From Silvanigrellaceae bacterium (lineage in GTDB: Bacteria > Bdellovibrionota_B > Oligoflexia > Silvanigrellales > CANGWC01): a DNA stretch of 64,000 nucleotides. Under the pieces are notes generated by a model that saw only the letters and a program-made list of their open reading frames with translations, did not search any database and had not been told where the DNA came from. The DNA lies in NCBI GenBank assembly GCA_947457515.1, contig CANGWC010000001.1:34153-98152 (forward strand), read 5' to 3'. The position numbers and the translations under genes were made by a program. Of this stretch, positions 1-64,000 are shown piece by piece. Each line of letters begins with the position of its first letter. Positions within the stretch are counted from its first letter, which is position 1.

Positions 1-2
1 AT

Positions 3-851
3 CTTGTTTCTAATATTGAACCCCAAAATATCGATATTGAATCTTTTTGCAAAAAAATCGCATCCCATTTAAAAATATTTCCTGATAACCATTTGATAGT
101 TCAAAAATATTTAGGTTTTTCATGCCCCGTTCATTTGAAATCCTATTCTTTTAAAAAGAGTAAACTCAAAAACTCAAAAAATTCTTGGTCTTTAATTATA
201 AAAAGAAACATTCCCATTCTTAAAATTTATGATTTTGCTCCTTACTCTTCTGATCGATGGAATCATTTTTTAGAAACAGTTCAAGAGACTCTTATAGAAA
301 AAACTGAAAACTTCATTCTTGATCTGAGAGATAATAGCGGAGGTGATAGTCGTATGGGAGATAGAATCGTAGAGATGCTTATTGGAAAACCACAAGTGTT
401 TCTTAAAGATCCTCCTGTTAACGAGATTATCAATTCTTATTCTGAAAGATATTTAAAGAATGCTTTAAAAATAAAAGAATTTCAGTATGGCTCTTCTGAT
501 GCTCTTCAATTCAAAAAATCAGTCTCACTGATACCTTCTCACAAACCTAAAAAAATTTGGGTGCTTATGAATGCTGGTTGTGGTTCTTCCTGTGAACTCA
601 CTGTACTGAAACTGAGAAACCATCCTCATGTTTCTCTTGTAGGACAAAATACAGGTGGGGCATATGAATATGGAAATGCGGGAGCTGTTGTTTTGCCCTA
701 CAGTAAACTGATTCTTAGACTTCCCAGACAGCACAAAAACTTATTACCTGAAGCTCAATTTGAACTTGTAGGTATTCCTCCTGATTATGCTGTCTCTTCA
801 GAGCAAGATATCTTAGAATTTGTATTTAAAGAGATCCTTAATCATCAATAA
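3..851 (+). CDS. S41-family peptidase-like protein, 5' end cut by the window edge
   Basis: The frame stays open from nt 3, with no stop upstream of the TTG at 93 that the ORF track used. Motifs ILDLRDNSGGDS and VLMNAGCGSSCE...LVGQNTGG resemble the DLRxNxGG core of C-terminal processing peptidases. Confidence 0.55.
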   Translation, partial: LVSNIEPQNIDIESFCKKIASHLKIFPDNHLIVQKYLGFSCPVHLKSYSFKKSKLKNSKNSWSLIIKRNIPILKIYDFAPYSSDRWNHFLETVQETLIEKTENFILDLRDNSGGDSRMGDRIVEMLIGKPQVFLKDPPVNEIINSYSERYLKNALKIKEFQYGSSDALQFKKSVSLIPSHKPKKIWVLMNAGCGSSCELTVLKLRNHPHVSLVGQNTGGAYEYGNAGAVVLPYSKLILRLPRQHKNLLPEAQFELVGIPPDYAVSSEQDILEFVFKEILNHQ

Positions 852-898
852 ATTAACGCGGGTCTTATTTTTAATTTATATTCTTTTAAAACTTAAGT

Positions 899-1714
899 TT
901 ACTTAGTCTTTTGTTCTGAAACTAATACGTATCCTCTGTTATCTGAGACATCAACTGTACGCATCGCATTAATGAGATCAGTAGACTTCACCCAAACCCA
1001 GTTAGCATTATTGGGATTTACATCCATAATCAGAAAAGAGTCACTCTCTTCATCATATGCACCTAGAGGAGAAACATGGCCTGCACCTACCTGCCCCAGA
1101 AGTTTTCGATGGTAATTTATGAGTACGTAATCACCTTTTGTTTTTAAATTAAGAATAAGGTCTGACTTAATAGTTGAGTTATCAATCTTATCATCTACAA
1201 TTTTCATATCCACATTAAGATCATAGGCTTTCAAAAGATCAACTAATTGATGCAGTTGATAACCAAAACTTTGGATCTCTTTTTTGTCTTTGATAAAGGG
1301 CTTACCTAAAACCTCTGATTTAGTTTTAGGGCTTTTTGAAAAAATATTTTCCTGAGTATATCTTTCAAAAAAAGGATCGAATGTCTTTGAAAAATACTTT
1401 GTATCTTTAGGGAGGATAGAAGTCTTATCATAAGGTAAACCAGCTCCTTTAACTTTGACTCTTAAAGCATTTAAAACGATCACTGTGGATGTGACAGCAC
1501 AGTATAATTTATTTCTTTGGCTCTCAAATTGATTAGCCAGCTTAAAAAAATCTACTTTTGATTTAGAGGCTTCTAAACGGTGAATTCCTTAAGGGGAATC
1601 CCATTCTACTAAAGACACATTCTTAGCTGTTACTGTCTTGTCTAAGTTTTTAGCATACACCAACGATGTTAGCGTAGAGCAAATTAATAAAATCGCGAAC
1701 TTATTTATTTTCAT
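899..1714 (-). pseudogene. Phytochelatin synthase-like (papain-fold, C83-type) secreted enzyme interrupted by one in-frame TAA
   Basis: The ATG at 1714..1712 opens a signal peptide, MKINKFAILLICSTLTSLVYA. An in-frame TAA lies at 1591..1589 (codon 42), and the same frame continues into ORF 899..1483. Family motifs are present: FFKLANQFESQRNKLYCAVTS (Cys), GAGHVSPLGAYDEESDSFLIMDV (His, Asp) and WVWVKSTDLINAM. Confidence 0.7.
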
Positions 1715-1887
1715 ATATTTTTGGGATGTTCTTGATTCTATAATTACATTAAAATCCTGTCAAAAGTTAAGTTTTGTTTTATTAAATACGGCGTAATCCT
1801 CTACCTCAAAAGAACACAGAAGAGAAATTCAATAGGGAGTAATATTAAGACTTCTATTAATCTCATTCGTATTATATAAGAACTTTC

Positions 1888-2451
1888 ATGTATCTATTTA
1901 TTCTAATGCTATTTAGCGTTACTCCGTATACCGCGTATTCTGAAATTACAAATCATGATTCGAATCCACAACTCTACTCAGAGTTTGAAAAAGATCTTGA
2001 ACTCTACCAAGAGGCTATGATTGTCTTGGATTTAAAATCTGAAATTATACGTTTATTAAATACTAAAGAACTCTGGTTGCTCATGTCATACAGTGAATAT
2101 CATTTGGCTGAACATATCTTTAATGAAATATTTAAAATATGTGAAAGAATAAGAAGAGTTCGCACAAATTCTCAAGATTTTGATGATCTATTTTTCAATA
2201 AAATCACAGATGACTTATATAACTATAAAGAATATTTTAAGTTTTATGACATAATTCTCGTAAGTATGACTCAGCGTATTATGTATCGAAAAGCCAAAAA
2301 TTCTTTTGAACTCAGCGGAATTCTTAAAAATCCAAAGCTTTTTTGGGTGAGTTATAATTCACTTCTAGAGTTTTTAACGAAAAAAGGCTTCAATATCTAT
2401 GCTATGATCGAAGAAGCTCAATATGGAAACAAAACAACGCCAAATCATTAG
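1888..2451 (+). CDS. Hypothetical secreted helical protein
   Basis: 187-aa ORF with an N-terminal hydrophobic signal-like segment (MYLFILMLFSVTPYTAYS). I recognise no motif. Confidence 0.45.
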   Translation: MYLFILMLFSVTPYTAYSEITNHDSNPQLYSEFEKDLELYQEAMIVLDLKSEIIRLLNTKELWLLMSYSEYHLAEHIFNEIFKICERIRRVRTNSQDFDDLFFNKITDDLYNYKEYFKFYDIILVSMTQRIMYRKAKNSFELSGILKNPKLFWVSYNSLLEFLTKKGFNIYAMIEEAQYGNKTTPNH

Positions 2452-3139
2452 ATTTAGGTTTATCTTCGCAATTATTGTCATCGCTCTTTTTGTTTTACAT
2501 CTGATTATGATGACTGGTGAAGCAATTATTTTAGAATACACTCATAGCCAAGATATATTCATTCAGCTCTTTATTGTTCCTTTAATTTCTTTATTTATTT
2601 TTATTTATAGTATCGTGCTTTGTAGACTTGCTCTTTATCTTCATCATTATGGTCAAGATGCTCATATTGGGATTGGGAAGATCTTTATTTGGAGTGGAGT
2701 TTTTTTAACTTATCTTGTTTTGTTCTTATTTTTTCATAATAAAATGCCTTTATATTATCTTGCTTTAGGAAAGATCTTTTCACTTTCTTTATTCTTAAGA
2801 TTTTGGGATATCCAGTTAATCGATGCTCCTTTTTTCACAAGAATGAAAACGACCACTCGTCTTTTCTTACAACATTGGTCTTTATTCTGGGTATCACGTT
2901 GGATTATCTTAGGATGTTGGCTATTGATTCAGTTAGCTTTAAGTATTGCTCTTTTAGCTTTTGATCCTAAGAATGATATGAATATATTAGAAGGTTCACT
3001 GCTTTTAGGAACATTTTTTTTGATCTTCAGAAAACTCATCAAGAGTCCTTATTCTTATACCCCTGCATACGAATCATTTGAACAATTTGGTAAAGGATCC
3101 CCAACAGTAGGATTAATCCCAAAGAAAGAAACACCTTAA
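2423..3139 (+). CDS. Hypothetical polytopic membrane protein
   Basis: 238-aa ORF with about 6 hydrophobic helices. It overlaps the upstream ORF by 29 nt. Its tail is antisense to the 3' end of ORF 3039..4001. Confidence 0.45.
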   Translation: METKQRQIIRFRFIFAIIVIALFVLHLIMMTGEAIILEYTHSQDIFIQLFIVPLISLFIFIYSIVLCRLALYLHHYGQDAHIGIGKIFIWSGVFLTYLVLFLFFHNKMPLYYLALGKIFSLSLFLRFWDIQLIDAPFFTRMKTTTRLFLQHWSLFWVSRWIILGCWLLIQLALSIALLAFDPKNDMNILEGSLLLGTFFLIFRKLIKSPYSYTPAYESFEQFGKGSPTVGLIPKKETP

Positions 3140-4001
3140 TCAGATGGCTTCTGGGGATAGGAATACCCTCAACCATAAATTGAGGGAATGGACCTTCAAT
3201 GCCTTTACGAATTCCTTGCCAAGCGGATTTCTCAACGGTTCCTTCCCGGGGATCAATCTCTATTCTTTGCATGGTAATTGGCCCTTCTGTCTTTAAACTC
3301 AGATCTGAAGGGTATTGAGATAACTTAAAGAAGAAAGCTCCCGGTATTGATTCATAAGGGAAAGTGATATTCACCTTTTGATTTAACGCCGGCAGTTCAT
3401 AAATGAGAGCTAAAGTATTTTCCTGATGTGGAGTCCAATCATAGGTTAGATAATATTCTTGATGATCTCCTACAATTTCAGATGAGATCTGAGCTCCCTG
3501 TGGTTCAAGGACTTTAACTTGATCCGCTCCGTAAGGAAGTGGCACAAAAATACGAAGTTGTTTTTGGGAATATAAAGAAAAATAGCCTCGATAAAGACCT
3601 ATGAGTTTCCCTTGACCCGCAAAGAAAATGGCTTCATGAATGAGTGAAACATAGGATTCATCTTTCTCTGATTGTGACCACTGCTTTAAAATAGGTGCCG
3701 CTTGAGTTTCTTTTGGAGTGTCTTTAGCAAAGGCAATATTTACAAAAAACATGATCAACAGTGGAAAAAATGGAAGGTTTCTCAAAGAAAGTTTTCGGGA
3801 AACAGTGATCAGCTTTTCAAAATTCTCTTCTGATGACTCTTCTGCAAATTTTTTCCAATGTAAATTTCTTTCCTCGAGAAGAGATTCCTTATCTTCATCT
3901 TGAGAACTATCTGGTATAAAATTCTTATTTTGAAGAAACGGTAGTCCTAAAATACCTATACATAAAGTTGATACCAATGAGAAGAATATAAGTACAATCA
4001 C
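3039..4001 (-). CDS. Hypothetical membrane protein coupled to ccmF-ccmH
   Basis: 320 aa with a 4-nt overlap on the ccmFH stop. The order is TM1, acidic loop, TM2, a periplasmic domain of about 210 aa, then a C-terminal TM (VFLSLGLILLLGILYQIV). Confidence 0.55.
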   Translation of the reverse strand: MIVLIFFSLVSTLCIGILGLPFLQNKNFIPDSSQDEDKESLLEERNLHWKKFAEESSEENFEKLITVSRKLSLRNLPFFPLLIMFFVNIAFAKDTPKETQAAPILKQWSQSEKDESYVSLIHEAIFFAGQGKLIGLYRGYFSLYSQKQLRIFVPLPYGADQVKVLEPQGAQISSEIVGDHQEYYLTYDWTPHQENTLALIYELPALNQKVNITFPYESIPGAFFFKLSQYPSDLSLKTEGPITMQRIEIDPREGTVEKSAWQGIRKGIEGPFPQFMVEGIPIPRSHLIKVFLSLGLILLLGILYQIVQMIRMQGYKNKDS

Positions 4002-6322
4002 AGTTTAAGTAACTTTTCTTTATTTTTGGCGGTATATTCTAAAATAGAATCTCTTAAGAATTTTTCTTTTCTTTTTCGATCTCTATGTAACCAAAGTAAT
4101 ATCCCCGGACCTAATATCAGAATTAAAGTCGGGATCACCCAAAAGAATATTCCCACAGGACTACTAAAACTGGGCTTACGTAAGATCCATTCTCCGTAAC
4201 GATTTAAGAAATATTGAATCACTTCTTCTTTATTCTTACCTTTGGCTACCTGCTCTTCTACCTCATGACGCATCGCTATACTTTGTGGTGTTTCACTTTC
4301 TAAGATACTGACCCCTTGGCAGGTAGGACATCGTAACTCTTTGCCTATGTTTTGAATCAGATCTTGGCTATGTCCGGGAAAAGTTGTGATACTTAAAACA
4401 AGAACGAGTAACCATTTTAAGTTATGAGTGAAACAAATCAATCCCCCTAATAACATCAAAAATAAACTCACCCATACAAATTTTACCAATGGATTAATAT
4501 GTATTTTAAGAAACACTTCTTCGGTTTTAAGATCAAACGATCCTAAAACTCCATAGATATCATGCCAAAAAGTTGAGTAAACTCCTGCTTCATGGAACCA
4601 TTCCTCTCGGTTTGTGTATTTAGCTCGGTAAGGTTCCACAAGAAACTCTCCAGAATCATTTTTCCCTTTGATCTTAGCTCCGACCATTTTCACATTAGAT
4701 CCTTCTTGATATTGAAGGCCTTCATAGGTGAAGTGGTGACCAAAAAATTCAAATGTCTCTTGAGGGAGAAGCTTAAACTCTTGATCTATTCCTCCATAAT
4801 TACCTAAAAATCCCCATACAGCACAGAGAAAACCCATATGTATGAAAAAACTTCCAATATACCGACGATTATGTTTGAAATAATTTCTCCAAAGTTTCAT
4901 TTTATTGATAAAATCTATGGTTAAAAGAGATCCACTTAACAAAATACCTTCAAATCCTACCCACTGCATAAATGTTGCTTTCTTAAAATAGGTTACGAGA
5001 AGAGAAAGAATGAGGGAAACGATTAAAGCTATGGAGATATCTTTTTTAAAGTGCGGAGGGGATCCCATCCAGGGAAGAAGGCTTCCTAAACCCATTAAGA
5101 TAATTAAACTCACTCCAATCCAAGGCATAAATGCATTAAAAAATGGTTGTTGGATAGATATTTTCACTCCTCTAATAGCTTCAACAATTAAAGGGAGAAG
5201 AGTTCCAATGAAAACTAATCCTAAAAGGAATAATAAGAAGAATTGAGTCAATAATAAAACCATTTCCCGAGAAAGAAGTTTCATTGGTGCTGTGATAGGA
5301 AATTGAAATCGAGGAGTTCTGATGGCCAGTGTGATTAAAGAGACACTGAAAAGAAACAAGACATAGGTGAGATAAATAGGACCTATAGAACTTTCAGCGA
5401 AGGAATGCACACTGCTAATAATATTCGATCGAGTGATAAATGTTCCTAGGAAAGTGAGACTAAATGGCATCATTAAAAGGAAGAAAGTCAGACGAGGCAG
5501 TCGACCCATGCGATCAAGCACTTGAAGTGAATGAAGACTACAAGTCAAAGCTAACCAAGGCATAAAAGAACTGTTCTCTACAGGATCCCATGCCCAATAA
5601 CCAGCCCAACCTAATTCAACATAGGCCCACTTTCCTCCTAAGAAAATACCTACAGTCAGTAATGACCAAGCCACAAGAGCCCATCTTCTGACAACTTGAA
5701 TCCAAGATTCTGTCCACTTTCCATAAAGAAGTAACGAGAGAGTATATGCAAAAGGAACCACTAAACTGCAATACCCGGAAAATAACATCGGAGGATGAAT
5801 AGCCATGTAAGGATTTTGGAGAAGAGGATTCATCCCCTGTCCCTGTCGACCTGGAGGGAAGAGTCTATCAAAAGGAGCAGATGCCCATACACAAAGTAAC
5901 GTCATAAAGATCATTGTCCCTGCTAAAATAGTCACGAGTCCCGGAATCAAAGGTTCATTATCTTTATTCACCGTCATGAGGCAAAGACTTGCCATAATAG
6001 AAAGTAACGCTGTCCATAAAAGATGACTTCCCTCTAGTGAACTCCAAAAAGAAGTTAAGAGGTAAAGTTTAGGCATATCTAAAGAAGAATTTCTAAAGAT
6101 ATAAGTTACACTAAAATCATGTGTCAGAAGTCCATTCCATAGAATAATGGAAGCTAATCCAATAAAAAAAGAAACAAGATAAAGAGAACGTTTACCACTT
6201 GTTTGGTGAGAGACTCGACTCAATGACTGCAAAGGAGCAAAGCTTGCTAATAAACCTTGAACAAACGAATACACTGAGAAGATAAGTGCAAGTGATATAA
6301 ATCCAAAGCCAAACTCAGCCAT
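3998..6322 (-). CDS. ccmF: Cytochrome c-type biogenesis protein CcmF fused to a CcmH-like C-terminal domain
   Basis: CcmF motifs FSVTYIFRNSS...FWSSLEGSHLLW and the WWD-type GYWAWDPVENSSFMPWL are present. The C-terminus carries LRCPTCQGVSILESETP...RYGEWILRKP plus a TM, which is the CcmH CXXC module. The likely start is MAEFGF at 6322, 2 nt after the hemF stop. Confidence 0.85.
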   Translation of the reverse strand: MAEFGFGFISLALIFSVYSFVQGLLASFAPLQSLSRVSHQTSGKRSLYLVSFFIGLASIILWNGLLTHDFSVTYIFRNSSLDMPKLYLLTSFWSSLEGSHLLWTALLSIMASLCLMTVNKDNEPLIPGLVTILAGTMIFMTLLCVWASAPFDRLFPPGRQGQGMNPLLQNPYMAIHPPMLFSGYCSLVVPFAYTLSLLLYGKWTESWIQVVRRWALVAWSLLTVGIFLGGKWAYVELGWAGYWAWDPVENSSFMPWLALTCSLHSLQVLDRMGRLPRLTFFLLMMPFSLTFLGTFITRSNIISSVHSFAESSIGPIYLTYVLFLFSVSLITLAIRTPRFQFPITAPMKLLSREMVLLLTQFFLLFLLGLVFIGTLLPLIVEAIRGVKISIQQPFFNAFMPWIGVSLIILMGLGSLLPWMGSPPHFKKDISIALIVSLILSLLVTYFKKATFMQWVGFEGILLSGSLLTIDFINKMKLWRNYFKHNRRYIGSFFIHMGFLCAVWGFLGNYGGIDQEFKLLPQETFEFFGHHFTYEGLQYQEGSNVKMVGAKIKGKNDSGEFLVEPYRAKYTNREEWFHEAGVYSTFWHDIYGVLGSFDLKTEEVFLKIHINPLVKFVWVSLFLMLLGGLICFTHNLKWLLVLVLSITTFPGHSQDLIQNIGKELRCPTCQGVSILESETPQSIAMRHEVEEQVAKGKNKEEVIQYFLNRYGEWILRKPSFSSPVGIFFWVIPTLILILGPGILLWLHRDRKRKEKFLRDSILEYTAKNKEKLLKL

Positions 6323-6324
6323 AT

Positions 6325-7227
6325 TTACCATTTTACAACAGGTGGCATAGAACAAAGGATGGCTTCTGGGTTTCCTCCAGACATTAAGCCAAAACGAGTA
6401 CCCCTGTCATAAATAAGGTTAAATTCAGCATACCGTGCTCTCCAATGAAGATGTTTCTCTTTTAGATTAGAATCGAAATCCATTGAGATGGTTTTCTTAA
6501 GAATTTCTCTATATGCACTGGAAAACTGATCGCTCACTGCTGATAAAAGATCGAGATCTCCTGAGTCTTTAACAGGAATATAATCAAAGAAAATACCTCC
6601 AACTCCTCTGGTTTCCTTACGATGTTGAATATAAAAATAATCATCACACCATGCTTTAAAAGCAGAATAATTTCCTTGTGGAGACTGATCACAGGCTTGT
6701 TTCATAGAATCATGAAAAAGAGTTGTATCTTCTTGTCTTGGGACTAAAGGAGTGAGATCTGCACCTCCTCCAATCCAAACTTCATCGCCAACAGAAAAAA
6801 CACGTACATTCATATGAGCGATAGGAGCATAAGGATTATAGGGGTGAATGACGATAGAAACACCAGCTGCGCAAAAAGGTTTCCCTTGATACTGAGGCTC
6901 TAAAGAAGGGTATTCATCCCCCCAAACAAGACTCATATTAATGGCTCCTTTTTCCAGAGAAGTCCCACGAATCAGCGAAATCACTCCTCCTCCTTGTAAC
7001 TTATCTGTAGGTTCTTTTTCCCAAGGTTTAACTGTAGGAGGTTCCTGATCTACTGAGAAAATTCGAGAAATATTCTGAGATCTTACATTCAGTAAAAGAG
7101 GAATGATCTCATTAGACCATTGTGGATTAGGACATCTCCCGGCAAGAGAAGAAAAGAAGTCAAATACAAAATGATCTTGTAATAATGGAGTCTGCGAGGA
7201 AACAAGGTTGATATTAATTTCTGGCAT
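6325..7227 (-). CDS. hemF: Oxygen-dependent coproporphyrinogen III oxidase
   Basis: The protein matches HemF nearly end to end in character: VSIVIHPYNPYAPIAHMNVR, WCDDYFYIQHRKETRGVGGIFFD, YAEFNLIYDRGTRFGL, LCSMPPVVKW. Confidence 0.9.
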   Translation of the reverse strand: MPEININLVSSQTPLLQDHFVFDFFSSLAGRCPNPQWSNEIIPLLLNVRSQNISRIFSVDQEPPTVKPWEKEPTDKLQGGGVISLIRGTSLEKGAINMSLVWGDEYPSLEPQYQGKPFCAAGVSIVIHPYNPYAPIAHMNVRVFSVGDEVWIGGGADLTPLVPRQEDTTLFHDSMKQACDQSPQGNYSAFKAWCDDYFYIQHRKETRGVGGIFFDYIPVKDSGDLDLLSAVSDQFSSAYREILKKTISMDFDSNLKEKHLHWRARYAEFNLIYDRGTRFGLMSGGNPEAILCSMPPVVKW

Positions 7228-7235
7228 AAAGCTAT

Positions 7236-8006
7236 TTACTCTGAAAAATGTGAAGTATGACTTTTTAAAAAAAGCTGAAGTCTTTCCGTTTGAGGTGATC
7301 TAAAAACATCTGAAGAATTTCCAGATTCAATAATCTTACCTTCATCCATAAAAAGACATCTATGACTCATTTTAGCAGCAAAATTCATTTCGTGTGTGAC
7401 CACTATCATTGTCATGCCTGATTTAGCTAGCTTTGTGAGGATATCTAGAACATCTGTCACGAGTTCTGGGTCTAATGAACTTGTGGGTTCATCACAAAGA
7501 AGGACTTCTGGATTTAAAGCTAAAGCTCTTGCAATGGCGACTCTTTGTTTTTGTCCGCCGGAAAGATCTTTAGGATATTTATCTTCATACCCCTGAAGAT
7601 CAACTTTCTGGATCAGTTCTCTTGCTATGTTACTTGCTTCTTTTGGCTTAATTTTTAAAACAACTTTAAGACTTAATGAAACATTATCTTCTACTGTGAG
7701 ATGTGGAAATAATTCAAAATTTTGAAAGATCATCGTGGTTTTTCGTCGAAGAAGATGTGCTGCAAAGTTCTTTTGATTATAATCAATACCACAAACACGA
7801 ATAGAACCTTCCGTAATGGTATCTAACCCCCCAATACATCTTAAACAGGTACTCTTCCCACTGCCTGAAGGACCAATCAGTGAAATAACTTCTCCTGGAA
7901 ATACCTCAAATGAAATATCATTGAGAATCACTTTTTGAGATGATTGATTCCAAGAGTTTTTCTTAGAGACATGCTCTAAAGAGATCAGGGGTTTCTTTAA
8001 ATCCAT
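7236..8006 (-). CDS. ABC transporter ATP-binding protein (polar amino acid type)
   Basis: Walker A GPSGSGKST, signature LSGGQKQRVAIARAL and Walker B LLCDEPTSSLD are all present. Confidence 0.85.
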   Translation of the reverse strand: MDLKKPLISLEHVSKKNSWNQSSQKVILNDISFEVFPGEVISLIGPSGSGKSTCLRCIGGLDTITEGSIRVCGIDYNQKNFAAHLLRRKTTMIFQNFELFPHLTVEDNVSLSLKVVLKIKPKEASNIARELIQKVDLQGYEDKYPKDLSGGQKQRVAIARALALNPEVLLCDEPTSSLDPELVTDVLDILTKLAKSGMTMIVVTHEMNFAAKMSHRCLFMDEGKIIESGNSSDVFRSPQTERLQLFLKSHTSHFSE

Positions 8007-8037
8007 AGATAATGTCCTAAAATTTTCACAATAACTC

Positions 8038-8796
8038 TTATAACTTTCGTTCTAACAGTCTGGAACATGATGTGAGAAAAGTATTTATAATAAAATAGAT
8101 ACAAGCTACAGCAATCCAGGTTTCTAAATTTTTAAAGGTAACAGCACTTATCTGTGAAGCTGTTTTTGCAAGTTCATCAATACCAATCACAGAAATCAAA
8201 GAACTGTCTTTAATCAAAGCAACATATTGCCCCACAAGACCCGGCAAAACTCTTTTCATCGCTTGGGGGAAGATAATATGCCAAGCAATTTGTAGAGGAG
8301 TTAATCCCAGACTTTGTGCAGCCATAATTTGACCTTTTTCAAATTGAACTAAAACACCTCTCACAAGTTCTGCAATAGATGCTGCAGAAAATAAAATAAG
8401 ACCTAAGATCCCTGCTTCCCATGCAGAAAGATGAAGGACTGTACCCAATACAAAAAAGATGACATAGATCTGTACAAGAAAAGGAGTATTTCTAAAAACA
8501 TCTACATAAAAAACAAGTATTGTATGTAAAATCTTACTTTTAAAAGTTAAGAGTATCCCAAAAATAACACCTAGAATGCTTCCACCTAGAATACTCAATA
8601 GACTGATCCATAAAGTATTCCATAAACCCTGTAATAAAATACCGGGACCAGTTTCATTCCAAATAAAACTTTGAAGAAATGTAAAGTCCCATGGATAATC
8701 CATGGTTTGAATTCCCCATATGAGTAATCCGATCAGGGATATAAATAATCCACTAGGGAGAATTGCTAACCATAAGGAACTTTTCTTTTCTCTCAC
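8038..8796 (-). CDS. ABC transporter permease (amino acid, HisM/GlnP-like)
   Basis: 252 aa and polytopic, with an EAA-like loop (AAQSLGLTPLQIAWHIIFPQA). It is adjacent to the ATPase. No binding-protein gene is nearby. Confidence 0.8.
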   Translation of the reverse strand: MREKKSSLWLAILPSGLFISLIGLLIWGIQTMDYPWDFTFLQSFIWNETGPGILLQGLWNTLWISLLSILGGSILGVIFGILLTFKSKILHTILVFYVDVFRNTPFLVQIYVIFFVLGTVLHLSAWEAGILGLILFSAASIAELVRGVLVQFEKGQIMAAQSLGLTPLQIAWHIIFPQAMKRVLPGLVGQYVALIKDSSLISVIGIDELAKTASQISAVTFKNLETWIAVACIYFIINTFLTSCSRLLERKL

Positions 8797-8804
8797 AAAT
8801 TCAT

Positions 8805-11054
8805 TTAACCTTTTTGTTTTTCAGAAATGAGATTTAACGCACTTCCTTTAAGGAACCACTGAATCTGCTGCTCATTGTAGGTATGTTTTAGAGAGATTGA
8901 ATCTACTTTTCCATCTTTATGCTTAACGGTTAGAGTTAAATTTTTACCTGGAGCAAGATCTTTTGCATTGAGATCGAAAGTATCTGTTTCTTGAATTAAA
9001 TCATAATCTTCAGGACGAGCAAAAGTTAAAGGCAACATACCTTGTTTCTTAAGATTTGTTTCATGAATACGTGCAAAACTCTTCACAATAATTGCTTTTC
9101 CACCCATAAATCGAGGTTCCATTGCAGCATGTTCCCGGGAAGATCCCTCTCCATAGTTCTCTTCACCAATGACAATCCACCCTATTCCGGATTTTTGATA
9201 AGCGCGAGCAGTTTCTGAGACTCCTCCTACTTGTGATGTGTGACTATTGAGGACTGCATTCATTTTTCCAGAGAAAGCATTGATGGCAGTGAGAAGAAGA
9301 TTATCAGAAATGCGATCTAGGTGACCTCTAAATCTTAACCACTTACCTGCTGCAGAAATATGATCTGTTGTGCATTTACCCTTTACTTTAATGAGCAGCG
9401 CAAGATCTTTAAAGTCTTTATCCAGTTGTGGAGCCTTGAAAGGTTTTAGAACTTGAAGGCGCTCGCTTTTTTCATCGATGGTCACAGTGATCTTGTGACC
9501 GTCCTCTAAAGGAGGAAGATAACCTTCTTTATCTACAAGAAAGCCTTTAGATGGGAGTTCTTCACCTGTAGGTGGTTTGAGTTTTAAAGTTTTACCATTT
9601 TGAAGAGTGATTGCTTCTTGAGTAAAATCAATATCTAACCTCCCTGCTAATGAAAATGCCATAACAGTTTCTGGAGACGCTACAAAGGCACATGTTTGAG
9701 CATTGCCATCATTTCTAGCTGTAAAGTTTCGATTAAAAGATGTGATAATAGAGTTTTTCTCACCTTCTTTAATATCATGTCTTTTCCATTGTCCTATACA
9801 AGGGCCACAAGCATTAGCAAGAACTGTTGCTCCAGCTTCTATAAGTGTCTTTAATTGTCCATCTCTTTCAATGGTTGCACGTACCTGCTCCGATCCCGGA
9901 GTAATGGTAAGTTCACTTATGGCTTTGCCACCGACGGCTATTGCCTGTAGAGCGATATGATTTACTCTTTCAATATCTTCATAAGAAGAGTTTGTACAAG
10001 ATCCAATCAGTGCCACTTTCAATTCTTTTGGCCAATCCTCTGTAGCAAAAGCTTTTTTGAATTCTGAGATACTGTGAGCTCTATCGGGAGTGAATGGGCC
10101 ATTGATCTGAGGTTCTAGAGTATTCATATCAATCTCTACAATCTGATCATAGTATTGAGAAGGATTTTGAATCACTTCTTTATCTGCTTGTAGTTCCTCA
10201 GCTATAGCTCCAGCTGCTTTTGCAAAATCAGCTCTACCAGTAGCCTTAAGGTATCTCGCCATGGAATCATCCCATGGGAAAAGAGAAGTGGTTGCACCAA
10301 TTTCTGCACCCATATTACAAATGGTTGCTTTACCAGTACAAGAAAGAGATTCACATCCCTCTCCAAAATATTCCACAATAAAACCTGTACCGCCTTTAAC
10401 TGTAAGGATCCCGGCTAATTTAAGAATAATATCTTTAGGAGATGCCCATCCATTGAGCTTACCTTTGAGATGAACTCCTAAGATCTTTGGCCATTTGAGT
10501 TCCCATGGCATTCCTGCCATGACATCCACAGCATCAGCACCACCAACTCCTACAGCTAACATCCCTAAACCACCAGCATTAGGGGTATGAGAATCTGTTC
10601 CAATCATCATTCCACCAGGAAATGCATAATTTTCAAGAACAACTTGATGGATAATCCCTGCACCAGGTTTCCAAAAACCTATGCCATATTTTTGAGAGAC
10701 TTGAGATAAAAATGAATACACTTCTGAATTTTCTGAATTTGCATCTTTAAGATCTTGAACAGCTCCTTTTTGAGCTAAAATTAAATGATCACAATGTACT
10801 GTACTGGGAACAGCCACAGATTTTAAGCCAGCTGACATAAACTGAAGTAACGCCATCTGTGCAGTTGCATCTTGCATCGCTACGCGATCGGGATGAAAGT
10901 CCTCATAGTCCTTACCTCTTGTCCTTGGTTGCACCTTATCTACATGAGTATAAAGAAGTTTTTCTGTATAAGTCAGAGGTCTTGAAAGACCACTTCTGAT
11001 GTTTTTAAGCTTTTTAATATATGTTTCATAGAAAAACTGAGGTGATAATACCAT
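8805..11054 (-). CDS. acnA: Aconitate hydratase (short, mitochondrial-type)
   Basis: Aconitase motifs are [34 protein letters not shown] and the swivel-domain [15 protein letters not shown]. The ATG at 11054 has the SD AAGGGAG 5 nt upstream. The TTG at 11081 in the ORF track is probably an over-extension. Confidence 0.9.
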
Positions 11055-11103
11055 TTTTACTCCCTTGTAAGGCTTCTTCAATTATGTCATATTGACGCGT
11101 ATT

Positions 11104-11178
11104 GGCCCTATCGTCTAGAGGCTAGGACATCGCCCTTTCACGGCGGTAACACGGGTTCGATTCCCGTTAGGGTCACCA
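11104..11178 (+). tRNA. tRNA-Glu (anticodon UUC), CCA encoded
   Basis: The cloverleaf can be read by eye. The acceptor stem is GGCCCTA/TAGGGTC, the anticodon loop is CTTTCAC and the T-arm is GGGTTCGATTCCC. It closely parallels canonical bacterial tRNA-Glu. Confidence 0.9.
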
Positions 11179-11450
11179 ATATCTTGTAGAGACTGTTCTG
11201 TCTCTTACATTTCAATGCTTTAAATATATCACAAATATCCTGATCATTAAATTATAACGTTTGTTATTTTGTTGCTTGATACTTATGAGGATTGAATAAA
11301 CCAATAGGTTTATATTTTTTTGTTGAAATAAAGATTAATTTTTCATACTCATTGAATTCAGAAAAAAGAATGATGAATTTACTAAAAAAATACCTTTATA
11401 TTAGACTTTTTTAATTGTAAATATAACATCATCATTATAAATAAAATAAC

Positions 11451-12434
11451 ATGAAAAAACTAAATAAAATTGTTTTATTATTAAGTATAATCGTACATAT
11501 ACAGGATCTGTTTGCTGTTTCGAATCTAACTTTTGAAACGTATAGTTTTACAAGACAAATTATAGCACAAAAACTACTGGTTTTTGAGAATGAATCTTTG
11601 AGTTCTAAATTTAAAGAAGCTCTTTCTCACCCTATTAAAGATGGTTTAATTCAGCCTCTAATTGAGTTTTTTGAAGCGGTTTCCAGAGATATAGATCCAA
11701 TTAGACCATTTACAGTTTTATTAGATTTTGAATTTAAGGTACCTCTTAATGGTCTAAATTCTGAATATACATATATTATGATAGTCGTTGACACAGAAAT
11801 TCTACCTAATAATATTTTGATATTTGAGTTCCCAAAACCTGATCATTTAACTGACTGGGGATTAGTATTCAAATTCATGAAGGGAAAACTCCACGAATTT
11901 AGAATTTCAGATTCTGAGATGTATAATGATGTAATCTCTAGAATCCACAAAAATGTAATCCTTACAATTCATGAAAAATTCAAAGCCAGTGATTTACCCT
12001 ATACTGAAACACAATTAGAAAAATATCTAATTTTAATCCAACACATGAAACCACTACTGGTTCATAGCGGAAAAGTACATCTCATTAAAATCATTGACGT
12101 ACTAGATAGTGAAGATAGAAGAGATCATCTAGTTCTCCTTAAACCTTTTCTTGAGTTTAGATTGGACCATTCTCTTAATCATAAAAATAATATTGATATA
12201 TTTAAAGACTCTCAATTCCGCTCCTTAGAAGATGGCTCGGCTTTACTGATTGTCGGAGGAAGATCAGATTACATCTCGATTGATGCACTTCCTAAAAATT
12301 TGCCAGAAGAGAAAGCACTATCCTTAATGCATGAAATTTATGTGTTGTGTGCAGAAAATAATTTTACACCAGATGAAAGAAATTCTTTGATGAATCATAT
12401 TCTTAAAAGAAGTGTTTTGAATACTCATGAGTAA
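11451..12434 (+). CDS. Hypothetical secreted protein (ORFan)
   Basis: 327 aa with the signal peptide MKKLNKIVLLLSIIVHIQDLFA. A 270-nt AT-rich leader lies upstream. No motif recognised. Confidence 0.5.
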   Translation: MKKLNKIVLLLSIIVHIQDLFAVSNLTFETYSFTRQIIAQKLLVFENESLSSKFKEALSHPIKDGLIQPLIEFFEAVSRDIDPIRPFTVLLDFEFKVPLNGLNSEYTYIMIVVDTEILPNNILIFEFPKPDHLTDWGLVFKFMKGKLHEFRISDSEMYNDVISRIHKNVILTIHEKFKASDLPYTETQLEKYLILIQHMKPLLVHSGKVHLIKIIDVLDSEDRRDHLVLLKPFLEFRLDHSLNHKNNIDIFKDSQFRSLEDGSALLIVGGRSDYISIDALPKNLPEEKALSLMHEIYVLCAENNFTPDERNSLMNHILKRSVLNTHE

Positions 12435-12439
12435 CAAGA

Positions 12440-12916
12440 TTACTCGAAGTAAACATCCATAATTTCGTATTCTTTTTCACCTCTAGGAAGCTGAACAGCA
12501 ACAAACTCACCTTTTTTCTTGTGGATAAGTGAATTCGCTAAAGGACTAGAAATAGAAATAGCTTGAGTTTTAAGATCAGCTTCCAGATCTCCCACAATCC
12601 TATATCTCTTTTCATCATCTTCATCGGTATCTCTTAAAATAACAGTTGAACCAAAAACAACTTTTTCCGACTTACCTTGTCCTTGAGGGATCACTTCAAT
12701 ACGAGCCAGTTTACCTTCTAACTCTTGAATACGTCCTTCAATGAAACTTTGTTTCTCTCGAGCTGCGTGCCACTCTGCGTTTTCAGAAAGATCGCCTAAT
12801 GCTCTTGCTGTAGCGATTTCTTTAATCACTGCAGGTCTTTCAATGTTTTTTAAACGTTTTAATTCATCTTTAATTTTTTCAAAACCAATTACGGTAATAG
12901 GTATCATTGCATCCAT
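12440..12916 (-). CDS. greA: Transcription elongation factor GreA
   Basis: The N-terminal coiled coil (ARALGDLSENAEWHAAREKQSFIEGRIQELE) and the C-terminal FKBP-like domain match. The start may be M4 at 12907. Confidence 0.9.
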   Translation of the reverse strand: MDAMIPITVIGFEKIKDELKRLKNIERPAVIKEIATARALGDLSENAEWHAAREKQSFIEGRIQELEGKLARIEVIPQGQGKSEKVVFGSTVILRDTDEDDEKRYRIVGDLEADLKTQAISISSPLANSLIHKKKGEFVAVQLPRGEKEYEIMDVYFE

Positions 12917-12938
12917 ATCTATCTCATCATTCTTTTAT

Positions 12939-13190
12939 TTAACTGCTTTGTTGTTTCGTCTTTTCAACATACTTCAATTGAAGATCATAAATAATACTTT
13001 GAAGAAGTTTGTCTTCCTCTTCCGTTAAATTATTCTGAGTTTTATCTTTGAGCATATTCAAAATATCAATATTATTTTGAGCACTCTTAAAATTAACTTC
13101 ATGAAGTTCTTCACTCATATAACCCATATCCATGAGACATAGTCTACTTAATGAGAATATGAGAGTTGAAAATAGATTACCATCTGTCAT
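12939..13190 (-). CDS. Small hypothetical helical protein upstream of greA (start uncertain)
   Basis: This is an ORF-only call. Internal Met codons at 13133, 13127 and 13118 are more plausible starts, because the annotated start lies only 28 nt from the divergent FHA ORF. Confidence 0.3.
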   Translation of the reverse strand: MTDGNLFSTLIFSLSRLCLMDMGYMSEELHEVNFKSAQNNIDILNMLKDKTQNNLTEEEDKLLQSIIYDLQLKYVEKTKQQSS

Positions 13191-13233
13191 AATTTAATCC
13201 ATCACTTATTTTTAACTATTGAGTTCTACCATC

Positions 13234-13950
13234 ATGAATGTCCCTAAACAAAATTTAGGAGTTAAACCCTATTATTTTTTTGACTCCCGCTGGCAAAAAC
13301 ATATTTTGATATCTTCTGAAATGGTCTTTATGGGTTATTCTCAAGGACATATCCTATGGGAGGATCCTAGCATATCTGATCCTCATTGTTATGTTAAATG
13401 GGAATCATACTCTCAAAAAGCTGTTGTCACAGACCTCAATAGTCATACTGGGATCAAAATCAATGGTCAATCTGTTTTAAAAGGCTTTCTTAAACCAGAA
13501 GATACTCTAGAGATAGGAAATCAAAAAATCATCTTTAAAGATCCAGCTTTGGCTGAAGAAAAGATATCAGACTCCCTATGGAAAACTTCAGAATCTCTAG
13601 AATACCCTAAAATTTATAATGCTCAGATGAATATTATAAAAAAATATAAAATTTATTTGCGAGCCATTCTATCCAATGGTACCGTCTACGAGAAATTGTT
13701 ACCTACACCTTATATTATTGGAAGAGAATCATTTCTTTCCGGTGATGAAGGCATTTCTCGTAAGCATGCTCAAGTATCCATAGATCACTTAGGCAGACTT
13801 ATGATTGAAGATCTTAAAAGTACGAATGGTACCTGGATTCTAGATAAAAAATGTATAAACCCAACTCTATTAGAGACTTATGACCCTATTAAAGTGGGTA
13901 ATACTCTTATTTACCTGTCTGCTCAGCCACCTCAAAGCATCTCCTATTGA
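13234..13950 (+). CDS. Tandem FHA-domain protein
   Basis: There are two FHA-like modules: GHILWEDPSISDPHCYVKW...TDLNSHTGIKINGQ...LEIGNQKIIF and YIIGRES...ISRKHAQVSIDHLGRLMIEDLKSTNGTWI...IKVGNTLIYL. I prefer the ATG at 13234 over the TTG at 13219. Confidence 0.75.
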   Translation: MNVPKQNLGVKPYYFFDSRWQKHILISSEMVFMGYSQGHILWEDPSISDPHCYVKWESYSQKAVVTDLNSHTGIKINGQSVLKGFLKPEDTLEIGNQKIIFKDPALAEEKISDSLWKTSESLEYPKIYNAQMNIIKKYKIYLRAILSNGTVYEKLLPTPYIIGRESFLSGDEGISRKHAQVSIDHLGRLMIEDLKSTNGTWILDKKCINPTLLETYDPIKVGNTLIYLSAQPPQSISY

Positions 13951-15292
13951 TGGATCTTGGTGCATTTATGGCCCTGTTCTCAGTAGGCACTCTGGTATTA
14001 CGTTTAAAAATCTTTATATAAATCAAGGAATGATTAAGCGCGTTTCATATAACAAGGATGATAATTGCTTAGAAACTTATAATATCATCGTTCCAGGACT
14101 CATAGATTTCCATAATCATCTCAAATTTAATGCTCTTCCTCGAGCCGTGATCTCTTCTAAGTATAATCATAGAAGAGATTATAGAGAAGCTGCTGTTGGT
14201 CTTGAAAAAGCAGCTTTAGAGTTTGAAGAACTTTTAGGCGCGTCTGATGAATTAGCTTGTTATGCTTATCTTTTTTCTGAGCTTAAAGCTTTAAGTGGTG
14301 GAGTCACAACGATTCAAGGTGCCACTGGACTATCCCAAAAAATCAATCCCTGCATTCAATCAAACCTAGTTAGGAATATTGAAAATCCTGAAGACTTTTA
14401 TCATTCTGATCACTCTATTGGTCCAAAAATTCTCAATATTGTGGACATAGACGGTTGGAAGAAAGACCCTGAAAAATTCAAATTAACTGAAAATCCCAAC
14501 GTCTTTCATAGAATTTTTTTACACCTTGCTGAAGGCCAACTTGACCATACAATACAAGAAAGAGCTGATTTTCTCCCTTTTGTTTTCTCTCAAGCAAAAC
14601 GATTCGTGCTCATTAATACCATAGGTCTACCTATGAAAGATTATGACGACCTTGGAAAACAAGGAGCTTCTTTTATATGGTCTCCAGAATCAAATATCAC
14701 TCTTTATGGAATTACAAATCCCATTCCCCTTATGATAGATTTCCCCATTGGATTAGGCTCTGATTGGAGCCTGACAGGCTCTTTTTCCCTCTGGGAAGAA
14801 ATGCAGAAAGCTTATTCGATATCTCAAAAATTAAACTGGAATATTCCACCAAAACGTATTTTTCAGATGGCAACAGCAGGTCAAGAGATTCTTGATCTCC
14901 CCATTGGAGAATTAAAGGTAGGCCATTTTGCAGATTTCTTCTTAGTATCCCAAAAAAAGGAACGCCCTGAAAATCCTTATGAATATCTTTTAACTCAGGC
15001 TTCTCGAAAACATATTAAGCTTGTGGTTATTGATGGAAAACCCATTTATGGATCATATAGAGCGATAAAAGATATAGATCCTAATTTTCAACATTTCAGG
15101 AAAGTCAGCAAAGGACGTTGTAATAATCCAAAATATCTAAGAACAGAAGTTTTAAAAGGATATAAGTTTAAAACTTTAAAGAAAAAACTGGGCAAAGCAG
15201 TCAAAAAAGTCATTGATAATAATCCTGGAGTCTTTTTTACAGATTCTCAAAATAAGCTTAGAAGCCCTAGTTATAATCTATTCCCCTGCTGA
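13880..15292 (+). CDS. Secreted metal-dependent amidohydrolase-family protein
   Basis: Signal peptide LLKWVILLFTCLLSHLKA. The HxH motif GLIDFHNHLKFN is followed by FLHLAEG and GLGSDWSLTG. It overlaps the FHA gene by 71 nt, out of frame. Confidence 0.7.
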   Translation: MTLLKWVILLFTCLLSHLKASPIDGSWCIYGPVLSRHSGITFKNLYINQGMIKRVSYNKDDNCLETYNIIVPGLIDFHNHLKFNALPRAVISSKYNHRRDYREAAVGLEKAALEFEELLGASDELACYAYLFSELKALSGGVTTIQGATGLSQKINPCIQSNLVRNIENPEDFYHSDHSIGPKILNIVDIDGWKKDPEKFKLTENPNVFHRIFLHLAEGQLDHTIQERADFLPFVFSQAKRFVLINTIGLPMKDYDDLGKQGASFIWSPESNITLYGITNPIPLMIDFPIGLGSDWSLTGSFSLWEEMQKAYSISQKLNWNIPPKRIFQMATAGQEILDLPIGELKVGHFADFFLVSQKKERPENPYEYLLTQASRKHIKLVVIDGKPIYGSYRAIKDIDPNFQHFRKVSKGRCNNPKYLRTEVLKGYKFKTLKKKLGKAVKKVIDNNPGVFFTDSQNKLRSPSYNLFPC

Positions 15293-15574
15293 TTCAGTAG
15301 ATAATGACCGAAAGAAAATATCTACTGGAGTGTCACAACCTTTAGCTTTATTACAGGATTCACATGCAGGAACACAGTTACCTATTATTGTTTTGCCTCC
15401 TCGAGAAAGAGGAACAATGTGATCAAGTGTGAGTAATTGGGGTTCGAATTTTTTCGAACAGTAATAACAAATGCCTTGAGCTATTTTATCTTTCCAAGCC
15501 CTGGTTTTTTTAAATTCCCGGGTTCGAAACTTTTCGTTAGCTTGTTTTTTTTTATCTACAAATTGGTAATTCAC
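15278..15574 (-). CDS. Small HNH endonuclease
   Basis: CYYCSKKF...LTLDHIVPLSRGG...NCVPACESCNKAKG is an HNH core flanked by CxxC pairs. The GTG start overlaps the methyltransferase stop (GTGTGA). Confidence 0.75.
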   Translation of the reverse strand: MNYQFVDKKKQANEKFRTREFKKTRAWKDKIAQGICYYCSKKFEPQLLTLDHIVPLSRGGKTIIGNCVPACESCNKAKGCDTPVDIFFRSLSTESAGE

Positions 15575-16317
15575 ACAAGATTATTGAGAATGATCCCGGC
15601 GGCAACACCTACATTTAAAGAATCAATAAAAAAGGGTGTCTCGGGAGGGTTAATGGATACTTTATAATCACATTGATCAAGAAGAGAAGAAGAGAGTCCT
15701 TGTTCCTCATTTCCTAAAACAAGAACATAAGGTCTGTCTTTAGGAAGATCTTTTACGGGAATGGCTGATTTATCTACAGAAGTTCCCACAATCCAAATTC
15801 CCATTTCTTTCATAGCTTTAAGAGTTTGAAAAGTATTTCCAATATTCACACAGTTTAAACCCAGTGCAGCTCCAGAAGAAACTTTGAGAACTGCTGGAGT
15901 GAGGGGGCACTGTCTATTCTTAGGATAAAAAACAAACTTAACTCCAAAAAATACAGCACTTCTAAAGATAGATCCCATATTTTGAGGATCATGCACATGA
16001 TGTAAGTAGATCCCTAGGCAGCCTTTAGGATGAGTTTTAATGCGTTCTTCTATGTCGTATATAGATTCTTCCCAAGGGATCTCCCAGTGGAAGTCTCTGA
16101 CAGTGAGACAGACATTTTGATGGTGAACCATGGGTGCTGGCCACTGAGGATCCTCTGATGAGGAAAACTTTTTGATCTGTGCACCTTTGTCTTGGGCTTT
16201 TTTCTGAATATCTCCAAAAGTTGTGCCTACAACATTGAGTTTTGTTCCTCTGGGTAGAGCGCCTTTTTGCACACTGAGATAAGCTTCTACAGGCTTTTTA
16301 CCCCATATAACAAACAT
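15571..16317 (-). CDS. SpoU/TrmH-family RNA 2'-O-methyltransferase (RlmB-like)
   Basis: An N-terminal substrate-binding-like region is followed by SpoU motifs: DPQNMGSIFRSA, VLVLGNEEQGLS and SLNVGVAAGIILN. Confidence 0.8.
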   Translation of the reverse strand: MFVIWGKKPVEAYLSVQKGALPRGTKLNVVGTTFGDIQKKAQDKGAQIKKFSSSEDPQWPAPMVHHQNVCLTVRDFHWEIPWEESIYDIEERIKTHPKGCLGIYLHHVHDPQNMGSIFRSAVFFGVKFVFYPKNRQCPLTPAVLKVSSGAALGLNCVNIGNTFQTLKAMKEMGIWIVGTSVDKSAIPVKDLPKDRPYVLVLGNEEQGLSSSLLDQCDYKVSINPPETPFFIDSLNVGVAAGIILNNLV

Positions 16318-16432
16318 AATTTCTCCTAAGACTGATTTTTAAGGGTTTTTTGAGAGTCTCAACCTTTTTTTAAGGGAGACTGATGGCTTTACACTAGATC
16401 ACATTAAAGTTTTATGCTAATTAAAAATTCGT

Positions 16433-16582
16433 ATGAAAAGAACCTACCAACCAAGCAATAGGGTTAGAAAAAGAAAATTTGGTTTTCGAGCCCGAATGGC
16501 AACAGTCGGCGGAAAAGAAGTTATTCGTCGTAGACGAAGCAAAGGTCGTCAGCGTCTAGCTGCTACGATCTATGAAAAATAG
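16433..16582 (+). CDS. rpmH: 50S ribosomal protein L34
   Basis: My own translation is [49 protein letters not shown] (49 aa). It is missing from the ORF track because of its size. Confidence 0.9.
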
Positions 16583-16608
16583 CTAAATTTATTATCTAAC
16601 CGTTTGTT

Positions 16609-17517
16609 GTGTCATTAAAATCTGTTCTTTTTTTAGGAACATCCGATTTCACGCTACCTGTTTTTCAGGCACTTCAAAAACATTGCCAAATTTTAGGTAT
16701 ATGTACTAAGAAGCGATCTTATTTTACCACTCTTCCCTTTAGAATATTCACTCCGGATCACCCTAAAGACCCTGAGTTTATAGCTATCATTAAAGATCTT
16801 AAACCAGATCTTTGTGTAACTGCTTCTTATGGATTTATTCTTCCTCAAGCTTTTTTAGATATTCCTTCTTTGGGAACATTAAATATTCATCCCAGCTTAT
16901 TGCCTCAATACAGAGGACCTTCCCCTGTTCAAAGATCTATTGAAAAAGGTGAAGTCATCTCTGGAGTTTCCATTGTTCATACTGTTTTATCTATTGATGC
17001 AGGACCTTTACTCAAACAAAGAACATTCCCTATTCTTCCTCATGAAAATTCTTTAGATATTCTTAATAAAGGATTTATTTTAGGAGCAGAAGAATTAGAT
17101 AAGCTTCTGCCTAGCTTTTTGGAGGGTAAGTCTATTGAGTCTTCTATCCAAGATCCTGCTCTTGCCACAAAAGCTCCTAAAATTTCAAAAGAAGAAGGCA
17201 TTTTAAACTTTAGCCTCTCAGCGTTAGAACTTCATAATAAAGTGAGGGCTTTCTATGGCTGGCCTGGCACTTTTGGAAACTTTATTCTCAACGAAAAAGA
17301 TCAACTTATTAAAATTATTGAAACAATTCCTCCCTCTTCTGAACATCATTCTTTAAGAAAAGATTCTGTATTCTTTGATCCAAAATATGGACTCGGTATC
17401 CCCTGCGGAAAAGAAGAAGTTTTATTTGTGAGACAATTACATTACCCTGGAAAACGTCCTGTACTCGCAAAAGACTTTTGGAATGGGTTAAGAGGTCAAA
17501 ATTTAAAGGTAAAATAA
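16609..17517 (+). CDS. fmt: Methionyl-tRNA formyltransferase
   Basis: VLFLGTSDFTLPVFQAL and NIHPSLLPQYRGPSPVQRSI are formyltransferase core motifs, and the C-terminal domain is present. The start is GTG. Confidence 0.85.
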   Translation: MSLKSVLFLGTSDFTLPVFQALQKHCQILGICTKKRSYFTTLPFRIFTPDHPKDPEFIAIIKDLKPDLCVTASYGFILPQAFLDIPSLGTLNIHPSLLPQYRGPSPVQRSIEKGEVISGVSIVHTVLSIDAGPLLKQRTFPILPHENSLDILNKGFILGAEELDKLLPSFLEGKSIESSIQDPALATKAPKISKEEGILNFSLSALELHNKVRAFYGWPGTFGNFILNEKDQLIKIIETIPPSSEHHSLRKDSVFFDPKYGLGIPCGKEEVLFVRQLHYPGKRPVLAKDFWNGLRGQNLKVK

Positions 17518-17518
17518 T

Positions 17519-18274
17519 ATGTGGTGGAAAAAAACTAAAGTATTTCTTGATTCGTTTTATACGTTGGCAGCGTTAATCCTGATTAGGTTTATGGTTATCA
17601 ATTGGTATGTCATACCTACGGGTTCTATGATGCCTACCATTAAAAAAGGCGATCATATTTTCTGTAATAAACTTGCTTATGGACTGATGTTTCCTTTTAT
17701 GGAAACCCAGACTTTCACTTGGGATACTCCTAAACGGGGAGATATTGTCATTTTCCAATATCCTAAAGGCTCTGAAGTCTATGTTAAGAGAGTTGTGGGC
17801 ATAGAAGGAGATAAAGTTTCTTTTAGAGAAGGTGTTTTACATATTAATAATAAGCCGATTGAAGAAATAGAGATTTTAGATCGAAAGATTTTAGAAGATA
17901 TGGGTGAGTCTGCCGATGATAAAACTCTTTATGAGGAAAAAGGCTTAGGACCAGATCATTATATTATGAGATTGAAGCATGATTCAGCCATTCGTCGTAT
18001 CACTTTGCAACTTGCAGATCGTATGAGGGGTCTTCCATCTAATCCTTCCGTGTATTCCACAGAGGGTGATGTGGAAGAAAGAATTGTCCCTCCTGGGAAA
18101 ATTTTTGTGATGGGAGATAATAGAGATGGATCTAATGACAGCCGCTTTTGGGGCTTTGTAGAATCTAAGAAAGTTTATGGTAGAGCTTTATCTATTTTCT
18201 TCTCTACCATCCCTCAACCTGGCCTATCTTTACCTCAATTTAGAGGGGATCGATGGTTTAAAGCTCTTCAATAA
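17519..18274 (+). CDS. lepB: Signal peptidase I
   Basis: N-terminal TM, the catalytic Ser box IPTGSMMPTI, the Lys box YVKRVVG, and GDNRDGSNDSRFWG. Confidence 0.85.
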   Translation: MWWKKTKVFLDSFYTLAALILIRFMVINWYVIPTGSMMPTIKKGDHIFCNKLAYGLMFPFMETQTFTWDTPKRGDIVIFQYPKGSEVYVKRVVGIEGDKVSFREGVLHINNKPIEEIEILDRKILEDMGESADDKTLYEEKGLGPDHYIMRLKHDSAIRRITLQLADRMRGLPSNPSVYSTEGDVEERIVPPGKIFVMGDNRDGSNDSRFWGFVESKKVYGRALSIFFSTIPQPGLSLPQFRGDRWFKALQ

Positions 18275-18313
18275 TTTGCAAATCCATTAATTTCTTGTAT
18301 ATCTTCTATCTTA

Positions 18314-18389
18314 GGCATCTTAGCTCAGTCGGTAGAGCAGTAGACTGAAAATCTACGTGTCCCCAGTTCGATTCTGGGAGATGCCACCA
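18314..18389 (+). tRNA. tRNA-Phe (anticodon GAA), CCA encoded
   Basis: Acceptor GGCATCT/AGATGCC, anticodon loop CTGAAAA, T-arm CCAGTTCGATTCTGG. Confidence 0.9.
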
Positions 18390-18404
18390 TAACATAAACA
18401 CTTT

Positions 18405-18480
18405 GCCTCTATAGCTCAGATGGTAGAGCAACGCATTCGTAATGCGTGGGTCGGAGGTTCGATTCCTCTTGGAGGCTCCA
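18405..18480 (+). tRNA. tRNA-Thr (anticodon CGU), CCA encoded
   Basis: Acceptor GCCTCTA/TGGAGGC, anticodon stem-loop ACGCA-TTCGTAA-TGCGT, T-arm GGAGGTTCGATTCCTC. Confidence 0.9.
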
Positions 18481-19955
18481 TGAGAAATGCTGGAACACTT
18501 CTTCATATCACTTCCCTTCCTCAAAGAAACTTAGGATCAGGTTCTGAGGAATTTATTGATTGGCTTCAAGAGTCTCAACAAAAAGTCTGGCAGATCCTTC
18601 CTTTAAATGCCCTAAGAGATAATCCTTGTCCCTATAATAGTATTTCTGCTTTCGCAGGACATATTGGTCTTCTAGACACTCAAGAACTTGTCTCCATAGG
18701 TCTCCTTGAGAAGGAAATTGAAATTTATCCAAGTTATCGAGATCATCTTCTTCTTTTCGAAAAAAAGATCCTTGAAAATCTTAATCCTGATCTTTCTCAG
18801 TTTATGAAACCTGTGGAAGCTTTTGAAAAGTTGAATCCTTGGTTAGAAGAATATGCTGATTTTGTAGCAGGAAAAGAAGAACATGGTAAAAAAACTTGGT
18901 GGAAATGGCCTAAAGCTCTTCGTAATAGAGAGCCTAAAGCTTTAGAACAACTGAGAGAAAAACATAAAGAACTTATTTGTAAAACTAAAGTTTTACAGTG
19001 GTGTTTTTTCCAGCAGGCTCAAAATCTTCGTGCTCTTTGTGAGAAAAAAGGGATCGAACTTTGGGGAGATATTCCTTATTATATCAGCGGAGATAGTGCT
19101 GATGTTTGGGCACATCCAGAGCTTTTTAAATTACATCCAGAAACCAGAGAAGCTCTCTTTTTCTCTGGCGCTCCTCCAGATAGTTTCGCACCTACAGGAC
19201 AATTATGGGGAACACCTGTTTACGCATGGGATAATCATATTGCTACTGGATTTGACTGGTGGATCAAAAGAGTCTCTACATCTTTGACCTACTGTCATCG
19301 ATTAAGGTTTGACCATTTCAGAGGATTAGAAGCTTACTGGGAAACTCCATGTCCTGCGGCTACAGCAGAACATGGCTACTGGGTAAAAGCTCCTGGTAAA
19401 GAGTTTTTATCGGCTTTAGAAGGGTCCTTAGCTAGACCTTTGCATAGTGTTATGTTTGCGGAAGATCTGGGCGATATTGATGATCCTGTCATCACTTTAA
19501 AAAATCACTTTCATCTAGACGGCATGAATGTCCTTCAGTTTGCTTTTGACCTAAATAGTCTTTCCCCTCATTTACCCCATAATCATATTACAAGAAGTAT
19601 TAGCTATACGGGAACTCACGATAATAATACGACTTTGGGTTGGTGGCAGAAAAATGCGACTCCTATTATGAAAAATAAACTGATGAGATATGGTGGGTTT
19701 AAACATCCTATCCGCAAAGATATTGTTGATATTATGATTCGTATGACTTTAGGGAGTGTGAGTACAACTGCCATTATCCCTATGCAAGATTGGCTTCAGT
19801 TAGATCATCAACATCGTATGAATATTCCAGGTACAGTTAGAGGAAATTGGCTTTGGTCTCTTCCTCATCTTGATCCTCATCTCCCTAAGAAAATTAAAGA
19901 AATGCTGACAGATTACGCCCGATGTCATGTCGAAGTGGATAGTTTGGCATTATAA
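18480..19955 (+). CDS. malQ: 4-alpha-glucanotransferase (amylomaltase)
   Basis: MRNAGTLLHITSLP...WQILPLN...YNSISAFAG is a typical GH77 N-terminus, and the catalytic-region signature RFDHFRG follows later. The ATG at 18480 is the only start near the conserved N-terminus. The ORF-track start at 18420 lies inside the tRNA. Confidence 0.85.
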   Translation: MRNAGTLLHITSLPQRNLGSGSEEFIDWLQESQQKVWQILPLNALRDNPCPYNSISAFAGHIGLLDTQELVSIGLLEKEIEIYPSYRDHLLLFEKKILENLNPDLSQFMKPVEAFEKLNPWLEEYADFVAGKEEHGKKTWWKWPKALRNREPKALEQLREKHKELICKTKVLQWCFFQQAQNLRALCEKKGIELWGDIPYYISGDSADVWAHPELFKLHPETREALFFSGAPPDSFAPTGQLWGTPVYAWDNHIATGFDWWIKRVSTSLTYCHRLRFDHFRGLEAYWETPCPAATAEHGYWVKAPGKEFLSALEGSLARPLHSVMFAEDLGDIDDPVITLKNHFHLDGMNVLQFAFDLNSLSPHLPHNHITRSISYTGTHDNNTTLGWWQKNATPIMKNKLMRYGGFKHPIRKDIVDIMIRMTLGSVSTTAIIPMQDWLQLDHQHRMNIPGTVRGNWLWSLPHLDPHLPKKIKEMLTDYARCHVEVDSLAL

Positions 19956-20325
19956 TCTGTTTCCCTTGTCTTGTTTTATGATTCACAATAAGGGGTGCTT
20001 TCAAATTTAACCTTGGTTTAGGGTAAAGATTGACGATGACACCTACCCAAATTTCATCTGGGTGCTCTATACCTAAGAAAAGCGCGTCATCATTCTCTAA
20101 TTGAACTTTATAATCTATTTTAAGATGTTTGGGATCCACAATAACAAAAGCGAAATCATCATCATCTAAAGATTGAATCCACTGAAAATAAGAATTCTTC
20201 CGTGCGTGATCTAATAATACAAACTTCTGAAGCTCTGGGAACCCTATGATTCCATTTGAAAAATAGAGAATATTTGTATCATCATATTCGATTTCTCCAA
20301 ATCTTGCAGTCATTTTTCGATTCAT
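19894..20325 (-). CDS. fliW: Flagellar assembly factor FliW
   Basis: FSNGIIGFPELQKFVLL...WIQSLDDDDFAFVIVDP...NLKAPLIVN follows the FliW pattern. Its 3' end overlaps the malQ 3' end by 62 nt. Confidence 0.8.
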   Translation of the reverse strand: MNRKMTARFGEIEYDDTNILYFSNGIIGFPELQKFVLLDHARKNSYFQWIQSLDDDDFAFVIVDPKHLKIDYKVQLENDDALFLGIEHPDEIWVGVIVNLYPKPRLNLKAPLIVNHKTRQGKQIIMPNYPLRHDIGRNLSAFL

Positions 20326-20403
20326 TTCTACATTCTAATCAAAAAAAAAATAATAATACCGATAAGATTATGACAACTGAGTTTACATAGGTTCAATTCA
20401 TTT

Positions 20404-20637
20404 ATGAATAAACTACAATATCTTCTGGATAAAAATATTAAACAATTAGGTAATATTCAAAACGTTATTTTACGGGATACTATTTTTAAAGATAAGAATA
20501 AAAAAATTTCTCCCATCTACACCGCTCAGCTTCAAAGAGAATTTTCTCAATGTTTAAAAAATATTTTTTTAATCCAGAAACGTATCCGACGACAAGAGAT
20601 CTCTGATAATAACTCTGGGGACTCCCAAACTCCTTAG
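20404..20637 (+). CDS. Small hypothetical protein divergent from fliW (doubtful)
   Basis: ORF only, 77 aa, with a weak SD. The C-terminal 69 nt are antisense to the adenylate-kinase-like gene. A sigma-28-like CCGATAA lies 38 nt upstream. Confidence 0.25.
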   Translation: MNKLQYLLDKNIKQLGNIQNVILRDTIFKDKNKKISPIYTAQLQREFSQCLKNIFLIQKRIRRQEISDNNSGDSQTP

Positions 20638-21501
20638 AGCACTGACAACAACATTGTGAATAGACTGTTGTAAATTTAACTTTAATTCTCCATTAACATC
20701 TTTTACATAAACAGGTTGATGAGCATCAATTAAAGCAACGGATTCTGTACCAAGTTGTATTTTTAAGTAATCCACACTGGGTTGTACGTTCTCGGTATAA
20801 AACTGATATCTACTGATAAGAGAAGCATGAGCATCGTCTTCTCTTCCTCGCTGTAAAGCTCGATTCATCATTTCTTGCTTACTGATACTCAGATGTAAAA
20901 TTTTGATAATAGGAAGTCGAAATTTTTTAAGAATAGAGATCAGATGTTCTGCAGCAACAACGGTTCTAGGATATCCATCTAAAATAAAGGGCTGATTTCT
21001 TAAATACGTTGAAGTTTCAATATATGACTCTAAAAAACTTTGCGTCCATCGGTTAGGGACTAAAAGTCCTTGTATTGTACAGAACTCTAACCATTCAACT
21101 TGTGAAAGAAACTGATGAACATTTTCTCTGTTATAATATTTAGCTAAAGCTTCATGATGACTTAAAACTTTACGAGTTAAGTCTGGAGTTGTATCTAAGC
21201 ATTCAAAAATATTTGTAGACTGACTGATCTGATACTTCTCTTGAAGAACTAATGAATAATTTTGATCTTCTTTTGCTCGTTGAAAGGTACTTCTTAAGAT
21301 CTCTCCCATAGAAAGATGTGCTTCTTTAGGGATCGACATCACTCTTCTTAAAGCAGCAGCAACTTCACCTTTGCCACAACTGGAAGGTCCCGTTAGGATA
21401 AGGACTCCACCCCCCTTTAAAGAGACTTTTTCAACTTGAACTTTAGATTCTAATTTAAGGTATGCTTGATATTCCAATGTTCTGAACCTCCTGCCATGCA
21501 T
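20569..21501 (-). CDS. Adenylate kinase/NMP kinase-family protein with a large insertion
   Basis: P-loop LTGPSSCGKG, HLSMGEILR (compare ISTGDMLR), PFILDGYPRT (compare LLDGFPRT) and RGREDD. About 70-100 extra residues separate the NMP-binding motifs. Confidence 0.6.
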   Translation of the reverse strand: MHGRRFRTLEYQAYLKLESKVQVEKVSLKGGGVLILTGPSSCGKGEVAAALRRVMSIPKEAHLSMGEILRSTFQRAKEDQNYSLVLQEKYQISQSTNIFECLDTTPDLTRKVLSHHEALAKYYNRENVHQFLSQVEWLEFCTIQGLLVPNRWTQSFLESYIETSTYLRNQPFILDGYPRTVVAAEHLISILKKFRLPIIKILHLSISKQEMMNRALQRGREDDAHASLISRYQFYTENVQPSVDYLKIQLGTESVALIDAHQPVYVKDVNGELKLNLQQSIHNVVVSALRSLGVPRVIIRDLLSSDTFLD

Positions 21502-22363
21502 TCATAACTTTAGAGTGTAATGATGCTTCTAAAGTCATAAGTGGCAAACGGTACTCAGCATGACACAAACCTTGCTTTTCCATCAACCATTTTACAGGAA
21601 TAGGATTAGGCGCGCAAAATAATACTTGATGAAATTTAAAAAGACTTAAATGAAACTGATTTAATTTATCAAAGTCTTTTGATTCAAAAGCATCCCAAAC
21701 AGCTCTAAGAATGTGCGGAATCATATTTGAAGAAACAGATATGATTCCCTGACAACCACAGATCAAACCCGGAATAAAAAGAGGATCGTCTCCAGATAAG
21801 ATATTTACGTCTTTGAATTGTTTTGAAACTTGAATAAAATCTGTTGTCGTTTGAAGGTTCCCACTAGCTTCTTTTAAAGTATTACAGTTAGAATTTTGAG
21901 CTATAATTCTTGCAAATGATTCTGGTTCTAAGTGAACCCCGGTTCTTCCAGGAACATTATAAAGACATAAAGATATTGGGGAAATAGTTTTAGCGAGATG
22001 GTTGAAGTGTGCTTCAATCCCCGCAGCATGTGGCTTATTATAGTAGGGAGTTGCTGACATAATAGCATCAGGTTTTTGTTTAAGTTTACTTAAAATTATC
22101 TGAGCTTTCGCAGAGGTACGAATCGTATCATTTCCTCCTATCCCTAAAACGATTTTAAAATCAGAACTTTGATATTCTAAAGCAACGGATATTAATACTG
22201 TAAGTTCCTCATCAGTCAGAGTCGGACTCTCTCCTGTGGTGCCTCCCACAACAACACCATGAACTTTATTCTTCTTTTGAAAATCTAAGATTTTATGCCA
22301 AGCCTTAATATCTATTTTATCTTCAGCAAAAGGTGTGATTAAAGCTGTATAAATTCCCTTCAT
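21455..22363 (-). CDS. dapA: 4-hydroxy-tetrahydrodipicolinate synthase
   Basis: GIYTALITPF...GVVVGGTTGESPTLT...YNVPGRTG are DapA motifs. The probable start is MKGIY at 22363. Confidence 0.85.
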   Translation of the reverse strand: MKGIYTALITPFAEDKIDIKAWHKILDFQKKNKVHGVVVGGTTGESPTLTDEELTVLISVALEYQSSDFKIVLGIGGNDTIRTSAKAQIILSKLKQKPDAIMSATPYYNKPHAAGIEAHFNHLAKTISPISLCLYNVPGRTGVHLEPESFARIIAQNSNCNTLKEASGNLQTTTDFIQVSKQFKDVNILSGDDPLFIPGLICGCQGIISVSSNMIPHILRAVWDAFESKDFDKLNQFHLSLFKFHQVLFCAPNPIPVKWLMEKQGLCHAEYRLPLMTLEASLHSKVMNAWQEVQNIGISSIP

Positions 22364-23598
22364 TTTTTCATTCCTATCCATGATTTCATAAAATGATACG
22401 CTACCATTAATTGCTGATCTTCCTGAAGCTTTTTAGGCCAGCTTAAAAAAACTTTTTCATCTTTCTGCTCAATATAATCTTTAGCCTCTATATGACCTTT
22501 AAGATCAGATTCTTTTAGAAACGACTGCTTTAAATTTGATTGATTATCTAAATACAGATCGGGGGTAATGCCCTTTGCCTGTATACTTCTACCTTTAGGA
22601 GTAAAGTAACGTCCAATAGTGACTTTCAAACCTCCTCCATTACTGAGGGGAAACACTGATTGAACACTGCCTTTACCAAAAGTGGTACTTCCGGCAATCA
22701 GAGCTCTTTTATGATCTTGTAAAGCACCAGCGACGATTTCACTGGCACTGGCAGAACCTCCATTTACAAGAACAATAAGATGCATGTAAGGATGTGCATA
22801 ATTTTGAATTGCATATTCAACTTCTTGTTTTTGAGGATCTCTTCCTACAGTAGAGACAATGATACCTGAATTCACAAAAAGGTTACTTATTTTCACGGCA
22901 GAATTTAAGAGACCTCCGGGATTATCTCTCAGATCAAGAATCAAACCTTTTAAGCCTTTTTTTTCTTGTTTTAAAAGAATTTGATGTATTTTTTCAGGGC
23001 TATCTTCTTGAAAACTATTCAACTTAATATAGAAAAACCCTGAGGATAATTCCGCATCATAAGTATTAGCAACTTCTATGACTTCTCTTCTTAAAGTGGC
23101 TTTCATGATCACTTTGTTTCTTAACCATTCAATTTGAAGTGTAGATCCTGGTTTTCCTCGAAGATGATTCATGGCTAACTCTAAGTTATCTGCTGTAATC
23201 AAAAGTTCATCAATTTTAGTCAGTATATCACCGGGTAAGAGGTGAGCTTTTTCTGCGGGAGAGTTAGGCATCACATCTATCACTTCGATTTTCTTTTTTT
23301 CTAATGTAATGGAAACCCCAATGCCTCCAAATTTACCTGAAGTATCTTGATTGAGTTCTTTAAGTTCTGAAGGGCTTAAAACTCTTGTATGTGGATCAAG
23401 ATCTGAGGCCATATTTTTTATGACTTTATCGATAATTTTATTATCTTTCACAGAATCTTCATCTACATAAGCAGATTCTAAGAGCCTTAAAACCTGAGCA
23501 AATGTATCTAAGGATTCATATCTTTGAGTGCTTTTGTTAAGAATTGATGTATCGGAGTAAAGAGGATAGAAACAAAGTAGAGTCAGAATAAAATACAC
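22360..23598 (-). CDS. ctpA: Carboxy-terminal processing protease (S41, with PDZ domain)
   Basis: PDZ domain (GIGVSITLEKKKIEVIDVMPNSPAEKAHLLPGDIL), LILDLRDNPGG, VLVNGGSASASEIVAGAL and TFGKGSVQ. The start is GTG. Confidence 0.85.
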   Translation of the reverse strand: MYFILTLLCFYPLYSDTSILNKSTQRYESLDTFAQVLRLLESAYVDEDSVKDNKIIDKVIKNMASDLDPHTRVLSPSELKELNQDTSGKFGGIGVSITLEKKKIEVIDVMPNSPAEKAHLLPGDILTKIDELLITADNLELAMNHLRGKPGSTLQIEWLRNKVIMKATLRREVIEVANTYDAELSSGFFYIKLNSFQEDSPEKIHQILLKQEKKGLKGLILDLRDNPGGLLNSAVKISNLFVNSGIIVSTVGRDPQKQEVEYAIQNYAHPYMHLIVLVNGGSASASEIVAGALQDHKRALIAGSTTFGKGSVQSVFPLSNGGGLKVTIGRYFTPKGRSIQAKGITPDLYLDNQSNLKQSFLKESDLKGHIEAKDYIEQKDEKVFLSWPKKLQEDQQLMVAYHFMKSWIGMKK

Positions 23599-23600
23599 AA

Positions 23601-24350
23601 TTATCCTTTAAGAAGAGAACGCATATATTCCTGATTGAGTCGTGCGATATTATCTAAACTAATATCCTTAGGACAGGCTCCTGCACAACTTCCCATGTTT
23701 GTACAACTTCCAAAACCTTCATCATCCATTTGAGTCATCATATTTTGAACTCGACGACTTCTTTCAGGATCTCCTTGAGGAAGAAGGGCTAAGTGAGACA
23801 CTTTAGCTCCCACAAAAAGCATTGCAGAACCGTTACGACAAGCAGCAACACAAGCTCCACAACCAATACATGCTGCAGAGTCCATTGCCATTTCCGCTGC
23901 TATTTTAGAGATAGGCGTTGCATTAGCATCTACGGAAGACCCTGTATCTACAGAAACATAACCACCACTTGCTATAATCCTATCGAAAGCAGATCTGTTC
24001 ACAACAAGATCTTTAATGAGAGGAAATGCTTTTGCCCTAAATGGTTCAATGACTAATTGTGAACCATTAGGAAATTTTCTCATAAAAATCTGACAGGATG
24101 TTGTTCCTGAATCTGGTCCATGGGGATTACCATTAATAACTAAAGAACAAGATCCACAGATACCTTCTCGACAATCATGATCAAAGGAAACTGGATCTTC
24201 TCCCTTAATAGCGAGTTGTTGATTTAAGACATCTAACATTTCTAATAAAGTCATATCAGAATGAATATTATCTATGGAATAATTCTCAAATTTACCTTCC
24301 GATTGAGAGTTTTTCTGACGCCAAATTTTAAGATGATATTGATGACTCAT
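23601..24350 (-). CDS. sdhB: Succinate dehydrogenase/fumarate reductase iron-sulfur subunit
   Basis: Cys clusters are [21 protein letters not shown] and [12 protein letters not shown]. Confidence 0.9.
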
Positions 24351-24358
24351 ATTTTTCC

Positions 24359-26269
24359 TTATTTGTAACTTCTAGTTTGTAAATGAATGTTTTCAAAATT
24401 AAGTTGCTCTGTATGACGAATAGAATTTTTTTCATTGTATTCCCAAGCAGCCACGTGACAAAATTTTTCATCATCTCGTAATGCTTCAGAATCTGATGTT
24501 TGATATTCTGTCCTAAAATGGCCGCCACAAGATTCTTTTCTTTCAAGAGCATCTCTTGCCATAAGTTCACCTAATTCCATAAAATCAGCGACCCTGCCTG
24601 CTTTTTCTAATTCATTATTCAGTTGATTCTCATCCCCAGGAATTAGAATATCATTCCAGAATTCTTCTTTTAACTTAGGAATTTCTTCGAGAAGTTTCTT
24701 AAGGCCTGATTCATTCCGAGACATCCCACAATCATCCCACATAAGTTTCCCAAGTCGCTTATGAAACATTTCAGCAGTCTGAGTTCCTTTAATCTTGATG
24801 AGTTGAGAAGTTGTTTTTTTGACTTCATTTTCAGCCTCAGCAAAATTCGGATGTTGAGTATCAACTTTAACGATGCTTTGAGTCGCAATATAATTAGGTA
24901 GAGTTACGGGAATCACAAAGTAACCATCGGCTAAACCTTGCATAAGAGCAGATGCTCCTAAACGATTCGCTCCATGATCTGAGAAATTAGCCTCACCCAA
25001 AACAAATAAACCGGGTAATGTAGATTGAAGATTATAATCTACCCATAATCCTCCCATAGTATAATGAACCGCAGGATAGATACGCATAGGAGTCTTGTAA
25101 GGATCTTCTGTTGTAATTTTTTGATACATATCGAAAAGATTGCCGTATTTCATACGGATACTATCATGACCCTCTCTTTTAATAGAATCAGCAAAGTCTA
25201 AATAAACAGAAAGATGAGAAGAGCCAACGCCTTTACCTTCGTCACAAACATGCTTAGCAGCTCTAGATGCCACATCCCGTGGAGCTAAATTACCAAAACT
25301 TGGATAAATTCTTTCTAGATAATAATCTCGTTCATTTTCAGGAATCTGATGGGGAGGTCTATTATCTCCCTTCTTGAGAGGTACCCAAACACGTCCCGCA
25401 TTTCTTAAAGATTCAGACATAAGAGTTAACTTTGACTGGTGATCTCCAGATACTGGAATACAAGTGGGGTGTATTTGTGTGAAACAAGGATTTGCGAAAG
25501 CAGCACCTCTTTTATGGGCTCTCCATACAGCAGAAGCATTAGAAGCTTTAGCATTTGTCGAAAGATAAAAAACATTACCATATCCACCAGTTGCAAGGAC
25601 AACGGCATCTCCAGCGTATCTTTCAAGTTCTCCGGTCACAAGATTTCTCACAATAATGCCTCGGGCAATATCATTGATTTTAACAACATCCATCATTTCT
25701 CTTCGAGGATAGATTTCTACTCTTCCTTCGTGAGCTTGCCTCTCTAAAGCTTGATAAGCTCCTAAAAGGAGTTGTTGTCCTGTTTGACCTCGAGCGTAGA
25801 ATGTACGGGAAACTTGAGTTCCTCCAAATGATCTGTTGCTGAGAAGACCTCCGTATTCACGGGCAAATGGAATACCTTGAGCCACACACTGATCGATGAT
25901 TTTAACTGAAATTTCTGCTAACCGATAAACATTAGCTTCACGGGCACGGAAATCTCCTCCCTTAATTGTGTCATAAAATAATCTTTGAACAGAATCCCCA
26001 TCATTTTGGTAATTTTTAGCTGCATTAATACCACCCTGTGCAGCTATAGAATGCGCCCTTCGTGGTGAATCATGAATTCCAAATATTTTAACGTTGTAAC
26101 CAGCTTCAGCTAAACTTGCAGCAGCTGAAGAGCCTGCTAATCCTGTTCCTACAATCAGAATTGTATGTTTTCTCCGATTAGTAGGATTGACAAGATGACT
26201 TTCAAATTTATGGTTAGACCATTTGTCTTGTAATGGTCCATTGGGAATATGACTTTTAAAATCTAACAT
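24359..26269 (-). CDS. sdhA: Succinate dehydrogenase/fumarate reductase flavoprotein subunit
   Basis: The FAD fold [26 protein letters not shown] (the His that binds FAD covalently), HPTCIP and [10 protein letters not shown] are present. Confidence 0.9.
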
Positions 26270-26271
26270 AT

Positions 26272-26931
26272 CTAGCCTCTATAAAAAAAATACATGAAAA
26301 TAGGCTGTGCCATAAAACCTAATGCAACAATAATAGCATAAAAATAACCTATGATTTTTATAATATTTCTAGATTTACCATGGATAAGTCCTAAAGATTG
26401 AAATCCTGAAGACACTCCATGGGATAAATGTACACCCACAAAAAAAAGAGATATAATATACCAAATGACATAGTTAGGATTATGAAACACTTCTACAACT
26501 AAACGAAAGATATCTCTCATTTCTTTGTCCTCATATTTTACCATATACAATGTTCCATATTTGAAAGTGATCAAATGTGTAATGAGAAAAGCCAACATAA
26601 AGCTTCCCGTATAAGCCATGGATTGAGAAGAAAATGAAGCTCCTTTATTCCTTGTAGGTTTGACTGAGTAGGTAAGCGGCTTAGAGCAGTATCTATTTTT
26701 AAAAAAAAGAAAAAGACCTGTAAAAGAATGACCTAGAATTGTAAGAACTAGACCTGCTTCAGCTATATAAATTAAAGGGTTAGAAACTAGAAAATGACTA
26801 TAGGTATTATACGCTTTAGCTCCTGAAAATATTAACATATTACCTATCATATGCGTCATAACAAAAAGAGCCCAAGCCCATCCAGTCAGAGCCATAATCC
26901 ACTTATAGGCTATAGAATTCATATATTTCAT
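26272..26931 (-). CDS. sdhC: Succinate dehydrogenase cytochrome b subunit (single large, five-helix type)
   Basis: 219 aa with five hydrophobic helices carrying conserved His residues. It lies directly upstream of sdhA, and no sdhD follows. Confidence 0.75.
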
Positions 26932-26959
26932 CGTGATTAAACCTTTCCTACATTTTAAA

Positions 26960-26983
26960 ATACTGTTTTTAAGATACTGTTTT
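26960..26983. promoter_or_regulatory. Direct repeat atactgtttt x2 (14-nt period) in the sdhC / ORF-27090 divergent intergenic region
   Basis: Read directly: 26960..26969 and 26974..26983. Function unknown. Confidence 0.3.
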
Positions 26984-26989
26984 ATGGAA

Positions 26990-27016
26990 TCGCCATCTAC
27001 CCTTTATATATGGCGA
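26990..27016. promoter_or_regulatory. Inverted repeat TCGCCAT-N13-ATGGCGA flanking a TATATA element upstream of sdhC
   Basis: The arms are 26990..26996 and 27010..27016 and the spacer is ctaccctttatat. This is a candidate operator or 5'-UTR hairpin. Confidence 0.3.
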
Positions 27017-27089
27017 AAATCGATTTGCCACTTTTCTCAAAAAAAGGGTTGGAATTTTAGTATATTTTTTATAAATTGATTTTAAACAC

Positions 27090-28073
27090 ATGCGTTTTTT
27101 ATTTTTTACCCTTTTACTTGTTCGTTGTTCGACGTCTGTATCTCGTACCAATGCTATCACATATAATGGCGTACATGGAATCAAAAGAGCCTATCTAGCT
27201 TATCAACAAGTTCCCGACTTTCCAGATAAAATCTCTCTGTATATTGTTATTTGTAGAGGAGAGCATCCAAACCCACATCATTTGATACCTATCAATCAAA
27301 AAAATGATGATGATAGTAATAATAAATCAGATGTTATCTATAAAGCTCTTGATGAAAGAACTCATCTCTCAGAATTTATTTCTATGCCTAAATCCAAAAA
27401 TCGTGACTGTAAAATCATGCTTGGCAAAGAAGGCAGAGCCTTTACAATACTTCCTAGAAATTCTAAGCGTCCTTTTGACTGGAATCTTAAGTCTGTTTCA
27501 GATTTTACTGATATATTTTCAATTATGTTTGCTGCTGTTAAATTTGGATTAAGAACTCATGAAGTTTTTTTTAATATGGAAAAAATTAAAACTCCTGATA
27601 TGAATGAATTTAATACTTTTCGCAAAATGATAGCTCTTTATCCTAAAACTCTCCAAAGAGAATCCGTGAGTTACCCTCAAAATCAACCTAAATATATTGC
27701 AGATATTGAATGGGTAGGACGCCTCAAATCATCTGTTTTATGGCCATTTACGTGGATGACATTTGTTTGGTTTGCTTGGCGAGCATTCGATGCTATTCAA
27801 TCATCAGAGGAAGCTTATGTAAGAAGTGCTTTCTATAATCACTGGAAAAAAGTAAATACCCCTCTCTCTGAACTTGAATCCGTTGTCAAAAATTTTAATC
27901 AAAATCATGTCGTGATAGAGAGAAAACTTATGATTTTATTTCTTCTTGATATTATATCTCGAAATCCTATTGATTTGTTCCCATTAATCGAACATTATCC
28001 ATTATCCTACCTCAGTAAAGTACATGTTAAATATTCTGTTTTACCACTACCACCACAGGATTTAGATCAATGA
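27090..28073 (+). CDS. Hypothetical signal-peptide plus late-TM protein, paralog A
   Basis: 327 aa. The N-terminus is MRFLFFTLLLVRCSTS. A hydrophobic helix VLWPFTWMTFVWFAWRAF lies near residue 215. It shares motifs with the next ORF. Confidence 0.55.
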   Translation: MRFLFFTLLLVRCSTSVSRTNAITYNGVHGIKRAYLAYQQVPDFPDKISLYIVICRGEHPNPHHLIPINQKNDDDSNNKSDVIYKALDERTHLSEFISMPKSKNRDCKIMLGKEGRAFTILPRNSKRPFDWNLKSVSDFTDIFSIMFAAVKFGLRTHEVFFNMEKIKTPDMNEFNTFRKMIALYPKTLQRESVSYPQNQPKYIADIEWVGRLKSSVLWPFTWMTFVWFAWRAFDAIQSSEEAYVRSAFYNHWKKVNTPLSELESVVKNFNQNHVVIERKLMILFLLDIISRNPIDLFPLIEHYPLSYLSKVHVKYSVLPLPPQDLDQ

Positions 28074-29482
28074 TATTTATATTATTACTCTTATCTTGTG
28101 GAACTTCCTCTAAAACAAATAACAAGTCTTCTCTTAATTTAAATGATAACTCCTTACCCACTTCTATAAATGCTCGATTCTATTTAGCTAACTCTCAGAA
28201 ACGTATACTCTTACCAGATGGGTCTCATCACTGGGGTGATCATATTATCACAGGATTAGAATGCCATAATGAACCTGATTCTCTGACATCCTTGGTTTTA
28301 GTGCCTACTTTGGATGGTTCTTTAGAAAGCATACCCCTAAGAGAACGGACTCATCTTTATCAATTTCCTGTGATTGATAAAGATCTTCCTTTCCCAGCAT
28401 CTACCCCTGCATGTAAAATGGTGGGGGTAGGAGATGGAGAAAATCATATTCAGATTCCTCCTTCATACCAAAACAAGAGAGAAAAAACTTTTACTGACGA
28501 ATTTGTATTCTATCTCAAAATCACAGGTTTTGTATCTTCTATCATTAAATTTGTGATGTCTGTTATTGAGTTAAAAAACAATTCAGATATTTTACATTCT
28601 TTTTTCACGGATACTATACAAGGCCTACACCAAGATGGAGAAGTTATTTATTTTCCTTCTTACCAAAGAATTACTTTTGAACACGGATTTAATATTTTTA
28701 GCTACTCTGACATGGAGAAACTGTGGAAAAAGTATCCCACTTCTAGAGAAAATTTTCTCGATTTTATGAAGAGAATTTTAGAAGAGCCGCGTGCACAAGA
28801 AGCTAATGTTGCAGTGTTACTTATTGACTTCATGAACAGCAAAAAAGCCGATAGTAATATTAGCCTTTCTTATATTGATGCCACAGGAGAGGCTCTAACT
28901 GAGGAAAAAGTACAGGAGACCACACAAAAGCGTAAGAAATATGAACAAAATGTTTATGATTTTAGAGCACATATTTTTGAATCTCACCTAAAATTAACAA
29001 AAGGATTCAAATCTAACCCTAAACTTTTTATTGAATGGTTAGCTGGCTTAAATCATATTATTGAAGTTAATGGTTTGTCTCGATATAAATTAGGGAAGGC
29101 TTTCTTTACTATGCTCCCCTTCGTTTTCTTTATCACTCTTGGATCTTTTCTTATTTTTGGATTATCCTTGGAAGATAGAGATGCTATGTATAAATCATCA
29201 GCTTTATACAAGAAATATACCAATGCTTATAAACAGGCTTATGTAGCTGTTAAGAAAAACCCCAAACTTTGGAAGAGCTATTACGATGCTATTATGAAGG
29301 GTGATTTTATCACATCTTCAGCTATCATTAATCCACTTGTTATCATTTATTTTAATCATGAGCCGTTGTTTTTAGACTATAGTATGCATGACTATTTAAA
29401 CCTTTTAATTAATAAGCATCCTCTTATTTTTCGTGGTACAAGTAAGATGGATTTTGACTTTGTCGTAGATGGGATAAAATAA
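28070..29482 (+). CDS. Hypothetical lipoprotein-like plus late-TM protein, paralog B
   Basis: 470 aa with a lipobox-like MIFILLLLSCGTSS and a helix AFFTMLPFVFFITLGSFLIFGL near residue 345. The start overlaps paralog A's stop (ATGA). The stop is 2 nt before the pdhA ATG. Confidence 0.55.
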   Translation: MIFILLLLSCGTSSKTNNKSSLNLNDNSLPTSINARFYLANSQKRILLPDGSHHWGDHIITGLECHNEPDSLTSLVLVPTLDGSLESIPLRERTHLYQFPVIDKDLPFPASTPACKMVGVGDGENHIQIPPSYQNKREKTFTDEFVFYLKITGFVSSIIKFVMSVIELKNNSDILHSFFTDTIQGLHQDGEVIYFPSYQRITFEHGFNIFSYSDMEKLWKKYPTSRENFLDFMKRILEEPRAQEANVAVLLIDFMNSKKADSNISLSYIDATGEALTEEKVQETTQKRKKYEQNVYDFRAHIFESHLKLTKGFKSNPKLFIEWLAGLNHIIEVNGLSRYKLGKAFFTMLPFVFFITLGSFLIFGLSLEDRDAMYKSSALYKKYTNAYKQAYVAVKKNPKLWKSYYDAIMKGDFITSSAIINPLVIIYFNHEPLFLDYSMHDYLNLLINKHPLIFRGTSKMDFDFVVDGIK

Positions 29483-29484
29483 TT

Positions 29485-30450
29485 ATGAAAATAACAAAAC
29501 AGCAATGTATTGAATTTTATAAAGATATGCTTCTTTGTCGTAGGTTTGAGGAGAAAGTCTCCCAGCTTTATGTTCAGCAAAGATTTGGTGGATTTTGTCA
29601 TCTTTATATCGGACAAGAAGCTCTAGGCACTGGATGCCTTAACGCTATACGTAAAGGGAAAGATTACGTTATCAGTGGTTATAGAGACCACACACAACCA
29701 ATTACTCTTGGAATGGATCCGGGTGTTGTCCTTGCAGAACTTTTGGCAAAATCTACTGGATGTGCACAAGGCAAGGGTGGTTCTATGCACATGTTTTCCA
29801 AATCTCTAAGATACTTAGGAGGACATGGTATAGTTGGCGGTCAAGTTCCATTAGCTGCTGGTGTAGGTTGGAAAATAGCTTATGAGAAAGAAGATCTCGT
29901 TATTCTATGTTTCATAGGTGATGCTGCGATTAACCAAGGTCAATTTCATGAAGCGTTAAATATGTGTGCTATTTGGAAATTACCCGTAATTGTTATCATT
30001 GAAAATAATCTTTATGGAATGGGTACAGCAATATCCAGAACATGCACTCTATCTTCTCTTGCAGACAGAGCTAAAGGTTACAATATGAGGCAAGCGGTTA
30101 TAGATGGTAGAAATGTCCTTAATACTTATACTCAAATGTTAGAAATTGTAGAAGAAACAAGAAAAACATGTCAACCTATTTTGGTAGAAGCACAAACATA
30201 TCGATTAAGAGGACACTCTATGTCAGATCCCGGACACTACAGATCCAAAGAAGAAGTTGAAAACGAAAGAAACAATGATTGTCTTAAAATCCTGGAAAAT
30301 CATATGATATCTCAAAAAATAGCTCAATCTGAAGATATTGAATCTTGGGAAGACTGGGCAATATCAGAAGTCGAAAAAGCTGTGGAGTTTGCTTCAACTT
30401 CTCCTGAGCCTGAACTATCAGATCTTTATTCAAACGTTTTAGCACCATAG
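29485..30450 (+). CDS. pdhA: Pyruvate dehydrogenase E1 alpha subunit
   Basis: GFCHLYIGQEA, the TPP-binding GDAAINQGQFHEALNMCAIWKLPVIVIIENN, and YRLRGHSMSDP. Confidence 0.9.
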   Translation: MKITKQQCIEFYKDMLLCRRFEEKVSQLYVQQRFGGFCHLYIGQEALGTGCLNAIRKGKDYVISGYRDHTQPITLGMDPGVVLAELLAKSTGCAQGKGGSMHMFSKSLRYLGGHGIVGGQVPLAAGVGWKIAYEKEDLVILCFIGDAAINQGQFHEALNMCAIWKLPVIVIIENNLYGMGTAISRTCTLSSLADRAKGYNMRQAVIDGRNVLNTYTQMLEIVEETRKTCQPILVEAQTYRLRGHSMSDPGHYRSKEEVENERNNDCLKILENHMISQKIAQSEDIESWEDWAISEVEKAVEFASTSPEPELSDLYSNVLAP

Positions 30451-30460
30451 AAGGATACAC

Positions 30461-31444
30461 ATGGCTATTTTAACATTAAGAGATGCTTTAAATCAGGCAA
30501 TGACAGAAGAAATGATCAGAGATCCTAAGGTTTTCCTTATGGGAGAAGAAGTAGGAGAATATAATGGAGCCTATAAAGTTTCGAAAGGGATGCTGGAAAA
30601 ATTTGGACCAGAAAGAGTCGTAGACTCTCCCATTTCTGAAGCTGGATTTGCCGGCTTAGGGGTAGGTGCAGCAATGGTAGGACTAAGACCTATCATTGAA
30701 ATGATGACCTGGAACTTTGCGATTCAAGCTTTCGATCAAATCATAAATCATGCAGCTAAAATGTATTATATGTCCGCTGGACAATTTTCTGTTCCCATGG
30801 TCATCCGGGGGCCTCACGGAGCCGCACGTATGTTAGGTGCTCAACACAGTCAATGCGTTGATCATATGATTGTCAATATTCCCGGACTCATTGTGGTTTC
30901 AACAGTGATCCCTAAAGATGCCAAGGGTCTTTTAAAATCATCTATTAGAAATAATAACCCAGTCATGTTCTTAGAAAGTGAACTTCTTTATGGCTACGAA
31001 GGAGAGGTTCCTGATGAAGAATATCTTATCCCTTTAGGTAAAGGTGATATTAAACGTAAAGGTAAAGATATCACTCTTGTTACTTGGAATAAGATGCTCC
31101 TTCTCTCTCTAGATGTTGCACAAAAACTCTGGGAAACTGAAAATATTGATGTTGAGATTATCGATCTTATGACAATTCAACCTATTGACGAAGATCTTAT
31201 TTTTGAATCTGTTCGTAAGACTCATCGTTTACTTGTGGTAGAAGAAGGTTGGGGAGTCGCTTCCATAGGTTGTCATATTGTTGATAGAGTTGTTAAGGAA
31301 TGCTTTGACGATCTTGATGCTCCACCAGAAAGAGTTTTTAATCACTTTGTTCCTATGCCTTATAATAAAACTTTAGAAGCTGAAGTTTTACCGACAGAGG
31401 CCCGCGTGATTCAAAGTATTAAAAATCTTCTTTATATCTCTTAA
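30461..31444 (+). CDS. pdhB: Pyruvate dehydrogenase E1 beta subunit
   Basis: FLMGEEVGEYNGAYKVSKGMLEKFGPERVVDSPISEAGFAG is a typical E1-beta N-terminus. Confidence 0.9.
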   Translation: MAILTLRDALNQAMTEEMIRDPKVFLMGEEVGEYNGAYKVSKGMLEKFGPERVVDSPISEAGFAGLGVGAAMVGLRPIIEMMTWNFAIQAFDQIINHAAKMYYMSAGQFSVPMVIRGPHGAARMLGAQHSQCVDHMIVNIPGLIVVSTVIPKDAKGLLKSSIRNNNPVMFLESELLYGYEGEVPDEEYLIPLGKGDIKRKGKDITLVTWNKMLLLSLDVAQKLWETENIDVEIIDLMTIQPIDEDLIFESVRKTHRLLVVEEGWGVASIGCHIVDRVVKECFDDLDAPPERVFNHFVPMPYNKTLEAEVLPTEARVIQSIKNLLYIS

Positions 31445-31485
31445 ATGAAAATTGTATTATTTTCTCTTATTAAAAGGATTTTTCT

Positions 31486-32685
31486 ATGGCTATAGTTATG
31501 CAGATGCCTAAGCTTTCTGACACCATGAAACATGGAGTTGTTGCAAAGTGGCTCAAAAAAGAAGGCGATAAAGTTGTTTCTGGATCTCCTATTGTAGAAA
31601 TAGAAACCGATAAAGCTACAATGGAATTTGAATCTCCCTCTACAGGAATTCTCCTTAAGATTATTGTTAATGATACAGAATCTTGTGAACTTCAAGCTCC
31701 CATTGCTGTTATTGGTAAACAAAATGAATCTTGGGAGGATGCTCTTAAGAATTTTAACGTTCCTAAAAAGACAGAGACTGCTCCTTTAAAAATCAAAGAA
31801 TCAAGTCCTGTAGTCTCTTCTATAAAAACAGAAGTTTCTTCTTCAAGTGAATCTCAAAAAATTAAGCTTAGCCCTCTTGCAAGAAAACTTGCTAAAGAAA
31901 AAGGCATGGATATTGAGAAAATCCAAGGTTCTGGACCACAAGGAAGAATTGTTCTTAAAGATATTTTAGAACAAGAAAGCACTCCTTCTGAAATGATTCT
32001 CTCTGCTGTTTCATTAAGTCCTAATAAAATTCCTTTAACTTCTATGCGTCAAGCAATTGCAAGAAGACTTACTGAAAGTGTCGTTACCGCTCCTCATTTC
32101 TATTTAAAAGTCCGTATCAATATGGAAAACATCCTAAATTGGAGATCTAAAAATAAAAATGTTGCTTCTTTAAATGACATCATTCTTTTCATGACATCCC
32201 GTGCATTAACAAAACATAAAGATGTGAATTCATCCTGGCAGGGTGATCATATTATGCAATATTCTGATGTAAATCTTTGCATAGCTGTTGCTCTTCCTGC
32301 GGGTCTTGTGACCCCAGTCTTAAAACAAGCTCATCTTAAATCTCTTTCTCAAATTGCCAAAGAGAGTAAAGAACTGATTCTCAAAGCACAGACAAATAAG
32401 TTAACCTCTCAAGATCATCAAGGAGGTACATTTACTTTATCTAACTTAGGGATGATGGGAATAGATGATTTCACAGCAATTATTAATCCTCCTCAAGCAG
32501 CTATCCTTGCCATAGGACAACTTCAACCATTGCCCTTCTTTGATGGAGATGATGTCTCCTGGAAGAAAGGCATCACTTTAACCCTCAGCTGCGATCACCG
32601 TGTGATCGATGGAGCTATTGGTGCTCAATTTCTACAAACTTTAAAAACCTATTTTGAAGATCCTTTAAGCGCCCTTTTCCTCTAA
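31486..32685 (+). CDS. pdhC: Dihydrolipoamide acetyltransferase (E2), single lipoyl domain
   Basis: Lipoyl box VEIETDKATMEFES, E3-binding LSPLARKLAKEKGMDIEKIQGSGPQGRI, and catalytic SCDHRVIDGA. No E3 gene is adjacent. Confidence 0.9.
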   Translation: MAIVMQMPKLSDTMKHGVVAKWLKKEGDKVVSGSPIVEIETDKATMEFESPSTGILLKIIVNDTESCELQAPIAVIGKQNESWEDALKNFNVPKKTETAPLKIKESSPVVSSIKTEVSSSSESQKIKLSPLARKLAKEKGMDIEKIQGSGPQGRIVLKDILEQESTPSEMILSAVSLSPNKIPLTSMRQAIARRLTESVVTAPHFYLKVRINMENILNWRSKNKNVASLNDIILFMTSRALTKHKDVNSSWQGDHIMQYSDVNLCIAVALPAGLVTPVLKQAHLKSLSQIAKESKELILKAQTNKLTSQDHQGGTFTLSNLGMMGIDDFTAIINPPQAAILAIGQLQPLPFFDGDDVSWKKGITLTLSCDHRVIDGAIGAQFLQTLKTYFEDPLSALFL

Positions 32686-32702
32686 GATTTTCTTTCTCTA
32701 TT

Positions 32703-33464
32703 ATGACAACTCAACTCAGACTCAACGTATTCCTTCAAGAAGCAGGTGTGGCATCTCGCCGTAAATCCGATGAAATCATCGCAGAAGGCCGAGTGACCGT
32801 GAATGGTGAAGTGATCACTCAACTGGGAACTAAAATCCCAAGCAACGCTATTGTATGTGTCGATAAGAAAAAAATTACGTTATCTCACAAACCTTTAACA
32901 TGTCTTTTTTATAAGCCTAAAGGTTTTATCACATCTCGAAACGATCCTCAGGGCAGACCCATTATCTTTGATATACCTGCTCTCCAAAAGCTTCCACACA
33001 ATGTTCAATCTATTGGAAGATTAGACTTTCAAAGTGAAGGCCTCCTCATTCTCACTAATGATGGAGATCTTGCTTATAAACTGACTCATCCTAAATTCAG
33101 TTTACCTAAAGTCTACTATGTCCAAGTGGCTCAAATCGTAGAACCTGATAAACTTGCCCTCCTCCAAAAAGGCTTCATGCTAGAAGATGGCTTTGCAAAA
33201 CCCTATGAGATCAAAATTCTCAGGAAACAAAATCTAGGTCAATCCTATGGTCATCTTCTGAAGATCATCTTAACTGAAGGAAGAAATCGACTCATTCGCC
33301 GTATGATGCAACGGGTAGGGCTCACCGTTCTTCAACTCAAAAGAGTTGCTATTGGAGAGATCATTCTCCCTGCCCATTTGAAGCAAGGTAATATTAAGCC
33401 TGTGAATGAAAAAGAAAGCTTGTATTTACAAAAAATTAAGAAGTTTTCATCTCCTAAAAGCTAA
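32703..33464 (+). CDS. rluB: 23S rRNA pseudouridine synthase, RsuA/RluB family
   Basis: S4 domain (RLNVFLQEAGVASRRKSDEIIAEGRVTVNG) and the catalytic GRLDFQSEGLLILTNDG. Confidence 0.8.
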   Translation: MTTQLRLNVFLQEAGVASRRKSDEIIAEGRVTVNGEVITQLGTKIPSNAIVCVDKKKITLSHKPLTCLFYKPKGFITSRNDPQGRPIIFDIPALQKLPHNVQSIGRLDFQSEGLLILTNDGDLAYKLTHPKFSLPKVYYVQVAQIVEPDKLALLQKGFMLEDGFAKPYEIKILRKQNLGQSYGHLLKIILTEGRNRLIRRMMQRVGLTVLQLKRVAIGEIILPAHLKQGNIKPVNEKESLYLQKIKKFSSPKS

Positions 33465-33541
33465 TTTTTTAAAAAGTTCTTTTTTTCATGACTTTAAAAT
33501 GTTACTCGAGTAAATATATCTTTAAGGATTATTAAAAAATG
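33424..33541 (+). repeat. Copy 1 of the duplicated leader (rluB 3' end plus 5' UTR plus ATG)
   Basis: It aligns with 34412..34529 at a constant 988-nt offset. By hand count, 49 of the first 60 nt are identical, and the region around the SD/ATG is also conserved. Confidence 0.75.
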
Positions 33542-34282
33542 AGATACTTTCTAATAAAAACAATCTATTTATTTAGTTTACTGTGTATATTCAATCATTT
33601 AAATGCTGAACCGCCTACCATCCGTTCTCTTATTGCGTATCTAGAAGAAGGCTCTTCTTTTAGAAGCTTAGAATCTTTTTATTACCACTTTGATAATCCA
33701 ACAAATAGATACGGTTTTTCTGAACGATTAAAAAAAATTCTTTTCACTTCATTTCCACCAGTGTTTAAAGAAACTGAAGGTTATCGAGATGCTGATTGTT
33801 TAACGCCTTTAGCCGTAGAGATTTATACTTCATTATTTGATCAGTGCCTGCAAGGAAAATTATTTAATACTCAAGCTTGTTTTTCATTAAAATTAGGAGG
33901 CTTTAATTTCATTCTGCAAAGAAATCTTAGTAACCAAGAGGCTATATCAAAAATTCAAGAAAATTTTTTAAAACTTTCTCTCCCTAAAGACCTATTTATG
34001 GTAGAACTCCTAAGAATAATTAGTACTACTGAGTATAAATACCTATCACAAAACAGAGTTATCAATACTCTCAAGGATATTTTAGATAACCATTCTGACA
34101 GCATAGATCATGTAGTTAATGAAATTGCGACTCCTTTCTATGAAAGTAATGGCTATAATAGAGATCTGAGTTATTTATGCAGAATTATTTCAGAAATCAT
34201 CGAATACTATGGATACGAAAATGAAACATATAATGAATTTTCTCGGAATCAACCTAGTTTCTTATGGGGTCTTTCAAGTTAA
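33539..34282 (+). CDS. Hypothetical secreted protein, tandem paralog 1
   Basis: 247 aa with the signal peptide MRYFLIKTIYLFSLLCIFNHLNA. It shares N-terminal and EYKYLSQN-type motifs with the next gene. Confidence 0.55.
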   Translation: MRYFLIKTIYLFSLLCIFNHLNAEPPTIRSLIAYLEEGSSFRSLESFYYHFDNPTNRYGFSERLKKILFTSFPPVFKETEGYRDADCLTPLAVEIYTSLFDQCLQGKLFNTQACFSLKLGGFNFILQRNLSNQEAISKIQENFLKLSLPKDLFMVELLRIISTTEYKYLSQNRVINTLKDILDNHSDSIDHVVNEIATPFYESNGYNRDLSYLCRIISEIIEYYGYENETYNEFSRNQPSFLWGLSS

Positions 34283-34411
34283 GCAGTGGGGTTAGATTGA
34301 ACATCATGCCTCCTTATAATAGATACTACTAAGAAGCTTATATCTTTTTAATTTCATCTACATTCAGCAGATTGAACCAATTTAAAGTTGATAGTTAAAA
34401 AAGAGTCCTCC

Positions 34412-34529
34412 ATTTACAAAAGATTAAGAAGTTCTTATCTCCTAAGAGCTAACCTATTCAAAAAATCTTGTTATGCATAACTTATTGATGATATGGTAAA
34501 TAAATATATTTTAGGAATTATTAAATATG
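34412..34529 (+). repeat. Copy 2 of the duplicated leader, containing a relic of the last 13 codons of rluB
   Basis: The relic reads HLQKIKKFLSPKS-stop against LYLQKIKKFSSPKS-stop at the true rluB end. The spacing to the downstream ATG is identical. Confidence 0.75.
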
Positions 34530-35225
34530 CAGTTATTTTTAATAAAAACAACGTTTTTTTTAAGTTTTTTATTTGCTTTCATTCCTTCAAAAGCTGAAAC
34601 CTTAACTTTTACAATTCATCAACTGATTCAACACTTAGAATTTATATCTCCAACTCGTATAGAGTCTCTTATCGTGAGACTAGAAAATGAAGATATAGCT
34701 TTTGTACAGCAAGAGTTAGAGCAACTCTTTTTTATTCCAATAACTAAAAAACCATCCCTCGGGCAAAGATTAGGCGAAAAATTGAGGCTGTGGAAGTTAG
34801 GAGATAAAGATTTATCAGGAATTGGATTCGGCTTATTAGATAACTTAAATTTGCCAGAGGACTACCCTATAAAAATTTCCAGGAATAATTATGATCTTGT
34901 TTTTAAATCTAGAGAACTCCTAGTTAAAGGACTTCGAAATGTTATGGAATATGATGCATACAAATATTTAACTCAACAAACAGTTTTAAATGATATAAGA
35001 AAAATTAGGGAAAATTATGAGGAAGTAGATACAAATTCAATGATTTCTTCAATCATTTTGATCCCGAAAGTGGGGAAACAGAAACCATATAATGAACAAT
35101 TTTTATTTACATTAGCTCTTAATGTATCCAACATATTGGCCTCATACTACCCTGAAACTCATACTCCCTTTACTTATGATATAATGAAATATCTTTTTCC
35201 TGAAAATAGTTTGCCTTCACATTAG
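34527..35225 (+). CDS. Hypothetical secreted protein, tandem paralog 2
   Basis: 232 aa with the signal peptide MQLFLIKTTFFLSFLFAFIPSKA. AYKYLTQQTVLNDI corresponds to EYKYLSQNRVINTL in paralog 1. Confidence 0.55.
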   Translation: MQLFLIKTTFFLSFLFAFIPSKAETLTFTIHQLIQHLEFISPTRIESLIVRLENEDIAFVQQELEQLFFIPITKKPSLGQRLGEKLRLWKLGDKDLSGIGFGLLDNLNLPEDYPIKISRNNYDLVFKSRELLVKGLRNVMEYDAYKYLTQQTVLNDIRKIRENYEEVDTNSMISSIILIPKVGKQKPYNEQFLFTLALNVSNILASYYPETHTPFTYDIMKYLFPENSLPSH

Positions 35226-35318
35226 AAGAATAAAAACTGAAGATTTTCTGCATGAAAAACCATTGATTTGATTCGGCTTTATATCTCATTCAAATTTAAA
35301 ATGAGTTAATTAGATTTG

Positions 35319-36485
35319 TTAAAAAATTATTTTCTGAAGCTTTCCCCATAAAAACTTCTCTAATCTCTTTAATTGATGCTCTTCAAAATCTAAACCTAAA
35401 GATAACCGAATCGCATGCTTTGAAATCTCCTTAGGAATTCCCATAGCCTTAAGGACATGGGATTCTAATTGAACTCCACTGCTACACGCAGATCCTGCTG
35501 TTGCATAGATTTGAGACATATCCATTTCTAAAATGAGATCTTCTCCTCCTTTACAGGCAAAATAAAGAGTATTAGGAAGACATTCTTTTTGAGGGCTAAA
35601 CATATGAACATGTGGTTCTAAAAAACTCCAAAGATGATCTCTATATTCTCTGAGTTGAGAAATCTGTTGCCACCAAGAATCTTTTTGGAGTTCTTCATGA
35701 ATTAAAGAGAAACTGGCTATCCCTAAAAGATTTTCTGTTCCCGGTCTTCGATTTCTTTGTTGTGGCCCACCATAAAGAAGTGGATTTAAGATTTGATTGC
35801 CTGATGTTTTCTTACGAAGAAGGAGCGCTCCTATGCCTTGGACTCCTCCTATCTTATGAATAGAAAGAGATACTGAGTCATAGCCTAATGAAGTCCATTC
35901 AGTGAATGGGATTTTTCCATAGGCTTGAATGGCATCCACATGAAAATGAAGAGATCGAAGATGATCTTGAGTTAGGCCTTGTGGAACAAGGCTAGGATCT
36001 TCCCATCTTGCTTTATGTAAGAAATCACCAAATAATTTGGCTTCTTGAATCGCTCCTGTCTCATTATTAGCAATCATTAAAGTGATAAAATCTGTTTCAG
36101 GAGTGATAGCACTCTTCAGATCTTCACAGGTCACAATACCTAGAAGAGTTGGGTTAATGTAGTTGATGGGTCTTTTTAAGCTTTCAAGAGGCTTTAAAAT
36201 ACAGGGGTGTTCAATGGCTGATGAGATAGGATATTGAGGTTTTAGACCTAGGATCACTGTATTGTTAGCTTCCGTTCCACCAGATAAAAAAATCACTTCT
36301 TGGGGAAGAAATCCTAAACTTTGAGCCAGTGCTTTTTGAGTGGAATAGATAAGAGACTGTGCTTTACGGCCTTTGGCATGAAGGCTGGAAGGATTTCCAT
36401 AGGAACCTTTAAGGACTTTTTGGAGATGAACTAAGTGCTCATCGGAAGGTGGACTTGTTGCATTATGATCAAGATAAATTTCCAT
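35319..36485 (-). CDS. Cysteine desulfurase (class V aminotransferase, NifS/IscS-like)
   Basis: DHNATSP, GGTEANN, the PLP lysine in SLSIHKIGG, and the catalytic Cys loop ATAGSACSSG. Confidence 0.8.
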   Translation of the reverse strand: MEIYLDHNATSPPSDEHLVHLQKVLKGSYGNPSSLHAKGRKAQSLIYSTQKALAQSLGFLPQEVIFLSGGTEANNTVILGLKPQYPISSAIEHPCILKPLESLKRPINYINPTLLGIVTCEDLKSAITPETDFITLMIANNETGAIQEAKLFGDFLHKARWEDPSLVPQGLTQDHLRSLHFHVDAIQAYGKIPFTEWTSLGYDSVSLSIHKIGGVQGIGALLLRKKTSGNQILNPLLYGGPQQRNRRPGTENLLGIASFSLIHEELQKDSWWQQISQLREYRDHLWSFLEPHVHMFSPQKECLPNTLYFACKGGEDLILEMDMSQIYATAGSACSSGVQLESHVLKAMGIPKEISKHAIRLSLGLDFEEHQLKRLEKFLWGKLQKIIF

Positions 36486-36491
36486 GTTGTT

Positions 36492-38876
36492 TTAGTAATT
36501 TAGATTAAAAACCTGATTTAAAAGATCTTGAGAACGTTGAACAAAGATGATCTCTAACTGACTTAAAACTTCTTTAGGAAGATCATCGAGATCTTTTTCG
36601 TTTTCCATAGGAAGAAAGACTTTTTGAATGCCATGTCTATGGGCTGCTATGAGCTTTTCTTTAATACCACCTACAGGAAGAACATCTCCTCTTAAAGAGA
36701 TCTCTCCGGTCATCGCTATTTTAGAAGGAATTGGGATCTGAAGATACTGACTTGTTAGAGCTGATAGAATCGCTAAGCCTGCGCTGGGACCATCTTTTTT
36801 GATAGCTCCTGCGGGACAATGTAAATGAATATTAGACTTATTTAAAAGAGTTTGATTTAAATGCAGCTTCTCAGATTGAGATTTTAAATAAGCTAATGCA
36901 GTGAGTGCTGATTCTTTCATAACATCACCTAATTGTCCTGTAATGGATAAACTGCCATTACCTTTAGGAGTTAGAACTGTTTCAATATAAAGAACATCTC
37001 CTCCTACAGAAGTGTATGCAAGACCTGTGGAAACACCACAGGGTAGTGTCTTAGCTTTACGGGTAGGTAAATAAATAGGTCTACCTAAATGCTTTGCAAT
37101 AGAATCTTTGGTGGCATTGATAATGACTTTTTTCTTAAAGTTCCCTTTAGCCTCTAGAGTCTCTAGGATAAGAGATCGACTTAAAGCAGAAATCTTTCTT
37201 TTGAGTTCTCTTACACCTGCTTCTGCAGTAAACTCCTGAATAAGATGTTGAAGAGGTGCCTTTAAAAACCGCAGATCTAGAATACCTTTAAGTCCCTGTT
37301 CCTCAATGACTTGAGGAATGAGGTATTTTTGAGCAATATTTTGCTTCTCTTGAAGAGTGTATCCAGATAGTTCTATTTTCTCTAAACGATCCAAAAGCGG
37401 CGCTGGAATTGTCTGTAAAGTGTTAGCAGTTGCGATAAAGATCACTTGGCTTAAATCTAATGGGACATTTAGGTAATGATCTGTAAATGTATGATTTTGT
37501 TCTGGATCGAGAACCTCTAATAAAGCACTAGATGGATCTCCCCTGAAATCCGATGAAACCTTATCGATTTCATCTAATAAGATGACAGGATTCATGGTTC
37601 CTGCTTTCTTGAGGGCTTCTGCAAATTTACCTGGTAAACTTCCAATATAAGTTCTTCTATGACCTCGAATTTCAGCTTCATCTCTAATACCGCCTAAGGC
37701 AATACGTACAAACTTTCTATTTAATGCTCTTGCTATGGATTTACCTAGACTTGTTTTACCAACTCCTGGAGGACCAACTAAAAGAAGAATTGGGCCCTTA
37801 GATTGTTGTTTTAAACTGTAAATAGCAATGAATTCTAAGATTCGTTTTTTAAGTTTTTCTAATCCAAAATGATCTTCATCCAGAACTTTTCTAGCGTGAT
37901 CTAAAGTCACTTTACCTTGAGAAAGCTCTCCCCAAGGGATATCCAAAAGCCAATTTACATAACTATGACTGACCATATACTCTGGGGATCCCGGTTGCAT
38001 CATATTCATGCGTTCCACTTCTTTTAAAGCAATTTCTTTAGCTTCCTGTGGCATGGCACTTTTTTCTAAGGTTTCTGTGATATCACCTGAATTTCTCGAA
38101 GATGATGACCCCCCGGTGGGAGAGGTTGGCTTATTATCCACTTCTCCCAATTCTTTTTGAATGAATCTGAGTTGTTCTTTAAGGAAAAATTTCTTCTGTT
38201 GTTTAGAAATCTCTGATTTGACATCATTTTGTATCTTTTGAGATAGCTCAAGAATCTCTATTTCCCTTGTCAGATAAAAATGCACTTTCTTAAGTCTTTG
38301 GGCATGATCTACAATTTCCAGTAAAGATTGTTTTGTAGGAACATCAATACTTAAATAGGGGATCACAAGATCTGCTAAATATCCGGGTTCTTGAAGACTT
38401 TCTATAAAAAGATTTGCCTCATTAGGAATATTGGGAGAAAGAGAAACAGCTTTTTGAACAAGTTGTTTCAGGCTTTTACCTAAAGCAAGGTTCTCTTCAT
38501 CCATGGACTCTTCGGGAGTATTAGGTAAAAATTCAACTTCTGCAGTTAGGGTTTCATCATCTCCAGAAATAAATTTTTCAATACGAAATCTTCGAATTCC
38601 TTGGAACACAGCTCCGCTGCTACTATCAGGAAACCGGATGATTTTTAAAACCTTTGCTTCTGTACCATAGAAGTATAACCCATTGTTTTCAGAATTTTTA
38701 TCTTCACTTTTCTGTGCAACAATGCCTAAAGTCGCTCCAGAACGGATAGCATAATCAATAGCTTCAGCAGACATCTCTTTGCCTGCTGTCACGGGATATA
38801 TGTTATGAGGGAAAAGGACTGTCTGTCTAATAGGCAGAATTCTCAATGTTTCTTTAGTGTTCATTTTTTTTTCCAT
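36492..38876 (-). CDS. lon: ATP-dependent Lon protease
   Basis: LON N-domain, Walker A LVGPPGVGKTSLGKSIA, Walker B ILLDEIDK, and protease Ser DGPSAGLAI with Lys GGIKEKLIAA. The alternative start is M5 at 38864. Confidence 0.9.
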   Translation of the reverse strand: MEKKMNTKETLRILPIRQTVLFPHNIYPVTAGKEMSAEAIDYAIRSGATLGIVAQKSEDKNSENNGLYFYGTEAKVLKIIRFPDSSSGAVFQGIRRFRIEKFISGDDETLTAEVEFLPNTPEESMDEENLALGKSLKQLVQKAVSLSPNIPNEANLFIESLQEPGYLADLVIPYLSIDVPTKQSLLEIVDHAQRLKKVHFYLTREIEILELSQKIQNDVKSEISKQQKKFFLKEQLRFIQKELGEVDNKPTSPTGGSSSSRNSGDITETLEKSAMPQEAKEIALKEVERMNMMQPGSPEYMVSHSYVNWLLDIPWGELSQGKVTLDHARKVLDEDHFGLEKLKKRILEFIAIYSLKQQSKGPILLLVGPPGVGKTSLGKSIARALNRKFVRIALGGIRDEAEIRGHRRTYIGSLPGKFAEALKKAGTMNPVILLDEIDKVSSDFRGDPSSALLEVLDPEQNHTFTDHYLNVPLDLSQVIFIATANTLQTIPAPLLDRLEKIELSGYTLQEKQNIAQKYLIPQVIEEQGLKGILDLRFLKAPLQHLIQEFTAEAGVRELKRKISALSRSLILETLEAKGNFKKKVIINATKDSIAKHLGRPIYLPTRKAKTLPCGVSTGLAYTSVGGDVLYIETVLTPKGNGSLSITGQLGDVMKESALTALAYLKSQSEKLHLNQTLLNKSNIHLHCPAGAIKKDGPSAGLAILSALTSQYLQIPIPSKIAMTGEISLRGDVLPVGGIKEKLIAAHRHGIQKVFLPMENEKDLDDLPKEVLSQLEIIFVQRSQDLLNQVFNLNY

Positions 38877-38882
38877 AAGTGA

Positions 38883-38910
38883 AATATGAGCTGCTCTTGA
38901 GCAGTGTCAA
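38883..38910 (-). promoter_or_regulatory. Candidate lon promoter (TTGACA-N16-CATATT) with a palindrome filling the spacer
   Basis: On the minus strand, TTGACA lies at 38910..38905 and CATATT at 38888..38883. The 16-nt spacer contains CTGCTCAAGAGCAG (38891..38904), a palindrome of 6+2+6. The -10 ends 6 nt before the lon ATG. Confidence 0.4.
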
Positions 38911-38968
38911 CTTTAAATATCCTCTTGCCGACTCATTCATTCTGTTTTACTGTACGGGGGGAGTCAAT

Positions 38969-39187
38969 ATGAGCCGAAAATGTGATCTAACAGGTAAAAA
39001 ATCTATGATGGGACATCGTATTTCTCATGCCCACAATGTGTCTAAAGTCAGACTTCTTCCTAATGTACAGAAGAAGAGAATATACATCCCAAGTTTGAAG
39101 AAGTTTATTCGCATGAAGGTCAGTACATCTGCCCTTAAAACTTTAGATAAATTAGGCATAGAAGAATTTCTTAAAAAAATATCTTAA
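38969..39187 (+). CDS. rpmB: 50S ribosomal protein L28
   Basis: MSRKCDLTGKKSMMGHRISHAHNVSKVRLLPNVQKKRIY is the L28 signature. The SD GGGGGAG lies 5 nt upstream. The GTG at 38879 in the ORF track is an over-extension. Confidence 0.9.
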   Translation: MSRKCDLTGKKSMMGHRISHAHNVSKVRLLPNVQKKRIYIPSLKKFIRMKVSTSALKTLDKLGIEEFLKKIS

Positions 39188-39219
39188 TCATTACAACGAT
39201 ATAATTAATTTTATTAGAT

Positions 39220-39263
39220 TTCACTCATCTATCCTCGAAATTCTTCGAAAATAGATGAGTGAA
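39220..39263 (+). promoter_or_regulatory. Long hairpin that sequesters the GTG start of the REC-TPR gene
   Basis: The outer stem is 13 perfect base pairs (39220..39232 with 39251..39263). After a 2x2 internal loop comes a 5-bp inner stem TCGAA/TTCGA with loop ATTC. The GTG start at 39259..39261 lies in the 3' arm. No U-tract follows, so it is not a classical terminator. Confidence 0.6.
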
Positions 39264-40509
39264 TGATAAAGTCCTTACCCTAATTGTAGACGATCAAAGA
39301 TTGATGCGTCTTTCTGTACGTAGAATTCTTCAACAAGATAAATTATTTGTTTTACATGATTGTAGCAGTATTAAAGATGCTTTATCTTTCTTACAAAAGA
39401 ATTATGTAGAACTTCTCATTATAGATGTTTATTTTCCTGAATCTAATGGTCTAGATCTTCTCAGTTATATTCGTCAAAGGAAAATATCCTTTGATATCCC
39501 TGTGATCGTTCTTTCTGGTGAAAATAATCGTAATGATATTCTTATGGCCTTAGACTTAGGTGCTACTGAATACATTGTTAAGCCCTTTGAAGGGAATAAA
39601 TTTTACTCTAAGATTTGTCATGTGGTAGAACAGTTCCGTAATCCATCTCAAATCACTCAAACTCTTCGTCATGCTCAAAAAGCTTTTCTCTTAGAAAATT
39701 ATGAAGAATCTGCTCGTTTGTTTTCAACTCTTTGTGAACTTGCTCCCGGAAATCTAAGATTTAATACAGATATGGCTATTACATCCCATAAGCTGGGACA
39801 AACAAATCGTTCCATTGCCATGTTGGAAGCCATTTTGATTCAAGATCCTACGTTTTTTTATGCTCATGCTTCTCTGGCGGATATCTATTTAGAATTACAT
39901 GATACAGAAAAAGCCATTTCCTACCTTGAAAAAGAATTAGAATATAACGGTAAACGGGTACACCGTCGTTATATTCTTGCAAAAGCCTATACTGAACTTG
40001 GAGCATTTGAAAAAGCCATTGAGCATATGCATAAAGCCATTAGTCATGCTGGATTATCTGCAGAAACTTTCTTAATCTCTATGGCTGATATCCAACAAAA
40101 AGCAGGACATTGGGATATGGCTCTGCATTACTATCTTAAAGCCAGAAGATATTCGCCGACTTGTCAGCAAGCTTTAGATGGAATCATTGAAACAACAGAA
40201 CGCTATGGTCAACCAAAGCAAGCGATTCATCATTTATCCAGTCTTCTCCCCTATAAAAAAGGTGCTTATCAAGTGCTTTTAGCCAGATCCAAAGTCTATA
40301 AAAGGCTAGGAGATACGAGTTTAGCTTTAGATGATATTAACTCTGCCATTCGTTTTGCTCCTCATCTCAAAGAGGCTTATATTCAAAAAATTCATTTTCT
40401 CAATTCTCAAGGGTCCAAGTCAGAAGCTGAACACCATAAAAAAGAAGTGTTACGTCTTTTTCCTGACTCCGCAGACGAGATTCATGTAGCTTTATCAAAG
40501 GCAAGTTAA
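39259..40509 (+). CDS. Response regulator receiver domain fused to TPR repeats
   Basis: REC residues are LIVDDQ, LLIIDVYFPESNG, VIVLSGE and EYIVKPF. About 290 aa of TPR-like helical repeats follow. No kinase gene is adjacent. Confidence 0.8.
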   Translation: MNDKVLTLIVDDQRLMRLSVRRILQQDKLFVLHDCSSIKDALSFLQKNYVELLIIDVYFPESNGLDLLSYIRQRKISFDIPVIVLSGENNRNDILMALDLGATEYIVKPFEGNKFYSKICHVVEQFRNPSQITQTLRHAQKAFLLENYEESARLFSTLCELAPGNLRFNTDMAITSHKLGQTNRSIAMLEAILIQDPTFFYAHASLADIYLELHDTEKAISYLEKELEYNGKRVHRRYILAKAYTELGAFEKAIEHMHKAISHAGLSAETFLISMADIQQKAGHWDMALHYYLKARRYSPTCQQALDGIIETTERYGQPKQAIHHLSSLLPYKKGAYQVLLARSKVYKRLGDTSLALDDINSAIRFAPHLKEAYIQKIHFLNSQGSKSEAEHHKKEVLRLFPDSADEIHVALSKAS

Positions 40510-40608
40510 TATTTAATAGAGTTTCTCCTACAACTCTCAAAAAATCTAACATCACGACTTTCTTTGATTTAAAACATTATGGTACGATAATTAAAATTTA
40601 TAGGAATT

Positions 40609-41241
40609 GTGTTGAATATACTCTGTCTAGCTATTGCTGTAGCTATTCCCTCGTTAGCTGTATCTCATCAAGAAAGCCTAGGCTCTCCAAGCGTTGCTCA
40701 AAATACTTCTCACTTATTATTTTTTTTAAGTAGGTTTAAGATCTCAAATTTAAAGACACTGGCTCTGCTTCTTCAACAAGCTCAACTTGTTATAGGCGAA
40801 AGTGAACTCTCTAGAGAATCACTCAATTCCGCTATCGATCTTCTTAGGAAGTATGAATCTTTATGTAAAATATTAGAATTAGAATACCCTACGATTTATA
40901 AGTTTTATAGAATTTATTTAGATGCTGCTCAAAACAATACAGATATTCTCATTGTATCTGATAAACTTTTAAGTACACAAGATAATTTTATTAAAGAATT
41001 AAATGAACATATCAAAGAGTCACCTAATCATGAAGGTCTCTATCTAGACTACATTGTAAAGATAAATAACGTCTTTAACGCATTTCGGAATGTCTTAGAT
41101 CAAACTCGTCTTTTCATCTCTTATATGAAAGATAAAGATGATATTTCGATTTTTCATGAAGGTTTTCAACCTTATTATGAAGAATTCACACAAAATTATA
41201 TTGAGCTCGTAAAAGAATTTTATGAGGTTTCAGTACTATGA
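40609..41241 (+). CDS. Hypothetical secreted helical protein
   Basis: 210 aa, GTG start, signal peptide MLNILCLAIAVAIPSLAVS. No motif recognised. Confidence 0.5.
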   Translation: MLNILCLAIAVAIPSLAVSHQESLGSPSVAQNTSHLLFFLSRFKISNLKTLALLLQQAQLVIGESELSRESLNSAIDLLRKYESLCKILELEYPTIYKFYRIYLDAAQNNTDILIVSDKLLSTQDNFIKELNEHIKESPNHEGLYLDYIVKINNVFNAFRNVLDQTRLFISYMKDKDDISIFHEGFQPYYEEFTQNYIELVKEFYEVSVL

Positions 41242-42137
41242 GATTTTTGGTTTTTATTTCGGTTTTTTACTTTCAATTTAGCTTAGCTACAATTCATGAA
41301 AAAGTGATTCAACTGCAAAATCTCAGTATAAATATGATGATATATGATCATTTATCATCATTAACTAGAGCTGCACTATCTAGAAATCCCAAGCTATTTT
41401 TAAATCAAAAAATTGTGCATTATGAAAGTTTTGCAGACTTTGAATTCTTAGTAGAGCAAAAAATGAGTACCCTCTCTACGCTGCTATCTGAAATTAAAGA
41501 GAGTCTGATTCCCAATCATTTAAATGAATCAGAGTCTGTTCCTCTTGATGAAGAAGAACCCGTTTTTAGTATTGATACTCATACTAAAATTGCTTTTTTT
41601 AATAAAGATATTTTATCGTGTTTCGAAGTCTTTAATCAGATACGCAAACTTCATCCACATCTTGAAGAACTTATACCTTTTGTTTCTATAGATGATACTC
41701 CTTTTGTTTCTATTAAGAAAATACTCCAACATAGCAACTCAATGATATTAAGAGCTTTTAGGGATATTCATAGATACCATTTTTCACAAGTTTCTCCCTA
41801 TGTGAGGGATGCCAGATTAAAAGAAATCCAGGAAGATAAACAAGCTTTAACTCTTCAATTAGAAACACAGGTCCATGTTTTAGGAGTATTGGAACAGTTA
41901 TTAAAAGACTATGAAGACACAACTGAAGGGTTAGATCAAACTAGTTTAGCAAATATCGCTAATTATATAGGTATGTTTGGCGATGATTTTAAAGACCCCG
42001 CTGAAATTCCTAAAAAAACTCATTTAAATACAATATATAATTTTCTTCGAGATTCAAATGTGGTTGATCTCATCAATAGCCTAGCCTTTACAAATACTAG
42101 AGCTATTAACCTACACTCCCGATTATATCCTCAATAA
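41238..42137 (+). CDS. Hypothetical secreted helical protein (coupled to the previous gene)
   Basis: 299 aa with an ATGA overlap and the signal peptide MRFLVFISVFYFQFSLA. An internal 14-nt direct repeat produces PFVSIDDTPFVSI. Confidence 0.5.
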   Translation: MRFLVFISVFYFQFSLATIHEKVIQLQNLSINMMIYDHLSSLTRAALSRNPKLFLNQKIVHYESFADFEFLVEQKMSTLSTLLSEIKESLIPNHLNESESVPLDEEEPVFSIDTHTKIAFFNKDILSCFEVFNQIRKLHPHLEELIPFVSIDDTPFVSIKKILQHSNSMILRAFRDIHRYHFSQVSPYVRDARLKEIQEDKQALTLQLETQVHVLGVLEQLLKDYEDTTEGLDQTSLANIANYIGMFGDDFKDPAEIPKKTHLNTIYNFLRDSNVVDLINSLAFTNTRAINLHSRLYPQ

Positions 42138-43417
42138 TGTTTCTTTAATGAAGATTGAAAAAAAGACTGACTTGTAGAAAATGATTTCCAAACTTCATTT
42201 CTGTTTTGAAAGTGCAGAGAATAACGAGATAATATATCTTTTTGAAGTTGATCCGGAGAGCTCTGAATAAAAAAAGTCAGGATTTCTTGGCCTATACTTT
42301 GAAAGAACTTCTCATTTTGATGTCTTAGAGAATCGTTGCTTAACCAGTTATTCCACTTAAAAGGCAAGAGTTTAAGTTGGAGATCCTGAGAAAGCTTTAA
42401 GAGATAATCAATTCCAACTTGAGTTTGAAGACCTAGATGGTAAATGACACTAGGAGCAAAAAGATGTTCCCAAGACTGACAATCAATGTTGCGAATTTCA
42501 CAAAACGGTCTCATCCTAACAAAGGGAAATAGAGTGGAAAGATGACTCAACCAATCTTTTTCTTGGGGGAAGATTCCCTGATAACCTTTTTCGTACCATT
42601 CTTTAAAAGTGATCTGTCCATAAAGAGGTTGTTCTTCTAAAGGAAGTTCTGTGATCATCCAAACATAAGCATTTTGTCCATAAATGGCATATTGTTCAAG
42701 CCATGCTTCTGGAGCATCATTGTAAGAAAGTGGCCATTTTGGTGGATAACTTGATCGTGTTTGATCCATATGAGTCCAAACATTCTGTCTTTCTGCTACT
42801 TTAATCTCATGATTAAACATATAACTATTTAAAAACAAATAATAAAAAACAGGCTCTAAAACGGTTAGGATATAAAGAGCTTTACTGAGATTTTCCCAGG
42901 GAATATCAAGATTAGGTTGTAATGTGCATAAATGCCTCATCATATCGAGGCCTCTGCCTTGTGGTTCAGAGTTGAGGTAACGTTGTAAGGCTAAGTATCT
43001 AAACTTTGGAACAACGCATTCATTAGGCTCTTTATCTAAAATTCTTGTTCCATGAAGACTGAGATCAATATCCTGAGGGACTAAAGAGAATGCTTGATTC
43101 ACCTCATGGTAAAGAGATTCAAACGAGCTATGAGGGTGTGAAGAATATTCTAATTGTCCCCCAGGTTCTAAAGAGTAAGATGCCTTAGAGTCCATTTTAA
43201 GTGCATAAGTCATCCCCGTTGTGAGATCTTTTTGAAGAGTAGAATTAGGTATTTTGACTTGAATTTCTTCCAGAATATTTCTGATTCGAGGGTCGACTGG
43301 TTTCCCTTTTATGTAGGGAAAAGTCTCTATTTCTAAAGCCATTTCTAGTTTTTTAGGCTTATAAAAAAGTGGTTCTATCCACGCTTTAGGCAACACAAAA
43401 GATGTACTGTAACTCAT
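42131..43417 (-). CDS. Glutamate-cysteine ligase family 2-like (plant/proteobacterial type) carboxylate-amine ligase
   Basis: SLEPGGQLEYSS resembles the EPGGQxELSG core of plant-type gamma-glutamylcysteine synthetases, and the size is about right. This is motif-level evidence only. Confidence 0.55.
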   Translation of the reverse strand: MSYSTSFVLPKAWIEPLFYKPKKLEMALEIETFPYIKGKPVDPRIRNILEEIQVKIPNSTLQKDLTTGMTYALKMDSKASYSLEPGGQLEYSSHPHSSFESLYHEVNQAFSLVPQDIDLSLHGTRILDKEPNECVVPKFRYLALQRYLNSEPQGRGLDMMRHLCTLQPNLDIPWENLSKALYILTVLEPVFYYLFLNSYMFNHEIKVAERQNVWTHMDQTRSSYPPKWPLSYNDAPEAWLEQYAIYGQNAYVWMITELPLEEQPLYGQITFKEWYEKGYQGIFPQEKDWLSHLSTLFPFVRMRPFCEIRNIDCQSWEHLFAPSVIYHLGLQTQVGIDYLLKLSQDLQLKLLPFKWNNWLSNDSLRHQNEKFFQSIGQEILTFFIQSSPDQLQKDILSRYSLHFQNRNEVWKSFSTSQSFFQSSLKKHY

Positions 43418-43419
43418 GA

Positions 43420-43803
43420 TTACTTACCTTGAATCACATTAAGAGAAATACCTTGGACTCCTTGATTTTGCAGAACATCCATAATTTTAACAAGAATTTC
43501 GTAGGGAACTGTTTTGTCTGCACTTAAAGAAACAGGTGATGTCATTTTTAGATTTTTAAATTCCTCAAAATTAAGATCTTGTTCATTAATTTTTAATTTA
43601 AGATGTTTATCTACAACTATTTTTGTTTCAAATTTTTGCTGAGAAGCTGATGATGAAGCAGCTCCAGGAAGATCTAGACTCAAATGATGTTGAGTTATCA
43701 TTGATGATGTCACCATAAAGATAACCAAAAGAACTAATAAAATATCTACAAAAGGTGTGATATTAATTTCAACAATAGGTTTATCTGTATCTTCAAAGTT
43801 CAA
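43420..43803 (-). CDS. ExbD/TolR-family biopolymer transport protein
   Basis: INITPFVDILLVLLVIFMV is the typical N-terminal TM. 127 aa, TTG start 1 nt after the upstream stop. Confidence 0.8.
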   Translation of the reverse strand: MNFEDTDKPIVEINITPFVDILLVLLVIFMVTSSMITQHHLSLDLPGAASSSASQQKFETKIVVDKHLKLKINEQDLNFEEFKNLKMTSPVSLSADKTVPYEILVKIMDVLQNQGVQGISLNVIQGK

Positions 43804-43804
43804 A

Positions 43805-44425
43805 TCAGTTTTTCCACGACTTAATGATAAAATGCATCACAGTCTGACTATTATGAGACCGAGACTGTAAGACTCTATAAAAATAGTTATACATCACAAC
43901 TGAGGGAAGAGTAGCAAGAAGAGCAACGCCTGTTGCAACTAATGCTTCTGAAATAGATGCCATAATCACATTTGGATTCATGGATGTTGTTGTGGATAAA
44001 GCATGAAATGCTTGAATCACACCAATGATAGTCCCTAATAACCCTACAAAAGGGATATTATTACCTAAGGTTCCCAGAATCGTGAGCCTTTGAAGTAACT
44101 GATTTCTCATGAGAATCAAAGTGCCTTGCATACCTTCTGATGCTGACTTCTCATCTACGCTTTCTAACCCCACAGCAGCTATTTTTGCTTCCATAAGAGG
44201 GCTACCCGCACACCAAGCTGCTATGGTTTCTCTGGGTTCTCCTGATTGGATCCTTCGAAGAAGATCTTCCATAAAAATAGAAAAAGATCCTCTCCATTTG
44301 GAGAAGATAATGAGTCTTTCTAGAATAATAAACCAAGAAATAAAACTGCAACCTACGATAAGGACCATGACCCATTCTGCACCCCAATCAAGGGCCCACT
44401 GTAAAAATTTTTCGGTAATTTTCAT
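43805..44425 (-). CDS. MotA/TolQ/ExbB-family proton channel
   Basis: Three TMs plus LGTLGNNIPFVGLLGTIIGVIQAF. No TonB or TolA gene is adjacent. Confidence 0.8.
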   Translation of the reverse strand: MKITEKFLQWALDWGAEWVMVLIVGCSFISWFIILERLIIFSKWRGSFSIFMEDLLRRIQSGEPRETIAAWCAGSPLMEAKIAAVGLESVDEKSASEGMQGTLILMRNQLLQRLTILGTLGNNIPFVGLLGTIIGVIQAFHALSTTTSMNPNVIMASISEALVATGVALLATLPSVVMYNYFYRVLQSRSHNSQTVMHFIIKSWKN

Positions 44426-44446
44426 ACTTTATCGCTAACAACTTTC

Positions 44447-45466
44447 TTAGGAAACTTCAATGGATGATTGTAAATCATTTATCCATTTCATAAAACCTGG
44501 AAATTGAGGTAACTGACAAGCTAAAATAGCATCATCTACGTAACTTATTTTTCTGAGTCCACATAACACAGAAGATACTCCCTTTGTTTTCATGAGACTG
44601 GCTAATACAATTTGACTTAAGGGAGCTTCTGCATACCCTGGAAAAGGTATCGTTTCTTTAGCATGTTCTTTCAAATTAACGGAAAGTTGATACCATTGAT
44701 TATAAGTTTGTTGATTTTTTGTATCTAGAGGAATACTAGGATCGACGAGTCTACACAAATTTTCACCTGCAAATGCATCAAGAGGTCTATAAGTAACAAC
44801 ACCCAAATTTTTTGCATGGGCCTCAGCAATCAGTTCTAAAGAATCTGTCTCTAACCAATTTAAAGGCACCTGTATCATTTTAAATCCAGGTTTAATATCA
44901 GAAAAACAATTTTTTAAATTGATATAATCTGTAGAACTGATTCCATAAGCACCTATGATTTTAAGTTTGATAAGCTCTTCTAAGACCTCAAAAACTTGAA
45001 TCAGCAGATCTCTATCCCACTTTAACCCTTGAAAATAATATTCTGGATTTTGAAGTAAACAGACATCAATATAATCTCGTCTGAGTCTTCCCAGTGAACG
45101 TACGACTTGATCTTTAATTCTTTCTGGAGAAAGTGTGTATCCAAAGTTTCTACCTTGTAAATAGGGATGTTCCCAAACTTTTGTAAATGAATCTGTATTC
45201 TGAAAAATAGAAACTTCTTCTGGAGTTAAGAGTCCTAACTTAGTCATAATGACCATAGGACTTTTGATGTATTGAGAAATCTCTCCTAGAATAGCTTCCG
45301 ATTCTCCTCCTAAGGAATGATGCGACGTATCTACAAGATTCATATTTTTATGAAGCGCGTATTTAATAATATCTTTATGATCTGAACCCATCCGATAAGT
45401 GCCTATTCCAATAGGAGAGACAAGGGGTCCATTAGGATATAGAGGCTTAAAAAGTTGTAAGACCAT
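44447..45466 (-). CDS. Aldo/keto reductase-family oxidoreductase
   Basis: The N-terminal VSPIGIGTYRMG, DTSHHSLGGESE and general (beta/alpha)8 AKR length support the call. Motif-level evidence only. Confidence 0.6.
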   Translation of the reverse strand: MVLQLFKPLYPNGPLVSPIGIGTYRMGSDHKDIIKYALHKNMNLVDTSHHSLGGESEAILGEISQYIKSPMVIMTKLGLLTPEEVSIFQNTDSFTKVWEHPYLQGRNFGYTLSPERIKDQVVRSLGRLRRDYIDVCLLQNPEYYFQGLKWDRDLLIQVFEVLEELIKLKIIGAYGISSTDYINLKNCFSDIKPGFKMIQVPLNWLETDSLELIAEAHAKNLGVVTYRPLDAFAGENLCRLVDPSIPLDTKNQQTYNQWYQLSVNLKEHAKETIPFPGYAEAPLSQIVLASLMKTKGVSSVLCGLRKISYVDDAILACQLPQFPGFMKWINDLQSSIEVS

Positions 45467-46613
45467 GAAGTTTAGACCTTTTTGTCATTTTTATAGCAGG
45501 AATAATTGAACCTAAAAAAGAAAAAAATAGAGTGAGAAATAGAGCTTCTAAATAAATGGATACTTGGAAATAGACTGGAATCTTAGATACAAAGTAAAAC
45601 TTCTGAAATTCTCCTAATGAGACATGGGAGAATAAAGCGAGAATGAGTGTTCCTAAAAACATTCCTGACAAAGCTCCTAATGTCCCTAAAAAAATACCTA
45701 TAAAAAGAATAAGAGAATAGATCATTTTATTAGATAAGCCCATTGTGCCTAAAATATTTATTTCTTTTGATTTCTCTTCTATCATCAAAAGAAGCATTAT
45801 CAGAATATTCAGACAAGCAGCAATAGTAATAAAAAAAACAATCATTTCTATAGAGGTTCCATCTCTTTGAATTTGATCAAAAATATGAGCATCCATTTCT
45901 TGCCAAGATCTGACTGAATACGGAAGATTTAATCTTAATTTATGAGCTAATAAAGAAGCCTTCAAAGGATCTTTTAACTGCACATCTATACCTGAAGGAT
46001 TACTTTTAAAAAGAGTCTTCGTTCCTTCCTCTGATACAAAAGCTATTTTTTCATCATAGGATTTTAATCCTATATGAAGAATATCTTTTACAATAAACTC
46101 TTCTGATTTAAATTTATCTAGTGATACAAGATGAATGATATCTGTTGGTTTTAAATTGAGCTTATTAGCTAGACCCTCACCAATTAAAACTTCATTTTTT
46201 GTTAACTCTTGAGAAAGTTTTCCCCAACGTATAATGACAGTTGAGAAATTGCCTCCACTCTCTAGGAGAGCCTCTCCATAGAAGAAAGGACTCAAACTGA
46301 TGATTTCTTCTTTTAAGAGTTCTCGAATTTGAGGGTATTTATCTTCAGGAGAAGCGATTCCATTAGGTACTTTATAAATAGAAATATGTGGTTGAGTGGA
46401 ATAGACGATCTTTTGAAGTTCAAATTTTAAACTAGATAAAATAGTAGAAACAACAATAAATACAGTCATTCCTAACATAACTCCCACAATTGATATCCAA
46501 GTTGAGAAACCCCAACGAGTTCCTCCTGCATTTCGGAGAATACGAGTTGTTAAAAAAAGAAGTTTATTGCTGTTTATTAAAAAATTCGAAGTAGTTTTTG
46601 AATTTTTCAACAC
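45447..46613 (-). CDS. FtsX/LolC/LolE-family ABC permease
   Basis: TRILRNAGGTRWGFSTWISIVGVMLGMTVFIVV, a periplasmic domain and three C-terminal TMs fit the family. No ATPase gene is adjacent. It overlaps the upstream gene by 50 nt. Confidence 0.7.
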   Translation of the reverse strand: MLKNSKTTSNFLINSNKLLFLTTRILRNAGGTRWGFSTWISIVGVMLGMTVFIVVSTILSSLKFELQKIVYSTQPHISIYKVPNGIASPEDKYPQIRELLKEEIISLSPFFYGEALLESGGNFSTVIIRWGKLSQELTKNEVLIGEGLANKLNLKPTDIIHLVSLDKFKSEEFIVKDILHIGLKSYDEKIAFVSEEGTKTLFKSNPSGIDVQLKDPLKASLLAHKLRLNLPYSVRSWQEMDAHIFDQIQRDGTSIEMIVFFITIAACLNILIMLLLMIEEKSKEINILGTMGLSNKMIYSLILFIGIFLGTLGALSGMFLGTLILALFSHVSLGEFQKFYFVSKIPVYFQVSIYLEALFLTLFFSFLGSIIPAIKMTKRSKLHGLTTF

Positions 46614-48126
46614 TGATTGCTTGCCGTGTTGCTATGATAAGGATGAATAAAGAAAATGTACCCATGACTAAGAAATCCCATCCAAATGGAATCAGCTGAA
46701 TGCCTCCTTGGAATTCCCCAAGATAAGTGATGACTCCTAAACCTATAAGATAAGGAAAAATCCATGCAGCATTCATGAAATCCATGGATGTTTTTTTGTT
46801 TTTGCCTAGGAAAAATAATAGGACTCCTAATAATACAAAAACTATAATACAACAAACAGAATAAAACCCAGTCCATAAAATAAGCATATTACAAATATAG
46901 AAACCTAGGTAGGCTATGAGTCCTACAAAAGGCACTCGAAATGGCCTTTTCATATCTGGCTGTAACTTTCTGAGAACCAGTAAAGAAATAGGCCCAGCTA
47001 TATAAGTTAAAACGAGAACTGTACTGAGAACAGATATCATGGACTGTAAATTATTAAATAAAAGAATAAATATCATCCCTACAAAGAAATTCAGCCACAC
47101 TGCTAACGAAGGTACGCCTCCTTTATTGAGGACAGAAAATCGAGCTGGAAGTAATCCACCTATAGCCATTGTGTAGAGATTTCTTGCAGCCGAACCACTT
47201 TGCACAAGAGCTGCACCTAAAGGAGAAACAACAGCATCAAGATAGAGGATATGAACGAGCCATCCTAATCCTATTAATGCGGCTAAACCTGCCAGTGGAC
47301 CTGCATCTCCTGGGAAAGAAAGTTTAGCCCACGAAGATGTTAAAAATTCTGGAAGAAGTGCAACAACAAATGAGACTTGCAGTAAACAATATAGGAAAAT
47401 ACAAATAACAATTGAACCTATAGCGGCAATAGGGATGCTTTTGCTTGGATTACGCACTTCCCCTGCATACATAAGCCCATATTGAAATCCATTAAATGCA
47501 TAAATAACGCCACCTGTGGCAATGGCTGTTAGAATCCCTTTAATGCCTTGTGGGGCAAAAGCAGGATGAGTCATGTTTTCCCAATATGGGTTAGAAAACA
47601 AAAACATAAACGCTACAAATGCAGGAATTAATAGTTTCCACCACGTAATATACTTATTAGTATCTGAAGTGGCTTTACCGCTTAAATTATTTACAAGAGA
47701 AATTCCCAGCATCATGATTCCAGCAACAATAATGCCAAAGATACTTAAAGGCTTAGATTCAATAGGTTGAATGAGCCAAGGGAAATAGTTACTCCCATAT
47801 TGTATAGTAGCTAAGACTTCTGCTGATATTTGAAAAAGAAGTCCTGCCCACAAAACCCAACCCATGATAAAACCTAAAAGATTCCCATGCGTAAAAAAAG
47901 CATACGCTGTAGCTCCACCTGAGATGGGAATGGCTACTGTTAATTCAGCAAAGGCTAAGCTGAGAATCATCATAAGTCCTCCGCCTATCACCCAAGAAAT
48001 CACAGAACTGGGGCCTGAAATTTGAGCAGCAAATAAAGGGCCAAAAAGCCAACCTGAGCCTACCATGGCACTTATGGAAGCAAATAATACTCCCAATGTT
48101 TCGATTCGTCTTTTTGGTTTATTCAT
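46564..48126 (-). CDS. APC-superfamily amino acid permease
   Basis: 520 aa with about 12-13 TMs and the N-terminal GVLFASISAMVGSGWLFGP motif. Confidence 0.8.
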   Translation of the reverse strand: MNKPKRRIETLGVLFASISAMVGSGWLFGPLFAAQISGPSSVISWVIGGGLMMILSLAFAELTVAIPISGGATAYAFFTHGNLLGFIMGWVLWAGLLFQISAEVLATIQYGSNYFPWLIQPIESKPLSIFGIIVAGIMMLGISLVNNLSGKATSDTNKYITWWKLLIPAFVAFMFLFSNPYWENMTHPAFAPQGIKGILTAIATGGVIYAFNGFQYGLMYAGEVRNPSKSIPIAAIGSIVICIFLYCLLQVSFVVALLPEFLTSSWAKLSFPGDAGPLAGLAALIGLGWLVHILYLDAVVSPLGAALVQSGSAARNLYTMAIGGLLPARFSVLNKGGVPSLAVWLNFFVGMIFILLFNNLQSMISVLSTVLVLTYIAGPISLLVLRKLQPDMKRPFRVPFVGLIAYLGFYICNMLILWTGFYSVCCIIVFVLLGVLLFFLGKNKKTSMDFMNAAWIFPYLIGLGVITYLGEFQGGIQLIPFGWDFLVMGTFSLFILIIATRQAISVEKFKNYFEFFNKQQ

Positions 48127-48280
48127 AATAAGAAAAATGGCCTATACAAAGTGCACAAATAAAAGTTTTTTGATAGACTTCCGGTCTTATATGTTTCAGA
48201 ACCGCAAGAATATCTAGTCTTGTCTATGAAATAGTAGGAATTTTGTAATTCGTCAACTGTGTTTTAAGAATGGAACTAAA

Positions 48281-48853
48281 ATGAGAATCTTAACCTACGT
48301 CATGCCATTAATTATTATTGGTTTTCTTGGATCTTACAGTTATTGGGAGTCTCGAAGCAGCTCAAAGGATCGAGAAATCATTACGGAGTATCTTAGCTTA
48401 AAAGAAAAAGCTAAGCCTCAAGATCTTTGGGAATTCTATGAGAAACATAGTCATCATCATCTTGCGATTCCTTCTGCTTTTGAAGCTTTAGAAATCTACC
48501 TTAAAGATAAAAATTATCCTGAAGCTTTAAGAATCACTCAAATACTCATACAGAAAACTCAGTCTTTAATTCCCGTCCAAATACAGTTAGGGCGTGTTCT
48601 TGCATCACTTTATGTGCAAGACAAAAACTATCCAGAAGCTTTAAAATGGATTGGTTTTTTAGAAGAAATTAAGGACAACCCTGTCTTATCTGAAATTAAG
48701 CTTTTTAAAGCTCAAATTCTTTATCTTACAGGTGATAAAACTCAGGCATCTCAAATACTGAAATCTTTAGAGCAGGAATCCTCGACATCACAAAAATTTA
48801 TGGACTACACTCCGCCTGAAGCTAGCTTATGGTTAGGTTTCTGGAATCTTTAA
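48281..48853 (+). CDS. YfgM-like membrane-anchored TPR-like protein
   Basis: One N-terminal TM is followed by a helical repeat domain. It lies immediately upstream of a BamB-like gene, as with yfgM-bamB in enterics. Context-based call. Confidence 0.45.
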   Translation: MRILTYVMPLIIIGFLGSYSYWESRSSSKDREIITEYLSLKEKAKPQDLWEFYEKHSHHHLAIPSAFEALEIYLKDKNYPEALRITQILIQKTQSLIPVQIQLGRVLASLYVQDKNYPEALKWIGFLEEIKDNPVLSEIKLFKAQILYLTGDKTQASQILKSLEQESSTSQKFMDYTPPEASLWLGFWNL

Positions 48854-50016
48854 TGAAAAAATACCTTATTAGTCTTATTTTTATATCTTCATATGCTCAA
48901 AGCATATGTCATTTAGCGTCAACTGGGACTTATGGTGATTTATCTAGTGATTTAATAGGTATTTCTGAAAACTCCTCTCATTTCTCTTTTTGTGGATATG
49001 CTGCTTTAAGTCCAAAAAACACACATCTGACTCTCCCCACAAAAAGCCACACTCTTGCTTGTTATAAAGAAAAATCTCAATCAGAAAGTATTCAATATTT
49101 TCCTATTTCTGGAGCACTCAGCGCTGCTCCCATTATCACTTCTGACTTTATTTTAGTTGCTACAGAAAATGGTTTTTTGGAAAAAGTTTTTCCTAACAAG
49201 AGAAACTTATCTTTATGGTCTGGACTCAGCCGTCAACATCAGCCTCCCAATCGAATTAAGATATCTTCTCCCTTTGTGAGTCATCCCATTATTCATAAAG
49301 AAATCTTTTATGGAGTCACTCTTAATCAAAATCTGTACGCTATTGATAGTAAAAGTTTAGAAATCTTATGGTCTTGCTCTTTACCTAAGGACCCTTGGGG
49401 GCAGCCTTCTCCTTTTATTGCTGCTTCTCAATTCAACTCCACCCAAGATCAAGAAGATGTGATCTTACTTGGCACCTCTACAGGAGATCTCTTAGCCTTC
49501 AAAAGTGACTCCGGAAAAATCATATGGTCTCAAAAGACTCCTTTTAAAACATTAGAACAATCTAGAATTATTTCTATTTCATCAGACTCTAAAAAAGTTT
49601 ATGTCACTTACCCTCAAGGGTTGTTAGCATTATCCATATCTCAAGGAAAAATTCGTTGGGCCACTCCTACTCAGACTTCCTTATCGAGTTACTTGTCTTC
49701 TGACTCCCTTTGGACTCAGAATCATAAAAATCAAATCATTCAAATATCCAAAGAGTCTGGTAGGATTCTCAACTCTCTTGATTACCCCTATCCCATTCAA
49801 GAAATTTTTGAGAACCATTCCATGATATTAGGTTCTACTCCCCATGGAGTAAGTATTTTAAATTCTTCTCATTCCTTACCTTTGTTAGGATCTCGATATC
49901 TTTCCTCTGAAAATTTTGATAAGTCTTTACAATTTAACTCTAAAGATTTAGGGACATGTTTAATGAGTTCTGGCCAATTAAATTGTTTTCAAATTTATTG
50001 TGGGTCATCTCTTTAA
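48853..50016 (+). CDS. BamB-like PQQ-repeat beta-propeller protein
   Basis: Repeated motifs LYAIDSKSLEILWS, GDLLAFKSDSGKIIWSQ and GLLALSISQGKIRWA. A signal peptide is present. The junction with the upstream gene is TAATG. Confidence 0.6.
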   Translation: MKKYLISLIFISSYAQSICHLASTGTYGDLSSDLIGISENSSHFSFCGYAALSPKNTHLTLPTKSHTLACYKEKSQSESIQYFPISGALSAAPIITSDFILVATENGFLEKVFPNKRNLSLWSGLSRQHQPPNRIKISSPFVSHPIIHKEIFYGVTLNQNLYAIDSKSLEILWSCSLPKDPWGQPSPFIAASQFNSTQDQEDVILLGTSTGDLLAFKSDSGKIIWSQKTPFKTLEQSRIISISSDSKKVYVTYPQGLLALSISQGKIRWATPTQTSLSSYLSSDSLWTQNHKNQIIQISKESGRILNSLDYPYPIQEIFENHSMILGSTPHGVSILNSSHSLPLLGSRYLSSENFDKSLQFNSKDLGTCLMSSGQLNCFQIYCGSSL

Positions 50017-50026
50017 ATTACAGTTT

Positions 50027-50566
50027 ATGATATTTGATTTTACACAGAAAAAAATGGATCTTATTAAGTATAATAAGGATAGCTGGTTAACATCCCCTCA
50101 TTTCTCAATTACGTTAAAGAAAAATATTCTCAAAAAAAGAATGAAGCTTGTGGAATCTTGGATACATGGTCAAGAAATGTGTGGTGTATCATTTTGTGAT
50201 TTTTTTGTCATGAAGGATATATGTCAAAAATTTTTTCCTGAAAAAATCATTACAGATGTTTTAAGTTTTAATTCATCTCCTACTTTTACAGATAATTCAA
50301 TAGAAACTGACAGAGATCATAAGTACTTAGGAGATATTATTATTTGTCTTCCTTACTGTTTATGGTTTCTACGTAACAAAAAAACCTCTTTATCATCACA
50401 TCTCGAAAGACTGATTATTCATGGTATGATTCATCTTAAGGGTTTTGATCATGAAAGAAGCTCTTCTGCTTACAAAATCATGCATCATTTAGAAACTCAG
50501 ATATTTAAGGAATTAAATCATATTTATGGCGAAGAAAATTGGATAACTTGCAAAACCCACTCTTAG
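50027..50566 (+). CDS. ybeY: Endoribonuclease YbeY
   Basis: The zinc motif HGMIHLKGFDHE is present. The start is assumed at MIFDF (50027). Confidence 0.8.
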   Translation: MIFDFTQKKMDLIKYNKDSWLTSPHFSITLKKNILKKRMKLVESWIHGQEMCGVSFCDFFVMKDICQKFFPEKIITDVLSFNSSPTFTDNSIETDRDHKYLGDIIICLPYCLWFLRNKKTSLSSHLERLIIHGMIHLKGFDHERSSSAYKIMHHLETQIFKELNHIYGEENWITCKTHS

Positions 50567-51885
50567 TAGGGGCTATTGTCCTTATCATCTGTCTTATTTT
50601 AAGCTCATTCTTCTCAGCAATGGAAACAGTGCTTACAAGCTTGTCTTCTATTAAGACCAAACATCTTAAAGATACTTCTCCACGATCCCAAGTTTTAGAT
50701 CTTTGGTTGAAGTACCCCCATAGAATTCTTGCTACGACTCTATTAGGCGCCAATATAGCTAATATTTTTATGGCTCTTTACGCTGACCAGCTTGTTCAAG
50801 AAAATTTAGGTCCTACATCCTTAGAACTCGTTACAACAGTGGTTGCTTTAGTCATCGTCATCGTGACAGAAATCTTCCCTAAAACTCTTGCCAAGCAATT
50901 TGCTCCTTCTTTAGCCATACCCATGCTGCAAGTGTTTCAGTTTTTTTATTATATTTTCTTACCATTTAGTGCACTGATCTCATTTATGACTAATCTTCTC
51001 AGTCATAAATTACAATCTAGTCCTCTGCCTCAAATTACCGAAGAAGAATTAGAATATCTCATTGATGTAGGTGAAGAGCAGGGAGTCTTAGAAGATCAAA
51101 AACATGAAATGCTCAGTGGTATTTTTGATTTAGAAGACACTCTTGTCAGAGAAATTATGGTTCATAGAACCGATATGGTTGTGCTCTCACAACACACTCT
51201 TATTTTTGATGCTATTAAGGTTTTTAAGAAAACAGGTGTCTCTAGAATTCCTATATACGAAGAAAAAATAGATAATATTACCGGATTTATACACTGCAAA
51301 GATGCGTTATTTTTCCTGGCTAATCATCCAGAAGGAACACCTCATAGTGTCATTGTAAGTGAAATTAAAAGAGATCCTTTTTTCGTTCCTGAAAGCAAAC
51401 GTATTCATCAGCTCTTTCAAGATATGCGAAGGCAAAGACAGTGGTTAGCTATCGTATTAGACGAATATGGTGGCACCAGTGGCATGATCACAATGGAAGA
51501 TATGCTTGAAGAAATTATGGGTGAATTAAGAGATGAATTTGACATCGAAGATGATGCTATCCGTCAACTAGAAGATGGTTATCTTGTGGAAGGGAAAGTT
51601 CATATAGATGACTTTTCACAATACTTTAAACTACCCTCTCAAGCTTTATCTGCAGAAGGATTTGATACCATAGGTGGTATTGTTCTTTCTCACTTTGGAG
51701 CAATCCCTAAAGTCGGAGATTTCTTTGAACTTGCAGGTATTAAAGGCGAGGTTATAGAAGTGAGCAAACGTCGGATCCGAAGAATTTTTATAACTGTTAT
51801 GGACCCTAACTTTAGAGCTCCTCAGTCTTCGTCCTCTTCATCAAATTCATCATCTTCGTCGTCGTCATCATCTTCGTCGTCATAA
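50539..51885 (+). CDS. CorC/TlyC-family protein (DUF21, CBS pair, CorC_HlyC) with a poly-Ser tail
   Basis: Four N-terminal TMs, a CBS pair ([11 protein letters not shown]...SRIPIY), and the transporter-associated domain (EGKVHIDDF...GGIVL). The ybeY-corC synteny is typical. TTG start. The last 20 or so codons are Ser-rich. Confidence 0.8.
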
Positions 51886-52061
51886 TCTTCATCGTCTTCA
51901 TCGTCTTCATCGTCTTCATCATCGAAGTCTTCGTCATCAAACTCTTCAAAGTCTTCATCTAATTCATCATCAGAATCTTCGTCGTCGTCTAATTCATCGA
52001 ATTCTTCATCTTCATCGATGTCTTCGATATCTTCATCTTTATCCATAAACCAAAGAGTCAT
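51822..52061 (-). CDS. Hyper-acidic 79-aa protein (61 Asp/Glu residues)
   Basis: The ATG at 52061 is preceded by AAGGGGGA, with 7 nt between the G-run and the ATG. A TTGACA lies at 52115..52110. The frame stays open through a GAx-rich repeat. Confidence 0.6.
   Translation of the reverse strand: MTLWFMDKDEDIEDIDEDEEFDELDDDEDSDDELDEDFEEFDDEDFDDEDDEDDEDDEDYDDEDDDDDEDDEFDEEDED
51886..51921. repeat. 9-nt tandem repeat tcttcatcg, three perfect copies plus one near copy
   Basis: Read directly from the sequence. It is in frame within the acidic ORF, lying just 3' of the corC stop (TAA at 51883..51885). Confidence 0.8.
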
Positions 52062-52231
52062 GAGTTTTCCCCCTTAAGAATTATGAATAGTGCTTATGGG
52101 TTATGTTTTTGTCAAGATGTAGTATGAAAATTCCCCACATTTAGACTCAATTTTTTTCATTAACTGACTGTCTCTTATTATTTTTAGCTTTTCAGACCAT
52201 TGGTATTGGCTATCATCAATCTCTTTTTCCT

Positions 52232-53650
52232 TCAGAGATTGATGGAAGACTTTTTTTTTAAGCCGTGCACCTCAAAAGATTCTGAAAAATCTTTTTTTAA
52301 CCTCATCATGAGGATTTCCCATTCCTGTGTACTGAGATCATGATAAAGAGATCCTTCCCCTTGGAAGGTGATCCCCTGAGTATTTAATGAAATAATAGGA
52401 ATATTTTTAAGTTTAGTCCCCAAAATAGGATGATTTTTTTGGAGAGTTTGAATGGTTTGACTAAATTTTTTATGAATATCTTCAGGTTGCTGTACCAAAG
52501 GGGTGACTTTTTGTGGCATGTCCTTTGGATTTTGAGATGACTTTTTGAGAAGACTGAGCACCTCTCCGGATGATAGCCAGTCTCTTCGATGAATAATGTC
52601 TAAAATCCCTAATTGACACCAAGGGAGTGGATCCTGAGACTGCTGAATGTCTTCTAATATTTGTAGAAGTCTTTGAACGACTGCAGATAATACTGGGATA
52701 TTCAAATGATTTTTAATATAGATTAGAACTTCCTTATCTAAGTGAGAATAATAGTCTATAGAAATCATAATTTGCTGAAAATACTCAAACACACTCTTAA
52801 AAAACTCATGTAAGTTTTCGTGATTTTCATGAAGCTGAAGAAGAAGAGATTGGCTTTTTTGAATATCTCCATTCACTAGAGATAAAACCATCTCTTTAAC
52901 ATTCTGAGGGTCACTTAATCTTAATCCCTGAGTGACAGCTTTTCTGTCCATACAATCAGTTTGGATGAAAGGAATCACCTGTTCTAGTAAGCTGAGAGCA
53001 TCTCGAGCACTGCCTAAGGCTTTATGAACCAGTAAAGCTAAGGCTTCTTCTTCCCAATTCAGATTCTTAGTTCTTAAAGCATCTTTAACGAGTCCCATCA
53101 GATCTTCATGGGCTAAAGAACCAAATGAAAACATTAAACATCGAGATCTGATTGTGGCAGGTATTTTATGAACTTCCGTTGTTGCTAAAATAAAGACTGT
53201 AAAAGGAGGAGGCTCTTCTATGGTTTTAAGAAGTGCATTAAATGCTGAAATACTCAACATATGAACTTCATCTATAATAAAAATTCTGTATCTTGCAGAT
53301 TGAGGATACAGCTGGATTTGTTCCTTTAAAGAACGGATTGCATCAACTCCAGTGGCTGTGGCTCCATCCATCTCAACAACATCTTCATGACTAAATGTTT
53401 TGATTTTTTCGCAGTGCTGACATTTTTGGCATGGTTCTTCAACAATGCCTTCAGTGCAACAAAGGCATTTTGCAATAATTCGAGCTGTGGATGTTTTCCC
53501 AGTGCCTCTTGCCCCTGTAAAAATAAGCGCAGGATGAATTCTTTGAGTTTGAATCATAAACCTCAAAGCTTCTATGGTGGTTTTCTGGCCCACCATATCT
53601 GAGAAAGATTGAGGTCTGAGAGATCGAGCTAAAGGGACGTAGTATTCCAC
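52232..53650 (-). CDS. dnaX: DNA polymerase III subunit gamma/tau (short form)
   Basis: FSDMVGQ, FTGARGTGKTSTARI, the Zn module CQKCQHC, IFIIDEVHMLS and SRC. GTG start. Confidence 0.9.
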   Translation of the reverse strand: MEYYVPLARSLRPQSFSDMVGQKTTIEALRFMIQTQRIHPALIFTGARGTGKTSTARIIAKCLCCTEGIVEEPCQKCQHCEKIKTFSHEDVVEMDGATATGVDAIRSLKEQIQLYPQSARYRIFIIDEVHMLSISAFNALLKTIEEPPPFTVFILATTEVHKIPATIRSRCLMFSFGSLAHEDLMGLVKDALRTKNLNWEEEALALLVHKALGSARDALSLLEQVIPFIQTDCMDRKAVTQGLRLSDPQNVKEMVLSLVNGDIQKSQSLLLQLHENHENLHEFFKSVFEYFQQIMISIDYYSHLDKEVLIYIKNHLNIPVLSAVVQRLLQILEDIQQSQDPLPWCQLGILDIIHRRDWLSSGEVLSLLKKSSQNPKDMPQKVTPLVQQPEDIHKKFSQTIQTLQKNHPILGTKLKNIPIISLNTQGITFQGEGSLYHDLSTQEWEILMMRLKKDFSESFEVHGLKKKSSINL

Positions 53651-53689
53651 AAAAACCTAAAAATAATATTCTTAAAAGACTGGATATGG

Positions 53690-53790
53690 GGTGATAGGAA
53701 CACAGATCACCTATCTCAGGCCTGCACCGTTGCTCCCTTTCGGTTCTGGCGGAATTTACAGTCTGAGACACCAACCCGGAAACTACCACC
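53690..53790 (-). ncRNA. ffs: Signal recognition particle RNA (4.5S-type)
   Basis: The minus-strand RNA GGUGGUAG...CCGCCAGAACCGAAAGGGAGCAACGGUGCAGG...CUAUCACC folds into one long hairpin. The apex has a GAAA tetraloop and a GGGAGCA/CCAGAA symmetric-loop region resembling SRP domain IV. ffs-dnaX synteny is known in other bacteria. Confidence 0.75.
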
Positions 53791-53987
53791 TCATATCAAG
53801 ACTGTTATAGAACAAAAAAAGGCTAAATACAGTCTGAAAAAAAATCAGTTTTTTAACCTTTGATGCCTAGACATATCAAATTGAATCTTGTTTATCAATA
53901 ACAAGTTGGATGAACAGAATGATATGCCGATATCTGCTCTTTGTAACCGTGAGGTTTTACAAAAATCTGGATTCAAACAGTGATTCT

Positions 53988-54146
53988 CTATTTTTGCTTT
54001 TTAGGTTCTTCTTTTTGTAGCCATTTATTCATAACAACACGAACTTTTTCTCTGAGAACAGGGTTTTGATCGATAATTGATTTGAGAAGAGCAAGATCTT
54101 CATCATTTTCAAATGTGGAAGTTGGTTTAGGATTATCAGTTGTCAT
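53988..54146 (-). CDS. Small hypothetical protein (52 aa) downstream of the M23 peptidase gene
   Basis: My own translation is MTTDNPKPTSTFENDEDLALLKSIIDQNPVLREKVRVVMNKWLQKEEPKKQK. The ORF is the only evidence and the SD is weak. Confidence 0.25.
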   Translation of the reverse strand: MTTDNPKPTSTFENDEDLALLKSIIDQNPVLREKVRVVMNKWLQKEEPKKQK

Positions 54147-54162
54147 AATAACCTATTCGTCA

Positions 54163-55098
54163 TTACCTGATATAATTTAAGGGGTTCTTAGGTTTCCCTG
54201 TATCTTCTCTGACTTCATAGTGAAGGTGTGGTCCAGTGGTTCTTCCTGTATCACCCACAAGAGCTATCATCTCACCACGATGAACTTTTTGACCTTTTTT
54301 AACAAAAGATGTCTCAACATGTGCAAATTTTGTGATAATCCGAAATCCATGTTTAATTTCTATATAGTTACCGTAATCTGCGGCCTTAGCGACTAAAGTC
54401 ACAACTCCGTCAGCAGGTGCATAAATGGGAGTTCCTTTAGTTGCTGCAATATCAATACCTTGATGCATACGATGCATGCCTGTAACAGGGTTATTTCTCA
54501 AACCAAAAAGTGATGAAATCCATCCTTTTACAGGAGATACAGTAGGGATAGTTTTAGACTTTTCCTTCATTTCTTGAATATCTTTAATATATGTCTGTAA
54601 TTTATGAGCTTCATCTTTAGAGATTTCTTTGACATGATCCGCTGAAGTGAGAACCTCATTGAGTTCAGATGTCTTATCTTGTTGAAGATTTGCTTCAGAT
54701 TCTTCTTTTTCAGCATCTTTAAAAGATTTATACTCTTCCACTGTCAGCGGACCAATATTGCGTGGAATGTGTCTCGATGGTTTAAGAAGAGACGAAAAAT
54801 CTGATTGAGTGACTTCATAGATTCGATGAGAAATCATTTCAACAGCCTTAAGATCATCTTCAATAGAAGCAAGTTTTACGACTAGACTCTGTGCATCTTG
54901 TCTTAATTTTTGATTCTCAAGTAAAAGCACATCTCTTTGTCTGAAGGAATTCAAAAAAGAACTATAAAAATAAAGAGTCGAGCAGAAAATAACTGCAAAA
55001 GCAAAACCTGTAATCAGGATCCAACGCCATATCCAAGCGGATAAAGTTACATAACGAGGTTGTTCATGGCCTGGAATAAGAATAAGTGTATATTTCAT
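54163..55098 (-). CDS. M23-family metallopeptidase with N-terminal TM and coiled coil
   Basis: HQGIDIAATKGTPIYAPADGVV, GNYIEIKHG and GDTGRTTGPHLHYEV. Confidence 0.85.
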   Translation of the reverse strand: MKYTLILIPGHEQPRYVTLSAWIWRWILITGFAFAVIFCSTLYFYSSFLNSFRQRDVLLLENQKLRQDAQSLVVKLASIEDDLKAVEMISHRIYEVTQSDFSSLLKPSRHIPRNIGPLTVEEYKSFKDAEKEESEANLQQDKTSELNEVLTSADHVKEISKDEAHKLQTYIKDIQEMKEKSKTIPTVSPVKGWISSLFGLRNNPVTGMHRMHQGIDIAATKGTPIYAPADGVVTLVAKAADYGNYIEIKHGFRIITKFAHVETSFVKKGQKVHRGEMIALVGDTGRTTGPHLHYEVREDTGKPKNPLNYIR

Positions 55099-55847
55099 AA
55101 ATTTATTTTAACTCCTAGAAGGGTGATATTGTCTTCACCTCCCCGCTCATTTGCAAGGTTAACAAGATCGGAGATGGAGGTTTTGAGATCCTTATTTGAA
55201 AGCATAGCGGATAATTCATAAGGTTCTACCTTATTAGATAATCCATCAGAACAAAGGAGATATATATCTCCTTTCTCTATTTCATGCATAGGTGTATCCA
55301 CTTCTTCCTCCTGTTGGTAACCAACACATCGAGTAATAATGTTCTTTGCGGGAGCATATTTTAATAAAACACCTGATTTTTGTTGTTCGTTAATGAGAGA
55401 ATGATCATCTGTCATTTGATACAGATAACCATAACGCCAAAGATAACATCGACTGTCTCCTACATGACCTATAAGAGCTGTAGTCGCATATCTTGTTTCC
55501 CATTCTCCTTCAGGAGGTATCCAGAGTAAAGTGCAAGTAGTTCCCATGCCTCTATATTGAGGATGTGCCAAAGAAAACTCGTATATTTTGAGACTTGCAG
55601 AATTAATCGCCTCACTGATAAAAGACTGGCGGTAGGCACGATTCATCCCCATAATATGGGTAAGATTTTCCTCAAATATTTTTGATATCACCTGAACGGC
55701 CATAGAGCTTGCGATTTCTCCTCCGGCTTTTCCCCCAATACCATCTGCTACGATAAACAGTCCCATCTCTGGAGAACAGTAAAATGAATCTTGATTAGAC
55801 TCTCTGACCATTCCTTTATGACTGACGTAGTGACTTTCAAACTGCAT
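55095..55847 (-). CDS. PP2C-family Ser/Thr protein phosphatase
   Basis: FIVADGIGGKAGGEIAS, LLCSDGLS and GGEDNITLLGVKI. It overlaps the downstream gene by 4 nt and the upstream gene by 1 nt. Confidence 0.85.
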   Translation of the reverse strand: MQFESHYVSHKGMVRESNQDSFYCSPEMGLFIVADGIGGKAGGEIASSMAVQVISKIFEENLTHIMGMNRAYRQSFISEAINSASLKIYEFSLAHPQYRGMGTTCTLLWIPPEGEWETRYATTALIGHVGDSRCYLWRYGYLYQMTDDHSLINEQQKSGVLLKYAPAKNIITRCVGYQQEEEVDTPMHEIEKGDIYLLCSDGLSNKVEPYELSAMLSNKDLKTSISDLVNLANERGGEDNITLLGVKINL

Positions 55848-57238
55848 TAAAATATATCCATAATTCGTTCTTGTTTTCTGATTAAAGTCACTGTTATTTG
55901 TCCTGGAAAATCAACTTTTAATTCTAAATCATTGATAATATCTCTAGCAAGCATCACAGCTCCTTCATCTGTAACTTTCTTAGGATTTACAAATATTCTC
56001 ACTTCTCGACCTGCATGCATCAGATCGTAGCTGATCATTCCACGATGATAAAATTCTTTTAAAATTTCTTGTATTTTTTCAAGTTTCTTTTGATATCCTT
56101 CTTCTCCATGAACTCTAGCTCCTGGACGACCTCCGGACATAGCATCAGCTGTTTTGAGAACATATGCATGAGGAGTCTCTACTATTTTGTCATCATGATG
56201 CGCTAAAATCGTATCAATAATCTCCTCTGATTCTCCATAACGTTGAGCATAATCAGCACTGATCACTGCATGCCCTCCATCTATCTTATAATCTAAAGCT
56301 TTACCTATATCGTGAAGTAATCCAGCTCTTTTAGCGATTTCAATATCAATGCCCATTTCATGGGCGATCATCCCGGATAAAAAAGAAACTTCTTTAGAAT
56401 GAAAGTACTGATTCTGTCTATGACTTGTTCGATAATTCAGCATTCCAATCAGTTTTAGAATTTCATGATGTGGGAATGTTTTTAATCTTAATTCTTTAAC
56501 TGCGTCTTTCCCAAGTTGAAGACAATAATTTTCAAGAATTTTTGTATATTTATCATAAAGTTGAACTGCTTTTTCTTCCGTTTGAACACTGTGTTTGATC
56601 ATATCTTCTAGTGCGAGACGTAAAGCTTCTTTCTCTAACCCTCCACCCTGAGCTACTCTAATATAGGATTCTTCTGTATCCTCAATAATATCAATCGTAC
56701 ACCCTGTCATTTCTGTGAGACGAGGCAACCATGTTAAAGCTTGATACTTTTTAACAACTTGTTGATTAGGTAAATAAATTAAAAGATTTGGTTTTGGCCA
56801 GAAAAAGTTAGGACAATAACGAGCATCTATTGTTTCTAAAAACCTTAAGCTTTCTTTCTTAGCTTGGCTTGTTTTACTTTCAATGTAAGAGTTTTTCCAA
56901 CGTTTGAGATCAAACTCCCATTCTTCCATAGTCTTTTGTTTATAGACTTCATAAAGGCTTTGTTTAGAATATTGAGACTTGTTCTCTAAATTTTTTTCAA
57001 ATTCTGTCTTAAAAACAAGAGCATCTTGTTTAAATTGCTCTATTTTAGACTCAATCACTTTATTTTCTTGATTTATTTTATTTAGAAAAGCTTCTTTGCT
57101 TTGAAGAGTTTGTGACCATAAATCCAAATCTTTTTCGGCATTTACGAGTGTTTCTAAATACTTATTCTGTTCCTCAAGATCTGATTTAAAGACATCTTCT
57201 TCAGATAAGCTGTTTTTTTTTGAATAATTTTTTTTCAT
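55847..57238 (-). CDS. rny: Ribonuclease Y-like HD-domain protein (no N-terminal TM)
   Basis: HD domain (HSKEVSFLSGMIAHEMG...LLHDIGKA...ILAHHD), an N-terminal coiled coil, and a KH-like region. The SD AGGAAG precedes the ATG at 57238. Confidence 0.8.
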   Translation of the reverse strand: MKKNYSKKNSLSEEDVFKSDLEEQNKYLETLVNAEKDLDLWSQTLQSKEAFLNKINQENKVIESKIEQFKQDALVFKTEFEKNLENKSQYSKQSLYEVYKQKTMEEWEFDLKRWKNSYIESKTSQAKKESLRFLETIDARYCPNFFWPKPNLLIYLPNQQVVKKYQALTWLPRLTEMTGCTIDIIEDTEESYIRVAQGGGLEKEALRLALEDMIKHSVQTEEKAVQLYDKYTKILENYCLQLGKDAVKELRLKTFPHHEILKLIGMLNYRTSHRQNQYFHSKEVSFLSGMIAHEMGIDIEIAKRAGLLHDIGKALDYKIDGGHAVISADYAQRYGESEEIIDTILAHHDDKIVETPHAYVLKTADAMSGGRPGARVHGEEGYQKKLEKIQEILKEFYHRGMISYDLMHAGREVRIFVNPKKVTDEGAVMLARDIINDLELKVDFPGQITVTLIRKQERIMDIF

Positions 57239-57364
57239 TTCTTCCTATTTTACACTAAAATTTAATAAAATCAACCCTATTAATGTTTATATCATTCAAC
57301 CACATAGCATGATGGGCTTTAAAGTTGAGTGCTGATATTATATCTATATTATCATTAACAATGA

Positions 57365-58081
57365 GTGAACAATCATTTGCCAACATCATTATTAGCCCAG
57401 TACTTTCCTTTATTTTTACTTTCTTTTTTAGGAAATCCAAAGAACTTTGAGAGTTCAATCAATTCAGTTCATCCCCACACTCTTGAAATTTCTGTTTTAG
57501 GTCACATAGATTTTACTACAAAAATTAATGAAGTCTCCCAAACTTCAATTCAAACCTTTTTACTTCCTCTGATCACAACAACTCCTCTTTATTCCGGATT
57601 CTTAAATTATAAATATCTTGTAGAGAGTTCTTTTTTAGGAGCATCTCCTTTAACTTTTGGAATTTTATTCCAAGATGAGCGATGGGGAGGAATAGAAATG
57701 TGGAACCCCTCTCTTTCTTTTATAGGTGAAAAATGGGATTTTAACCTTTCTTTTTTTCAGGTCGCTTTTTTAGCTCAGGATTATCCCCATGATCTGATTT
57801 CTGGGTGGAGTGGAAATGCTTATCACTTATCCTTACATGGAATTTTTAAATCCGAAGTCGGAGATTTTTCATTTCTCACTTTCCTTCCTATTTACTATTT
57901 TATGAATCATACAGACTACAATCAAAGAATGATTGTTTCTTCTAGAAATCTAGGCACTCCCGGAGGCCATATTCTTTTCTCATCTGGATCTTGGAGAGGT
58001 GGTCTTATTTTGATGCCATCTTATGGCAATTTTGTACTCACACATGTTTATCCTTCTTTGAGTTATCAGGTATATTTCTAG
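57365..58081 (+). CDS. Putative outer-membrane beta-barrel protein
   Basis: 238 aa with alternating hydrophobic beta-strand patterning and a C-terminal ...SLSYQVYF (terminal aromatic residue). GTG start. The N-terminus is uncertain. Confidence 0.4.
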   Translation: MNNHLPTSLLAQYFPLFLLSFLGNPKNFESSINSVHPHTLEISVLGHIDFTTKINEVSQTSIQTFLLPLITTTPLYSGFLNYKYLVESSFLGASPLTFGILFQDERWGGIEMWNPSLSFIGEKWDFNLSFFQVAFLAQDYPHDLISGWSGNAYHLSLHGIFKSEVGDFSFLTFLPIYYFMNHTDYNQRMIVSSRNLGTPGGHILFSSGSWRGGLILMPSYGNFVLTHVYPSLSYQVYF

Positions 58082-59187
58082 TGTTCTTTATTTTCTTTTT
58101 GTTAATATTTTGTAGTAATCCTAACCCCAGTAAAGAAACACCTATATACCTAGAAACCTATACTGTTGAACCTTATCTTAAGTTCAAATTAGGTCCTCAA
58201 GTATTTTCCAATCTCAACAGTCTCGTTCCTTTTAAACACAAAGATCTTGATCTTTATGAAAGCGGAAAATTGATAGGCACAAAAACACAAGGATCTATTG
58301 TCATTGCTCATGAATTTGAAAGTCTAGAACCTATCTCTTTAAGATTTAAAACCATTAATAATATCCATTACCCCATTGATTCATCTTCTTTTTTGCTATT
58401 GTCTGCAGCTCATCAATTAGAGAAAATCATTGCTCGATTCCAAACAATCATCATTTCTAGTGACTTTAACCCACAAAACTTTCTGAATTGGATACGGCCT
58501 TTAAAAGTGATTTATGACTCGAGAATTGAATTTAGAGATCCTCATTTTGTATCTGAAACTTATATACAATCTAATGCTGCTTACTTAGGTGGTCAAAAGT
58601 CCATGCTTTTGTATAAACCAACAGCAAATGAGTCTGTACCATTAAGTGCTAATGCTCAGGTTTTAGCTCATGAATTTTTTCATGGAATTTTTGAATATTC
58701 ATTTTTTGATCAAAAATTTGATGAAAATGGTCTCCTAGAAAATAGTGATGCTATTCATGGAATTAATGAAGGTCTTGCAGATTTTTTCAGTTATCTTATC
58801 ACTGGAGAACCCAATATTTTAGGAAAAAGCTTTTCTCTGAATTACTATCAAAAGTGGAGAAATTTTAGTTCTCTTGCTTTTAAGTTTGCGGATATAGCAT
58901 CATCAGTATGCCCTACAGGATTTTATTGTTATGGAACACTTTTGGCTCACTCTTTATGGGCTAGTCTTAAAAACTCTTCCTTGGAAACAAAAGCGAATAA
59001 ATTTACAATTTTTTTCTCTAAATTATTTAGCATTAAAGATCAGTTTAAGGATTTTTTGGTGGGAGATCTCCAAGGTCAGTTTCAAAAAATTTGGTCCCTT
59101 CTTATGCCAACTCTCCCAGCAGATTTCTCCCATGATCTGTGCCCTTATTTGGCAGATGACTTTAACGTCTCTTTGCCATGCCAATGA
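58081..59187 (+). CDS. Putative zinc metalloprotease (thermolysin-like HEXXH...NEGxADFF), lipoprotein-like
   Basis: VLAHEFFHG plus GINEGLADFFSY 28 residues later resembles the gluzincin HEXXH...GxxNEAxSD arrangement. The GTG at 58081 gives MFFIFFLLIFCSNP. The ORF-track start at 57991 overlaps the upstream gene. Confidence 0.5.
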   Translation: MFFIFFLLIFCSNPNPSKETPIYLETYTVEPYLKFKLGPQVFSNLNSLVPFKHKDLDLYESGKLIGTKTQGSIVIAHEFESLEPISLRFKTINNIHYPIDSSSFLLLSAAHQLEKIIARFQTIIISSDFNPQNFLNWIRPLKVIYDSRIEFRDPHFVSETYIQSNAAYLGGQKSMLLYKPTANESVPLSANAQVLAHEFFHGIFEYSFFDQKFDENGLLENSDAIHGINEGLADFFSYLITGEPNILGKSFSLNYYQKWRNFSSLAFKFADIASSVCPTGFYCYGTLLAHSLWASLKNSSLETKANKFTIFFSKLFSIKDQFKDFLVGDLQGQFQKIWSLLMPTLPADFSHDLCPYLADDFNVSLPCQ

Positions 59188-59668
59188 ATGGGGGATTGGA
59201 TTTAATAACCAAGATCAGGTTTTTATAGATATCAAAAATACAGATAACTCTTTTTTATTTTATGGATTAAATTTAGGAATCAAACAAGAAACTCCTATTC
59301 CGAGTCATAATATCTCTTGGAGAGAATGGCATTTTTTTCCTAGTATAGAAGTGGGTAAAGTCCTTTATCCTTTTTTCTATACTTCCGTAAAGTTTGGAGT
59401 TCACTCCACTTCAATCAAAGTCAATTCTCGTAGTATGGATCAGGTGGGGGAATATAAAATTGATTTATTAGAACCTACTTTAGGTTTCACTCAATATTTT
59501 CCTTTTCATCCTAAAAAACTGAATTTATCTGAGGATAAACAAAATCTTGACTCTCTATCCTCATTAGATTTTCAATGTGGTCCTTGGATAGATTTTTCTG
59601 TTTTACCTCAATTAGAAGTCAGTTACGGGTTACAAATGTCCCTGAATGTCAAAAACACTCCGACCTAA
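59156..59668 (+). CDS. Hypothetical beta-rich protein, start unresolved
   Basis: The frame is open from 58931, overlapping the metalloprotease by 257 nt. The first plausible ATG is at 59156. No signal peptide is visible. Confidence 0.35.
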   Translation: MTLTSLCHANEWGIGFNNQDQVFIDIKNTDNSFLFYGLNLGIKQETPIPSHNISWREWHFFPSIEVGKVLYPFFYTSVKFGVHSTSIKVNSRSMDQVGEYKIDLLEPTLGFTQYFPFHPKKLNLSEDKQNLDSLSSLDFQCGPWIDFSVLPQLEVSYGLQMSLNVKNTPT

Positions 59669-59695
59669 AGTCGTAAGAAACCTTTATTTTAAATT

Positions 59696-61051
59696 ATGGG
59701 TATTCGCGCTGCTGGTTCATCATCACCATCACAAATTGCTGAGAAAGTTATTGAGATGGAGAAGCTCCCTCTTAAGCAGTTAGAAGTACGTAAAAAGAAA
59801 ATACAAGATGAACAGAAAGTCTTTAAGGAACTTTCCACTTTAGTGAATGGTCTAAATAGTTCTATTGGACAGCTCAAATCAAAAAAAGATTTCTATAAGT
59901 TAAAATTAGAAAGCTCTTCCCCGGATATCATTGATGGATCTGTAACCATTGATGCTCCCGTAGGTTCATATGAGGTAGAAGTTCAACAACTTGCAAAATC
60001 ACATAAACTTTTAACTAAAAGTTTCCCAGATAAAGATAAAACTTCTTTAGGATTTGGATATCTTCGTTTGGAGTTAGATGATGGCTCTTCCGTAGACATT
60101 GATATTGATCCTTCTAAATCAACTCTACAAGAAGTCTCTCAACAGATTAATGATGCTTCTAAAGATATTAAAGCTTATGTATTGAAAACAAAAGAGAATA
60201 TTGAATTAGATGGTGAAGATGGGTATCGATTACTTGTGTTTTCTGAGAAAACAGGGAAACAAGCTAAGATATTTATAGATAATGATATGTTATATAGTGA
60301 TTTCCATGAAAAAGTAACGGCAAAGAATTTAAAAATACTTTTTGAAGATGTCCCTATTTATGATGAAACGAACTCTGTTAAAGACATTCTTCCGGGAATG
60401 AGTTTAACGGCTAAACGTTCTGAACCCGGATTAAAAGTTGAGATAAAAGTTGATTACGATGTTGATAAAACTTTTGAGTCTATTAAAACTTTTGTAGAAA
60501 ATTATAATAAATTCAATGATTTTATAGAAAAACAATTCCAAGTTGATCCAGAAACTCAACGAGCTGGGCCTCTTGCTTATGATAATACTTTAAGAACTCT
60601 TAAAAATAGTCTACGAGGACCTTTGCAAGGTCAGCATTATCATAAAATTTTAGGTGATTTTGGAGTCACCACTGATCCTAAAAATGGAAACCTAAAGTTA
60701 GATGAAGCAAAAATTAAAAAAGCACTTTCCGATGATTATGTGGGAGTAGCTCGTTTCTTTATCGAAACCCGTGAACATTCTGGATTAGGTAACGAACTTC
60801 AGAAAACCTTAAAAAGCATTACAGATCTTTCTTCCGGGCCTATTGCTTCCAGAGACCGTCAATTCAAAAGACAGATTACAGAAGTGGATAAATCTTACGA
60901 TCAACAACAAAGGTTCTTTGATCAAAAATCAGCTTCTATCAAAAGAAGATTTACACAATTAGAACAATTCCTAGGACAAATGAATAATCAAAGCCAGGTG
61001 ATGCAAGCAAAACTTGGTGGAGGAGCACCTCAGGATCCATCTGGAAGTTAA
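59696..61051 (+). CDS. fliD: Flagellar filament cap protein FliD
   Basis: The N-terminal IAEKVIEMEKLPLKQLEVRKKKIQDEQKVFKEL and the C-terminal coiled coil (FDQKSASIKRRFTQLEQFLGQMNNQ) are typical of FliD. fliS follows. Confidence 0.8.
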   Translation: MGIRAAGSSSPSQIAEKVIEMEKLPLKQLEVRKKKIQDEQKVFKELSTLVNGLNSSIGQLKSKKDFYKLKLESSSPDIIDGSVTIDAPVGSYEVEVQQLAKSHKLLTKSFPDKDKTSLGFGYLRLELDDGSSVDIDIDPSKSTLQEVSQQINDASKDIKAYVLKTKENIELDGEDGYRLLVFSEKTGKQAKIFIDNDMLYSDFHEKVTAKNLKILFEDVPIYDETNSVKDILPGMSLTAKRSEPGLKVEIKVDYDVDKTFESIKTFVENYNKFNDFIEKQFQVDPETQRAGPLAYDNTLRTLKNSLRGPLQGQHYHKILGDFGVTTDPKNGNLKLDEAKIKKALSDDYVGVARFFIETREHSGLGNELQKTLKSITDLSSGPIASRDRQFKRQITEVDKSYDQQQRFFDQKSASIKRRFTQLEQFLGQMNNQSQVMQAKLGGGAPQDPSGS

Positions 61052-61063
61052 CTAGGAAATCAA

Positions 61064-61435
61064 ATGTCACTCAAATCGTATCAATCAACTCAAATCAATT
61101 CAGCTTCTAAAGAACAAATTCTTCTTATGCTTTATGAAGGGGCTATCTCTTTTACTCAAAGAGCTCAAAAAGCATTAAAATCAAAAGATATTGCTGGGAA
61201 AGGTAGAAATATTACAAAAGCTCTCGCTATTGTTAATGAACTTATGAATACTTTAGATCACTCCGTAGGTTCCCCTATCAGTAAAGATATAGAGTCTCTT
61301 TATGTCTTTACTCAAGATAAATTGATTGAAGCAAATCTTAATAACTCTATGGAAGCTTTAGAAGCAGTGGAAAAAATCTTAGGTATTTTGTACAAAGGCT
61401 GGAAAGAAGCTATTGAAAGTTTAGCTTCTAAATAG
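61064..61435 (+). CDS. fliS: Flagellin-specific chaperone FliS
   Basis: YQSTQINSASKEQILLMLYEGAISF matches FliS, the size is 123 aa, and the gene follows fliD. Confidence 0.85.
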   Translation: MSLKSYQSTQINSASKEQILLMLYEGAISFTQRAQKALKSKDIAGKGRNITKALAIVNELMNTLDHSVGSPISKDIESLYVFTQDKLIEANLNNSMEALEAVEKILGILYKGWKEAIESLASK

Positions 61436-61449
61436 AAATAAGAACTCCT

Positions 61450-62577
61450 ATGAAAGTTATGTTAGACGCAAGAGTTGTCACACAAACAGCTTTCCATGGG
61501 ATTGCTCGCTATGTCCAAGAACTCGTCTGTCACTTTACTGAGAACCCTCAGGATATTGAATTTTATTTCATTGTTCACTCAAAATCTCCTTTAATCCAAA
61601 GTCCTGTTCCTTCTCATATTCATTATATTTATTGTGATACGCCTTGGATGAGTCTTTGGAGTCAATGGAGCCTTCTCAAAATCATCCATCGCATTAAACC
61701 AGATATTTTTCATGCGCCTAGCTTTATGATTCCTTTTCTCTGTCCTTGCCCGATTATCTGTACTCTTCATGATCTTAATCATATCGTTTTGGGAGAATAC
61801 TACTCTTTATTTCATAGAATTTATTACTCTCTTCTTTTTTATCGGTTACGTAAACGCTCTATGATTTTGACCGTTTCAGAATTTTCTAAAACACAACTTA
61901 AAACCTATTTTCCCAAACAAGAAATTTATGTCACACCTAATGGTATTGGAGTAGAGTTTTCTCAATGTTTCTCTACAAATGAAATTAATAAGTTTAAAAA
62001 AGAGTATGAGTTACCTTCTAAATTTTTACTCACTATTGGAAATAAGAAACCTTATAAGAATATCAAAAATCTTATCCATGCTTATTGTCAGGGAGATTTT
62101 TCGTTACCTTTAGTACTTCTTTCTGAATTTGATGAAGAGTACACTCATATCGCTAAAAAATATGGCAAAAAACATAAACTTTATTTTTTAAGACCCATTC
62201 CTCATAGCTGTCTTCCGTTACTTTATCAATCAGCATCAGTTTTTATATATCCTTCATTATATGAAGGATTTGGGTTACCTCCATTGGAAGCTTTAATATC
62301 CCATACACCTGTTGTCTCATCACCAGTACCCTCTTTAACTGAATTCCTAGATCCTACCCTTTCAAAAACAGGTCTTTTCATGATTGATCCCAAAGATATT
62401 CAAAGTATTTCCGCAGGAATGATTTCAGGAATCCATTTTTTTGAAAATCATAACAGCTCTGATTCAATGACAAAAGAATGTAATATGGATTATTCTTGGG
62501 ATATTACTATCAAAAAAACTTTAGATATTTATGAAAAATCCATACAACTTTATTCACCCAAGCAACCTATTTTATGA
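61450..62577 (+). CDS. Glycosyltransferase, GT4 family
   Basis: C-terminal FIYPSLYEGFGLPPLEAL (EX7E motif). Confidence 0.8.
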   Translation: MKVMLDARVVTQTAFHGIARYVQELVCHFTENPQDIEFYFIVHSKSPLIQSPVPSHIHYIYCDTPWMSLWSQWSLLKIIHRIKPDIFHAPSFMIPFLCPCPIICTLHDLNHIVLGEYYSLFHRIYYSLLFYRLRKRSMILTVSEFSKTQLKTYFPKQEIYVTPNGIGVEFSQCFSTNEINKFKKEYELPSKFLLTIGNKKPYKNIKNLIHAYCQGDFSLPLVLLSEFDEEYTHIAKKYGKKHKLYFLRPIPHSCLPLLYQSASVFIYPSLYEGFGLPPLEALISHTPVVSSPVPSLTEFLDPTLSKTGLFMIDPKDIQSISAGMISGIHFFENHNSSDSMTKECNMDYSWDITIKKTLDIYEKSIQLYSPKQPIL

Positions 62578-63710
62578 GTGAAAAATTACAATTTAAAAAT
62601 CCTAATCTCCCTAGGATAGGATTAAATGGACGTTTCCTCTCTGCTAATAGAACAGGTGTCCAAAGAGCATCGTACAGACTTTTCCATACTATTATTGAAA
62701 AAGGCACTCATTTTAATTTTATTCTTTTCACTTCAGCACAAGAAAAAAATGCCTCTGAATGGAAAAAAGATAATGTTCAAGTGATCACTTCTCCTTTAAA
62801 GCTTCAAAGAAGTTTTCAAAACTATTTTTGGGAACAATGGACGTTACCAAGATTAATGAAAAAGTATAATTGCAGTCTCCTTCATAATCCTGCAAATTTA
62901 GCTCCTCTTCTTTGTGGCAAAAAAAACATTGTTCATATCCACGATCTTTGTTTCCTTATCGAACCTCAATGGTTCTCTTTTCACTTTCGTTGGCTTTATA
63001 AATTTCTTGTCCCCAAGATTAGTCAAAAAGCATTATTAGTTCTGACAAATTCTAATCATTCTAAAAATGATATTTTAGAATTACTCCCTGTAAATATTGA
63101 AAAAATACGTCACTTCTATTGGGGGGTAGAACCTATTTTTCATGAAGATGTTTTTAAAAGGCCCTGGTCTCAAAAAGAAGATCGTATTTTATTTGTTGGC
63201 TCTTTAGAACCCAGAAAAAACCTTCCTAATCTTCTTCTTGCTTATAATAAATTTAGAGAGAAGCATTTTGCTAAACTCACCATTGTAGGTTGTCATAATC
63301 CTGTTTTCGCAGATCATTCTTATTCTTTAGGTCAATATAAAGATGATATTGAGTTTTTAGGTTACATTCCTGATAGCACTCTTGCAGATCTTTATTCCCG
63401 CTCAAAAGTCCTTATCTATCCTAGTTTCTATGAAGGATTTGGACTTCCTCCTTTAGAAGCTATGGCTGTAGGAACTCCTGTTATCAGCAGTCATGCTTCA
63501 TCTTTACCTGAGATACTTGATCATGCTGCTCTGTATGTTGATCCTAAAGATTCTTCTTCCATCTTAAATAAACTCAATCTTTTATGGACAGATCAATCTC
63601 TTGCGGAGGATCTGATATCCAAAGGTTATCATCGCATTAAAGTTTTTGATTGGAATGATATTGCTGATTATATTTTAAGTCTTTATGCTTCTTGCCTAAG
63701 GACTTTATGA
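62574..63710 (+). CDS. Glycosyltransferase, GT4 family
   Basis: LIYPSFYEGFGLPPLEAMAVGTPVISS. There are 4-nt overlaps with both neighbours. Confidence 0.8.
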   Translation: MSEKLQFKNPNLPRIGLNGRFLSANRTGVQRASYRLFHTIIEKGTHFNFILFTSAQEKNASEWKKDNVQVITSPLKLQRSFQNYFWEQWTLPRLMKKYNCSLLHNPANLAPLLCGKKNIVHIHDLCFLIEPQWFSFHFRWLYKFLVPKISQKALLVLTNSNHSKNDILELLPVNIEKIRHFYWGVEPIFHEDVFKRPWSQKEDRILFVGSLEPRKNLPNLLLAYNKFREKHFAKLTIVGCHNPVFADHSYSLGQYKDDIEFLGYIPDSTLADLYSRSKVLIYPSFYEGFGLPPLEAMAVGTPVISSHASSLPEILDHAALYVDPKDSSSILNKLNLLWTDQSLAEDLISKGYHRIKVFDWNDIADYILSLYASCLRTL

Positions 63711-64000
63711 AAATACTTTGCGTTATCCCTTCACGAATTAATTCTTTTCGTCTCCCTCGTAAAGCTCTTGTTGATCTGGCTGGTAAGCCCATGATTCAAA
63801 GAGTCTACGAAGCTGCCATTCAATGTCCTGAATTCTCTAAAGTCATTGTTGCGACAGACAGTTTAGAAATAGAGTCTGTTATTAAAGGGATTCAAGGGAA
63901 TGTAGAACAAACGGAGGCTCATCATCTCACTGGGTCTGATCGAGTGGCAGAAGTGGCTTCTAGGTACCCAGAAATGGATATTATCGTGAATCTCCAAGGA
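63707..64000 (+). CDS. kdsB: CMP-sugar synthetase, KdsB-like (3' end cut by the window edge)
   Basis: MKILCVIPSRINSFRLPRKALVDLAGKPMIQRVYEAA...LTGSDRVAEV...NLQG parallels the KdsB N-terminus (IPAR..S.RLPGKPL..I.GKPMI...SGT.R.AEV...N.QGD). Confidence 0.7.
   Translation, partial: MKILCVIPSRINSFRLPRKALVDLAGKPMIQRVYEAAIQCPEFSKVIVATDSLEIESVIKGIQGNVEQTEAHHLTGSDRVAEVASRYPEMDIIVNLQG

Follow-up and report, generated by a model that had tools for sequence, protein, structure and literature searches.

A hyper-acidic small-protein gene downstream of dnaX in Silvanigrellales-type bacteria

The locus and its features

The window, by which we mean the whole 64-kb stretch of DNA that was analysed, carries a small minus-strand gene that follows dnaX and converges on a corC/CNNM-family gene (Table 1). 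The initial annotation had described it as an open reading frame (ORF) of 79 codons with 61 acidic residues and a single basic one, and translation of 52061..51822 confirmed this, giving 39 Asp and 22 Glu, one Lys, and neither Arg nor His. Fifteen residues are hydrophobic or aromatic (six Phe, three Leu, two Met, two Ile, one Trp and one Tyr). Among all reading frames of the window, a 40-residue stretch with at least 45% Asp/Glu (D/E) is unique to this ORF, and the mean D/E content of the long ORFs is 10.8%. Such a composition is far beyond chance.

Table 1. Features at and around the hyper-acidic gene (window coordinates)
Feature	Position	Strand	Basis and remarks
corC/CNNM-family gene	50539..51885	+	Pfam: CNNM transmembrane domain, CBS pair, CorC_HlyC
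Hyper-acidic small-protein CDS	51822..52061	-	79 aa plus stop; 77% D/E; net charge about -60
Convergent 3' overlap of acidic gene and corC	51822..51885		64 nt; ORF coordinates
Imperfect in-frame tandem repeats, periods 9, 15, 18 and 27	51825..51923		Tandem Repeats Finder; inside the acidic tract
Spacer from dnaX stop to acidic-gene ATG	52062..52231	-	170 nt; similar in relatives (160-201 nt)
Shine-Dalgarno-like AAGGGGGA	52068..52075	-	Read from the sequence; 6 nt before ATG
TTGACA, perfect -35-like hexamer	52110..52115	-	Read from the sequence; candidate -10 weak
dnaX (clamp-loader gamma/tau)	52232..53650	-	Pfam; same-strand upstream neighbour
Probable SRP RNA (ffs)	53696..53782	-	RF00169, below Rfam gathering score

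The DNA of the acidic tract is repetitive. An in-frame 9-nt tandem repeat had been noted in it, together with the idea that its length could vary, and Tandem Repeats Finder detected 11 copies with a period of 9 (51825..51920, 73% match) as well as related arrays of periods 15, 18 and 27. A difference in length is in fact seen in the close relative L002, which has an in-frame 15-nt deletion within 51825..51923. Matches to C/D-box snoRNAs over the repeat (E values of 0.13 to 0.97, far below gathering) were set aside as composition noise.

The start signals that had been proposed are also in place. The Shine-Dalgarno-like AAGGGGGA at 52075..52068 leaves a gap of 6 nt to the ATG, or the 7 nt originally given when counted from the G-run, and TTGACA is present at 52115..52110. 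A candidate -10 element, CACTAT, lies at a 17-nt spacing from this hexamer and matches TATAAT at three of six positions. A consensus promoter scan called no sigma-70 promoter upstream of the acidic gene, so that TTGACA is a candidate promoter element. The gene may also be co-transcribed with dnaX. The spacer between the two genes gave no Rfam match at E <= 1. On the other side of the acidic ORF, the minus strand has no further ORF of 150 aa or more for 3.7 kb, up to one that ends at 48126. The claim that ffs is located near dnaX holds in part: the candidate matches RF00169 (Bacteria_small_SRP) over its full length (model positions 1-97 of 97, E = 3e-4), but its 32.2 bits fall short of the gathering score of 40.

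Conservation and selection in relatives

Comparing synteny in relatives, a check that the initial annotation had suggested, gave the same arrangement at each locus of the family. In six sequenced Silvanigrellales-type lineages, whose CorC is only 49 to 54% identical to that of the window, dnaX and a convergent corC flank a hyper-acidic ORF of 74 to 124 aa. The orthologous proteins have 74 aa in L002, 113 and about 111 aa in L004 and L006, 124 aa in L086, 95 aa in L089, and 113 aa in the cultured Fluviispira sanaruensis (L087, AP019368), and the orthologue in L005 is partial. In F. sanaruensis the gene spans about 447,936-448,277 of AP019368.1, on the minus strand relative to corC. For a seventh locus, P0043, no DNA was recovered, and its gene calls show a 123-aa product in the slot between dnaX and corC. 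The ORF is annotated by gene callers at every locus.

It had also been remarked that the gene sits after dnaX where ybaB and recR are normally found, and this is supported by a Bdellovibrio-labelled outgroup (L090) with the usual dnaX-ybaB-recR order. No recR follows the acidic gene, and neither ybaB nor recR was found in the window or in the compared loci. The acidic protein shares with YbaB/EbfC the position after dnaX and a similar length (107 aa in the outgroup compared with 95 to 124 aa in relatives), but YbaB/EbfC binds DNA, which a polyanion cannot do, and its composition is wholly different. We rejected the idea of a derived YbaB (PF02575), given that the acidic family has no YbaB_DNA_bd match in Pfam and that a blastp comparison of the outgroup YbaB with the family gave nothing.

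Around some 80 distant corC loci (about 480 kb of sequence), we found no comparable acidic ORF. These control loci came from a metagenome scan with a CorC alignment, which returned L006 as its sole true relative, along with 79 distant corC loci. A contig search with DnaX as the lone query found only one unrelated Burkholderiales locus, and an exact look-up of the window DnaX found no contig. At the protein level, a homologue search with the window protein returned nothing, phmmer found no relative of it among 1.84 billion representative proteins, and there was no relative in NCBIfam or among PDB sequences. Pfam gave no match at E <= 0.01 for the window protein or at E <= 1 for four relatives. 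These negative searches say little about the distribution of the gene, since neither the window protein nor any of four orthologues looked up exactly is itself in the protein collection. The protein is not mentioned in the Silvanigrellales literature that was searched. As judged from the loci compared, the gene appears to be conserved within one bacterial order and has so far been found only in Silvanigrellales-type bacteria (Bdellovibrionota), as a family that seems to be without any database match. Standard databases and profile tools were blind to it, and composition-extreme small proteins may therefore be missed systematically.

The proteins of the family share a common organisation, in which a short, non-acidic leader at the N-terminus precedes a tract of 70 to 90 residues that is 75 to 87% D/E, for an overall D/E content of 59 to 77%. 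Within the tract there is a Phe, Tyr or Leu every 3 to 10 residues, and basic residues are essentially absent. The spacing of the hydrophobic residues is not periodic (gaps of 1 to 14, mostly 3 to 8). Leaders from different lineages do not align with one another, which leaves no sign of an interaction module in them, whether folded or motif-based.

Several observations suggest that the ORF is a selected gene, as the initial annotation had supposed. The ORF, its start codon and its Shine-Dalgarno sequence are kept across deep relatives, in which GGAGG is found 5 to 6 nt before the ATG, and the D/E frame has no stop at any of seven full-length loci, with every other frame being stopped at some of them. 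Between close pairs, all indels are multiples of three, and substitutions are mostly synonymous or exchange Asp and Glu. Codon choice is also distinctive. For instance, GAC has a share of 44% in the window gene and of 13% across the window's 43 long ORFs (p = 8e-6), and it is also favoured more than in the flanking genes in L004 (p = 2e-6) and L086 (p = 0.005), as is GAA in L004 (p = 0.009) and L089 (p = 0.012). Furthermore, the residues that interrupt the tracts are far from those that point mutation would supply. In the six lineages, 64 of the 77 residues other than D/E are Phe, Tyr, Trp, Leu, Ile, Val or Met, and the one-mutation neighbours of GAN codons, Asn, Gln, Lys, His, Ala and Gly, make up only 7 of the 77 together; the hydrophobic excess has a binomial p of 3e-19 against a one-step neutral expectation of one third. 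On the evidence of these comparisons, 52061..51822 is almost certainly a real, translated gene.

The convergent overlap with corC

The 64-nt overlap with the 3' end of corC was confirmed, with the corC ORF ending at 51885. It covers residues 428 to 448 of CorC, and the CorC_HlyC domain ends earlier, at residue 420 (Pfam). The poly-Ser tail of CorC thus lies beyond the last domain and is, as had been proposed, the antisense reading of GAN codons. The antisense frame of GAN codons reads TCN, which encodes Ser, and hardly ever yields a stop, so a corC gene that has no earlier stop will run into the acidic gene; the stop codon of the window corC (TAA) in fact arises from the antisense of the single Tyr codon of the acidic protein. 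The third codon positions of the overlapping frames coincide, as read from the sequence, and dN/dS-style discrimination between the strands is therefore uninformative in the D/E part.

Whether such an overlap has a role of its own can be judged from the relatives. CorC tails are not conserved among 120 homologues, in most of which they are unrelated or absent, with only scattered cases of poly-Ser (P0060, P0068 and P0018). In L004, L086 and L087, corC and the acidic gene do not overlap, being separated by gaps of 27 to 85 nt, and the gap in L004 holds a perfect bidirectional intrinsic terminator with the hairpin AAAAAACUGUAGC...GCUACAGUUUUUUUU (z = -4.9). After the stop of the window acidic gene, there is no stable terminator-like structure (z about 0). 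Given the three relatives that do not overlap, the terminator in one of them and the position of the tail beyond the last CorC domain, the overlap is probably incidental, and it and the poly-Ser tail are by-products of the neighbouring gene. The suggestion of a 3'-overlap antisense regulatory pair is consequently not supported as a general property of the family.

Synthesis and possible function of the acidic protein

A protein of this kind poses a problem for the ribosome. In bacteria, translation is aborted by runs of Asp and Glu, an effect that is stronger when Mg2+ is low or the run is close to the N-terminus and that is counteracted by about 30 residues of nascent chain ahead of the run, or by bulky residues; poly-acidic tracts as long as those described here are reported to be absent from the E. 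coli proteome (bioRxiv 10.1101/2021.02.02.429294; PMC11162784). E. coli makes use of this intrinsic ribosome destabilisation (IRD) in mgtL and apparently in ybeX/corC as well (bioRxiv 10.1101/2021.02.02.429294). In relatives of the window lineage, the leader that precedes the acidic tract is 22 to 33 aa long and so roughly matches the ribosome exit tunnel in length, a correlation that extends over five lineages. Such a leader would fill the tunnel and allow the D/E tract to be translated with no IRD. In contrast, the leader in the window has only 6 aa (MTLWFM), and the D/E run begins at residue 7. Synthesis in this lineage may thus be abortion-prone and dependent on Mg2+; the loss of the leader would be expected to lower the protein yield and to strengthen the Mg2+ dependence.

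AlphaFold2, run on the window protein as a single sequence, returned a mean pLDDT of 57, a pTM of 0.13 and no secondary structure. Although the use of a single sequence weakens the case for disorder, the composition still makes an ordered structure implausible, and the acidic protein is very probably a disordered polyanion, as modelled. Fully disordered polyanions that bind by polyelectrolyte interaction are well studied in eukaryotic nuclei and hardly known in bacteria.

Our best explanation overall, which we offer tentatively on the basis of comparative sequence data, is that the family is a genuine set of dnaX-downstream genes whose products would be disordered polyanions that bind cationic partners, with a tunnel-length leader that would counter IRD. 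The protein would act through its charge, as a soluble and disordered polyanion, and its binding would be of a polyelectrolyte or nucleic-acid-mimicking kind, with the aromatic and aliphatic residues serving as anchor contacts. The likeliest partners would be basic nucleic-acid-binding proteins of the nucleoid, the ribosome or the replisome, but that the putative partners are basic proteins at all is doubtful, and composition alone cannot tell protein binding from the binding of metals or polyamines. No lysine-rich or histone-like candidate partner was found elsewhere in the window. The only ORF there with a strongly basic stretch (53 aa, 16421..16579) may encode something akin to ribosomal protein L34, which it resembles by eye.

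Among the closest known parallels are eukaryotic proteins. In two reports (PMC7661507, PMC10987829), prothymosin-alpha and the acidic regions of the histone chaperones Npm2 and Nap1 are described as disordered polyanions that bind highly basic nucleic-acid-binding proteins through polyelectrolyte interaction or DNA mimicry. Extreme negative charge and predicted disorder are common to these and to the acidic protein, but they are nuclear proteins of eukaryotes with no sequence relationship to it, and the likeness is one of functional class. Prothymosin-alpha is about 50% D/E and has no aromatic residues, whereas the acidic family is more acidic and has a conserved punctuation of Phe, Tyr and Leu. 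In DSS1/Sem1, an acidic and disordered protein of about 70 aa that reportedly mimics DNA in its action on RPA, aromatic residues are interspersed. It resembles the acidic protein in size, charge and aromatic punctuation and in the replication-gene neighbourhood that dnaX provides, but it is much less acidic and has a eukaryotic or archaeal-like distribution, and the acidic family has no Pfam match to connect the two. A more specific form of our explanation would see in the family a bacterial counterpart of prothymosin-alpha and DSS1 that mimics nucleic acid, acts on basic proteins of the nucleoid or replisome as a chaperone or competitor, and has replaced the nucleoid protein YbaB after dnaX; the tunnel-length leader and optimised GAC/GAA codons would solve the IRD problem, and leader loss in the window lineage would have made the gene Mg2+-gated and antisense-coupled to CorC. 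In this detail the proposal is quite unlikely.

The bacterial and phage DNA mimics Ocr, ArdA, Ugi and DMP19 are acidic proteins that compete with DNA for DNA-binding proteins, but they are folded and carry their carboxylates on a rigid scaffold, whereas the acidic protein is predicted to be disordered and has no match among PDB sequences. MsyB and RraB (YjgD) of E. coli are small, cytoplasmic, folded proteins with about 30% acidic residues; they are small acidic bacterial proteins like the one described here, and searches of Pfam and NCBIfam found no homology to them. The C-terminal tip of SSB has the consensus DDDIPF-COOH and a hydrophobic end, and mimicry of this tip was rejected since all members of the family end in D/E and none in a hydrophobic residue. 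The term hyperacidic itself has reportedly been applied in one study (PMC11594932) to fusion partners.

The foremost rival of the polyanion explanation is a cation reservoir or buffer, which would hold Mg2+, Ca2+, K+ or polyamines as counter-ions much as calsequestrin and polyphosphate do, perhaps alongside the neighbouring Mg/Co-associated transporter CorC. A net charge of about -55 to -80 does need neutralising cations, corC is adjacent in the six sequenced lineages, and PMC7386786 gives a freshwater origin for the cultured members of the order. On the other hand, ion binding has no need for the selected hydrophobic punctuation, and no EF-hand or other ordered metal site is found in the protein. 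The functional tie to corC that the initial annotation had envisaged is not borne out either: in a relative in which corC is located apart from dnaX, there is no acidic ORF beside it, and the link may reflect nothing more than a gene order inherited from a common ancestor. Genomes with dnaX and corC apart include Silvanigrella aquatica (CP017834) and the MAG JAWVHD01. We consider this reading unlikely.

A second rival concerns the window lineage only and proposes an Mg2+ sensor at the level of translation, with IRD at low Mg2+ and readthrough at high Mg2+, so that coupled transcription into the 3' end of corC would modulate this gene by antisense or interference. It draws on the dependence of IRD on Mg2+ and on N-terminal position, on its use in E. 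coli mgtL and apparently ybeX/corC, and on the features of the window copy, namely its lack of a long leader, its overlap with corC and its lack of a terminator-like structure. As in MgtL, the D/E-rich part is at the start of the nascent chain in the window protein, but not in relatives; E. coli ybeX/corC is D/E-rich at its N-terminus, and the window ORF adjoins a corC homologue. However, MgtL, a leader of 17 aa, precedes the gene that it controls, while the acidic ORF is far longer, convergent with corC and upstream of no gene. A few D/E residues would suffice for a sensor, which would not need a selected tract of 73 residues, hydrophobic punctuation or optimised codons, and the three fully sequenced relatives have a leader, which should suppress IRD, and no overlap. 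The logic would also be reversed, as antisense would increase at high Mg2+, the very condition in which the exporter that it acts against is needed. Such a sensor is thus very unlikely.

That the ORF has no function at all, being a GAN-trinucleotide expansion that stays open by chance, is tolerated after dnaX and is expressed weakly or not at all, is highly improbable. The sequence is indeed of low complexity, rich in repeats and polymorphic in length, it has no database relatives or domains, its leaders cannot be aligned, and its composition keeps alternative frames nearly free of stops as well. Chance would nevertheless have to account for an ORF, start codon and Shine-Dalgarno sequence that persist where CorC is just about 50% identical, for non-acidic residues that are not neutral, for a codon bias (towards GAC, and towards GAA in two lineages) that is unlike that of other genes at the locus, and for the dedicated bidirectional terminator of L004. 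Finally, the notion that selection acts on a plus-strand product, a functional Ser-rich C-terminal extension of CorC of which the minus-strand ORF is a shadow, is effectively refuted, for although the plus frame is mostly open in the region, with a single stop, and poly-Ser tails recur in three homologues, corC stops short of a persisting acidic gene in L004, L086 and L087, most CorC tails are unrelated or absent, and the plus frame past 51885 has neither a start nor a Shine-Dalgarno sequence, the conserved ones being on the minus strand.

A conserved bacterial gene with this D/E content offers a natural test case for the translation of poly-acidic sequences, for which leader length, codon choice and ABCF factors are candidate adaptations, and the family provides a natural comparison between forms with and without a long leader. 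The idea of a bacterial polyanion is itself testable, given that F. sanaruensis is a cultured host. The locus is also a clean example of how a neighbouring gene can acquire a poly-Ser extension at no cost from the antisense of a GAN tract, and as such it calls for caution in annotation.

A conserved hyper-acidic gene downstream of dnaX

The minus-strand ORF of 79 aa that the initial annotation took for a real gene contains 39 D and 22 E, which make up the 61 acidic residues counted initially, and a single basic residue (K, with no R or H). It is the sole frame in the 64-kb window with a D/E stretch of at least 45% over 40 aa, the mean D/E content of the window's long ORFs being 10.8%. CorC homologues place the window among Silvanigrellales-type Bdellovibrionota, with identities of 50–53% in Silvanigrella and Fluviispira and up to 55% in uncultured relatives. 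Orthologous loci were found by way of the neighbouring genes, and at all those tabulated below a hyper-acidic gene lies between dnaX and a convergent corC, with dnaX on the same strand 160–201 nt upstream; the order dnaX > acidic gene < corC is thus kept.

Features of the window and acidic genes of related loci
Feature	Position	Strand	Remarks
ybeY	50000..50566	plus	
corC/CNNM-family gene	50539..51885	plus	3′ end overlaps that of the acidic ORF by 64 nt
Acidic ORF	52061..51822	minus	79 aa
Imperfect in-frame tandem repeats	51825..51923		periods 9, 15, 18, 27; within acidic tract; Tandem Repeats Finder
Shine-Dalgarno, AAGGGGGA	6 nt ahead of ATG	minus	read from sequence
TTGACA	52115..52110	minus	read from sequence
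dnaX	52232..53650	minus	same-strand upstream neighbour
SRP RNA, bacterial small	53696..53782	minus	sub-threshold; E = 3e-4
52-aa ORF, MTTDNPKPTSTFENDEDLALLKSIIDQNPVLREKVRVVMNKWLQKEEPKKQK	53988..54146	minus	between M23 peptidase gene and ffs
L002, near-identical strain			same ORF, annotated 74 aa; 96% DNA identity
L004 / L006			acidic ORF 113 / about 111 aa
L086			acidic ORF 124 aa
L087, Fluviispira sanaruensis AP019368			cultured; acidic ORF 113 aa
L089			acidic ORF 95 aa
L005			acidic ORF, contig-end fragment
Locus P0043			123-aa gene call in slot; from gene calls, no DNA

No hyper-acidic ORF occurs in about 480 kb surrounding distant corC genes (80 loci), nor does one stand beside corC in a relative in which corC lies apart from dnaX. 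The gene occupies the usual ybaB-recR slot, as had been proposed, and the canonical order dnaX-ybaB-recR is seen in a MAG labelled Bdellovibrio. In Silvanigrella aquatica (CP017834, locus L003), a genome labelled complete, a 334-nt run of N (L003 5555..5888) lies just downstream of corC, followed by an IS3-type transposase pair, and dnaX does not sit next to corC here; the readable sequence flanking the run is not acidic and so does not resemble the acidic gene, but the run limits assessment of this locus.

The D/E frame is free of stops at all seven full-length loci, the only such frame of six, and the ATG with GGAGG ahead of it (AAGGGGGA in the window) is conserved. Between close pairs, every indel is a multiple of three and substitutions are mostly synonymous or exchange D and E. 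The in-frame repeat noted initially was recovered by Tandem Repeats Finder, and its length does differ between strains, L002 carrying an in-frame 15-nt deletion. GAC supplies 44% of Asp codons in the acidic ORF, compared with 13% across the 43 long ORFs that the window contains (p = 8e-6); the shift recurs in L004 (p = 2e-6) and L086 (p = 0.005) against their own flanking genes, and GAA is preferred in the acidic genes of L004 and L089. Bacterial genes that are translated efficiently usually favour GAC and GAA, so this shift fits translational selection.

Across six independent lineages, 64 of the 77 non-acidic tract residues are F/Y/W/L/I/V/M (Y21, F19, L16); neither N nor Q occurs, and K, H, A and G contribute 7 between them. 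Yet single-step neighbours of GAN codons include N, Q, K, H, A and G, whereas F and L lie two changes away. This excess (binomial p = 3e-19 against a one-third expectation) indicates that the hydrophobic punctuation is selected, which argues for a functional protein as opposed to a drifting trinucleotide repeat. At the level of sequence, these comparisons show a conserved gene with the hallmarks of translation and an encoded polyanion under selection for acidity and hydrophobic punctuation.

The overlap with corC

Across the overlap, the plus frame is the poly-Ser tail of CorC, which is, as first suggested, the opposite-strand reading of GAx codons: the antisense frame whose third codon positions face those of the D/E frame turns GAN into TCN (Ser) and is nearly stop-free, the TAA of the window's corC being the antisense of the acidic ORF's single Tyr codon. 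The overlap is limited to CorC aa 428–448, the CorC_HlyC domain ending at aa 420. Among 120 homologues the tails are unconserved and poly-Ser tails sporadic (P0060, P0068, P0018); in both cases examined at the DNA level (P0068 and P0018), corC overruns the acidic gene. The two genes do not overlap in L004, L086 and L087, and in L004 they are separated by a perfect bidirectional intrinsic terminator (5400..5432, minus; A6-hairpin-U8, AAAAAACUGUAGC-UGAAC-GCUACAGUUUUUUUU), the 103-nt segment containing it folding at -26.5 kcal/mol (z = -4.9); the window and L089 lack such a structure. Given the unconserved tail, the non-overlapping relatives and the stop-poor antisense frame, the overlap is best explained as accidental read-on of corC and not as a conserved regulatory design, and the 3′-overlap antisense regulatory pair proposed initially finds no support as a general property.

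Third codon positions of the D/E and antisense Ser frames coincide (window 51822..52061 and orthologues), so wobble changes are silent in both frames and strand-specific dN/dS is uninformative; of all kinds of antisense overlap, this one imposes the fewest constraints. The ybeY and corC ORFs as listed overlap by 28 nt. The first possible corC start is TTG, and, as this start variant was not found by exact-sequence look-up in the protein collection, the true start may differ.

A predicted disordered polyanion and its synthesis

Single-sequence AlphaFold2 gave pLDDT 57, pTM 0.13 and no secondary structure, and the protein is predicted to be a disordered polyanion. Family members have a non-conserved leader (the non-acidic N-terminal residues) starting M-[VLT]-[FLV], then a tract of 70–90 residues with 75–87% D/E, in which hydrophobics occur mostly every 3–8 positions (range 1–14) without periodicity, and acidic C-termini. 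Profile searches (Pfam, NCBIfam) gave no match, and no relatives were found in PDB sequences or large databases; since even the orthologues recovered here are missing from the protein collection, the lack of hits says as much about blind spots of the databases as about rarity. The acidic genes appear to form a lineage-restricted bacterial family of hyper-acidic disordered proteins without a match in the libraries searched.

The protein would act by polyelectrolyte binding of cationic partners and, because aromatic and aliphatic anchors are selected, protein partners, namely basic nucleic-acid-binding proteins, would be favoured over simple ion storage. Its place after dnaX, in the usual slot of the nucleoid protein YbaB, is no more than suggestive. 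DSS1 and RPA offer one analogy. Prothymosin-alpha with H1 and the acidic regions of histone chaperones offer another, for polyelectrolyte binding (PMC7661507 and PMC10987829). In its proposed mode of action the protein comes closest to the disordered polyanions of eukaryotes, but it belongs to no known family. It lacks at least one defining feature of YbaB, of MgtL-type leaders, of folded DNA mimics and of SSB-tail mimics.

D/E runs abort translation on bacterial ribosomes, more so when Mg2+ is low or the run lies close to the N-terminus, and the effect is countered by about 30 aa of prior nascent chain and bulky residues (bioRxiv 10.1101/2021.02.02.429294), as well as by EttA/YbiT (PMC11162784). 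The leaders of relatives (22–33 aa) approximate the length of the ribosome tunnel, while the window has only MTLWFM; thus, synthesis of its protein is expected to be less efficient and sensitive to Mg2+. An antisense switch on corC based on this intrinsic ribosome destabilisation (IRD) is conceivable in the window lineage, E. coli ybeX/corC itself having been reported to be IRD-regulated (bioRxiv 10.1101/2021.02.02.429294), but it is disfavoured by the long selected D/E tract, the relatives without overlap and the inverted regulatory logic. Real and unusual, with a function that we infer, the acidic gene makes questions on IRD and on bacterial polyelectrolyte proteins testable.

Upstream region and neighbouring genes

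The Shine-Dalgarno sequence and TTGACA noted initially are both present, but a consensus promoter scan called no full sigma-70 promoter upstream of the acidic ORF, because the -10 candidate (17-nt spacing) matches 3/6 positions. An intergenic motif, CTTGC(G/A)..N..T(T/G)TG(A/G)TTAC(C/A)T, is kept in L004, L006, L086 and L087, some 85–120 nt upstream of the acidic-gene ATG (~5880-5912 in L004, with equivalents in L086 and L087). Its geometry is promoter-like (TTGC-type -35, extended TG), and it is missing in the lineage of the window, where TTGACA is present in its stead.

The ffs gene expected upstream of dnaX is probably represented by a full-length SRP RNA match immediately upstream, although its score stays below the gathering threshold (32.2 versus 40 bits), at which it is missed by default. 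The window's DnaX is strongly divergent (closest non-self match 37–39% identical) and has 472 aa, with 624–668 aa at orthologous loci; it has no match to PF12169 (gamma/tau domain III), which most DnaX of those loci carry. The window lineage seems to be fast-evolving, and its tau C-terminal region may have disappeared or diverged beyond recognition. The 52-aa ORF has no Pfam match and is also called in two close relatives, as a 52- or 54-aa gene. CsrA homologues of 100–143 aa at Silvanigrellales loci (L004 421..852, L088 851..1246, L087 522..833 and, in S. aquatica, L003 491..793) carry a long, low-complexity, poorly conserved C-terminal extension beyond the ~55-aa core.
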